In this document: positions 1-43,453 of the stretch, piece by piece | How positions within the stretch are numbered: position 1 is the first letter of the stretch | How the letters are laid out: the number at the start of each line of letters is the position of its first letter | Source: Candidatus Saccharimonadota bacterium | GTDB taxonomy: Bacteria; Patescibacteriota; Saccharimonadia; Saccharimonadales; Saccharimonadaceae | Direction: 5' to 3' | DNA: 43,453 nucleotides | Assembly: GCA_013333845.2 (NCBI GenBank) | Contig: JABCNZ020000010.1 | Location: forward strand, 1 to 43,453 | The notes under the pieces: model-generated | Database searches by the model: none | What the model was told of the DNA's origin: nothing | Seen by the model: only the letters and a program-made list of their open reading frames with translations | Translations under genes and position numbers: made by a program

Positions 1-1025
1 ACACCATATCTGCAAGCTGCGAATGCTTTTTTTATATCAGGATCACCGGTGTTAGGAGGATATGCCGTCTCACAATATTTAGGATCATTTTTATTCTCGG
101 CTCCTTTTTTACATGCGTTTTTTTCAAGTTCAGTTCTATATTTACTGTCACAACCCGATGCTTTACTATTAAGTAGAGTTTGATAACTCCTGACCCAAGG
201 AGCTTCACTATAATTCATATACTCCATAATCATGTCTTTACAGGTTGTCTCGAGTCCAGCAAAAGTACCGCTAACTTTATGGTTAAAGGGATATATTTTT
301 TTACCGGGGTTATTTAATCTGTATACATGATTTTCACCAGAACCGTCTGCCTTATTAACAATTGTGATAGTGAAATCTTTACCAGAAATTTTATCACCTT
401 CTTTAAAGTCTACATCTAAAACGCCCATGTCGGTAAATCCACCACACGAATTATTATTAGGGTCAACAAGTGATTTGTATCCTAAGTAATAGAAATAAGG
501 TTCTAAGTTAAAATTATTTAATATAGTAGCCCTTAGCTGATCGACGTTAATCGTTAGATCTCCCGATGAGCTCGTCCCGCATTGATCGCGATTAGGAGTT
601 ATTGGTGCTCCCATCTTACAGAAGATATCTCGTAGACTGCTGCCTGTCCAACCGCCTAAAGCTAAGACGTTTGTAACACCAGCGGCTGTGTAGCTTTTAC
701 ACCACATAAAATCGTCATCATCATCAGAAACAAGCCCTCCCGCCGACCACTCGGTGCCTGTACTGTCTATAAAAGACTCTTCACTATATGTTCCTGTAAC
801 AGTTTCATTTACAAGATTTTGGCTAATTGTCATAGTTTTTTTTCGCAGGCAGCGGGCGAGAGTATTTAATTTTAAATATTTTACAGCTTGTTCGTCTATA
901 GATTTTGTAGCGTAAATAGGATCGCCTTTTTTAGCCGCGGCATTACGGTTTAATACTGACACTACGGATGTCAATGAGATGATTGCAGCTAGCGATATTA
1001 AAAATAGTTTTTTTATTACTCTCAT
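1..1025 (-). CDS. Large secreted/membrane protein, N-terminal part (runs off the window); probably part of the T4SS-like locus
   Basis: Manual translation from ATG 1025: MRVIKKLFLISLAAIISLTSVVSVLNRNAAAKKGDPIYATKSIDEQAVKYLKLNTLARCLRKK... Signal-peptide-like start, Cys-containing. Only the first ~110 codons were read; absence from the ORF track is consistent with no stop before the window edge. Confidence 0.7.
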   Translation of the reverse strand, partial: MRVIKKLFLISLAAIISLTSVVSVLNRNAAAKKGDPIYATKSIDEQAVKYLKLNTLARCLRKKTMTISQNLVNETVTGTYSEESFIDSTGTEWSAGGLVSDDDDDFMWCKSYTAAGVTNVLALGGWTGSSLRDIFCKMGAPITPNRDQCGTSSSGDLTINVDQLRATILNNFNLEPYFYYLGYKSLVDPNNNSCGGFTDMGVLDVDFKEGDKISGKDFTITIVNKADGSGENHVYRLNNPGKKIYPFNHKVSGTFAGLETTCKDMIMEYMNYSEAPWVRSYQTLLNSKASGCDSKYRTELEKNACKKGAENKNDPKYCETAYPPNTGDPDIKKAFAACRYG

Positions 1026-1056
1026 GGTTATTATATAGTTTATCAATATGCAATAT

Positions 1057-1085
1057 AAAATACCAGCTGTTTTGGCTGGTATTTT
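1057..1085. terminator. Intrinsic terminator hairpin downstream of the 1197..2114 gene
   Basis: AAAATACCAGC-7 nt-GCTGGTATTTT perfect inverted repeat with A/T tails. Confidence 0.65.
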
Positions 1086-1196
1086 AGTACTATATATCAA
1101 ATAAATGTATTAATTTTTGTATTTTCTGATAAACGTGTCGGATATAGCTATTGGTTTTTATAAAACGCCTTTAATTTTTTGACCTAGACAAGTTGT

Positions 1197-2114
1197 TTAA
1201 TAGAGATTCTTGGTCACTATATCTACTAGCTTCATAGGGCCTTCTTCTGCTGGCGGCTCGAAGTCGAATACGAAATGTCTACTTTCGCTACCTTTCTCCA
1301 ATTGTTCGTCTAATTTTTGGCAGGCTGATCCAGGGGCTGGTTCTAGATTGTCCTGCATATCAAGGACAGTTTCGATTCTTATTATATGTGGAGTGGTTGG
1401 AAAGTTGGTGTAGTACAATACCTTTTGTTTGTTGGGATTTACATGACGCGTAACTGTTCTAGAGAACAATTTGCCTCCATCTGTGAGCGATTCGGGCTGG
1501 CTGCATTGGGTTAGGGCTACTAAAGTATTGTTCTCTCCTTTTGTTTCTAGCTGCTTCAGGGATTCTGGTATAGAACCTTGAGTATCGTCGACTACTGCTA
1601 GTTCAGAGAATTGCCTCATGACGTATCTTTGTAGATCTTCGCGGAACTGATCTAGTTTTTTGTCTTGAATGCGTTGTCCTAGACCTAGCTCTTCAATATT
1701 TTCTTCATCAACAAAATTCAAAGGGTTAAGAATGCCATTTACGACGTCTGTCATGTATGTAGCTATGGCATCGGCAGCGGCTTTTTCACCTCCGGCTGAG
1801 GCTTTGGTTGCTTCCCAGTCTGGTAATGTGAATAAATCATCCATTTTTTCACGCGAGACAATTTGTTCGGGGTTTGGTAGAGGCTTCTGCTCTACTGCTT
1901 CTGGGGTTGGTGTTGCTTCTTGAGTTTGTGGAGGTGTAGGTCGTGCGTCAGCTGTCCTCATCGGTATGTCTGCGGTACTCGGGTTGGCTGGCCCTGCGGA
2001 GCCAGTTTCTTCAGCGCAAGCTCCTGCGGCCAATATTCCTAGACCGATTCCTGCAAACTTTAGTAGCTCGCCGCGGCTAACCTTTTTATTGAGTAGATCT
2101 GGACCTTTTACCAT
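1197..2114 (-). CDS. Hypothetical lipoprotein with Tat-like signal and Pro/Thr-rich linker
   Basis: 305 aa; VSRGELLK + hydrophobic stretch + LAAGAC lipobox-like motif; GAAGGAGG RBS upstream. Confidence 0.7.
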   Translation of the reverse strand: MVKGPDLLNKKVSRGELLKFAGIGLGILAAGACAEETGSAGPANPSTADIPMRTADARPTPPQTQEATPTPEAVEQKPLPNPEQIVSREKMDDLFTLPDWEATKASAGGEKAAADAIATYMTDVVNGILNPLNFVDEENIEELGLGQRIQDKKLDQFREDLQRYVMRQFSELAVVDDTQGSIPESLKQLETKGENNTLVALTQCSQPESLTDGGKLFSRTVTRHVNPNKQKVLYYTNFPTTPHIIRIETVLDMQDNLEPAPGSACQKLDEQLEKGSESRHFVFDFEPPAEEGPMKLVDIVTKNLY

Positions 2115-2235
2115 AAAACTTCAATCCCCTCCTTCGGGATTAGTGGCTTATGATGTCTATGCGACCCACCTCGCATTTGTGGTATTATTATACATCTTTA
2201 TGGCGAAATAATCAAGCCAGCGGCGCTATTTTTCG

Positions 2236-5200
2236 CTAATCATCATCGTCGCCGTCATCGCCGTCGTACAAATCGCCAGCGAATTCCTTGAGGACGTCGA
2301 CGGCTTGGTCGGTCAAAGTTTGGCGCACGGTTGGCGTGCTGAGTACCTGGACAGCCATCTTGCGGGCATTTCGGCGCCGCTTATTGAACCGCTTGATCAG
2401 GCTCTGGCGGGCGTCTGCTTCGCTGTTCGACAAGCCTTTATCGCCGAGTTTCTTCTGCTCGGACCTGATGCTGTCTTCGATGAGCTTATTAAACTGTGTC
2501 CTAGTCAGGTCGCTTGCCTCGACGTCGGCGAACATCACAGCTAGGGCGTTAGCGTTAGCATTAGCGATAGTGCTGGTTTTGATGCGGCCCTCGAGAATCT
2601 GGCGGAAGGACTGGTATTGCAGGCTTTCGTCGCCGTAGAATTCGCCGTTGAGGACAGCCTTGAGCGATTTGTCGCTAAGGGCTGGAACTGCCTGCATGAA
2701 TTTGGTGTCGATGATGGCTTGCTCGACCGAGCGTCGGAAGTCGTAGTTGTAGCCGGTGGCTATCACATTGCCGTGTTCGTCGACTAACCTGCCGGTTTGT
2801 TTAACGACGTTCAACTTCTGTTCGACCGAGCCGACCTTGAACAATTCAGCGATCGACATATCGCGGACATAATCGTCGCGGGCGTCGAATGCGTAGCTGC
2901 GGCCAGCGGCGTCGGTAACATGCAGCTGGGTAATCGGCTGGCCAGCGGCGTCGGTGCCTAGTTTGCCGGTAGCCAGCGCTTCAATTTGTCCAGGGTCGAG
3001 TTTGAAGTGGTGGGCCAGTTCGGCTTGCTGCGCGATCTTTTCGCCGGCTTCTTTGCGCGATTTAGCCACGTATTCGGCCAATACCGCTGATTGGTTACCG
3101 ATGCCAGCGGCGTATTCGCGGACTAGTTTGCCATCGACGCGGACGGTGTTGTCGAGCATCATGGTATTGACCTCGCTGGCCAGCGCCTGTTCGGCGGCGC
3201 GTTTGGCAGCGGCGGTCAGGTTGGTTTCGATGTTGGCGCGCTTGATGTCGCGGGCAACGTGCAGTACATAGTCCTGTGTTGGAGCATTAGTGCCGCGCAG
3301 GTTGACAACATGTTCGCTTTGGTCGCCCTGGGCGATGATTTCGGCGTGCATTTTGCCAAGTTTTTCTTTGGCGCGGGCAGCGTCGAATTCGCTCTTCTTG
3401 ACGCTCAATTCTAGCGCTTTGTAGCCTGGGCTGGTTTGCGCCAAGGTATCCCAGCGGGCTTGCTGGTCGTTGCTGATACGCTGTTTGTGCGCCTCGACGG
3501 TGCGCCGGGCGGTATCGACTTCTTGGCCGGCTCTGCTTTCGTTGAATTCATTTTGGACGCGGGCTTTGTCGATTTCGGCGAGTTGTTGGCGGTGCGTCAG
3601 ATTTTGATGGCCGCGGTCGAAAGCGTTGTCGAGCTCAGATTTGTGGATACTGGCCCGGCGCCGGCGCGCTTCAAGCGCCTGGCCGTGCGGCGTGGCGTAG
3701 AAGGTGTTGCCGATTTCTGACTTGCGGGCTTCGTTCTCACCCTCGACTGTCTGGACAGAGCGCCGCCCGTAGCGGTCGTTGTCCCATTCGGTGGCGTTGT
3801 TGCTGGCAGCAGCTTCGTAAGCGGCGGTTAAGCCTTTACGGCGCTGTGTGCGGCGATGTTGCCGCCGTACGGCCGAGTTGACAAAGTTAGCGCGGCTGCC
3901 GTGGGCTCTGTTGATGGCGCGGGCGGCTCTTTTTAGCTTCGGCGACCTTCTGAAGATACCTCTGTCGGTGTTGATTAGGCTCTTGCCAGCGCGATTTTTG
4001 GCAGCTTGGTAAGCAGCGCGTTCCTGTGCCCAGTTGCGGGTGCGATCGATGATGCCGCGGTTCGGATTGTTAACAATACCAGCGAGTTTGCCGAGCAAAT
4101 TACCGCTAAGCTTGATGATAAGCGGTGTGATGGCGATCGGTGCAACCTGCACAGCTAGGCCGATGATAATTTGGGTAATTGAGTCGCCGGCATTAGCGAT
4201 GATAGCGTAGCCAGCTAGTTGCGCCGCACCGAAAATGAACGATATAAGCGGGAACATTAGCAGCATGGTGGCAAAAAGATCTTTCCACTTATCGAAATAT
4301 TTATTTGTGCTCGGTAATACGTAAGCCACGAAAGCTAGCGGCGCAACGATGATACACAGGGTGATTAGCGCTTGGCGCATAGCCAGAACCACCATCGCCA
4401 CGATGGCTGCGACGATGGCGCCGACTAACATCGTGGTCAGTAGTGTCAGCGACGGGCCGATACCGCCGTTAGCGACAACCACCTTGCCGAGTACGCCGCC
4501 GCCAGCTAGCACTACCCCAGTGACGCCAGTCCACGATAACTCGTCGCCGAGACGGCCGTGGCTAGACAAACCGTGTCGGACGTCGGTAAAGAACTGTTGT
4601 ATTGACGAGCCGAGCACATTAGAGGTATCGACCAAAGCGCCAGATATCCAATACGAAACATTAACCAAAATAGCCCCGATGATTAAGCGCGGCAGCATTG
4701 ATTTGATGCCATAGTTGCTCAAGCCTTGGTTGGTGATTTGCGCGTAAATAATCAGCAAAAACACCAGGACGAAACAGACATTAGAAACGTCGCGGACTTT
4801 TTGCCAAATTTCGTAAATCGGGTTGTTTTTGGTGGTGTCGGTTTGCAGTGTGTGGACGATCAGGAAACTTTTGATGATGTCGAGTACGCCGTCCATCCGG
4901 TCGGCGATAAGCTGCGTAGCTGGGCAGACGAACCAGCCGACGTTAACTTTGCAGTTGTCGCCGTCGTCATCATCGCCGTCTGCTTCTGGTGCGTTGGCGA
5001 TAGATACTTTGGTTGACGAGGATTGCGTCGATGGATCGTATATACCGCTGCGCAAAAGATAGCTAACCGCCTGGCCTTCGGTGGCAGTTTTGGCGTCGCC
5101 TTCGGTCAAGATGAGGTGGATACCCTCGTTGTCTTCATATTTGTAGCCGTCGTAGCCAGCGATCGGCAGGCTTTTGGTTTTTTCGCCGCTAGCAAACGAC

Positions 5201-5400
5201 GTCTTGTCGATTCTGGTATAGGTGTGTTTCTGGTAAATAACGGTATCGTTTTTGGTGTTGCGTTCGGCATCGGCAGCTGCTGCTGGCCGCGATAGTGCTA
5301 GAACACTAGCAAATAATGCTATCGTTACTGCCGAGAGCACTAAAAATCCTTGCCGCAAGGATATCCTACCCTGCAGGCATGTTCTTACCCAATCCCGCAT
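2236..5400 (-). CDS. Large polytopic membrane protein, TrbL/VirB6-like, with long charged C-terminal tail
   Basis: Signal peptide, GWFVCP motif, W..VRDVSN...IKSMLPRLIIGAILVNVSY and LAFVAYVLP...FDKW TM core typical of CPR VirB6-like proteins; next to the pilin array. Start uncertain (5400/5412/5439). Confidence 0.7.
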   Translation of the reverse strand: MRDWVRTCLQGRISLRQGFLVLSAVTIALFASVLALSRPAAAADAERNTKNDTVIYQKHTYTRIDKTSFASGEKTKSLPIAGYDGYKYEDNEGIHLILTEGDAKTATEGQAVSYLLRSGIYDPSTQSSSTKVSIANAPEADGDDDDGDNCKVNVGWFVCPATQLIADRMDGVLDIIKSFLIVHTLQTDTTKNNPIYEIWQKVRDVSNVCFVLVFLLIIYAQITNQGLSNYGIKSMLPRLIIGAILVNVSYWISGALVDTSNVLGSSIQQFFTDVRHGLSSHGRLGDELSWTGVTGVVLAGGGVLGKVVVANGGIGPSLTLLTTMLVGAIVAAIVAMVVLAMRQALITLCIIVAPLAFVAYVLPSTNKYFDKWKDLFATMLLMFPLISFIFGAAQLAGYAIIANAGDSITQIIIGLAVQVAPIAITPLIIKLSGNLLGKLAGIVNNPNRGIIDRTRNWAQERAAYQAAKNRAGKSLINTDRGIFRRSPKLKRAARAINRAHGSRANFVNSAVRRQHRRTQRRKGLTAAYEAAASNNATEWDNDRYGRRSVQTVEGENEARKSEIGNTFYATPHGQALEARRRRASIHKSELDNAFDRGHQNLTHRQQLAEIDKARVQNEFNESRAGQEVDTARRTVEAHKQRISNDQQARWDTLAQTSPGYKALELSVKKSEFDAARAKEKLGKMHAEIIAQGDQSEHVVNLRGTNAPTQDYVLHVARDIKRANIETNLTAAAKRAAEQALASEVNTMMLDNTVRVDGKLVREYAAGIGNQSAVLAEYVAKSRKEAGEKIAQQAELAHHFKLDPGQIEALATGKLGTDAAGQPITQLHVTDAAGRSYAFDARDDYVRDMSIAELFKVGSVEQKLNVVKQTGRLVDEHGNVIATGYNYDFRRSVEQAIIDTKFMQAVPALSDKSLKAVLNGEFYGDESLQYQSFRQILEGRIKTSTIANANANALAVMFADVEASDLTRTQFNKLIEDSIRSEQKKLGDKGLSNSEADARQSLIKRFNKRRRNARKMAVQVLSTPTVRQTLTDQAVDVLKEFAGDLYDGDDGDDDD

Positions 5401-5529
5401 ACTACTGTTCATTATAGCACTTTTGCTACAAAAAGTCAATGAGCGCCATCAGGAATATTAATGTTTGTCAAAAATGTTTGCAAATATGGACTACCAGCGC
5501 TATACTCTAATTAGGAAGCTATACGCGTT

Positions 5530-5898
5530 ATGAAACAGAAACTAACAACCTGTCTGATTGCTCTAACCAGCGCTGTTGGCGCGCTGTTGCTATTTAGCCG
5601 GTCGGTTTATGCGTTGGATTGCGCGGTGTTGCCTGATGAGATATGTTCGAAAGCTGGAGAAGGCGAAGCTGTGTTTGAGTTGCTCAAATTCGTTTTTGAT
5701 ATATGCGTTATTTTGGTCGGTATTGTTGCTATGTGCATGTTTGTCTGGGCAGGCATTCTCTATGCTAGCGGTGACGCTAATAGTAACCGGGTTGCCCAAG
5801 CTAAAACAATTATGACTAATACAATTGTTGGTATTATTGCTTTTGGTTTGATGTATTTGGGATTGAACTGGTTAATTCCAGGAGGAGTTTTCAACTAA
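5530..5898 (+). CDS. TrbC/VirB2-like T4SS pilin 1
   Basis: Signal peptide, two TM helices, GILYAS...AQAKTIMTNTIVG motif. Confidence 0.8.
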   Translation: MKQKLTTCLIALTSAVGALLLFSRSVYALDCAVLPDEICSKAGEGEAVFELLKFVFDICVILVGIVAMCMFVWAGILYASGDANSNRVAQAKTIMTNTIVGIIAFGLMYLGLNWLIPGGVFN

Positions 5899-6329
5899 TG
5901 AAACGTATATTTTTGGCCCTAGCGGTGATGATAGGTGTTTTTTTCTTCTCTGCGGCTGTGCCGCTGCCAGCCTATGCTGCTGACGAGTCGTGCGATGCTA
6001 CTGTTTTTGGTATGCCTGCTTGGTATAACGGTATGATGACGAAAGGCTCTAGCGGCGACTGCGAATTTGAAGGAGTAAAAAACGGCGACAAAATAGATAT
6101 TGCCTATACCGGCTTCAAGATAGGCGCTAATATTCTTCGGGATTTCTTAGTAGTATCGGTGTATGTGTCTTTGTTCTTCATCATTAAGGGTGGCTTTATG
6201 TATATGTTAAGCGCTGGCTCGCCTGAGGGCATCAGTAGTGCCAAAAAAACAATCCAGAATGCTGTAATTGGTTTCGTGATCGCCTTGATTTCTGTACAAC
6301 TCGTTAATGTTATAGGAGACATTATATAA
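5898..6329 (+). CDS. TrbC/VirB2-like T4SS pilin 2
   Basis: GMPAWY; GGFMYMLSAGSPEGISSAKKTIQNAVIG; TAATG overlap with pilin 1. Confidence 0.8.
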   Translation: MKRIFLALAVMIGVFFFSAAVPLPAYAADESCDATVFGMPAWYNGMMTKGSSGDCEFEGVKNGDKIDIAYTGFKIGANILRDFLVVSVYVSLFFIIKGGFMYMLSAGSPEGISSAKKTIQNAVIGFVIALISVQLVNVIGDII

Positions 6330-6333
6330 ATAG

Positions 6334-6630
6334 ATGATAAAACCAGAGATTATACTGGCCGCGTATAAATTTGATGCCAACGGTGGTGTTTATCATCCAA
6401 CTAGATCAGATGATACTTTGCCTGGTGTGGTGAGAACAGCTATATTTTGGGCAACAGTTGTCGCGGTTGTCGCGGTTGTGATAGCTGGTTTTACTTATAC
6501 ATTATCACAAGGTGATCCCGGTAAAGTTGCTCAAGCCAAAAATGCAATATTGTATGCTATTATTGGTCTAGTTGTTGTACTCGCAGCGGCAGGAATAATA
6601 TTAGCTGTATATACGTCGTTTCCAGGTTGA
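6334..6630 (+). CDS. TrbC/VirB2-like T4SS pilin 3
   Basis: GFTYTLSQGDPGKVAQAKNAILYAIIG. Confidence 0.8.
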   Translation: MIKPEIILAAYKFDANGGVYHPTRSDDTLPGVVRTAIFWATVVAVVAVVIAGFTYTLSQGDPGKVAQAKNAILYAIIGLVVVLAAAGIILAVYTSFPG

Positions 6631-6633
6631 TAT

Positions 6634-7032
6634 ATGAAGAGATATAGAAAAGTAGCAGTAGTGACAATCGTAACAGCCGTATTAGCAGCGGTAACCGTGT
6701 TGCCGTCATCGCAGACTTGGGCTGCTGAGTTGAATGCTAACTGTCGTAGCGGTAAATATAGCGGTCCAGATTGCGACCTAGTCAAGGATAATAGGATTGA
6801 TAACAATCACGAAACGGTCACGGAGCCTATCATGTGGTCGATATGGTTTTTGGGGTTTATATCAATAATTGTGGTTATTATCGGCGGTTTTCGCTATGCT
6901 ACTTCGCAAGGTAATCAGCAGCAATTGCAGTCCGCTAAAAATACTATTCTATACGCCGTAATTGGGTTGGTATTAGCAGCAGTTGCTGGACCGATTATTC
7001 AATTTATTGCAGATAATTTACATTTATTATGA
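6634..7032 (+). CDS. TrbC/VirB2-like T4SS pilin 4
   Basis: IIGGFRYATSQGNQQQLQSAKNTILYAVIG. Confidence 0.82.
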   Translation: MKRYRKVAVVTIVTAVLAAVTVLPSSQTWAAELNANCRSGKYSGPDCDLVKDNRIDNNHETVTEPIMWSIWFLGFISIIVVIIGGFRYATSQGNQQQLQSAKNTILYAVIGLVLAAVAGPIIQFIADNLHLL

Positions 7033-7057
7033 ATTAAACTGAAGGAGAGACAAGAAT

Positions 7058-7438
7058 ATGAAAAAATACATAAAATTATCAATACTATCTATAGCGCTAG
7101 GTGTGTCTATGGTTGTTGGATTCAGTTTGCCGGCTGCTGCGGCATGCGGTAGTGTTAGTGATTGTATAAATCAAGGTTTGCATGCATCTGGCGCTGATAG
7201 TACCCCTCTGTCTATTCATAGTCTTATGGGTAAGATCACTAATATTCTTTTATTCCTGATGGGTTCTGTGTCAGTGATTATGATTATTATTGGCGGCTTT
7301 CGCTACGTCACCTCGCAGGGCGACCAAACGCAAATGCAATCAGCCAAGAATACCATTTTGTATGCTGTCATCGGGTTGATAGTGGCGATAGCTGCTTATG
7401 CGATTGTTAGTTTTGTCGTTACTCAGTTTGTGGGCTGA
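7058..7438 (+). CDS. TrbC/VirB2-like T4SS pilin 5
   Basis: IIGGFRYVTSQGDQTQMQSAKNTILYAVIG; GAAGGAG RBS. Confidence 0.82.
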   Translation: MKKYIKLSILSIALGVSMVVGFSLPAAAACGSVSDCINQGLHASGADSTPLSIHSLMGKITNILLFLMGSVSVIMIIIGGFRYVTSQGDQTQMQSAKNTILYAVIGLIVAIAAYAIVSFVVTQFVG

Positions 7439-7557
7439 TCTACTTACTATATCTGTTACTATCTAGTAATGTAGCGTAAAAGCAATCCCAATTATTTACC
7501 AAATGTTGTATAATAATCCGTATAAGATCAATAAATCATACAGAAAGGATCGACCGT

Positions 7558-8007
7558 ATGAGAATTAAACTAAATAAAGATAGTATTGTCGGTTTGCTAG
7601 CGGTGCCAGCACTGGCGCTATCGGTGGTAGGCGTGATGTTTCAAGCGACGCCAGCATTTGCTGACCCTTCAACTGAAAAGCCACCTTTGACTGTGTCGGG
7701 TGGAGCTAAGTCAGCTAAAGGCACCGATCAATCGGCTTGTCTGTTTGGTAATGAATCTGGTTGTGAAGGTACTGATCAGACGCCTATTTTCCGCATCGTC
7801 ACTAACGTTCTATTGTTTGTCATCGGTGCCGTATCGGTGATTATGCTAATTATCGGCGGCTTTCGCTATGTTACCTCGCAGGGCGACCAGACGCAAGTGC
7901 AGTCGGCTAAAAATACTATTTTGTACTCGATAATTGGTATCGTAGTAGCTATTCTAGCCTATGCGGCGGTCAACTTCGTGGTTTCCAGCTTCGTTAAGTC
8001 GGAATAA
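7558..8007 (+). CDS. TrbC/VirB2-like T4SS pilin 6 (own promoter, possible major pilin)
   Basis: IIGGFRYVTSQGDQTQVQSAKNTILYSIIG; TATAAT at ~7509 and GAAAGGA RBS. Confidence 0.82.
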   Translation: MRIKLNKDSIVGLLAVPALALSVVGVMFQATPAFADPSTEKPPLTVSGGAKSAKGTDQSACLFGNESGCEGTDQTPIFRIVTNVLLFVIGAVSVIMLIIGGFRYVTSQGDQTQVQSAKNTILYSIIGIVVAILAYAAVNFVVSSFVKSE

Positions 8008-8026
8008 TATCTGCTGCTTTCAAAGT

Positions 8027-8060
8027 AAAACAACCGCGCTAATTTGGCGCGGTTATTTTA
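8027..8060 (+). terminator. Terminator after the pilin array
   Basis: AACCGCGC/GCGCGGTT stem followed by ATTTT. Confidence 0.7.
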
Positions 8061-8107
8061 TATGTTTCGCTTTCTCCCACCGGTACGCTAGTTTTTGGTT
8101 TATACAA

Positions 8108-8145
8108 CAAAAAACCCGCTTGCGTTTGCTTGCGGGTTATTTTAT
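8108..8145 (-). terminator. Terminator after the Hsp20 gene
   Basis: AACCCGC/GCGGGTT stem with an A-run on the left (U-tail on the minus strand). Confidence 0.6.
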
Positions 8146-8160
8146 CTAATTTTCCCTTCT

Positions 8161-8643
8161 CTATTGGATAGCGATCTTTTTGGCTTGTTCTTGTTTGACC
8201 TTGGTGAAGCTAATAGTTAGAACGCCATCCTTGAGCACTGCCGACACCTCGTCTTCTTTAACAGCTACTGGCAATGCTAGCGTACGGCTGAATTCGCCCC
8301 AATAACATTCCTGGATATGCCAGCGCGAAACGGCGGTGTCGTCGCCACTCGACAGCGTGCCGCTGATAGTTAAGATACCATCAGAGATGCTTACATCGAG
8401 GTCTTCCTTGTTGACGCCGGCGGTACGAGCCTTAATCACTAGCAATTCGTCAGTCTCGTAGACGTCAACGGCTAGCTGGCCTGGAAAGTCTTCTTCCTGC
8501 TCTTGCCAGGCGCTATCATCGGTCTGCTGCTGAGGTGCCGCTGCGGCTGGCGAGTTATTATCATTCGTTAAACTGTCATCGTTGAGAAATGCTGCAGCCA
8601 GCTCGTCTCCGATCAACAGATCGTCATCTTGTTTACGTGCCAT
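8161..8643 (-). CDS. Hsp20/alpha-crystallin small heat-shock protein
   Basis: LAVDVYET...AGVNKEDLDV...ECYWGEFSRTLALP...AVLKDGVLTI; GTGGAGG RBS. Confidence 0.92.
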   Translation of the reverse strand: MARKQDDDLLIGDELAAAFLNDDSLTNDNNSPAAAAPQQQTDDSAWQEQEEDFPGQLAVDVYETDELLVIKARTAGVNKEDLDVSISDGILTISGTLSSGDDTAVSRWHIQECYWGEFSRTLALPVAVKEDEVSAVLKDGVLTISFTKVKQEQAKKIAIQ

Positions 8644-8748
8644 TGATGTCCTCCACTATTCTCGTTGGCTGATTGAATTTATACTATCATTATAGACTAT
8701 GCATAGCGTATAATCAACTGTATAAACCATAAGAGTGTAAAAAACACA

Positions 8749-9427
8749 ATGATGATTTCCCTGTTTGATATACTAGCGCCCCACTACTGTTGTTCTTGCG
8801 GTGAAATCGGCAGAATTATTTGTGACAATTGTAAAAATAACATCATCTTGCGAGCCTCGCGGCGGTGCTTGCTGTGCACAAAAACTATTCGTAATTCTAG
8901 CGGTTTATGCCGTCGCTGCCAGCCGAGAGCGCCTTTTGAAAATGCTTGGTATGTTGGCGAACGAAGCGGCGCTTTGAAGCTGTTGATTGGTGCTTATAAA
9001 TTCGAACGAGTTGGCGGCGCTTATCGCGAGATTGTTGATTTGCTAGATGTGCGCGTATCAGAATTACCTGTCGAGACAATTGTGGTGCCAGTGCCGACGA
9101 TTGCGTCGCATGTTCGCCAGCGCGGTTTCGATCACGCAGCGAGGTTAGCCAAGGAGTTTGCTCGACGCCGAAAGCTCCCCTGCCGCATGATACTGCATCG
9201 GCGAACCTCATCAGTCCAGCATACTGCTGATAAGAGCGAGCGCTGGCAGCAAGCGAAGCAGGCTTTTGTTTGCGACAGCTCAGAGGCCGCTAGCTGTTTA
9301 TTGATTGATTGATGATATTTACACTACTGGAGCGACATTGCATTATGCTGCCAAAGCTCTGCTGGCTAGCGGATTCGAAAAGGTGTCGGTGGCGGTAGTA
9401 GCGCGGCAGCCTACCCAGGGTAGCTAA
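8749..9427 (+). pseudogene. comF: ComF family protein (zinc ribbon + PRTase), frameshifted at a (TTGA)3 repeat
   Basis: CxxC pairs, VPVPT..SHVRQRGFDH. Removing 4 nt at ~9301-9312 restores LLIDDIYTTGATL...VAVVARQ, ending TAA 9425-9427. Confidence 0.85.
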
Positions 9428-9449
9428 TCTCTGATATAATGGGTTCGCT

Positions 9450-9539
<90 letters not shown>

Positions 9540-9576
9540 AAAATGCCTTATTTACTTTTATAAAAATGAAATTATT

Positions 9577-10017
9577 TTAGCGGCTGGAGGCGCCATAGCC
9601 GCCAGTAGTAGTACCGCTGCCGCCAATACCGCTACCTGATGGGCTAGGTATAAAATTGCCGATGACGAAATTAACGGCCGCGTAGGCCAGAATTGCCACG
9701 ATTATACCGACTAGCGCATAAAGGATGGTGTTTTTGGCTGATTGAACTTTCGAGGCGTCGCCGCCAGATACGATATATTTTAGCCCGCCGATGATGAGCA
9801 TGATTACAGCAACGGCGCCAACGATGAATAGCAAGACGCTGCTCACTCGTGAAAATACGCCAGACTCACCGAATAAGGTGGTTGGCTGGTCGGCGCCGCG
9901 CGCCGAACTAGCGCCGTCTGCGATTGAGCCGATAGCCGCTACCGGCAGCGGCGATAGCGCAGCAATAGCGATGGTGATTGAAGCTAGGATTCTAATGATA
10001 ATATTAGTGCTTTTCAT
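9577..10017 (-). CDS. TrbC/VirB2-like T4SS pilin 7 (detached from the array, Gly/Ser/Thr-rich tail)
   Basis: IIGGLKYIVSGGDASKVQSAKNTILYALVG; GAAGGA RBS. Confidence 0.82.
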   Translation of the reverse strand: MKSTNIIIRILASITIAIAALSPLPVAAIGSIADGASSARGADQPTTLFGESGVFSRVSSVLLFIVGAVAVIMLIIGGLKYIVSGGDASKVQSAKNTILYALVGIIVAILAYAAVNFVIGNFIPSPSGSGIGGSGTTTGGYGASSR

Positions 10018-10140
10018 AATGATTTTTGAAGTCCTTCTAGTTATTAGTATACATGGTTATCATCAAAAATCTATGCAGCAATGGTAAAATATGCTAAACT
10101 GGTAGCGATTGGAGCTTTACTATTGGTGATAGCTTCGTTC

Positions 10141-10233
10141 GGAGGAGTACCCAAGTGGCTGAAGGGGACGGTTTGCTAAATCGTTAGTACGGGGAGACCT
10201 GTAGCGGGAGTTCGAATCTCCCCTCCTCCGCCA
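10141..10233 (+). tRNA. tRNA-Ser(GCT)
   Basis: ACGGT-TT GCT AA-ATCGT anticodon arm, long variable arm, GTTCGAATC, GCCA end. Confidence 0.95.
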
Positions 10234-10235
10234 AG

Positions 10236-10270
10236 AAAAGTAGAGGCCGTTCGTTGTCCTCTATTTTTTT
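10236..10270 (+). terminator. Terminator after tRNA-Ser(GCT)
   Basis: TAGAGG/CCTCTA stem followed by a T7 run. Confidence 0.6.
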
Positions 10271-10304
10271 GTGGTAATCACTGCAGCCATGATATAATGC
10301 GGTT

Positions 10305-10997
10305 ATGCAAGACGACTCATCGCAAGATTGGCAAAAACCAGCAGAGACAGCTTCTGGGGCGCCTTTTCAAGCGGCTGTTTCAGAAGCAGAGTTAAATACG
10401 AGTGCAGAATCGACCCAGCCAGCTTCAGTTGATGCCGAGGCGGCAGATTCAGCTGCTCCAATTAACATTAATTCAGTAGAGGACAATACTCCAGCATTTG
10501 GCGATGATGCAACGCCAGCGGTCGAGTCTGACGATAGCGAAATTCTTGTGCGCTGGCAAGGCCCAGAGCATCTCTATAGCGAGCGTTCAATGATGTGGTA
10601 TGCAGCTTTGGCGCTAGCGACGCTCATAATGATGGCGATTGCTTATTTTGCGTTTAATTCGCTGACATTCACCATTTTGTTGCCAGTGATGGCGGTGGCG
10701 CTGGGCGTGTACGCGCATCGGCCGCCAGAGATTATTGATTATACCTTGACCCGCAAGGGTCTGTATGTTCGCGACCGGCTAATGCTGTATGATCAGTTTA
10801 AATCGTTTGATGTTGTCACTATCAATAATGTTCATCATATTGCGTTAATTCCGCGCAAGCGCTTCCAATTAGGGCAGAATATTTACTTTCCTGAGGAATC
10901 AGGCGAGAAAATTGTCGACATGCTAGCGGCGCGCCTGCCGATGAAAGAGGTCAAGCCAGATTTTATCGATCGGATACTAGCCAAGCTTCACTTGTGA
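10305..10997 (+). CDS. Conserved CPR membrane protein (acidic disordered N-terminus, 2 TM, possible PH-like C-terminus)
   Basis: VRWQGPEH..ERS..WY, two hydrophobic helices, YDQFKSF; TATAAT 6 nt before ATG. Confidence 0.75.
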   Translation: MQDDSSQDWQKPAETASGAPFQAAVSEAELNTSAESTQPASVDAEAADSAAPININSVEDNTPAFGDDATPAVESDDSEILVRWQGPEHLYSERSMMWYAALALATLIMMAIAYFAFNSLTFTILLPVMAVALGVYAHRPPEIIDYTLTRKGLYVRDRLMLYDQFKSFDVVTINNVHHIALIPRKRFQLGQNIYFPEESGEKIVDMLAARLPMKEVKPDFIDRILAKLHL

Positions 10998-11030
10998 AAA
11001 GTGTTTGAGTATGCTATTATCAGCTAGTTA

Positions 11031-11107
11031 GCACCCGTAGCTCAGCTGGATAGAGCGTTGGTTTGCGGTACCAGAGGTCGTGCGTTCGAATCGCGCCGGG
11101 TGTACCA
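11031..11107 (+). tRNA. tRNA-Arg(GCG)
   Basis: GCACCCG acceptor, TAGCTCAGCTGGATAGAGC D-arm, TTGGT-TT GCG GT-ACCAG, GTTCGAATC, ACCA end. Confidence 0.92.
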
Positions 11108-11235
11108 CGTGTTTTTATACGAGCCTGAATTGGATGGTTCGTGTCTGATGATTGAGAGCGGCTGCCCTGCTGGGCGGGCGCTTTTCGTTTGGCAGACAGT
11201 TGCTATGCTGCTGATGTTTGTGGTTAAATAGAAGT

Positions 11236-11763
11236 ATGACTAATGAGGAATTATCCAATCAGATACAAAAACTGAGTGATATCGTTGCCAGTTTGGCGAA
11301 AACGATGAACGAACGGTTTGAGCAGATCGACAGACGCTTTGCTCAGATTGATAAGCGCTTTGAGCAGATAGACAAGCGCTTTGAAAGAATTGATAGGCGC
11401 TTTACTCAAATAGACAAGAGGTTTGAGCAAATCGATGAACGCTTCGAAAAAAACGACGAGCAGTTTGCACAGATCGACGAACGTTTCAACAGTATTGATG
11501 AACAGCTCGCCGATATTCGCAACGACCATAAAACGTTGGTTGATATCGTGAAAGATATGGATTTGCGAATGGATAAGGGTTTCAATGAGCTAAAAGCTGA
11601 AGACGGCAAAATTCATGCCTAGATTGCTAGTCTGCGACTTGAACTTTACCACGAATCTGGCAGCCGCGAGCTGGTGGACGATACTTTGTATGGTTCGTTA
11701 GACAAGCGCTTGCGCCGACTAGAGGCAAAGTTTCCTGATTTGGCGTCGAGCCAAGCGGTGTGA
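11236..11763 (+). CDS. Heptad-repeat coiled-coil protein (RFEQID repeats) with in-frame TAG at 11620-11622
   Basis: About 8 heptad repeats; the frame continues after the TAG as [10 protein letters not shown]...[20 protein letters not shown] to TGA 11761-11763. Confidence 0.7.
11305..11505 (+). repeat. Degenerate 21-bp coding tandem repeat
   Basis: Encodes [35 protein letters not shown]... units. Confidence 0.8.
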
Positions 11764-11767
11764 TATT

Positions 11768-11857
11768 TGGCGGAGAGACAGGGATTCGAACCCTGGGTAC
11801 GATTGCTCGCACACACGCGTTCCAGGCGTGCACCTTCAACCACTCGGTCACCTCTCC
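11768..11857 (-). tRNA. tRNA-Ser(GGA)
   Basis: Reverse complement GGAGAGGTGACCGAGTGG...CACGC-CT GGA AC-GCGTG...GGTTCGAATCCC...GCCA. Confidence 0.95.
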
Positions 11858-11994
11858 TTCGCTTACAATTCTACCAGAAAACGCCAGAAATATGAATTGC
11901 GCTTTACTCTGCGTCCGACTAATTAAAAATGTAGTATTTTACACAATCTTCATCGGTTGATTTATTAAACGTCACCTGTCTATAATAGATTAAT

Positions 11995-12888
11995 ATGACA
12001 GCGCGAAAGACAGCAAGGCCGATAATTCAACTTAAAAAACTTACAAAAATATACGGTATAGGCGACGCGGCGCACGATGCGCTCGATGAAATTGATCTGA
12101 CCATCCGTGAAGGCGAGTTTATCGCCGTGATGGGGCCGTCCGGCTGCGGCAAGACGACTTTGCTTAATATCATTGGTTTTTTGGATCGGCCTGACCAGGG
12201 CGAATATCTGTTCGAGGAGCACTCGACCGCTCGCCTATCAGAGCGGCAGTATGCCAAAATTCGTTCTAACAAGATTGGTATTGTTTTTCAGAGCTTTAAT
12301 TTAATTAATCGCTTGACGGTGCTGGAAAACGTTGCTTTGCCGCTGATTTACAAAGGTGTACCGCGCGTCAAGCGTCTGGAAATGGCTAGTAGCATTCTAA
12401 AGTCGTTTCATTTGCAGGAGCGCGAATATTACATGCCGTGGCAGCTATCGGGCGGCCAGATGCAGCGCGTGGCGATTGCGCGGGCTTTAGTGAATAAGCC
12501 GAGCATCATTCTAGCCGACGAGCCGACCGGCAACCTCGATAGCCGCTCTAGCCACGTTATTATGGAGGAGCTGGCTAACTTGCACAAAAAAGGCAACACT
12601 ATCGTCATGGTGACTCACAACCCGAATCTGACTAGCTATGCTAGCCGCGTGATTAACATGCTTGACGGCAAGGTTGCTAGCGACCGCCGCGTAACAGTTG
12701 AATCGCATACCGAATCAAAGGAAGTAGCAATCCCGCTGCACAAATCAGACGCTTCTAAAGACAAGAATGACGCAGATGCTAAGAACGCCAAGGATAAGGA
12801 CACTAAAAAAGCCAAAGAAGAAACAAAAGAAGCTACCAAAGATAAGCCTAAAAAGACAGCCAAAAAGAGCGAGGACGACGAAAAATGA
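11995..12888 (+). CDS. ABC transporter ATP-binding protein (MacB/LolD-like) with K/D/E-rich tail
   Basis: [35 protein letters not shown]. Confidence 0.93.
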
Positions 12889-14114
12889 GGTTAATGACAG
12901 TTGAACACATCACCGATGCTTATCAAACATTGCGGCGCAGCCGCGCGCGTACGGTACTGACAGCGCTGGGTATTGCTATCGGCGTGGCTAGTGTGACGTG
13001 TATTTTGGCGATTAGCGACGGTGCTCGCGGAATGATCTCTAACCAAGTCAATACCTATGACGGCAAGCTAATGATCGTCCGTCCGGGCGCGCAGACGCGC
13101 GATTTGAATGCCTATCTCAACCCAGCCGGGCAGCAGTTATTCGGCACCAGTTCGTTGACCGAGGCTGATATCGAGGCCGCTAAGTCAATTGACGGTATCG
13201 ACGCGGTGGTGCCGCTAATGATTTTGAATGCTACCGCTAAAACCTCTCGAGCTGAGGCGGCTAATAATGTTGTACTTTCTACTACTCCTGCGTTTATCAA
13301 GACGGCAGATATCAAAATGAACGCCGGCCAGTTCCTCGGCGAAGAAACTGACGATTCGGCAGTGGTGATCGGCAGCGAGTTGTCAACTAAACTATTCAAC
13401 ACTGATCGTTCGGTTGGTCAGATGTTAACGATGTACGGCCAGCAGTTTACGGTTATCGGCGTTGTCAAGACTGGCGCTAACCCGGTTAACTATAATACCG
13501 TTGATTACGGTAATGCGATTTTTGTCTCTTATAATCAAGGTAAATTGCTGCACAAAGGCAGTACGCAGATTCAACAAATTAACGTTCTGGCAAAGGACAA
13601 GGATAATGTCTCGGCTGTTAAAGATAAATTGAAAGAGAAAATTCTCAAACAACACCTAGGCGAAGCCAACTTTACTATTCTAAGTGGTGCTGATATTGGC
13701 CGGCCGACTGGCGAATTGTTTAGTGCCTTAACAGCGGTGATGGCGGCCATTGCAGCGATTTCGCTGGTAGTGGGCGGCGTCGGTATCATGAATATCATGC
13801 TGGTTGGCGTGGCTGAGCGCACCCGCGAAATCGGCATCCGCAAAGCAGTTGGCGCTAGCCAGCGGACAATTATCGGGCAATTTTTAGTCGAGTCGCTGAT
13901 GATTAGCCTGCTGGGCGGCACTTGTGGTTATCTGGTTGGTTGTTTGTTAGCTGTGATTATTAGTTCGCAAATGAGCTTTGGGCCGACAATGACCTGGTCA
14001 ACGGCGATTGCGGCGTTGTTGATGGCGGTTGGTTCTGGCGTAATTTTCGGTACTTACCCTGCCCTGAAAGCGGCGCGCAAGAATACTATTGAATCGCTGC
14101 GGCAATACCACTAG
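12885..14114 (+). CDS. ABC transporter permease (MacB/FtsX family)
   Basis: LTALGIAIGVASV; GGVGIMNIMLVGVAERTREIGIRKAVGA. Confidence 0.93.
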   Translation: MRLMTVEHITDAYQTLRRSRARTVLTALGIAIGVASVTCILAISDGARGMISNQVNTYDGKLMIVRPGAQTRDLNAYLNPAGQQLFGTSSLTEADIEAAKSIDGIDAVVPLMILNATAKTSRAEAANNVVLSTTPAFIKTADIKMNAGQFLGEETDDSAVVIGSELSTKLFNTDRSVGQMLTMYGQQFTVIGVVKTGANPVNYNTVDYGNAIFVSYNQGKLLHKGSTQIQQINVLAKDKDNVSAVKDKLKEKILKQHLGEANFTILSGADIGRPTGELFSALTAVMAAIAAISLVVGGVGIMNIMLVGVAERTREIGIRKAVGASQRTIIGQFLVESLMISLLGGTCGYLVGCLLAVIISSQMSFGPTMTWSTAIAALLMAVGSGVIFGTYPALKAARKNTIESLRQYH

Positions 14115-14140
14115 AGCCCGAATTTCTACCGATAGACGAT

Positions 14141-14180
14141 AAATAAAATAGACAGCGCTTATTCTGTCTATTTCATTTTT
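14141..14180. terminator. Bidirectional terminator between convergent genes
   Basis: AAATAGACAG/CTGTCTATTT inverted repeat with A/T flanks. Confidence 0.65.
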
Positions 14181-14198
14181 ACTTATCTCCACGCGCGT

Positions 14199-15242
14199 TT
14201 ATTTTTCGAGGGCTTTTTTGAACTTTTCAATCAAATTAACCTGGGTCGGGTCGACATTATTGAGAATTGCCACATAAATACTGGCAAAATCTGCTAGAAT
14301 ACAACCCCACAGCATCTGCTGCAGCGGTGTTTTGCCTGCGAGCGGTACCACGTTTGATTTCGGGCGTTTGCCAGATAGCATCTGATCGCTGAGCGAGAAG
14401 CGTTTGAGAATGCGCGGGTGCTCAAGATCGCTTAGCAAATCAAATACCGCGAAAGGCTTCTCGACTGGGTGGCTAGTCCAGCCAATAAATTCGTTGTGGC
14501 TGAATTCTGGCAAATAGTTGTAGAAAGCGACATTTTTAGCATTTTCGTTCCAACTAATTTTCCACTTATAAGCTAGCGGCGCCATCAAACTACCGCCGTA
14601 GAAAACCGGCGTTTTGCCGACAGCGATTAAGGCCAGCTGCTTGGCGTAGTTTTGCTTGGTCGGTACATCTTTGGTCCAAAGCGCGCTTTCCTTCTCTAGC
14701 CAAGCACTAGTAGCTGCTAGTTCGTCAATGTAGGTGCGGTCAATCAACTTGAAAGCATTAAGCACCTCAAATAGCGCTCGCAGCGAATAAATAACGGCCA
14801 TGCGCGGCTGGCAATCTTTGGGAATGAGTGCTGATAGGATATGTTCTCGTTGAGCAATCTCGTTAAGTTCTCCGCCAGTAGCAATGATAGCAATTTGGCA
14901 GCCGTGTTCAATCGCCTGCTTGAGGCATGATAGAGTTTCCTCGGTGTTACCAGAGTGGCTGCTAGCGATAACTAAGGTATTGCGATCGGCGTAATGCGGC
15001 AAACCGTAGTCCTTGACGACGTCGAACGGAATTGATAGCGTGTCGTTGAGCAGCGACTTAGCGAGGTCGGCCGCTAGCGCCGAGCCGCCCATGCCAGCGA
15101 CGATGATGTTGCGCAGCTCGCGGCCGTCGTGCTCGGCATCGCGTAGTTGGCAGTCAAAATTTGCCTGTTGATAAAGTTTAGCCGCAACTTCGAGAGCACC
15201 TCCGTTGTCTCTTTGCTTCAAAATATTAGAGTCATCTAGCAT
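14199..15242 (-). CDS. Bifunctional phosphoglucose/phosphomannose isomerase (SIS domain)
   Basis: GMGGSAL, SSHSGNTEET, NENAK, LPEFSHNE. Confidence 0.9.
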   Translation of the reverse strand: MLDDSNILKQRDNGGALEVAAKLYQQANFDCQLRDAEHDGRELRNIIVAGMGGSALAADLAKSLLNDTLSIPFDVVKDYGLPHYADRNTLVIASSHSGNTEETLSCLKQAIEHGCQIAIIATGGELNEIAQREHILSALIPKDCQPRMAVIYSLRALFEVLNAFKLIDRTYIDELAATSAWLEKESALWTKDVPTKQNYAKQLALIAVGKTPVFYGGSLMAPLAYKWKISWNENAKNVAFYNYLPEFSHNEFIGWTSHPVEKPFAVFDLLSDLEHPRILKRFSLSDQMLSGKRPKSNVVPLAGKTPLQQMLWGCILADFASIYVAILNNVDPTQVNLIEKFKKALEK

Positions 15243-15331
15243 GTAAAATCACCTTTCTCTTGCGATATTTCCTATAACTATGATACAGTATATACTAAAT
15301 AAAGCATAAAAGTAATGAAGAGGGTGGGCAC

Positions 15332-15793
15332 ATGGATATAAAACCGCAAACAACGCAGCCAATTAGCGACGATCAGGATCTCGCTAAGGTTTTGGCTGGC
15401 GTAAGTAACGGCGCGAGCGTAACGAGCGCACAACCAGCAGCACAATTGCCGCCGCTGCCTGATTTGCCGCCAGAGCCAGCGCCGGAGCCAGAACCAGTTG
15501 CACAGCCAAAACCGGCTAAAACATCAGCTACAGTTACGCCAGTTGCTGACAACGATCTTGATAATGTCAAGAACGAAGCCATCAAAGAGCTTCGACCGCT
15601 GGTAGATAAGCTCAACATCTCTGCCGAAGAAAAATTTGACACTTATCTGCTATTGATTCGCTCGACGGACGACAAAACCTTGATTGCGCCAGCGCATGAG
15701 GCCGCCAAAAATATTGCTGATGAATCTCGCCGCGCTCAGGCTTTGCTTGATGTCATTAAAGAGATTGATTTCTTATCAAACCCGCAGCCGTAA
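15332..15793 (+). CDS. Hypothetical protein (Pro-rich linker, helical C-terminal domain)
   Basis: 153-aa ORF with GAGGG RBS. Confidence 0.75.
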   Translation: MDIKPQTTQPISDDQDLAKVLAGVSNGASVTSAQPAAQLPPLPDLPPEPAPEPEPVAQPKPAKTSATVTPVADNDLDNVKNEAIKELRPLVDKLNISAEEKFDTYLLLIRSTDDKTLIAPAHEAAKNIADESRRAQALLDVIKEIDFLSNPQP

Positions 15794-15861
15794 TAGATTT
15801 TCTCTGTTAATCACGCGATAACACCTCCGCAAGCCCTCCTCGGAGGTGTTATACTATAGTT

Positions 15862-16893
15862 ATGACTATTCGTTTTGCAACTGATGATGAAATCAACCGC
15901 TGGGATAATCTAGTGGTTCATAATAGCGATCGCGGCAATATGCTGCAAGGGTCGGTTTTTTTAAATTTGAAGCGGCTAGCCAACTGGCGGCCGCGTTTTA
16001 TTATCTGCGGCGAGTTAGCAATTGGCGCTATTGAAAAGCATATTCCCCTATTCGGTAAAGTATGGTATATCCCGAAAGGTCCGGGCGTAGCAACCGCTAG
16101 CGAGTTAGCTTCAATAGTGCCGGTGCTGCGCGATTTTGCTCGCCAGCAAGGCGTTTTTACTATCAAAATTGAGCCGGAATTACTGCGTGGCACCGATATT
16201 TCCGCGATTGAACTATTGCCTACTCGGCCGATTCAATATAATGCCTCGACCGTGATAGTCGATTTACATAGTGATCTTGATACAATCCTTAAGGATCTGC
16301 CGCAAAAGGGCCGCCACGCTATTCGCCGCGCTGATCGCGACGGTGTTATCATCAAGCGGGTGCCAGTCAATGATGAAACTTGCCAGGCGATGTATGATTT
16401 GTTCAAAGAAACGGCCGATGGCGCTGGCTTTACGATTCGTTCGCCGCAATACTACCGCGAATTCTACCAGCAATACGCTGATGCCAACCAAGGCCAGCTA
16501 TTTTTTGCCTATTATCAAGATCAGCTGGTGGCTGGTGCTTTTGCGGTGATTCTAGGTACCAAAAGTACTTACAAAGACGGTGCTTCGGTTCGCAAACGTA
16601 CGGCCTACGGCGCTAGCCACCGCCTGCAATGGGAAGTAATCAAATGGGCTAAAGAGCACGGCTCGCTCGAACACGACCTCTGCGGTACGCCAGCTTCCGA
16701 TGAAATGAGTAACCCGAATCATCCGCGCTATGGCCTGGGGCGCTTCAAAACTAGCTTCAATAAGCATATCACTGACTATATTGGCGCTTTCGAGATTCCA
16801 GTTTCGCCTATTAAGTCGCGGCTTTGGAGTAAATATATTGAACGATTAGTGCGCCGATTATACTTCATGCGTCATCATGAGTCATACTATTAA
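15862..16893 (+). CDS. FemAB/FemX family peptidoglycan bridge aminoacyltransferase
   Basis: YIPKGP, IKIEP, RHAIRRA, LQWEVIKWAK, GLGRFKTSF. Confidence 0.88.
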   Translation: MTIRFATDDEINRWDNLVVHNSDRGNMLQGSVFLNLKRLANWRPRFIICGELAIGAIEKHIPLFGKVWYIPKGPGVATASELASIVPVLRDFARQQGVFTIKIEPELLRGTDISAIELLPTRPIQYNASTVIVDLHSDLDTILKDLPQKGRHAIRRADRDGVIIKRVPVNDETCQAMYDLFKETADGAGFTIRSPQYYREFYQQYADANQGQLFFAYYQDQLVAGAFAVILGTKSTYKDGASVRKRTAYGASHRLQWEVIKWAKEHGSLEHDLCGTPASDEMSNPNHPRYGLGRFKTSFNKHITDYIGAFEIPVSPIKSRLWSKYIERLVRRLYFMRHHESYY

Positions 16894-16916
16894 GCCGCTT
16901 AGAAGCACTCTCAGCC

Positions 16917-18215
16917 CTAATCGTCGCTACTTAGCTTTTTCAAAATAGCTTGCCGCACTGTTTCGATTTCGTTCCAAGGGTGAGCTCCGTCGGCGCGTTC
17001 AATAGTTTTTTCGTGTCCTTTACCCAGGAATATAACAGTATCTTTCGAGCTGGACACTCGCGAGACGGCGAAATTAATGGCCGCAGTGCGGTCTGGTACT
17101 AGGAAGAGATTTTCCTCACGTTTTTTGCCGGCTTTTTCGGCGCCTGAGGCGATTTGCGATAGGATGGTATTGCCATTGATATCGCGATCGTCTTCCTCGG
17201 TTAAGACAATTTCATCGGCGTATTTGCCAGCGATTTCGCCCTGAATGGCGCGTTTAGTTTCGTCGCGGCGGCCAGCCGAGCCGAACAATACCACTAGCTT
17301 GCCTTTTGTTGTATTTCTAACATCATTTAGCAACCGTTCGAACGAGTCTGGCGTGTGCGCAAAATCGACAATCGCCGAGAACGGTTGCCCAGCGTCGACC
17401 ACTGTCATGCGGCCTTCTACGCCCGCTAAAGCGGCAATTCCCTGTTCAATTTGGGTTTTGGTTAAGCCAACCTCGCGGCCAACAGTAGCCGCCGCTAGGC
17501 TATTATAAACATTGAATTCGCCTGGAATATTAACATGAATGTGGTAAGAATCGCCATCAATTAATGCTATGTAATCACTGCCGTGGGCGCTCAAATTGAT
17601 ATCTTGCGCCCGCCAATCGCCAGATTTGAGGCCGTAGCTGACCGATTGTTTGACGACTTGGCGGAAAGTTTCAGCGGACGGATCGTCGGCGTTAATGACA
17701 CCAACGCGGCTGGCTAGTTTAAATAGTTTGGTTTTGGCAGCCAAATAGCGCTCAAAAGTTCTGTGATAGTCGAGGTGTTCGTGCGTAACGTTAGTCATGA
17801 CGGCAATCTCGATTGGCACGCCAAAGGTACGGTGCTGGGCTAGCGCGTGGCTAGTTACTTCCAAAACTACCCATTCGACATTTTGTTTCTTGAATTCTGC
17901 TAATCGTTTTTGTAGCAGCGGCGCTGAAACTGTTGTCATATGAGCAACTTGCGGCGTAATATCATTGCCGACACCGTAAGCGACAGTAGTCATCAACCCT
18001 GCTTTGATGCCAGCTTCAGTTAGCATTTTGTGGATCATGAAGCAGGTCGAGGTTTTGCCATTGGTGCCAGTCACGCCGATGACGCGCATATTGTGCGCTG
18101 GATAACCAGCTTTGGTAGCAGCGGCAGTAGCTGTCAATAGATGATAAGTTGGCTCAATTGATTGGTATAAACTAGCGGGAATGGCCTTTTTCAAAGTTTT
18201 CTTGAGTGAATTCAT
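16917..18215 (-). CDS. murE: UDP-MurNAc-tripeptide synthetase (MurE-like Mur ligase)
   Basis: GVTGTNGKTS, LEVTSH, EHLDYH, DFAHTPD, GKGHE; start MNSLKK 6 nt after TATAAT. Confidence 0.9.
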   Translation of the reverse strand: MNSLKKTLKKAIPASLYQSIEPTYHLLTATAAATKAGYPAHNMRVIGVTGTNGKTSTCFMIHKMLTEAGIKAGLMTTVAYGVGNDITPQVAHMTTVSAPLLQKRLAEFKKQNVEWVVLEVTSHALAQHRTFGVPIEIAVMTNVTHEHLDYHRTFERYLAAKTKLFKLASRVGVINADDPSAETFRQVVKQSVSYGLKSGDWRAQDINLSAHGSDYIALIDGDSYHIHVNIPGEFNVYNSLAAATVGREVGLTKTQIEQGIAALAGVEGRMTVVDAGQPFSAIVDFAHTPDSFERLLNDVRNTTKGKLVVLFGSAGRRDETKRAIQGEIAGKYADEIVLTEEDDRDINGNTILSQIASGAEKAGKKREENLFLVPDRTAAINFAVSRVSSSKDTVIFLGKGHEKTIERADGAHPWNEIETVRQAILKKLSSDD

Positions 18216-18261
18216 ACCGATATTATAGCATCGACCTCTTGGCGGTGGTACAATTAAGTAG

Positions 18262-19359
18262 ATGAAGGTTTTGGGAATTGAATCAAGCTGCGATGAAACC
18301 GCGGCAGCTATAGTTGAGGACGGTTTTCGGATGTTGTCAAATGTGGTGCAATCGCAGATTGACATTCACGCGCATTTTGGCGGCGTCGTACCCGAAATTG
18401 CGGCGCGCAGCCATATCGAGGCCATCGGCCCAGTCGTCGATGAAGCTCTCGCTCAAGCGGATTGTACTTGGGACGACATTGATGCTATCGCCGTGACCTA
18501 CGCGCCAGGTTTAATTGGTTCGCTGCTAATCGGTTCGCTGGCAGCGCGAACGTTAGCAATTTTACATCGCAAACCGCTCTACCCGGTGCATCACGTCGAG
18601 GGACATGTCTACGCCAATTTTATTACCGAGCAAGCGCCCGGGCCTATTCAGCTTGCCTTACCGAAATCTCAGCCGCGCTTTCCTCTTTTGGCCTTGATTG
18701 TCTCGGGCGGACATACGCAGCTGGTACTCTTTCGCGACCACGGTGATTATCAACTGCTGGGGCAAACCCAAGACGACGCTGTCGGCGAAGCTTTTGACAA
18801 GGTGGCCAAAATTCTCGGCTTGCCCTACCCTGGCGGCCCGTCGATTGCGCGCGCGGCCGAGTCGGGTAATCCTGATAAATACCATTTACCCAAAGCTAAG
18901 CTCGATAATCCGTACAATTTTTCGTTCTCAGGCCTCAAGACAGCCGTTCTAAGGGCCGTGCAGCGCGAAGTGGGCAAAGACTTCACTTTTCCATCGCACG
19001 AGCTCCCAGGGCTTGTCACGAGCTCGCAGCAGCACGATTTTGCAGCTAGTTTCCAGAAAGTAGCCGTCGAGACGCTAGTTGAGCGTACCTTGCGTGCTTT
19101 TCAGGACTTTCAGCCGCAATCGGTAGTGATTGCTGGCGGCGTGGCTGCTAATCAAGAACTGCGCCGCCAACTGCGCCAGAAACTACCGATTAACATTGAG
19201 TACGCGCCGATTCAGCTGTGTACTGATAATGCGGCAATGATTGCGGCGCTAGGCTATCAGCAGGCGCGGTTAAGTAGCCCGGCTGATCCGTATACTCTCG
19301 AGGTGGTTCCTAGCCTGTCAATGGTCAAAACTGCCTGGAATAAGACCGGAGCGTTGTAA
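18262..19359 (+). CDS. tsaD: tRNA N6-adenosine threonylcarbamoyltransferase
   Basis: GIESSCDET, GGVVPEIAAR, HHVEGH, SGGHT, DDAVGEAFDK, CTDNAAMI. Confidence 0.97.
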   Translation: MKVLGIESSCDETAAAIVEDGFRMLSNVVQSQIDIHAHFGGVVPEIAARSHIEAIGPVVDEALAQADCTWDDIDAIAVTYAPGLIGSLLIGSLAARTLAILHRKPLYPVHHVEGHVYANFITEQAPGPIQLALPKSQPRFPLLALIVSGGHTQLVLFRDHGDYQLLGQTQDDAVGEAFDKVAKILGLPYPGGPSIARAAESGNPDKYHLPKAKLDNPYNFSFSGLKTAVLRAVQREVGKDFTFPSHELPGLVTSSQQHDFAASFQKVAVETLVERTLRAFQDFQPQSVVIAGGVAANQELRRQLRQKLPINIEYAPIQLCTDNAAMIAALGYQQARLSSPADPYTLEVVPSLSMVKTAWNKTGAL

Positions 19360-19953
19360 ATGCCACAACTACTTACCTCTGTTGATAATGATGAGTTGAT
19401 CAATATTTTGAATGGCGGCGGTATTGGCGTACTGCCTACCGACACAGTTTATGGTCTTGTAGCACGGGCCACTGATCCAGCAGCAATCCAAAAAATGTAT
19501 GACACCAAGAAACGCGCTAGCCAACCAGGAACGCTAATCGCTAGTTCAATTAATGATTTGGCGAAATTAGGGCTAGACTCTAATCAGCTATCATTAGCAG
19601 CTAAGTTTTGGCCTGGTCAAATCAGCGTGGTTGTTAATGCCGATAATGTCGCTACTTATCTCAAGCAAACGCGAGATAACTTAGCTGTGCGCATTCCCGA
19701 CGACCCTTCGCTGTCGCGACTTTTGGCGCGGACTGGTCCGCTGATGACTACTAGCGCTAATGTGCCAGGCCGGCCAATTTCGTCGACAATTGCTGAGGCT
19801 AAAGCCTATTTTGGCGACAAGGTTGATTTTTATGTCGATGGCGGCACTATAACTAATAATCAGCCGTCAACCATTATCGGCCTTGATGAGCATGCAAATA
19901 TCGTTATATTTCGTCGCGGGGCTGTTGATATTGATCGGTTATTTACCAAGTAA
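19360..19953 (+). CDS. tsaC: L-threonylcarbamoyladenylate synthase (YrdC/Sua5)
   Basis: PTDTVYGL, FWPG, AVRIP, TTSAN. Confidence 0.92.
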   Translation: MPQLLTSVDNDELINILNGGGIGVLPTDTVYGLVARATDPAAIQKMYDTKKRASQPGTLIASSINDLAKLGLDSNQLSLAAKFWPGQISVVVNADNVATYLKQTRDNLAVRIPDDPSLSRLLARTGPLMTTSANVPGRPISSTIAEAKAYFGDKVDFYVDGGTITNNQPSTIIGLDEHANIVIFRRGAVDIDRLFTK

Positions 19954-20925
19954 TTTTTTGGTGCTGCGGACGACTCTTTTAGCTAGCGGTAATCCATGCC
20001 GCCAAACTGGATAAAACTGGCTCATTGGATAATCGTAAGTACCAGCTAAATTATTTTCATGACTGGCGAAACCGCGCTTGAAGTTGCTAACACCGTCGTT
20101 GAGCAGGCCGTTCATATCGTAGCGCTTAATTCCCTGCCGTTTACATTCGGTGATAGCGTGCCATTTCAATGCGTAATTAGCGCGCAAGGCTTGGCCGCGA
20201 TCGTTCATACCGCCGTATAGCTCAAATGAAGTTTCGCGGCTAGTCGCTAGCCAGAGAAATGATACCGGGTGGTTATCTTCGTAAGCAGCAAAAATCTGCG
20301 AGTTCTCCCCTAGTTTGTCGTGAATGTCGTAATAATACTGGTCGTCATGCAAAGCAAATTTAGCGCGTTTAGCAGTCTGCCGATAAATTTCGAGGCAAGC
20401 AGCGATGTCTTGGCGGGTTTTTATCGGTTTGATACTAAGTCCAACCCGGCCAGATTTACGGATATACTGGCGGGTTTTTTTAGTCATCGCGGCCAATAGT
20501 TCGTCGGTTGTATGAGTCAAATCCAAAATCAAAGTGCGCGATAGCAGAATATTGTTTGGCGATTGGCGCCAACCTTTGGCGCGGAGCGGATGTTCAGTAT
20601 CTGGCTCGATAGTTAGCGCAGCGCATGGCAGATTATGCTTAACGTAATTAACAATTGCCGTCAAAACATCGTCTTCCCTACCTTGTTTGTAAACTGGCCC
20701 GCGCGGAATGTAGCTTAACTGATTAAGCGGTTTAGGTAGGTTTCTCAGTAATATTTGCGCAGCGCCAATTGTTTCGTTGCCGTCAACTATAGTAATTCGC
20801 TGGACGCGCCAATTGTGCGCCGCTTTTACTTCTCCCCATCCCCAGAGCTGCAGCGGGTGCCCGCTAAACTTAGCAACAGTCTTGTCCCAGGCAGCTTTTT
20901 TGTCGCATAGTATTGTATCAATCAT
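19939..20925 (-). CDS. Second FemAB/FemX family aminoacyltransferase
   Basis: HPLQLWGWGEVK, YIPRGP, KTRQYIRKS, GVSNFKRGF; likely start MIDTIL 6 nt after TATACT. Confidence 0.88.
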   Translation of the reverse strand: MIDTILCDKKAAWDKTVAKFSGHPLQLWGWGEVKAAHNWRVQRITIVDGNETIGAAQILLRNLPKPLNQLSYIPRGPVYKQGREDDVLTAIVNYVKHNLPCAALTIEPDTEHPLRAKGWRQSPNNILLSRTLILDLTHTTDELLAAMTKKTRQYIRKSGRVGLSIKPIKTRQDIAACLEIYRQTAKRAKFALHDDQYYYDIHDKLGENSQIFAAYEDNHPVSFLWLATSRETSFELYGGMNDRGQALRANYALKWHAITECKRQGIKRYDMNGLLNDGVSNFKRGFASHENNLAGTYDYPMSQFYPVWRHGLPLAKRVVRSTKKLLGK

Positions 20926-21071
20926 ATGTTTAGTATACATCGTTTGTGCTATAATAGGATAGAACACAAACACGTGGAATAAAAAACAGCAAGAGGTGAG
21001 GAATAGCAAACTGTGGAATTGCTATGCTTGGTTATTTTGCTAATTTTCACGTGAAATGAATTGAGAATGAA

Positions 21072-23627
21072 ATGAGCTTAGCTAAAACTTATACTCCGAA
21101 CGAATATGAACCGTCAATTTACGCCTTGTGGGAAGAATCTGGCGTATTTAAACCGAAAGGGCAGGGCCAGCCGTACGCGATTGTGATGCCGCCGCCAAAT
21201 GCTAACGGCAATTTGCATGTCGGGCACGCTTTAGGGTCGGCAATTCAAGATATTTTAGTACGTTATCACCGTATGCAAGGCTATGATGCTGTGTACATAC
21301 CAGGGGCTGACCATGCCGGCTTTGAAACTTGGGTAGTTTACGAGCGCGAGCTAGAAAAGCACGGCCAGACGCGCTTTGACTTCAATCGCGAAGAATTATA
21401 CGCGCAGGTATGGGATTTCGTAGCTAAACGCCGCGGCGATATGGAATTACAACTGCGGGCGATTGGCGTGGGCGCTGATTGGGACGATTTGGTATTCACG
21501 CTCGACGATAAAGTTATCAAAACTGTCTACGATACTTTTGAAAAGATGTGGCAGGACGGCTATATTTATAGAGGCGAACGTATCGTTAATTACTGTACGC
21601 AGCATCAGACGAGTTTTTCGGACTACGAGGTTGTTCACAAGAATGAAAAAGGGAAGTTGTGGGAAATCGCTTATCCGCTAATCGATAAAGTCGGTGAAAT
21701 TATTATCGCTACGACGCGTCCCGAGACGATGTTTGGCGACGTAGCCGTAGCGGTCAATCCAAACGACGAGCGCTACAAAGACCTTGTCGGCTGCAAAGCG
21801 CTGCTGCCGATTGTTAAGCGCGAAATTCCCATCATCGCTGACGATTATGTCGATCCAGCTTATGGCACTGGTATGGTGAAAATTACACCAGCACACGATC
21901 CGAACGATTTCGAAGTGGGCAAGCGCCACAACTTGGAGTTAGTTCAGGTAATTGATTTCGACGGTAAAATGATCAATGTGCCAGGTCAATTTGTTGGTAT
22001 GACGGCGCTAGAAGCTCGTAAACGCGTTTTAGCAGCGCTCGAAATAGACGAATTGCTGCGCGGCGAAAAAGATATCGAGCACCAGGTTGGACATTGTTAC
22101 AAATGCGGTTCGGTCATCGAGCCGCTTGCCAAAGAGCAATGGTTCGTCAAAATGCACCAATTGGCCGATAACGCTATCGCGGCGATTGAGCGCAAGGAAG
22201 TGACGTTTACCCCTGAAAATAAAGGCGATGTTGTCATTAAGTACCTCAAAGATATCAAAGATTGGAATATCAGCCGCCAAATACCATGGGGCATTCCGAT
22301 TCCAATGTTTCAGTCCAAGACCAATCTAGACGATTGGCGCTACAGCACCGAAGTCGATAAGAAAGAAATCGTTGTAGATGGTACAACGTACCGCCGCGAG
22401 GAGGATACGCTTGATACTTGGTTCAGTAGCGGCCAGTGGCCGTATATCACTACCGATTATTTGGATGCTGGCAAACTGGCCAAGTATTATCCGAATACCG
22501 TCATGGAGACAGCAGGCGATATTTTGTTTGCATGGGTAGCGCGGATGATTATGCTGGGCTTGTATCGGACTGGCCAGGTGCCGTTCAAGTATGTGTACTT
22601 GCATGGTCTAGTGCTTGATGAAAAAGGTATCAAGATGAGCAAAAGCAAGGGCAATGTCATCAATCCGATGGAGACAGTGGCAAAATATGGCTCGGATGCA
22701 CTGCGTATGGGTATTATTGCTAGCCGCAGTGCTGCTCAACCGCAAGCGTTTAATACTGGCAAGGTGGTAGCAGCCCGCAATTTCTGCAACAAGCTGTGGA
22801 ATATTGCTCGCTATACTGAAAATTTGGTTGGCGACCGCACGCCAGCAGCTAGTCCGCAACTGCAATCGCTAGCCGATCATTGGATTGCTCGCCAACTAGA
22901 CGAGGCAGCACAGTCGCTAGATCGGCAGATTGCGACCTATCATTTTGCCGAGGCCGGCGAGACGATTTATCACACCGTTTGGGATGATGTAGCCGACTGG
23001 TATATCGAGGCTAGCAAAGTTGAGCAAAATATCGACATGAACGCGTATGTTTTAGACACAATTTTGCGGTTAACGCACCCATTCGCGCCGTTTTTGACTG
23101 AAACAATTTGGCAGGCTTTGCCGTGGCACGATACGATTTTAGCTAGTGAAACTATGCCAGACCGCCTAGAGTACGACGATATCGCTGCCGCTGCATTCGG
23201 CCGTTTGAAAGATTTAGTATCAGAAGCGCGCTACGTAGTTAGCGAGCTGCCGGGCAATAAACGTTATGGTCTGTTGTACATGGACGATTCGCTGGTGGCT
23301 GATAATATTGAACTTGTCAAGAAGCTAGCGCGCGTTACCTCGGTAGAACATGTTGATCGGGCTAGAGGATTACGCTTGGCTGCCAGCGGGCGAGACGTTT
23401 GGCTAGACATTGACGACGAAACTCTTTACGAGCATCAAGCTAACCTCGAGAAACGTTTAGCCGAAGAACGCCAGCATATCCGGACGCTCGAGACGCGCTT
23501 GGCAAATGATAACTATGTAGCCAAAGCTCCGCCGGCTCTAGTCGAGGAGTCGCGCAAGACACTCCGTGAAAAACAAGAGCTAATTACCCGGCTACAGAAC
23601 GAGCTGCAAGTTGTGTCGAACAAGTAA
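21072..23627 (+). CDS. valS: Valine--tRNA ligase
   Basis: PPPNANGNLHVGH, DWNISRQIPWG, DTWFSS, KMSKS, C-terminal coiled coil. Confidence 0.97.
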   Translation: MSLAKTYTPNEYEPSIYALWEESGVFKPKGQGQPYAIVMPPPNANGNLHVGHALGSAIQDILVRYHRMQGYDAVYIPGADHAGFETWVVYERELEKHGQTRFDFNREELYAQVWDFVAKRRGDMELQLRAIGVGADWDDLVFTLDDKVIKTVYDTFEKMWQDGYIYRGERIVNYCTQHQTSFSDYEVVHKNEKGKLWEIAYPLIDKVGEIIIATTRPETMFGDVAVAVNPNDERYKDLVGCKALLPIVKREIPIIADDYVDPAYGTGMVKITPAHDPNDFEVGKRHNLELVQVIDFDGKMINVPGQFVGMTALEARKRVLAALEIDELLRGEKDIEHQVGHCYKCGSVIEPLAKEQWFVKMHQLADNAIAAIERKEVTFTPENKGDVVIKYLKDIKDWNISRQIPWGIPIPMFQSKTNLDDWRYSTEVDKKEIVVDGTTYRREEDTLDTWFSSGQWPYITTDYLDAGKLAKYYPNTVMETAGDILFAWVARMIMLGLYRTGQVPFKYVYLHGLVLDEKGIKMSKSKGNVINPMETVAKYGSDALRMGIIASRSAAQPQAFNTGKVVAARNFCNKLWNIARYTENLVGDRTPAASPQLQSLADHWIARQLDEAAQSLDRQIATYHFAEAGETIYHTVWDDVADWYIEASKVEQNIDMNAYVLDTILRLTHPFAPFLTETIWQALPWHDTILASETMPDRLEYDDIAAAAFGRLKDLVSEARYVVSELPGNKRYGLLYMDDSLVADNIELVKKLARVTSVEHVDRARGLRLAASGRDVWLDIDDETLYEHQANLEKRLAEERQHIRTLETRLANDNYVAKAPPALVEESRKTLREKQELITRLQNELQVVSNK

Positions 23628-23630
23628 AAG

Positions 23631-23990
23631 CTAGTCGATAACTGGTAAATTCGTGTTATCAAAAGCGTGCCGGCCACCTTCTTCTAATAAGGCTAAAATG
23701 TTTTTGTGGTGATGGCGGCGATCTGGCGAAATGCTAGGCGATTGGTAGCGAAAACTGTTGCTGAGCATACCTTCTGATAGATTATGCTCGGAATGGGTGT
23801 GCTGCATTCGCGACTCGTTGATGGTTCGCAAATCTTGCGAACTGAGCTTTTGCATGGAATGATCATGCGTCAAACTGATATCAATAGCATGCCCGAAATG
23901 CCCGTCGTGGACAGCAACGCCGCTAGCTATCAGCAGACTGAGTGCGGCGAATAAGGCGTTAATGATGTGAGTAAAATATGTCATAATCAT
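23631..23990 (-). CDS. His-rich hypothetical protein with N-terminal hydrophobic segment
   Basis: 119 aa; HDGHFGH, HTHSEH, RRHHH. Confidence 0.6.
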   Translation of the reverse strand: MIMTYFTHIINALFAALSLLIASGVAVHDGHFGHAIDISLTHDHSMQKLSSQDLRTINESRMQHTHSEHNLSEGMLSNSFRYQSPSISPDRRHHHKNILALLEEGGRHAFDNTNLPVID

Positions 23991-24142
23991 GTTTATTTTA
24001 AGGTATTGTGCTTACAAATATAGCACAAGTATGATAAAAAGTCAATAGTATGTCATAAAATAAGATTATAAGTTAGTCTGAGGCAGTGTTTGAATGATTC
24101 GCAAACAGATTACCGCTAGGTTTTAGCGCGCAGGTTGGCTAT

Positions 24143-24598
24143 CTACTGGTGATGATATCTGCTGCCGCGAGCAATCTCTTGGGCCCGGTATAGCTGCTCG
24201 GCGAGGATCAATCGCACCAACTGATGCGGAAACACTAGCGGTGATAGCGACCAGACCAAGTTAGCGCGCTGTATCAGTGCTGCGCTGACACCAAAGGCGC
24301 CGCCGATAACTATCGTGATATTTTTACCTTGCACAAAGAGCTCGTTTAGCTGGCGCGATAGGGCAGGCGAGTCAAACATCTGGCCGCGTTCGTCGAGCAG
24401 AATTACGAAATCTTGGGGATGTAAACGCGCTAAAATTCGCTCAGACTCCTCTTGGCGGGCCTGCTGGCCATCTAGCTTGCTATGCGGTATCAATTGCCAC
24501 TCAAAACTCCAAGGCTGCTTGCAGCGCGTTTGGTAGCGTTTGATGCCGTTGGACACCCAATCCTCATGCTTTTTGCCAACGGCGATAACAGTGATCAT
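24143..24598 (-). CDS. rlmH: 23S rRNA m3Psi1915 methyltransferase
   Basis: IAVGK, LDERG, IGGAFG, FPHQLVRLILAEQLYRA..I..G..YH. Confidence 0.95.
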   Translation of the reverse strand: MITVIAVGKKHEDWVSNGIKRYQTRCKQPWSFEWQLIPHSKLDGQQARQEESERILARLHPQDFVILLDERGQMFDSPALSRQLNELFVQGKNITIVIGGAFGVSAALIQRANLVWSLSPLVFPHQLVRLILAEQLYRAQEIARGSRYHHQ

Positions 24599-25002
24599 AT
24601 GGCAATCAAGCGCTCTTTGATACCGTTGGCGATATTATCGAGCCGTTCATCTGAAATATCGACAGGGTAGTCGTGATGGAGCTGCAAGGTGTCGCGGTCA
24701 TACAGCGGCACTAGATGGATGTGGGCGTGCGGCACATCGAGGCCTTCAACGACTACGCCGACGCGCATAGGATTAAGCTCGGCCTGGATAGCCTGGGCGA
24801 TATTTTTGGCAGTTTGCCAGAGGTGAGCGTAAGTCTCGTTGTCGAGGTCCCAAATCAAATCAATTTGCTCTTTGGGTACCACTAACACATGCCCGTCGCT
24901 GAGCGGGTTGATATCGAGAAAGGCAATAACGTCATCGTCTTCGTAAACTTTGCGGCAAGGAATCTCGCCCTTGATAATTTTGGTAAAAATTGAATCGTCC
25001 AT
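24595..25002 (-). CDS. HIT family nucleotide hydrolase
   Basis: SIFTKIIKGEIP, GHVLVVPK, VPHAHIHLVP. Confidence 0.93.
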   Translation of the reverse strand: MDDSIFTKIIKGEIPCRKVYEDDDVIAFLDINPLSDGHVLVVPKEQIDLIWDLDNETYAHLWQTAKNIAQAIQAELNPMRVGVVVEGLDVPHAHIHLVPLYDRDTLQLHHDYPVDISDERLDNIANGIKERLIAI

Positions 25003-25004
25003 GA

Positions 25005-25170
25005 TTACTCCTTGTTTATCATAGTTTTTAGTTTATCAGACGCATAATATAGTACGGAAGCCCCCTGCTTGACAGAAAAGGTCAACCCTAAATTCAAGAG
25101 GCCTTTTATATCTTTATCAGCAGTTTGGCGAGAGATGGCGTTTAATTCTGCGCGCGAGGAAATGGTGGTA
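25005..25170 (-). pseudogene. Remnant of a wHTH-containing protein (possibly a Fic-family C-terminus)
   Basis: ISRQTADKDIKGLLNLG...KQGASVLYY resembles a winged-HTH; no credible start. Confidence 0.4.
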
Positions 25171-25220
25171 ATGTTAAAAATATGTAAAGTATATGTATGT
25201 AGTTTACATATTTTTAACAT
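25171..25220. repeat. Perfect 18-bp inverted repeat with 14-nt spacer
   Basis: ATGTTAAAAATATGTAAA (25171-25188) / TTTACATATTTTTAACAT (25203-25220). Confidence 0.85.
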
Positions 25221-25262
25221 ATTAGCAAAAAATAGCAGCGTAAGGTATAATTACCTATGTAA

Positions 25263-25352
<90 letters not shown>

Positions 25353-25401
25353 AGAGTAGCATAACCTTTTAGATTGGCAGTTTACGGCTGTTTTAGATAA
25401 T

Positions 25402-25572
25402 TTAAATTACGTCAGCATCATACACTAACTGGTTAGAAACACCAATAGCTGCACTATAATCAGTAGTCAATAAATCAATCCAGCCATGTCTAGTTTGATC
25501 GGCCCAATACTTGCAGCGCTCGACTGCTTGCTTGTAGGTCATTTGAGGGTATTGGCTGTTACTACTGCTCAT
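25402..25572 (-). pseudogene. Short ORF or fragment (MSSSNSQYPQMTYKQAVERCKYWADQ...)
   Basis: TATAAT 6 nt before ATG 25572; protein-like sequence that ends abruptly next to the tRNA. Confidence 0.35.
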
Positions 25573-25735
25573 ATTTATCATTATAACGGTCTTGATGATT
25601 CGTTTTGCGCGCACTGATCTCGTCAGCAATCGCAAATAGCGCACTCCAATCCTCTGGTTTATCGACATCTTTGTCTAGGTTACTCAATATAGACAATGCT
25701 TCTTGGGTTTTGTTGTCTGATGTCTCGTGTATCAT
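25562..25735 (-). CDS. 57-aa ORF or fragment MIHETSDNKTQEALSILSNLDKDVDKPEDWSALFAIADEI...
   Basis: Manual translation; amphipathic-helix character; below the ORF track cutoff. Confidence 0.35.
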   Translation of the reverse strand: MIHETSDNKTQEALSILSNLDKDVDKPEDWSALFAIADEISARKTNHQDRYNDKYEQ

Positions 25736-25814
25736 TCTATCTAGTTCTGTAAAATATCTATGGAAGTGAGCCAGTTTTTAGACATGGCTCAGGTCAGCTC
25801 TAGAGTCCTTTCAG

Positions 25815-26237
25815 TTAGGTGAGGGGAAGAGAAGGGTCGCGTCTGTACACAACCCTACGACCGTGCACGACTACGTGGCCGTGGCCGATACCGTCAGCCC
25901 TTCCGACACCTCCATAGAAGATGTCGAAGGTTGACGCTCCCTTGTGGCGCACCTTTATTGCACCAAGATACGACAGAGGGATTTTAGCTAGTGTAACAGC
26001 GGCGAAATCTCGTTGCTGTTGTGCTGATTTAAGTGCTCTCTTGGCCTCCTTGACCTTTGACTGAGCTTCATAGTACAGCTGCTCGGCCTCCTGTGATTGG
26101 GTTGTAGCTGTCTTAGCCTGTGACCGGGTCAAGGCGCGGTGACGCCTGGTGGCTTCTTTCGTTTTGCAGGCCTCTTGATATCGTTGCTTGGCAACGTTAA
26201 GGAATTTCTGTGCGCGATCCAGCTTAGACGACGACAC
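25815..26237 (-). CDS. Hypothetical coiled-coil protein with C-terminal DGIGHGHVVV motif
   Basis: 140 aa; AGAGAGGA RBS; own TAAAAT -10 and leader hairpin. Confidence 0.65.
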   Translation of the reverse strand: MSSSKLDRAQKFLNVAKQRYQEACKTKEATRRHRALTRSQAKTATTQSQEAEQLYYEAQSKVKEAKRALKSAQQQRDFAAVTLAKIPLSYLGAIKVRHKGASTFDIFYGGVGRADGIGHGHVVVHGRRVVYRRDPSLPLT

Positions 26238-26346
26238 AACAACAGTCCTCTCTGTAAAGGAGCGAAGTCACAGCGGTTGCTGCAACTTCGCTATTTTACA
26301 ACGTAAAGAGAATTTTAGCAATAGCCTGCTCAATAAGAGGCGAGCA

Positions 26347-27561
26347 TTACTTGCGGGCGAAGATTTCTTTGGCGCTGAGTTTGCGGTTGTATTCGAGCGC
26401 GCCAAAGCGGAAGATGCGTACGGCGATGGCAATGATGATAGCGGCAGAAACGGCCAGCAGGGCGATACCGATTACTGCTTCGCCGATTCCTAGATTGCCA
26501 GCGGCGTTGCGCAGCATCAGCGGGATTGGCGATGTCAGCGGGAAGAGCGACAAGAATTTTACTAGCAGTGCGTCTGGCATTGATATGAACATTGAAACGG
26601 CATAAAGCGGGCCGAACAGCAAAATCATTACTACGCCGAAAAAGCTGCCAGCTTCTTTGGCGGTCGGCACAGCGGCGCCGATAGCTACTAGCAGGCCGGT
26701 AAACATCATGAAGCTGCTAGCAAAGGCTAGAAAGCCGATACCGATACGTAGCGGGTCGATTGGCAAGCTACTGAGGTCGACTGATGGTAGCTTGAGCTGG
26801 TCGTGGAAAAACAAGTAGCCAATAAGCACCGGCAAGACCACCAGCAAGCCTTGGACTATTGCCAGAATTATTAGCGAGATAATTTTGCCGACGATTAAAG
26901 TTCGCGCTTCGATAGTGGTGAGAATCATCTCGATAACGCGATTTTCTTTTTCTTCGGTGGTGCTGGTCAGCATTTGATTGCCAAAGAAAGTGATTAGGAA
27001 ATAAAAGAGGATCAAAAAGATACCTGGCAAGATCATCTCTTGGACGCTGTCGTGAATTTTGCCGTCGCGGTAGATGGTGCTGGTTGAGTTGATTTTGCCT
27101 TGGATAATTTTTTGAATAGCCGGATTAACGTCTGACCGAACAGAGGTGGCTAATAGACTGTTAGCCAGGCTGCCGTAGCGGCCGTTGTCAAAAATACCGA
27201 CATCTTTACCATAAACTTCAATTGATTGCTGGTCGAGATTCTTTGGGTAGTAGATGTACGCATCAAGCTGGCCGTTTTTGACGCGGTCAATAGCGTTTTG
27301 CTTGTCGCTGGGATTAATTTCGGTGGCTTTCGAGGCGGCGATTAGCTGCGGTTTGACCATCTTTGATTCGTCGGTAATAGCAATGCTGAACGACTGGTTT
27401 TTGAGCTTTTCGGCAGCGTCGTTGGTAGCTTGATTGGACAAAAAGACCATCCCGAAAATTGCCGCAAACATCAGCGGAAAGCTAATTGCTAGAATCCAGA
27501 ATGATTTTTTCTTGAGGGCGCGAATAACCTCGAAACGAATGACAGTTGATAAATTATACAT
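26347..27561 (-). CDS. ABC-2 type transporter permease (NatB/YhaP-like)
   Basis: EEKENRVIEMIL, multiple TM helices; start MYNLSTV after GAGGAG. Confidence 0.88.
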   Translation of the reverse strand: MYNLSTVIRFEVIRALKKKSFWILAISFPLMFAAIFGMVFLSNQATNDAAEKLKNQSFSIAITDESKMVKPQLIAASKATEINPSDKQNAIDRVKNGQLDAYIYYPKNLDQQSIEVYGKDVGIFDNGRYGSLANSLLATSVRSDVNPAIQKIIQGKINSTSTIYRDGKIHDSVQEMILPGIFLILFYFLITFFGNQMLTSTTEEKENRVIEMILTTIEARTLIVGKIISLIILAIVQGLLVVLPVLIGYLFFHDQLKLPSVDLSSLPIDPLRIGIGFLAFASSFMMFTGLLVAIGAAVPTAKEAGSFFGVVMILLFGPLYAVSMFISMPDALLVKFLSLFPLTSPIPLMLRNAAGNLGIGEAVIGIALLAVSAAIIIAIAVRIFRFGALEYNRKLSAKEIFARK

Positions 27562-28294
27562 TTTGCTTCTCCTCGTTGTTGCGGCTGTAGACTTGAACAA
27601 AAATATCATCGAGCGACTTGCCGCCAAATTGCTTGCGAACGCTGGCGACGGTGCCGTAAGCGCGCGCTGCGCCATCCTTCAGCAGCAGTATGCGGTCGCA
27701 TAGGCGTTCAACTTCTTCCATCTGGTGGGTAATCATGACGACGGTAGCGCCTTTGGCCTGGTGCTCTTCGATAATTTCCATCAGTAGCCGGCGATTAACC
27801 GGGTCAAATCCTTTGGTTGGCTCGTCGAGGATTAGCAGTTCTGGGTTATCGATGACTGTGATACCGAGTTGGACTTTTTGTTGCTGGCCGCCGCTGAGCT
27901 TGTCGAGGCGAGTTTTGGCTTTGTCAAGTAGGTCAACGCGCTTCAAAAAATCAAGCGATTTTTGCCGAGCGTCGAGGCGGCTCATGCCTTTGAGCTGGCC
28001 GAAATAAGTCATGATGTCGATAACCGGCTCTTTTTTGTAAAGGCCGCGCTCTTCGGGCAGATAACCCAGTTTGATACCGCTTGATACCGAATAGGGTTTG
28101 CCGCCGACTAGCAGTTCGCCAGCAGTTGGCTGGTAAATGCCGAGTAAGGCGCGAATAGTGGTAGTTTTGCCTGAGCCGTTGCTGCCGAGAAAGCCGAATG
28201 TTTCGCCGCGCTTGACTTCGAAGCTTAGATCCTTGATGACTTCGGTTTTGCCGAACTGCATCTTGAAATGAGCAATAGAAATAATAGGTTCCAT
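27554..28294 (-). CDS. ABC transporter ATP-binding protein
   Basis: GSNGSGKTT, GYLPEERGLY, LSGGQQQK, LILDEPT; start 28294 or 28303. Confidence 0.92.
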   Translation of the reverse strand: MEPIISIAHFKMQFGKTEVIKDLSFEVKRGETFGFLGSNGSGKTTTIRALLGIYQPTAGELLVGGKPYSVSSGIKLGYLPEERGLYKKEPVIDIMTYFGQLKGMSRLDARQKSLDFLKRVDLLDKAKTRLDKLSGGQQQKVQLGITVIDNPELLILDEPTKGFDPVNRRLLMEIIEEHQAKGATVVMITHQMEEVERLCDRILLLKDGAARAYGTVASVRKQFGGKSLDDIFVQVYSRNNEEKQNV

Positions 28295-28354
28295 ATTTTC
28301 CATGATAGCATGGGCTAAACCAGTTGTGAAAATTACTAGCAAAAATGCTTGAAA

Positions 28355-28403
28355 AATCCATATTTAGCGTTTATGCTTGGTATACAGACGCTATATGTAT
28401 AGT
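28355..28403 (+). promoter_or_regulatory. Two tandem NrdR-box-like sites upstream of nrdA
   Basis: AATCCATATTTAGCGT (28355) and ACGCTATATGTATAGT (28388) versus consensus acaCwAtATaTwGtgt. Confidence 0.5.
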
Positions 28404-28510
28404 GTTTAGTAAAATAGACAAATATGCAAATAAATTGCGCAAAGCAGACCCAGATGGTCTAGCTAGTTTTTTGCGCTCAAAAATAGCAGCTAAAAATAAG
28501 AAAGGAAACG

Positions 28511-30919
28511 AGGGCAGATATTACAGTTGTGAAACGCGACGGCAGCCAGCAGCCGTTTGATGCTAACAAAATTAATTTAACTCTGCTGGCAGCTAGCGAA
28601 GGCTTGCCAGACCAAATTACGAAGGTAGCGCAAATAGCGGCCGAATTGCAGTTGACGCTGTTTGATGGCATTACTACCGAGCAGCTTGATGAAGCGCTTA
28701 TTCAGACTGCAGTCCAAAATGTCAAAGACGACCCGGATTTCGATACGATTGCGGCGCGGCTGCTGCTGCGAACTATCTACCGGCAAGTGCTCGGCGATTA
28801 TACTAACAAAACTGAGCTTAAAAAGCTGCATGCGCAAAAGTTTCCCATCTATATTCGCCAAGCCGCTAAAGAGGGTTTACTAGATAAGCGAATGGCTGAT
28901 TCGCAGCTATTTAACCTCAAAAAGCTGGCGGCGGCGCTTGATCCGAGCAAGGATTCGCTCAGCAAGTATCTCGGCGTAGTTACCAACCGCAATCGTTACG
29001 CGCTGCGGCGTCAAAGCGGCGATCCGATCGAGGTGCCGCAGTTCACTAACATGCGTATTGCTATGGGTTTGAGTTTTAACGAAGTCAATCCGACCGAGGC
29101 GGCGATAAAATTTTACCGCCACATGGCTAATCTGGAGTACAGTCCGGGCGGCAGCACGCGGGTTAACGCTGGCGGTTCGTTTCCGCAGCTAAGCAACTGT
29201 TTTGTCATGGAGGTTCAAGACGATATGGCTTCGATAGCCAAAAGTATTCGCGATACCATGTTCATCGCTAAAGGTACTGGCGGTATCGGCATTAGTATGA
29301 ATAAGCTGCGCGCCGCCGGCAGTCCTGTTAAAACCACCAATACCGAGTCAACTGGTCCGATTCCATTTATGAAAATGATTGATACGGCGCTGTTTGCGGT
29401 GTCGCGCAAGGGCAAGAAAGCGGGTGCGGCGGCAGCATATATGGAGAATTGGCACCTTAATTTTTCGCAATTCCTCGATTTGCGCCAGAATTCGGGCGAT
29501 CCGTATTTGCGGACGCGATTTCTAGATACGGCGGTGTTTATTTCGGATGAGTTTATGAAGCGCGTCCAAGGCGGGCAGGACTGGTATTTGTTTGATCCGG
29601 CTGAAGTCGGCGACTTAAACGAACTATACGGCGAAGCGTTTAGCCGCCGCTACCAAGAATACATCAAGCTAGCAGAAGCCGGCAAAATTAACCGCTTCGA
29701 AGTCGTGCCAGCCCGCCAACAATTCCGCCAGATTCTCAGTAGTCTGCAAGCGACTGGACACCCTTGGCTAACCTGGAAGGATACCATCAATTTGCGGGCG
29801 CTCAACAATAACACCGGGACAATCCATCTCAGTAATTTGTGCACCGAAATAACTTTGCCCGAAGACGAAAATAATATTGCGACCTGTAATCTGGTTAGTA
29901 TGAATTTGTCAGCTTTTCTCAATGCTGATAAGACTTGGGATTGGGATCGTTTGGCGGTATCAGTGCGCTCCGCCACGCGCCAGTTGGATAACTTGATTGA
30001 TATCACGAACACGCCAGTTACCGAAGCTATGCATAGTAATGAGCATAATCGAGCGCTCGGGCTCGGCTATATGGGCCTATCGGACGTTTTGGAGAAGCTA
30101 GAGATTAGTTATGAAAGCGAGGCTGCCTACGATCTGGTTGACCAGCTAACTGAATTTATCAGCTACCATGCCATTGATGAATCAGCCAATCTAGCAGCTG
30201 AGCGCGGCAGCTATCCGAACTTTGCTGGCAGCGGCTGGAGCAAGGGCCTACTGCCTATCGATACTGTTGATAAACTTACAACAGAGCGCGGCGTTAAGGT
30301 AAAAATTGATAGTAAATTGCGCCTGGATTGGGAAGTGCTGCGCCAAAAAGTCAAAAAAGGCATGCGTAACGCAACTTTGATGGCGATCGCACCGACAGCT
30401 AATATCTCGCATGTGGCGGGTACGACGCCAGGACTTGACCCGCAGTTTAGCCAAATCTTTAGCCGCAGTACGCTCAACGGCAAATTCCTAGAGGTTAATG
30501 CTAATTTGGTGCGTAAACTCAAACAACTTAATCTGTTGTAATCTCTCAAAGACGACTTGTTGGCGAATCAGGGCGATATTCAAGGTTTCGAGCAAATTCC
30601 GCAAGCAGTCCGCGACGTCTACAAAACTAGTTTTCAGCTGAGCCCGTACGCCTTTATTGAGGTGGCAGCGCGAGCGCAAAAATGGGTCGACCAAGCAATT
30701 AGCCGCAATATGTACCTGGAGTCGCGCGATATTGATGAATATATCGAAATCTATTCAGAAGCGTGGCGCCGTGGTTTGAAAACGACATATTATCTGCATG
30801 TCAAACCGCGCCACCAATCCGAGCAAACCACTGTCACATCGCAATCAGTGCAGAAAGTTCGTACCGACAGCGCTAAAAGGGTAAGCGGTTTTGGCTTTGC
30901 TCGGCGCAAACAATCATAA
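28511..30919 (+). CDS. nrdA: Ribonucleoside-diphosphate reductase alpha subunit with ATP cone; in-frame TAA at 30539-30541; no C-terminal CxxC
   Basis: VVKRDG ATP cone, QLSNCFV, SNLCTEI, ATCNL, AIAPTA, DQAISRN, LKTTYYL. ORFs 28529..30541 and 30557..30919 share a frame. The expected start at 28511 reads AGG; the GTG at 28529 is the alternative. Confidence 0.9.
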
Positions 30920-30952
30920 ACGTTGCTAAAATCACAATAATAAGGAGGAAAT

Positions 30953-31951
30953 ATGACGCAAACAACACAACCGCAAGGTATTTTGGGATCAGGCCTGCGC
31001 GACGGCTTGCAACTCAAGCCAGTACGCTACCAATGGGCAATGGATTTGTATAATCAGGCAGTTGCTAACACTTGGTTTCCGAATGAAGTACAGCTAGTGC
31101 AAGATCTGGCGGCGTTCGAGAAGCTGACCGACGACGAAAAACACGCGTTGAAGACGGTAATCAGTTATCTGAACCCAAACGAATTACTTATCAATAAGTC
31201 GTTAGCTTTTGGTATCTATCCGTACGTCAATGCCGCCGAGGCGCACTTATATCTGTCGAAGCAGATGTGGGAAGAAGCTAACCACTTTATGACCTTTGAA
31301 TACATTATCGAAACGTTTCCGTTTGATCGCCAAGAAATTTACGCGGCAGGCTACGGCAAGAAAAGCCTAAAAGACAAGTCTGATTTCCAAACCAAGTATG
31401 TCGGCCGCATGTTGAATGATAAGCTGGATGTTACTACTACCGAGGGTAAAAAAGATTTTGTGCGCAATCTGGTAGCTTATAATATTGTGCTCGAAGGTAT
31501 TTGGTTTTATAGCGGTTTTATGGTTGGCATGAGTTTTCGCCGGCGTAATTTGCTGCGTAATGTTGGCAGTTTGCTAGATTGGATTACTAAGGATGAAAAT
31601 CTACATTTAACTTTCGGCATTAACTTGCTGTTGACAATTCTTGACGAGAATCCAGATTTGCAGACGCAAGAATTCGCCGACGAGATTCGCGATCTGATTT
31701 TGCAGGCGGTAGCGCTTGAAGAGGCTTATAACAAAGACATGCTACCAAAGGGTATCTTGGGCTTGAATGCGGATTATGTGAACCAGTATGTCAAGTTCAT
31801 GACTGACCGCCGCCTAGAAGAATTAGGCTTCGAGAAAGAATACAATGTAGCTAATCCAGCCAAGTGGATGGCGGCGGCCAACGATACGCTTGAATTGGTT
31901 AATTTCTTTGAAAGCACCAATACTAATTATGAAGTTAACACCGTAAAGTAG
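30953..31951 (+). CDS. nrdB: Ribonucleotide reductase beta subunit with class Ic (R2c)-like residues
   Basis: NPNELL (Glu ligand), EEANHFMTF (Phe at the radical-Tyr site), LEGIWFYSGF, DENLH, NFFE...NY; AAGGAGG RBS. Confidence 0.93.
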   Translation: MTQTTQPQGILGSGLRDGLQLKPVRYQWAMDLYNQAVANTWFPNEVQLVQDLAAFEKLTDDEKHALKTVISYLNPNELLINKSLAFGIYPYVNAAEAHLYLSKQMWEEANHFMTFEYIIETFPFDRQEIYAAGYGKKSLKDKSDFQTKYVGRMLNDKLDVTTTEGKKDFVRNLVAYNIVLEGIWFYSGFMVGMSFRRRNLLRNVGSLLDWITKDENLHLTFGINLLLTILDENPDLQTQEFADEIRDLILQAVALEEAYNKDMLPKGILGLNADYVNQYVKFMTDRRLEELGFEKEYNVANPAKWMAAANDTLELVNFFESTNTNYEVNTVK

Positions 31952-31963
31952 CAGTTTTAGCAA

Positions 31964-31991
31964 TTGAATAAGCGGCTTATTAGCCTATAAT
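31964..31991 (+). promoter_or_regulatory. Sigma70-type promoter of the small ORF after nrdB
   Basis: TTGAAT-16 nt-TATAAT, then AAAGGGGG RBS. Confidence 0.6.
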
Positions 31992-32014
31992 GAATATAAG
32001 CAAAGGGGGAAATA

Positions 32015-32188
32015 ATGAATCCATCAGCGATAATTAACGACGACATGACGCTTGAGGAAAAACTCGAGGCGATTGAACGCGAGATAGCCAAAGCGCAAGC
32101 TGAAGCCGATCAAAAAGCTGAAGCTGACGGCCTACCATCAGCGCCAATTGATCCGGCAACACTAACTATGTGCGAGGGTCGCCAATAG
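32015..32188 (+). CDS. 57-aa protein resembling a free-standing NrdA C-terminal redox tail
   Basis: MNPSAIINDDMTLEEKLEAIEREIAKAQAEADQKAEADGLPSAPIDPATLTMCEGRQ; RBS and promoter present; missed by the ORF track (<60 aa). Confidence 0.8.
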   Translation: MNPSAIINDDMTLEEKLEAIEREIAKAQAEADQKAEADGLPSAPIDPATLTMCEGRQ

Positions 32189-32190
32189 AC

Positions 32191-32206
32191 ACGCTACATA
32201 TAGCGT
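32191..32206 (+). promoter_or_regulatory. NrdR-box-like palindrome in the pyrG promoter
   Basis: ACGCTACATATAGCGT, near-perfect palindrome just upstream of TGCTATAAT. Confidence 0.55.
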
Positions 32207-32237
32207 ACTCTAAGCGGTTATGCTATAATAAGGGCCC

Positions 32238-33836
32238 ATGAAAGAGCAATCATACATGGGCAAACAGACAAAATATATCTTCGTAACTGGCGGCGTTCTC
32301 TCGGGGGTAGGAAAGGGAATTACCGCTGCGAGCATCGGCGCGGTTCTCCAGGCCAAGGGTATCAAAGTCTCAATTCAGAAATGCGACCCGTATCTCAATG
32401 TGGATGCAGGTTTGCTTAATCCGGCAGAGCACGGCGAATGCTTCGTGACGCGCGACGGTGCCGAGACCGACCTTGACCTCGGCCATTACGAGCGGTTTCT
32501 AGATATAGAGTTGACGCAGAAAAACGCTACGCTGGCGGGACGCTTATTGTCAGAGCTGATTGCCGATGAACGCGCCGGTAAATTTCACGGCAAAACTGTC
32601 CAACTAATCCCGCACTTAACGCATGCCATTCAAGAGTCAATCATTGCGGCTGGCGAAGGCAGCGATGTGCACATCGTAGAAATCGGCGGTACAGTGGGCG
32701 ACTACGAGGGGTTAAGCTTCATCGAGGCGATTCGCGAATTTGCTCACAAAATTGGTAAGGAACGCTGTTTATACGCGCATGTGGTTTATGTGCCGTTTAT
32801 TGATACCAGTAAGGAATTCAAGAGCAAGCCGGCGCAAAATGCCTTAAACGATTTGCGCGGTTTCGGTATCGTGCCAGAGATTGTGGTTGTCCGCAGCGAC
32901 GAGCCAGCGCCTGAGTCAGTTGCTCAAAAAATTGCTTTGTACGGTGGTGTTGACTTGCCGGGAGTGCTGATGCTGCCAAATCTCGATACCGTATTTATGA
33001 TTCCCGAGCGGATAGCCGCTAGCCCATTGATGACCATTCTCGATAAGTTCACTGGTAATTTTGCTCAGCCGAATCTCGCGAAATGGCAAGCGTTAACTCA
33101 ATTGCAAAGCAAAAAGCCAACTGATATCGTGACTGTCGGTTTAGTTGCTAAGTATATGGAAAACAAGGATACTTATCTGTCGGTGACCGAGGCGCTCAAG
33201 AGTGCGACTTGGCACGAGAATGTTGGTCTGCACATCAAGTGGCTCAATGCCGAAACAGTTACCGAGCGCGATTTCGAGACGGTTGATGCTCTGCTGGTGC
33301 CAGGCGGCTTTGGTCCGCGCGGGATTGAGGGCAAGATTGCGGCGGCGCAGTATGCGCTTGAGCGCGACGTGCCGTATTTGGGGATTTGCTTAGGTTTGCA
33401 GACAGCGGTAATTGCGGCGGCGCGGCGAGCCGGGCTCGACGATGCTAACAGCACGGAGTTTGACGATGCTACGACGCATGATGTGGTGTATATTATGCCT
33501 GGCCAAGAGGGCAAAGAATCGACTGGCGGTACGTTGCGGCTGGGCAATTATCCGGCAGTATTCACGCCAGGGTCGCTTGCTTCCAAAGTATATCAGTCGG
33601 ATCATACCGAGGAGCGCCACCGCCACCGATATGAGGTGAATCAGCAATTTCTAGATGAGATTGCCCGCGGTGGCGTGGCGGTGTCGGGCTTATCGCCAGA
33701 CGGGAGGCTAGTCGAATTTGTCGAGGCGCCAAATTGCCGCTATTTTGTCGCAACGCAAGCGCACCCCGAGTTTCGTTCGCGGCCAATGCGGCCGCATCCA
33801 CTGTTTGCTGGACTGATTAGAGCGGCTGTCTCTTGA
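32238..33836 (+). CDS. pyrG: CTP synthase
   Basis: KYIFVTGGVLSGVGKG, ETDLDLGHYERF, GICLGLQ, RHRHRYE, QAHPEF. Confidence 0.97.
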   Translation: MKEQSYMGKQTKYIFVTGGVLSGVGKGITAASIGAVLQAKGIKVSIQKCDPYLNVDAGLLNPAEHGECFVTRDGAETDLDLGHYERFLDIELTQKNATLAGRLLSELIADERAGKFHGKTVQLIPHLTHAIQESIIAAGEGSDVHIVEIGGTVGDYEGLSFIEAIREFAHKIGKERCLYAHVVYVPFIDTSKEFKSKPAQNALNDLRGFGIVPEIVVVRSDEPAPESVAQKIALYGGVDLPGVLMLPNLDTVFMIPERIAASPLMTILDKFTGNFAQPNLAKWQALTQLQSKKPTDIVTVGLVAKYMENKDTYLSVTEALKSATWHENVGLHIKWLNAETVTERDFETVDALLVPGGFGPRGIEGKIAAAQYALERDVPYLGICLGLQTAVIAAARRAGLDDANSTEFDDATTHDVVYIMPGQEGKESTGGTLRLGNYPAVFTPGSLASKVYQSDHTEERHRHRYEVNQQFLDEIARGGVAVSGLSPDGRLVEFVEAPNCRYFVATQAHPEFRSRPMRPHPLFAGLIRAAVS

Positions 33837-33867
33837 CAAATTATACTACTTATGCTAATATGAGAAT

Positions 33868-34032
33868 ATGGCAGAAGAAGAAAAACAAAAAGTAGAAGAT
33901 TTCGAGCCAACTTACAACGAGAGCAGCGACGATACAGCGATGTTGCGAGCGGTGCTGCAATCGGATCATGCTCGTAATATTACGCCAGTATCGGTGTATC
34001 GCCAGCCAGATTTTGACGGCACGGAAGATTAA
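33868..34032 (+). CDS. 54-aa acidic small protein, leaderless
   Basis: MAEEEKQKVEDFEPTYNESSDDTAMLRAVLQSDHARNITPVSVYRQPDFDGTED; TTGACA-17 nt-TAATAT then 6 nt to ATG. Confidence 0.65.
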   Translation: MAEEEKQKVEDFEPTYNESSDDTAMLRAVLQSDHARNITPVSVYRQPDFDGTED

Positions 34033-34060
34033 CTGTAGTAAAAGTGTTATAATATGGTCT

Positions 34061-35701
34061 ATGATTGATTGTGTTATTACACTGGAGAAAATAATTGACA
34101 AACTGTATCAGCAGCAGGTTGATGTGCAGTTAACGCGCCCCGATCCAAAATTCGGCGACTTTGCGACGAATGTGGCGCTGCAGTTAGCCAAGCCGCTGGG
34201 TAAGAATCCGCGCGAGATTGCCGAGGCGATTGCTGAGGAGCTGCGCGGCCGCCAGGAGTTTAGCGAGGTTAGTGTGGCTGGGCCGGGCTTCATCAACGTG
34301 ACGTTAAGCGACCAAGCGGTGTTGGAGTTGCTGAAAGTGCGGCCAGCGACTAATCGTGCAGGAAAAACAGTGGTCATTGAGACCAATTGTCCAAATCCGT
34401 TTAAAGCCATGCACATCGGCCACGCGCTGAACTCGATTTTGGCGGATACCATGGCGAACTTGCTGGCGGTGGACGGCGCGGCGGTGCATCGGGTCAGTTA
34501 CCACGGCGATGTCGGCACGCATGTCGGCAAGAGCATGTGGGCGATTTTGCGCGAAATTGACGGTGACGTCAGCAAGCTAGATGCTATTCCAGCCGACAAG
34601 CGCAACGAATTTATGAGCCGTATGTACGTTGAAGGCGCACGAGCGGCTAAAGAATCGCCAAAGGCACGGGCAGAAATTGATGAGCTAGCTAAGCAATCGT
34701 TTGTGTTGGACGATCCGCTGTATAAGCAGGTGTATGAGATTTGTAAGGCCTGGAGCTTTGATGAAATTGACGCCAATGTGGCGCGGCTAGGTAATGTGCC
34801 AATTGAACGGCGTTATGTCGAGAGCGAGACTGAAGTGCCGGGCAAGGCCTTGATTAAGGCCAAAACCCCAGAGGTCTTTACCAAATCAGATGGTGCGTAC
34901 ATTTTCAAGGGCAGCCAATACGGTGCGTTTGATAATGTGTTCATCGGTTCGCACGGCAACGGACTATACGGCGCGCACGATATGGGGCTGATTCAGCTGA
35001 AACATCAAGATTATCCGAACTTGGACTTGTCGATTACCGTCAACGGCGAAGAGCAGGCGGCGTATTTCCGCGGGGTGATCGCGGCTAGCGAACTCGCAAT
35101 TCCAGAATTGAAAGGTAAGTTGTTTAATTATGCGACTGGTTTGGTCAAATTAACAACCGGCAAGATGAGTTCGCGCACTGGCGAGGTAATCACTATCGAT
35201 TGGCTGTTCAACGAATTCAAAAAGGCCATCAAGCAAGCTGGCGGCGAGCCGACCGACGCGGTGGTGGCGGGTGCGCTGCGCTATCAATTCTTGAAGGTGA
35301 AAATCGGTAGCGACGTCGTGTTTGACATTAACGACGCGGTTAGCTTGACGGGTAACACTGGTAGCTATCTGCAATACGCACACGCTCGGGCGCGGGGAAT
35401 TTTGGCGAAATCTGAACAAACGGTTGTATTCCCGACGGAATTGTTCGATGAAGATCGGCTGTTAGTCAGGAAAATGAGCGAATACGCTGAGGCGGTTAAC
35501 CGCGCTACCGAAAGTTTGGAGCCGCATCATATCTGTGCCTACCTGTTTGAGCTGGCACAGGAGTTCAATCGTTACTATGAGAAGAATCAAGTTGTCGGCA
35601 GCGACAAAGAAGCGCATCGGGTTGGTTTGGTGGCGGTGTATGCTGATATTTTGAAGGCGGGACTGACGATTTTGGGTATCGCGGCGCCGGAGCGCTTGTA
35701 G
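34061..35701 (+). CDS. argS: Arginine--tRNA ligase
   Basis: FGDFATN, AGPGFIN, PNPFKAMHIGH, KMSSRTG, YLQYAHAR; start 7 nt after TATAAT. Confidence 0.95.
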   Translation: MIDCVITLEKIIDKLYQQQVDVQLTRPDPKFGDFATNVALQLAKPLGKNPREIAEAIAEELRGRQEFSEVSVAGPGFINVTLSDQAVLELLKVRPATNRAGKTVVIETNCPNPFKAMHIGHALNSILADTMANLLAVDGAAVHRVSYHGDVGTHVGKSMWAILREIDGDVSKLDAIPADKRNEFMSRMYVEGARAAKESPKARAEIDELAKQSFVLDDPLYKQVYEICKAWSFDEIDANVARLGNVPIERRYVESETEVPGKALIKAKTPEVFTKSDGAYIFKGSQYGAFDNVFIGSHGNGLYGAHDMGLIQLKHQDYPNLDLSITVNGEEQAAYFRGVIAASELAIPELKGKLFNYATGLVKLTTGKMSSRTGEVITIDWLFNEFKKAIKQAGGEPTDAVVAGALRYQFLKVKIGSDVVFDINDAVSLTGNTGSYLQYAHARARGILAKSEQTVVFPTELFDEDRLLVRKMSEYAEAVNRATESLEPHHICAYLFELAQEFNRYYEKNQVVGSDKEAHRVGLVAVYADILKAGLTILGIAAPERL

Positions 35702-35788
35702 GGTTACGTTGTAAGGTCGCGGAATAAACTAATACGAGCGATTTATCACAAGAAACCAGGTTATAATCAAACAGTTAAAGGAGGCTAA

Positions 35789-36196
35789 ATGCCATCAGAA
35801 ACAGTCAAAAAAGCCAAAAAATCAGCTGCCAAAAAGCTAGCTGACAAAAAATTGGCGCAAACAATAGTTAAAGACACCCATATGGGAGGTTTCGTTAATT
35901 TTGTCCGCGAACAGGGTATAGTCGGTCTAGCGGTTGGTTTGGCGATTGGTACAGCAGATGGCGATACGGTGAAAAAGTTGGTGACGGCAGTTATTGACCC
36001 GCTAGTACAGCTGATCGTCGGCTCGCAAAAAGGCTTGCAGGCGGCATCGTTTACCGTCGAAATTGCTGGTCGCAAAGCTGAATTTCTCTACGGCGCGTTT
36101 GTCAGTTCGCTGATTACACTGCTAGCGGTGGCCTTTGTGGTGTATGCGATTGTGCACTTTTTCAAGCTGGATAAATTAGATAAGAAGAAAGATTAA
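35789..36196 (+). CDS. mscL: Large-conductance mechanosensitive channel family protein
   Basis: FVREQGIVGLAVGLAIG, LVTAVIDPLV, YGAFVSSLI; AAGGAGG RBS. Confidence 0.85.
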   Translation: MPSETVKKAKKSAAKKLADKKLAQTIVKDTHMGGFVNFVREQGIVGLAVGLAIGTADGDTVKKLVTAVIDPLVQLIVGSQKGLQAASFTVEIAGRKAEFLYGAFVSSLITLLAVAFVVYAIVHFFKLDKLDKKKD

Positions 36197-36258
36197 CATT
36201 TTTGAGGCTCGGCCGTGGCTTGACGGAACGGCGGTCATTGCGGCGATTATTAAAAATG

Positions 36259-36963
36259 CTAACTAATCAGCGTACCGACTGTCTCGCCGCGGGCGGCTCG
36301 GGCGATATTACCGTTGGTGAGGAGGTCGCAGATGATAACTGGGATATGTTCGTCCATGGCTAGGCCGATGGCGGCTTTGTCCATGACGGCGATGTCGGGA
36401 TTGGTCAGGGCTTCGTGATAGCTGAGCTGATCAAATTTGGTAGCATCAGGGAATTTGGCAGGATCTTTATCGTACACTCCATCAACTTTCGTTGTTTTAA
36501 TCACAACGTCGCACTGCATTTCTAAAGCTAGGTTCAGGGCGGCAGTGTCAGTGGTCAGGAACGGCCGGCCAGTGCCGCAGGCAACGATGACCACGCGGCC
36601 CTTTTCGATGTGGCTGAGGGCGCGGCGAAAGGTGTATTGGTCGATAAATTGATTAATTTCGACGGTGGACAGGGCGCGGGTTGGCAAGCCAGCATCGTTG
36701 AAGACATCAGCCAGGGCGATGGCGTTCATTAGGGTAGAGAGCATGCCGATATTATGGGCCGAGACAGGCTGAATGCCATGGCCGACGATTTGGTTGCCGC
36801 GGACGTAATTGCCGCCGCCAACCATGATGACGACTTCGGCGCCAGTTTCTAGTGCTGGTTTAATTTGTTCGGCGATCCAGCGGGCCCGTTTGGGGTCGAA
36901 GCCGCTGGTGAACTCGCCCTGGAGCTGCTCGCCAGAGAGTTTGAGGAGAATACGTTTGGTCAT
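36259..36963 (-). CDS. pyrH: UMP kinase
   Basis: RILLKLSGE, VGGGN, GRPFLTTDT, KVDGVYDKDP; start MTKR 6 nt after TATACT. Confidence 0.95.
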   Translation of the reverse strand: MTKRILLKLSGEQLQGEFTSGFDPKRARWIAEQIKPALETGAEVVIMVGGGNYVRGNQIVGHGIQPVSAHNIGMLSTLMNAIALADVFNDAGLPTRALSTVEINQFIDQYTFRRALSHIEKGRVVIVACGTGRPFLTTDTAALNLALEMQCDVVIKTTKVDGVYDKDPAKFPDATKFDQLSYHEALTNPDIAVMDKAAIGLAMDEHIPVIICDLLTNGNIARAARGETVGTLIS

Positions 36964-37060
36964 GGGTTTAGTATAACACGAGAGGCTCTTACGTGTATTT
37001 ATCATGCATTCAAATCGGGATATTATATTGGTAAATATTCTAGTAATACCTACAACAGTG

Positions 37061-37238
37061 TGTTATAATAGTAACGAGGGGCTGGTTGATGATCGGCCTC
37101 TGGCGCATTTTAGAATATAGACGGCAGAATCCGAGCTCTCTTTAGTACTGTGAAATGGTGGTTTTCACGGCGCTAAAGAGGGCTCGGTAACGGATCGGGC
37201 TCCACTATAGCCCCGGACGGGGCAGAGAGGAGGCCGAG
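37061..37238 (+). ncRNA. Candidate structured 5' leader or ncRNA
   Basis: TGTTATAAT followed by hairpins, including a ~25-bp stem at 37131-37187 with G-U pairs. Confidence 0.4.
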
Positions 37239-37568
37239 ATGGCCGAGGATCAGGAATTCTTCCTGCCTCCCCTGCTGGCTAGGAGGGTCATTGGCTTGCT
37301 CCCGACTCGGTACCTAGGGGTGCCGAGTTTGGAGATCAAGCGACAGGTCGGTGTAGTTCGACCTGTCGCTGTGTACATCTTTACCAAAATGAATCTCCCA
37401 TCTTCGGGTGACTTCATTATGGTTAAGATGAATTTCTCGGGCATTGGATGCCTGAGAAGCATCAAGTACGGAGAAGTGTTCGAGGCCTCCGTTATGTATT
37501 TGGGCCTCGACCCGTGGAGGGTCGTTAGAGAGGTTTTTGGGCGGCTGCCGCCCGAATCCAAGCGATAA
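37239..37568 (+). CDS. Hypothetical orphan protein
   Basis: 109 aa; strong GAGGAGG RBS; flanked by structured UTRs. Confidence 0.55.
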   Translation: MAEDQEFFLPPLLARRVIGLLPTRYLGVPSLEIKRQVGVVRPVAVYIFTKMNLPSSGDFIMVKMNFSGIGCLRSIKYGEVFEASVMYLGLDPWRVVREVFGRLPPESKR

Positions 37569-37637
37569 ACTCTCCCATCCCGCCCCGGCAGGGATTGTCC
37601 GGCCGTTTTCGGCTGCAATCTCCGCCGGGGCGGCAGA

Positions 37638-37669
37638 CCCCTCTTCGCGCCAGGAGGGGTATTTCTTTG
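37638..37669 (+). terminator. Intrinsic terminator
   Basis: CCCCTC/GAGGGG stem followed by TATTTCTTT. Confidence 0.6.
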
Positions 37670-37749
37670 TATTAGAGCGCTTGCTGTAGCAGGCGCCAGA
37701 ACAGTTTTTGCAAGATTACTACGATGCCAAAAAGTAGTATACTAGAAGT

Positions 37750-38301
37750 ATGAAAGCTAGTTTCAAGCCAAAAAAGATTTTGTGGATGGATTTGGAAATG
37801 ACCGGGTTGGATCCGGTGCGTGATGAGATTTTGGAGGCGGCGGCGATCGTCACGGATTGGGATTTTACGGAGATTGCGACGTATGAAGGAGTTGTACAAC
37901 ACGACTCAGAGAAGCTGAGGAAATTACTGGATCGAAACGCCAGCTTTTGGAATGAACATCCAGCGGCGCGCCGCGGTTTGGAGGAACAAAATGCCTCGGG
38001 CAAGCCGTTGGCCGAGGTGGAGTATGAGCTGCTTACGTTTTGTGATGAACATTTTGCGGATGAACCGCGGATTTTACTTGGTGGTAATTCAATTCATCAA
38101 GACCGGCGATTTATTGACCAATGGTGGCCTTTGTTGTCAAAAAGACTACACTATCGGATGCTGGACGTCAGTGCCTGGAAAGTGGTGTTTGAGGGTAAAT
38201 ACGGCAAGAAATTTGCCAAACCAGAGGATCATCGGGCGCTGGAAGACATTCGTGGTAGTATTCAAGAACTAAAATATTATTTGAAGAAGGTGAAGGTGTG
38301 A
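37750..38301 (+). CDS. orn: Oligoribonuclease
   Basis: LWMDLEMTGLD, GNSIHQDRRF, HYRMLDVS, HRALEDI. Confidence 0.95.
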   Translation: MKASFKPKKILWMDLEMTGLDPVRDEILEAAAIVTDWDFTEIATYEGVVQHDSEKLRKLLDRNASFWNEHPAARRGLEEQNASGKPLAEVEYELLTFCDEHFADEPRILLGGNSIHQDRRFIDQWWPLLSKRLHYRMLDVSAWKVVFEGKYGKKFAKPEDHRALEDIRGSIQELKYYLKKVKV

Positions 38302-39164
38302 CAGATAAAATATGGCATGATATCAGCGAGGATTCGCTAGAAGTACGACAAAGCTTAATTGAAAAATTAAACTTATCGGAGTTGCAGCGGCGGATTTTGA
38401 TTGAAAACCGTTGGCTGCCGCAAGCGGTCGAAGGTGGCGATTGGCTACTGATTAAGGCGGAAATCCCAAGTATTGAACGCCGCAATGTCCATTGGCAAGG
38501 GTTGACGATTTTGCTCAGCAAAAACAAAGTTATCACCTTGCACCGCGACGAATTAGATAGCGAGGTTACCGAGCGGATTGAAGCGTACCGGCCAGGCGCT
38601 TTGTCGCCGTCGCTAATCGCAGCAACGATGATTCAATTTACAGTCGAACAGTATATGCCGATTCTTAATTCAATTGACGATGTAACCGATCAATTAGAAG
38701 ATACAATGATTCGCGATCCGGGCAAGCATCAGTTGCAGCAGCTTTTTGTGTATAAGCGCCAATTGGCGGATTTGCGCAAAGTGATTTTGCCGCTGATGAA
38801 TATGCTGAATGGTTTGAGTAACGGCCGATACGGTATTTTTGATGAAAAGTGCGCGATTTATGCGCGCGACAGCTACGATTACGCTTGGCGCGTGCACGAG
38901 CTAATCGATACCATGCGCGATCTATTGACTAGCGCGCTGGATATGTATTTGTCGGTGGTATCTAATCGAATGAATGATGTAATGAAGCGCTTGACGATTG
39001 TAACAACGATATTTATGCCGATGTCGTTTTTGACAGGTCTAGCTGGCATGAACTTTTCGCAGCTGCCGTTTCATAGCGACGTAATGTTTTGGATAACGAT
39101 GGCGCTGCTGGTCGTTTTGCCGATATTGATGCTGGTATACTTTATACGGAGCAAATGGCTATGA
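38298..39164 (+). CDS. corA: CorA family Mg2+/Co2+ transporter
   Basis: SNRMNDVMKRLT, GMNF motif, two C-terminal TM helices. Confidence 0.9.
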   Translation: MTDKIWHDISEDSLEVRQSLIEKLNLSELQRRILIENRWLPQAVEGGDWLLIKAEIPSIERRNVHWQGLTILLSKNKVITLHRDELDSEVTERIEAYRPGALSPSLIAATMIQFTVEQYMPILNSIDDVTDQLEDTMIRDPGKHQLQQLFVYKRQLADLRKVILPLMNMLNGLSNGRYGIFDEKCAIYARDSYDYAWRVHELIDTMRDLLTSALDMYLSVVSNRMNDVMKRLTIVTTIFMPMSFLTGLAGMNFSQLPFHSDVMFWITMALLVVLPILMLVYFIRSKWL

Positions 39165-39499
39165 CGCACCAGCAGTTTGAAGAGTTTTTGCTAAGTTTGC
39201 CAGGCGCCTGGTTGGACTATCCGTTTGGCGATAAGGTGGCTGTGTACAAAGTCGGCCGCAAAGATGCTGGCCAAAGCGAAAAGATGTTTGCGTTGATAGC
39301 CGAGGGTTCAAAGCCGTTGCGGATTAGCTTGAAATGTGATCCGCAATTGTCGTTAAAGTTACAACAAAAGTACGAATCGGTTCAGCCAGGCTTTCATCTC
39401 AATAAAAAACACTGGATTACGGTGATTTGCAGCGGCCAGCTCAGCGACGAAGAACTTTTTGATCTGGCGCGGTTAAGTTATCGGCTGGTGACGGAATAG
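39161..39499 (+). CDS. MmcQ/YjbR family DNA-binding protein
   Basis: DYPFG, KMFALI, LKCDP, PGFHLNKKHW, SYRLV; ATGA overlap with corA. Confidence 0.9.
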   Translation: MTHQQFEEFLLSLPGAWLDYPFGDKVAVYKVGRKDAGQSEKMFALIAEGSKPLRISLKCDPQLSLKLQQKYESVQPGFHLNKKHWITVICSGQLSDEELFDLARLSYRLVTE

Positions 39500-39502
39500 C
39501 TG

Positions 39503-40405
39503 CTACTGCTTGGTTGAAGCGAAGTCGTGGTAAGCTTTGAGGATAACGTCGATATTATTAATGGATTCGTCGCAGAACGAGCGGATTGATTTGGAGTCGC
39601 TAACCTTTTTAAGCTTGTTGAGCTGCGACTTTAAAATGGTTAATTCGTAAGTCATGGCGGTGGCGTAGCTGCTGTCGAGCTTGCCTTTTTGGTAGGAATC
39701 GTTGAGCTTTTTCTGCAGGGCTTCTAGGTAGCTTTTTTCGGTACTAGAGGATTTTTTCTGGATTTTGCGCTCTTTGATGATGGCGTCTAGCCGAGTCTGC
39801 ATGGTCGTCAGGGTGCTGTTGAGTGCAGTGTTGGCCTCGGCAATTTCAGTCTGCGTCAGGCGGCCTTCGTTTTCATCGACGACTTTGTTCAGTGTATCGG
39901 TGCGATCGCGGATCGGCTGGATTAAACTGTTGGCATCAGATGCGCCAGGGTTGATGATTAGAATCAAAATGATGATAACGCTAGCAATAACAGTGCCAAT
40001 GAGCGCAAATATAGCAATTCGATTGATGGTGTGCTGTTCTTGCGGAGCGATACGGTTAAGGTAGTCAACAGTATTATAATCATCATCCGAGCTGCTGGCG
40101 TAAACTGGGAAGGTGCTTAGCGGCTGCGGTCCTGTGTCGTACGATGGTGCGGTTTGGTTAATTTGCGGTAGTTGATCAGGCTGATTAGTTGCCAGGCTGG
40201 ATGTTTGCTGCGGGTATGCTGGCTGCTGCGGCTGGACAGCTTGGCTATTGTAATATGAATTAGGCGCCGTTTGCTGCTGCGGTGTTTGCTGGCCGTAGAC
40301 CTGATTGTACGGTGCGGCTGGCTGCTGCGGGTTTTCTGGCGGTAAATTATTAGCAGAACCCTGCGAATACGGTTGTTGCGGATTGGTGTACGGGTCCTGA
40401 TTCAT
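39503..40405 (-). CDS. Hypothetical bitopic membrane protein with Q/P-rich N-terminus
   Basis: Low-complexity Q/P region, DYLNRIAP, one TM helix, helical C-terminal domain. Confidence 0.75.
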   Translation of the reverse strand: MNQDPYTNPQQPYSQGSANNLPPENPQQPAAPYNQVYGQQTPQQQTAPNSYYNSQAVQPQQPAYPQQTSSLATNQPDQLPQINQTAPSYDTGPQPLSTFPVYASSSDDDYNTVDYLNRIAPQEQHTINRIAIFALIGTVIASVIIILILIINPGASDANSLIQPIRDRTDTLNKVVDENEGRLTQTEIAEANTALNSTLTTMQTRLDAIIKERKIQKKSSSTEKSYLEALQKKLNDSYQKGKLDSSYATAMTYELTILKSQLNKLKKVSDSKSIRSFCDESINNIDVILKAYHDFASTKQ

Positions 40406-40459
40406 ATCTATATTTAACCACAACCGATAACAGAGGTAAAGAGTGATATACTAAAATGT

Positions 40460-42220
40460 ATGGATGCCAAGGAGGAAATTCGCTCGCGGCTCAATATCGA
40501 AGATGTGATTGGCGAATATGTTGAGCTGAAGCGGGCAGGGCGCAGCTATAAGGGGTTAAGTCCGTTTACTGGCGAGAAAACGCCTAGCTTTTTCGTAAGT
40601 CCTGAAAAAAATATTTGGCATGATTTCTCGAGCAACAAAGGCGGCGATGTTTTCGCTTTTGTGATGGAGGCTGAGGGGATGGATTTTCGCCAGGCGATGG
40701 AATTTTTGGCGCGCAAAGCTGGGGTTGACCTCAGCGAATATCAATCGGCTGGCGCCAAAAAGCGCAATGCTTATAAAAAGCGGCTGTTGGCAGCCAACGA
40801 GCTAGCAGCACGATATTTCCAACAGAGTTTATTGCGTAGCCAGCAGGCGATTGAATATGTTTTTAAGCAGCGAGGATTGTCGCGGCAAACTGTTCAGAAT
40901 TTTCAGATTGGTTATGCGCCGGATAGCGGCACGGCGTTGCTGGCGGCGCTCGAAAAAAGAGGTTTTACTAAGCGAGAGATCAACGACGCGGGGTTATTAA
41001 ACCGCTATGGCAAAGATTTGTTTCGTGGTCGAATGATGATTCCGTTGATGGATCAGGGCGGGCAAGTAATTGGCTTTACCGGGCGGATTATCGGCAACGT
41101 GCCGAATGCGCCGAAATATCTGAATACGCCGCAGACATTACTATATGATAAGGGTCGTCATATTTTCGCGTTGAGTCAAGCCAAGGAGGCGATCCGCAAA
41201 AGCGGGTTCGTAGTGATGGTTGAGGGAAATTTGGATGTAGTTAGCAGCCACCAAGCGGGAGTGGCGCAAACAGTAGCGACTGCTGGCACGTCGATGACTG
41301 AAAATCATCTCAAAGCGGTCAAACGGCTGACTAGCGATGTTCGCCTCTGTTATGATAGCGATAAAGCGGGTGTGGCAGCGACCGAGCGGGCAATTGAGCT
41401 GGCTTCGCACGAGGGCGTTGAGCTGACGATTATTTCGTTGCCAGATGGTGCTAAAGACCCAGATGAATTGATCAAATCGAGTGTTCAGGCGTGGCGCGAA
41501 GCGGTAACTCGCAACGAGCCGGCTGTCGAATGGGTATTGCGCCAGCATGCCGGGCGCTGCGATTTGGATACAGCGGTCGGCCGGCGAACTTTTACTACAG
41601 CAGCGCTGCGAATAGTGCGCGGGCTAGCTGACCCCGTCGAGCGCGAATACTATATCAAGCGGATAGCCGCTATGTCGCATACTAGCGAGGAGGCGGTGCG
41701 CCAAAAATTAGCTGGCGAGCCAGTCAAGAAACAAACTTTCAAACCCGTTGTTGCAAATACATCGATTATTAAGAACGAACAGGCGGTGCTAGAGGATAAC
41801 ATTTTGGCTTTGGCGCTTTATGATGCTAGGTGTTTAGAAGAATTGCGCCGCGCCGGCCGCCAGCAGTGGAGCAGTGCCGAACGAGAGTTATTAGCGACGG
41901 TACTCCTCGAAGAAGACGATCCGCAAAATCGCCCTAAAAAGTTGCAAAAAGCTGATATTTATGTAAAAATGGTATCATTGCGCGCTGAGGAGCGTTACGC
42001 AGCGTGGGATAGCGGCGATCGCTATATTGAGATGTGCCACCTGCTGTGGGAGAAAGAGAACACACACAACAAACAAACTCAACAGGAATTATTAGCTAAA
42101 TTACGCGACGCTGAAGCTGCTGGCGATGAGGCAGCGGCTAGAGAGTTGCGTGCGGCACTAAATAACATAATCAAGGAGAAAGCTCGTGACAAACGACGAC
42201 CAAGCGCAGAAGCCATCTGA
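40460..42220 (+). CDS. dnaG: DNA primase
   Basis: [33 protein letters not shown] and YDSDKAG, KDPDE. Confidence 0.96.
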
Positions 42221-43163
42221 CGACAATATACAAGATCAAGACATCAATGAGCCTGATATCAACGATTTGATGGACGAAGATACTCCTGAAGATGTACTCA
42301 ATGCTAATCAATATTTCGACGATATTTCGGACGACTCAGTGCGGCTGCATTTGCGAGAGATTGGCAAAATCCCGCTGCTGAGCGCCGAGGAAGAACTAGA
42401 ATTGGCAAAACGCGTCAAAGAAGGCGACAAGAAGGCCAAAGACAAGATGGCCGAGGCGAATATGCGTCTGGTGGTATCGATCGCTAAACGATATTCGGGC
42501 CGCGGCTTAGACTTCTTGGATTTGATTCAAGAAGGGCATACTGGTTTGTTGCGCGCGGTTGAAAAATTTGATCCGGATAAAGGCTTTAAATTCTCGACTT
42601 ATGCTACCTGGTGGATTCGCCAGGCGATTACCCGGGCGATTGCTGATCAGGCGCGAACGATTCGTATTCCAGTTCACATGGTAGAAACCATCAATAAATT
42701 GCTGCGCACGCAGCGGCGCATGACACAGGAGTTGAACCGCGAGCCAACGATTGAAGAGCTAGCTAAAGAGCTAGAGATGGAACCAGAAAAAGTCGAATAT
42801 GTCATGAAAATCAAGCAGGACATTTCGAGCTTGGATGCTGGTGTCGGCCGCGACGGCGATGACGAAGGCGAGTCGGTGCTGGGCGATTTCATTGAGGATG
42901 AAGGTACGATTAGTCCAGAGGAATCAGCCTCGAATCAGCTGTTAAAGGAACAAGTTAAAGATTTGCTAAGTACGCTGAGCGATCGCGAACAAAAGATTGT
43001 CCGGATGCGCTTTGGATTAGATAGCGGCAAGAGCCATACGCTTGAAGAGGTTGGCCAGGAATTTGCGGTGACGCGCGAGCGAATTCGCCAGATTGAAGCT
43101 AAAGCGCTAGCGAAGCTACGCAAGCATAAAGACGCTAAAAAACTTTATACTTACTTGCAATAG
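42186..43163 (+). CDS. rpoD: RNA polymerase primary sigma factor (short, no typical region 1.1)
   Basis: [56 protein letters not shown]. Confidence 0.96.
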
Positions 43164-43178
43164 TTTTGATTTTAGGTG

Positions 43179-43453
43179 TTATACATTAACAAAACCAGTT
43201 GTACTGAGCAGCGAATTAATCTTGGCATATAGCGCAGTGATATCGCTGTCGTTAATTAAATAATAATCAGCGATAGCTATTGGTCCGCCTTTTTCGATGT
43301 CTTCAATCTCTGACCAGTCGCGCTGGTTAGCTTGTTCGGCGGTGAATGGCCGCTCGGGGCGAGTTGCGAGACGGCGGTGGCGCAAATGTTTTGGCGCGAC
43401 AATGGCGGCAACGATGAGTTCGCCAGGAAACTCGTGTTTGAGAAACTTGTACT
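43179..43453 (-). CDS. C-terminal part of a dephospho-CoA kinase/NMP kinase-like P-loop protein (runs off the window)
   Basis: ...YKFLKHEFPGELIVAAIVAPKHLRHRRLATRPER...RDWSEIE...IAIADYYLIND. Confidence 0.65.
   Translation of the reverse strand, partial: YKFLKHEFPGELIVAAIVAPKHLRHRRLATRPERPFTAEQANQRDWSEIEDIEKGGPIAIADYYLINDSDITALYAKINSLLSTTGFVNV

Follow-up and report, generated by a model that had tools for sequence, protein, structure and literature searches.

A putative detached redox tail of class I ribonucleotide reductase encoded beside nrdA and nrdB in Saccharimonadaceae

Redox tails of ribonucleotide reductases and the nrd locus

Studies of how the tail of class I ribonucleotide reductase (RNR) shuttles between thioredoxin and the active site are hampered by the disorder of the tail and by the large, dynamic complex that it belongs to. 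In yeast, the CX2C tail of Rnr1 acts in trans between the two subunits of the R1 dimer. Phages encode thioredoxins, glutaredoxins, and NrdH, which are components of the RNR reducing chain. The canonical tail of class I NrdA/NrdE is flexible and carries a terminal Cys pair, such as C695/C698 in Bacillus subtilis (excerpts of PMC11903788), and the general mechanism of RNR tails is outlined in excerpts of PMC11903788, PMC5704485, and PMC4078304. In Facklamia ignava, a glutaredoxin is fused to NrdB (PMC6187632). The closest precedent for a detached class I tail is found in class II, in the split RNR NrdJa/NrdJb of Pseudomonas aeruginosa, in which the C-terminal redox module is encoded by a separate adjacent gene (excerpts of PMC4520616 and PMC5704485). 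The class II module is described as a cysteine-rich zinc-finger domain with six Cys, having 150–220 residues in fused NrdJ (PMC5704485, same excerpts). Full-text literature searches, whose scope ended at subscription-only literature, returned no description of a split class I tail.

The window, the whole stretch of 43,453 nucleotides that was analysed, comes from a Candidatus Saccharimonadota bacterium (Saccharimonadaceae) and covers positions 1 to 43,453 of the forward strand of contig JABCNZ020000010.1 (assembly GCA_013333845.2). ORF calling placed nrdA, as two in-frame pieces (28529–30541 and 30557–30919), nrdB, and a 57-aa ORF in this order (Table 1). The 57-aa ORF reads MNPSAIINDDMTLEEKLEAIEREIAKAQAEADQKAEADGLPSAPIDPATLTMCEGRQ.

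Table 1. Features of the nrd locus in the window.
Feature	Position	Strand	Description
nrdA	28511..30919	+	alpha subunit of class I RNR; one ATP-cone, Cys-free tail; damaged in the window
NrdA C-terminal tail after TTYY	30788..30919	+	LHVKPRHQSEQ...GFGFARRKQS, no Cys
nrdB	30953..31951	+	class I RNR beta subunit, intact
Promoter-like site	31964..31991	+	TTGAAT-16-TATAAT, consensus match at 10/12 positions
Shine-Dalgarno-like AAGGGGG	32003..32009	+	5 nt ahead of the ATG of the small ORF
57-aa putative detached-tail protein	32015..32188	+	M-T-L-E-E-K-L-x-A-I motif, helix 13–38, A-P-x-D-P...C-x-G-C-Q end
Codon 56 of the 57-aa ORF	32180..32182	+	CGC (Arg) vs TGC/TGT (Cys) in relatives

The locus resembles NrdJa/NrdJb in that the gene for the redox module adjoins the gene for the catalytic subunit. 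However, that system is class II with a Cys-rich zinc finger, whereas the protein described here belongs to a class I system, has 57 aa with two Cys in the family, and carries a new helix; it lacks a zinc finger and is set apart from NrdJb by its size, Cys count, domain scans, and structural model. It shares with the canonical class I tail a disordered segment that terminates in Cys-x-x-Cys, together with sequence homology to the nearest tails, but it is unattached and has its own start codon, an RBS-like stretch in most copies, and an N-terminal helix. In Facklamia ignava, the electron-supply chain is likewise rearranged within the nrd operon, but there a reductant became fused to the enzyme, whereas a part of the enzyme appears to have been freed here. 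The tail of yeast Rnr1 reduces an active site that is not on its own polypeptide, as the 57-aa protein might do; it is still on the R1 polypeptide, whereas the 57-aa protein is free.

The 57-residue family in cellular genomes

The nrdA product combines the ATP-cone, Ribonuc_red_lgN, and Ribonuc_red_lgC domains (PF03477, PF00317, and PF02867). The nrdB product contains Ribonuc_red_sm and matches NCBIfam NF007186 with 349 bits (cut-off 237). The intact 802-aa NrdA of a relative scores 1262.6 bits against NF005101 (cut-off 988) over positions 3–790 of 822, leaving the last 32 profile positions unmatched. As the original prediction had claimed, the window NrdA retains the active-site residues SNC, NLCTE, TCNL, and TTYY, and the three Cys (C230, C444, and C459) as well as Y760/Y761 are invariant in an alignment of 21 NrdAs. 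The domain architecture, the family score, the catalytic Cys, and the YY pair identify nrdA as a class I RNR alpha subunit. Neither the window NrdA nor its tail-less relatives carry a redox-active Cys pair on the same polypeptide; the tail after TTYYL, also predicted to be free of Cys, indeed contains none in the window, in 20/20 genus relatives, in 8/8 tail-less NrdAs of a phylum-wide draw, and in 77/77 tails from the best 80 of 336 genome hits. It stops where tailed relatives run on into a long linker: the tailed NrdAs L060–L062 read ...KKGFG..., followed by the linker and PVDPQE..C(E/D)SCQ. NrdA is the sole RNR found in two 99%-complete single-contig relatives. Thioredoxin is present in five of five relatives, four of which have a glutaredoxin-family gene above the cut-off.

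The 57-aa ORF has no Pfam match, including PF00085 and PF00462, and the family has no NCBIfam match, as scanned with a homologue that differs from the window ORF at two residues. In the ESM Atlas, the sole matches were clusters of this same family labelled 'hypothetical protein'. The family comprises 139 clusters at 50% identity, almost all with lengths of 33–144 aa; 150 of 151 candidate small proteins match it at E ≤ 0.01. Two conserved modules are retained across 97 distinct cellular and phage sequences, with M-T-L-E-E-K-L-x-A-I as the conserved N-terminal motif. K16, I20, C53, and C56 do not vary among 44 diverse cluster representatives, which bears out the predicted conservation of the terminal Cys pair. 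The median dN/dS is 0.16 (37 usable pairs of 105). Judged from its sequences, the family is a real gene under purifying selection. The AlphaFold2 model, based on the family alignment, has a helix at residues 13–38 followed by an extended stretch (mean pLDDT 80), in agreement with the predicted helical segment; with one long helix and no strands, it does not have the thioredoxin fold of Trx, Grx, and NrdH.

The ORF had also been credited with a promoter and an RBS of its own. The latter is supported by the AAGGGGG ahead of the ATG and by similar GGGGG/GGAGG-type stretches in most of the relatives printed. The promoter-like site does no more than match the consensus, and the region holds no excess of such sites, with four seen vs 6.8 expected from shuffles.

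In cellular genomes, the peptide gene adjoins nrdA or nrdB in 104 of 105 fetched loci (20/20 genus relatives, 5/5 further genomes of the order, and 79/80 among the best 80 of 336 hits); the single exception lies at a contig edge. Two gene orders exist, nrdA-pep-nrdB in the basal branches and nrdA-nrdB-pep, which indicates that the linkage has outlived a rearrangement. The peptide also follows the state of the NrdA tail. Among the 30 best NrdA loci of the phylum-wide draw, eight NrdAs were tail-less and all eight genomes have the peptide, whereas none of the 22 genomes with a tailed NrdA has a free-standing copy, and the predicted co-occurrence with tail-less NrdA was thus borne out. Within the family Saccharimonadaceae, the peptide was found in 8/8 genomes with NrdA, and the four genomes without NrdA have none, bar one weak partial match inside a 1809-aa frame.

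The split might be suspected to be an assembly or gene-calling artefact of a truly single, tailed NrdA, given the point lesions in the window. We assign this reading a negligible probability because the same split is found in 105 independently assembled cellular loci, each with its own ATG, most of the copies printed have a purine-rich stretch ahead of the ATG, and the distance from nrdA to the peptide gene is not constant. Moreover, in 43 of the best 80 loci (of 336 hits) these two genes are separated by nrdB, a gene order that refutes the single-protein reading and rules out translational read-through from nrdA into the peptide in these loci. A RiPP precursor was rejected because no maturation enzymes were found nearby in the window and the scanned loci, conservation extends over the full length, and the C-terminus shares homology with NrdA tails. 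A prophage origin of the cellular copies was also rejected: a 12-kb phage locus matched 25/151 family genomes, of which 22 matched only within the peptide gene, at 67–89% identity.

The three tailed NrdAs closest to the split ones, all from other Patescibacteria, are matched by the peptide profile at their C-termini, within their NrdA reading frames (profile positions 32–54, 34–54, and 35–54; E-values of 1.6e-5, 8.5e-5, and 1.1e-4). These NrdAs end with ...PVDPQEKFLCESCQ, ...PVDPQERLQCDSCQ, and ...PVDPQERLNCESCQ, and the free peptides end with ...AP(I/L/V)DP(A/Q)D..(M/F)C(E/D)(G/S)CQ, which gives the common motif P-x-D-P-x-(D/E)-x-x-x-C-x-x-C-Q. Sequence comparison shows homology between the C-terminal half of the peptide, A-P-x-D-P-x-x-x-x-C-x-G-C-Q, and the last residues of the nearest tailed NrdAs; this homology spans about 20 residues, with E-values per genome between 1e-4 and 1e-5. 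The fused tails lack an equivalent of the N-terminal helix, the profile match being restricted to positions 32–54. A library-wide profile search at E ≤ 0.001 found no NrdA-fused form of the peptide, a word-based search found no longer fused relatives among 138 candidates at E ≤ 1, and solved-structure sequences gave no NrdA tail, only chance coiled-coil matches (E ≥ 0.64). In the NrdA tree, a single branch nested within the tailed NrdAs sets the 17 split NrdAs apart, and one state change suffices; this branch has an SH-aLRT of 83 in a quick tree that includes one very long row (L067).

Because the profile matches the C-termini of tailed NrdAs, the 57-aa ORF would be an NrdA tail split off by gene fission, to which an N-terminal helix was added. 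The fission probably occurred in the ancestor of the NrdA clade of Saccharimonadaceae and a few other Saccharimonadales. The predicted release of the tail as a free protein fits both the profile matches and the Cys-free NrdAs in genomes that have the peptide. We consider it probable that the 57-aa ORF represents the C-terminal redox tail that this class I NrdA lost by gene fission and that it acts in trans, the action in trans being what we infer.

Lesions of the window's own copy

The original prediction implied an intact nrdA, which the window does not have. Its start codon (28511–28513) is AGG where relatives have ATG, and at 30536–30541 it reads TTGTAA vs TGGGAA (W-E) in relatives, which results in W670L and an in-frame TAA at 30539–30541. 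Recoding of this TAA was dismissed since relatives read TGG-GAA and TAA terminates other genes in the window. The peptide carries Cys56>Arg and ends with CEGRQ, thereby lacking the C-x-x-C that the family has at its extreme C-terminus. The terminal C-x-x-C-[Q/E] was found in 20/20 genus relatives, 5/5 further NrdA-bearing genomes of the order, 80/80 named genome loci (best 80 of 336 hits), and 33/33 phage loci. Two frame-shifted or truncated metagenome fragments were the exceptions among the homologues examined; CEGRQ is unique to the window. Codon 56 does not encode Arg in any of the 138 copies collected from fetched loci of cellular genomes and phages. The suggestion that CGC stands for a Cys codon was therefore upheld.

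The window copy, with Cys56>Arg and a start-less, stop-interrupted nrdA, has been either mis-sequenced or recently inactivated. If the lesions are real, the class I RNR of this organism would be a recent set of pseudogenes, and the organism would rely on a class III RNR. Four damaging changes (ATG>AGG, W670L, the stop at E671, and C56R) cluster in nrdA and the peptide, the nearest genome compared (G001) also has NrdD, and nrdA is fragmented in G020, another NrdD-bearing relative. However, nrdB keeps 0 non-synonymous vs 63 synonymous codon differences to the relative G028, and a premature stop at 11620 and a 4-nt insertion at about 9310 in unrelated genes look like general sequence error. In addition, 27 of the 80 named loci (best 80 of 336 hits) share the exact NrdA tail ending of the window, and the peptide reads CEGCQ in all 27. 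Recent inactivation is thus a possible but rather doubtful account, and it concerns the window copy only.

Phage copies and a possible role in trans

Thirty-three phage contigs carry the peptide gene, with neither nrdA nor nrdB nearby in any of them, and such contigs are new here. No RNR genes were found in the ten phage records searched, eight of which are rated 100% complete. The phage peptide genes sit among recombination and nucleotide-handling genes, and a glutaredoxin/NrdH-like gene lies directly downstream on the same strand in 11/33 loci; one phage redoxin type scores above the NrdH cut-off (88.8 vs 85.75 bits). These phages differ from those known to encode redoxins in that they carry the tail itself. 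The predicted linkage to nrd genes accordingly holds in cellular genomes but not in phages, where homologues unlinked to nrd genes, which the original prediction had named as counter-evidence, occur to the letter.

The unlinked phage copies raise the point that the protein could serve a partner other than NrdA. It might descend from an NrdA tail but have become a small protein that offers a dithiol or binds metal and that has a different partner or a broader range of them, for instance a general mini-redoxin substrate of NrdH/glutaredoxin, an RNR regulator, or an NrdB cofactor helper, with NrdA being re-reduced otherwise. This would suit the phage copies without an RNR gene, their location among recombination and nucleotide-handling genes, and the N-terminal helix without a counterpart in fused tails. 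We find it improbable because the nrdAB linkage is strict in cellular genomes, the complementarity with tail-less NrdA is perfect, the peptides retain the exact motif found at the end of NrdA tails, and the phage neighbours are classic RNR reductants. Alternatively, thioredoxin, glutaredoxin, or a small thiol might reduce the tail-less NrdA without an intermediary, which would leave the peptide as a dispensable remnant of the fission. Tail-truncated RNRs do function with small dithiols such as DTT in vitro, as in a class II case (excerpts of PMC5704485), but a remnant would not retain a low dN/dS, invariant Cys, and a new conserved N-terminal motif over 139 clusters, nor would it be acquired and retained by phages. 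This alternative seems very unlikely to us.

Under the detached-tail reading, the dithiol of the free peptide would reduce the active-site disulfide of NrdA, formed by the Cys of SNC and TCNL, in trans after each turnover, and thioredoxin or a redoxin of the glutaredoxin/NrdH type would re-reduce the peptide itself. The conserved, amphipathic N-terminal helix might replace the covalent tether, probably by docking on NrdA. The pairing of phage copies with NrdH/glutaredoxin genes points in the same functional direction, and a phage tail gene that stands alone, often with its own NrdH/glutaredoxin gene, fits a diffusible component serving a host-encoded NrdA. On a more ambitious reading, which we favour by a little, the peptide is an obligatory third subunit of the class I RNR, a helix-docked diffusible shuttle, and the phage copies drive the host RNR during infection although the phage brings no RNR gene of its own. 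The system would then be the first class I RNR of natural origin with three components, and the phage copies would represent a novel type of auxiliary gene.

A separate tail of 57 residues would allow the re-reduction half-cycle to be titrated, labelled, mutated, and trapped apart from the catalytic subunit. With the detached tail, a 'hypothetical protein' family of some 140 clusters acquires a name and a function that can be tested, and the phage copies suggest that phages may boost the dNTP synthesis of their hosts with a gene of 170 bp. It would also explain how widespread Saccharibacteria, in some of which NrdAB is the sole RNR found, use an NrdA whose tail is free of Cys.

The third gene of the nrd operon

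As the original prediction had observed correctly, judged by the ORFs and motifs of the window, NrdA retains the residues of a class I enzyme (SNC, NLCTE, TCNL and TTYY were all found), has a tail beyond TTYY that is free of cysteine (LHVKPRHQSEQ...GFGFARRKQS), and is accompanied by an adjacent 57-aa ORF ending in ...PIDPATLTMCEGRQ. Pfam assigned ATP-cone, Ribonuc_red_lgN and Ribonuc_red_lgC domains to the nrdA product and Ribonuc_red_sm to the nrdB product; the 57-aa ORF had no Pfam match, and a variant of it differing at two residues had none in NCBIfam. The small ORF is preceded by AAGGGGG and by TTGAAT-16-TATAAT, promoter-like by consensus match only, and most copies printed have a purine-rich stretch just 5' of the peptide ATG. 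Elsewhere in the window, five small ORFs with a type IV secretion system pilin domain cluster at 5530-10017.

Features of the window and their coordinates
Feature	Position	Strand	Basis
nrdA	28511-30919; two in-frame ORFs, 28529-30541 and 30557-30919	+	ORF listing
nrdB	30953-31951	+	ORF listing
57-aa ORF (peptide gene)	32015-32188	+	ORF listing
CTP synthase gene	32238-33836; 3' of the 57-aa ORF		
ABC transporter gene pair	5' of the nrdA-nrdB-peptide genes	opposite (-)	
Pilin-domain ORFs (PF18895)	5530-5898, 6634-7032, 7058-7438, 7558-8007, 9577-10017		Pfam

The small ORF was matched by 150 of 151 candidate small proteins at E<=0.01, and when 1.84 billion representatives were searched with the profile, 139 clusters came back (69 at E<=1e-10); almost all span 33-144 aa, and the four long matches were multi-stretch and partial. 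Residues K16, I20, C53 and C56 are invariant among 44 diverse members. The conserved terminal Cys pair that had been predicted is borne out by a C-x-x-C-[Q/E] end in 20/20 genus relatives, 5/5 further NrdA-bearing genomes of the order, 80/80 named genome loci and 33/33 phage loci, none of which has Arg at position 56. The median dN/dS was 0.16 (37 pairs with usable dS, of 105), and AlphaFold2, run on the family alignment, modelled residues 13-38 as a helix and the end beyond it as extended (mean pLDDT 80). These comparisons establish the small ORF as a genuine, conserved gene of a family that ends in a Cys pair. Cellular copies at the fetched loci L035, L037-L040 and L051 are longer (76-79 aa), their conserved helix being preceded by 20 additional Thr/Gln-rich residues at the N-terminus.

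The window's own copy deviates from this pattern. Compared with the two nearest genomes (~94% DNA identity), codon 56 of the small ORF is CGC (Arg) instead of TGC or TGT (Cys), the nrdA start position reads AGG instead of ATG, and TTG-TAA replaces TGG-GAA in nrdA, creating W670L and an in-frame stop (30539-30541). Apart from these lesions, the operon is, on codon comparison, under strong purifying selection, with 110-111 synonymous against 17-18 non-synonymous differences in nrdA and 46-63 against 0-1 in nrdB. Two unrelated genes are also broken relative to the nearest genome: a TGAT insertion near 9310 (window 9300-9315) frameshifts gene 8749-9312, whose product has a weak, sub-threshold double-zinc-ribbon match, and GAG>TAG at 11620-11622 interrupts a coiled-coil protein gene (11218-11622). 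Because unrelated genes are damaged alongside nrdA and the peptide gene, the lesions suggest general, scattered errors in the sequence or, possibly, a lineage in decay. In a single-contig relative (L026, G020:C1:44800-55500), nrdA is spread over three frames, as either a pseudogene or frameshift errors; its peptide gene is intact and NrdD also occurs in the genome.

Linkage to nrdAB and origin by fission of NrdA

Synteny with nrdAB had been named beforehand as a test of the prediction, and it held in cellular genomes. The peptide gene is a same-strand neighbour of nrdA or nrdB in 20/20 genus relatives fetched, 5/5 other NrdA-bearing genomes of the order and 79/80 named loci, the one exception beginning 38 bases from a contig end. 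Two gene orders occur among the 80 named loci, nrdA-nrdB-pep (43) and nrdA-pep-nrdB (32). Locus L188 of this set of 80, arranged nrdA-pep-nrdB-pyrG as is typical, belongs to a record whose title names a Verrucomicrobiia MAG, probably through a binning error. NrdA tails were Cys-free in 20/20 genus relatives and in all 77 tails in the named loci. The predicted co-occurrence with tail-less NrdA held as well: a phylum draw of 401 genomes was ranked by match to the NrdA C-terminal region, and of the top 30 matches 8 were tail-less and 22 tailed, all 22 ending C-x-x-C-[Q/E]; the peptide profile found a strong free-standing peptide (E<=2.6e-20) in exactly the 8 genomes with tail-less NrdA. It found no peptide in the four family genomes without this NrdA, one of which gave a weak partial match (E 0.008) inside a 1809-aa frame.

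The key result for homology to the NrdA tail is, at the level of profile comparison, that peptide positions 32-54, 34-54 and 35-54 match the C-termini of the three closest tailed NrdAs (E 1.6e-5, 8.5e-5 and 1.1e-4), within the NrdA reading frames. These proteins, with 54-60% identity in the C-terminal region, run on past ...KKGFG... into a long low-complexity linker and end in ...PVDPQEKFLCESCQ, ...PVDPQERLQCDSCQ and ...PVDPQERLNCESCQ. Tail-less NrdAs terminate at ...GFGFAKK.., the point where that linker starts. NrdA barrels from 39 loci (30 of the phylum draw and 9 chosen, none dropped) were placed on a rapidly built maximum-likelihood tree, in which a single branch (SH-aLRT 83) sets the 17 split NrdAs apart from the rest; they are nested among tailed NrdAs beside two of the three closest tailed ones, which requires no more than one state change. 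In the basal split lineages the gene order is nrdA-pep-nrdB, which is what fission in place would leave. No counterpart of the N-terminal motif M-(T/S)-L-E-E-K-L-x-A-I was detectable in the fused linkers. These sequence comparisons show that the peptide gene is an NrdA tail separated by gene fission; they also show that its Cys pair is conserved, that it is linked to nrdAB in cellular genomes and that its occurrence complements tail-less NrdA.

Nearly all split NrdAs seen end in G-F-G-F-A-(K/R) (window 30887-30901), and weaker forms (KKGFG, KRGFA, RKGFGGF) stand at the linker start of the three closest tailed NrdAs; the motif could be a contact site.

A possible mechanism in trans

Attached tails reduce the active-site disulfide and are recharged by thioredoxin or NrdH/glutaredoxin (PMC11903788, PMC5704485, PMC4078304). 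The peptide dithiol would likewise reduce the NrdA active-site disulfide, but in trans. The peptide itself would be recharged by thioredoxin or NrdH/glutaredoxin, and its new N-terminal helix might supply the affinity formerly given by the covalent link. The predicted detached tail acting in trans is supported as far as sequence analysis reaches. NrdA was single-copy in five relatives, and because NrdD occurred in just two of the five, tail-less NrdAB was the only RNR found in two 99%-complete single-contig genomes. Thioredoxin was present in 5/5 relatives and a glutaredoxin-family gene above cut-off in 4/5, neither linked to nrd in the five. In one relative, G022, a second, weaker thioredoxin-family ORF (G022:C1:574531-574773, inside locus L032; 38.5 bits) lies on the opposite strand between nrdB and pyrG, an arrangement not seen in the window.

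The nearest known parallel is NrdJa/NrdJb, a class II enzyme described as a unique split RNR in a free-living organism, in which the separate NrdJb efficiently mediates reductive dithiol exchange (PMC4520616, PMC5704485). NrdJb is a zinc-finger domain of a class II enzyme, whereas the window system is class I and its 57-aa protein has two cysteines and an added helix. A search of openly available full-text literature turned up neither a description of a split class I tail nor one of Saccharibacterial RNR that bears on the present system.

Phage copies of the detached tail

A peptide homologue is encoded on thirty-three IMG/VR phage contigs; identity is 42-62%, and every copy ends C-x-G-C-[Q/E]. 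The strict nrd linkage expected by the original prediction holds in cellular loci but not in phages, where nrdA or nrdB was near the peptide gene in 0/33 fetched flanks (up to 6 kb). Ribonuc_red_lgC was matched in none of 10 phage records (8 rated 100% complete, six with terminal repeats), and Ribonuc_red_sm and NRDD in none of 5 each. The neighbours are instead phage genes, which encode YqaJ, Rad52/RecT, RusA, NinG, endonuclease VII, holin, amidase endolysin and polynucleotide kinase with RNA ligase, the last pair recurring in several loci.

In 11/33 loci the next gene downstream, on the same strand, belongs to the glutaredoxin family, and in four the redoxin exceeds the NCBIfam NrdH cut-off (88.8 vs 85.75 bits); the NrdH-passing redoxin contains CVQC and WSGFRP, motifs characteristic of NrdH. 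A DUF6378 gene is adjacent in 11/33 loci, and DUF6378, tail peptide and glutaredoxin/NrdH-like gene form a recurrent mini-module among these contigs (L199-L231); at one locus, a dATP/dGTP diphosphohydrolase-like gene adjoins the peptide gene in place of the usual module neighbour.

One phage locus compared with 151 family genomes had DNA similarity in 25, and because in 22 of these the similarity was confined to the peptide gene (67-89% identity), the comparison points to capture of the gene by phages from such hosts. The phage copies cut two ways: they break strict nrd linkage, yet show a free-standing, transferable protein paired with classic RNR reductants, an unexpected phage dimension of the detached-tail gene.
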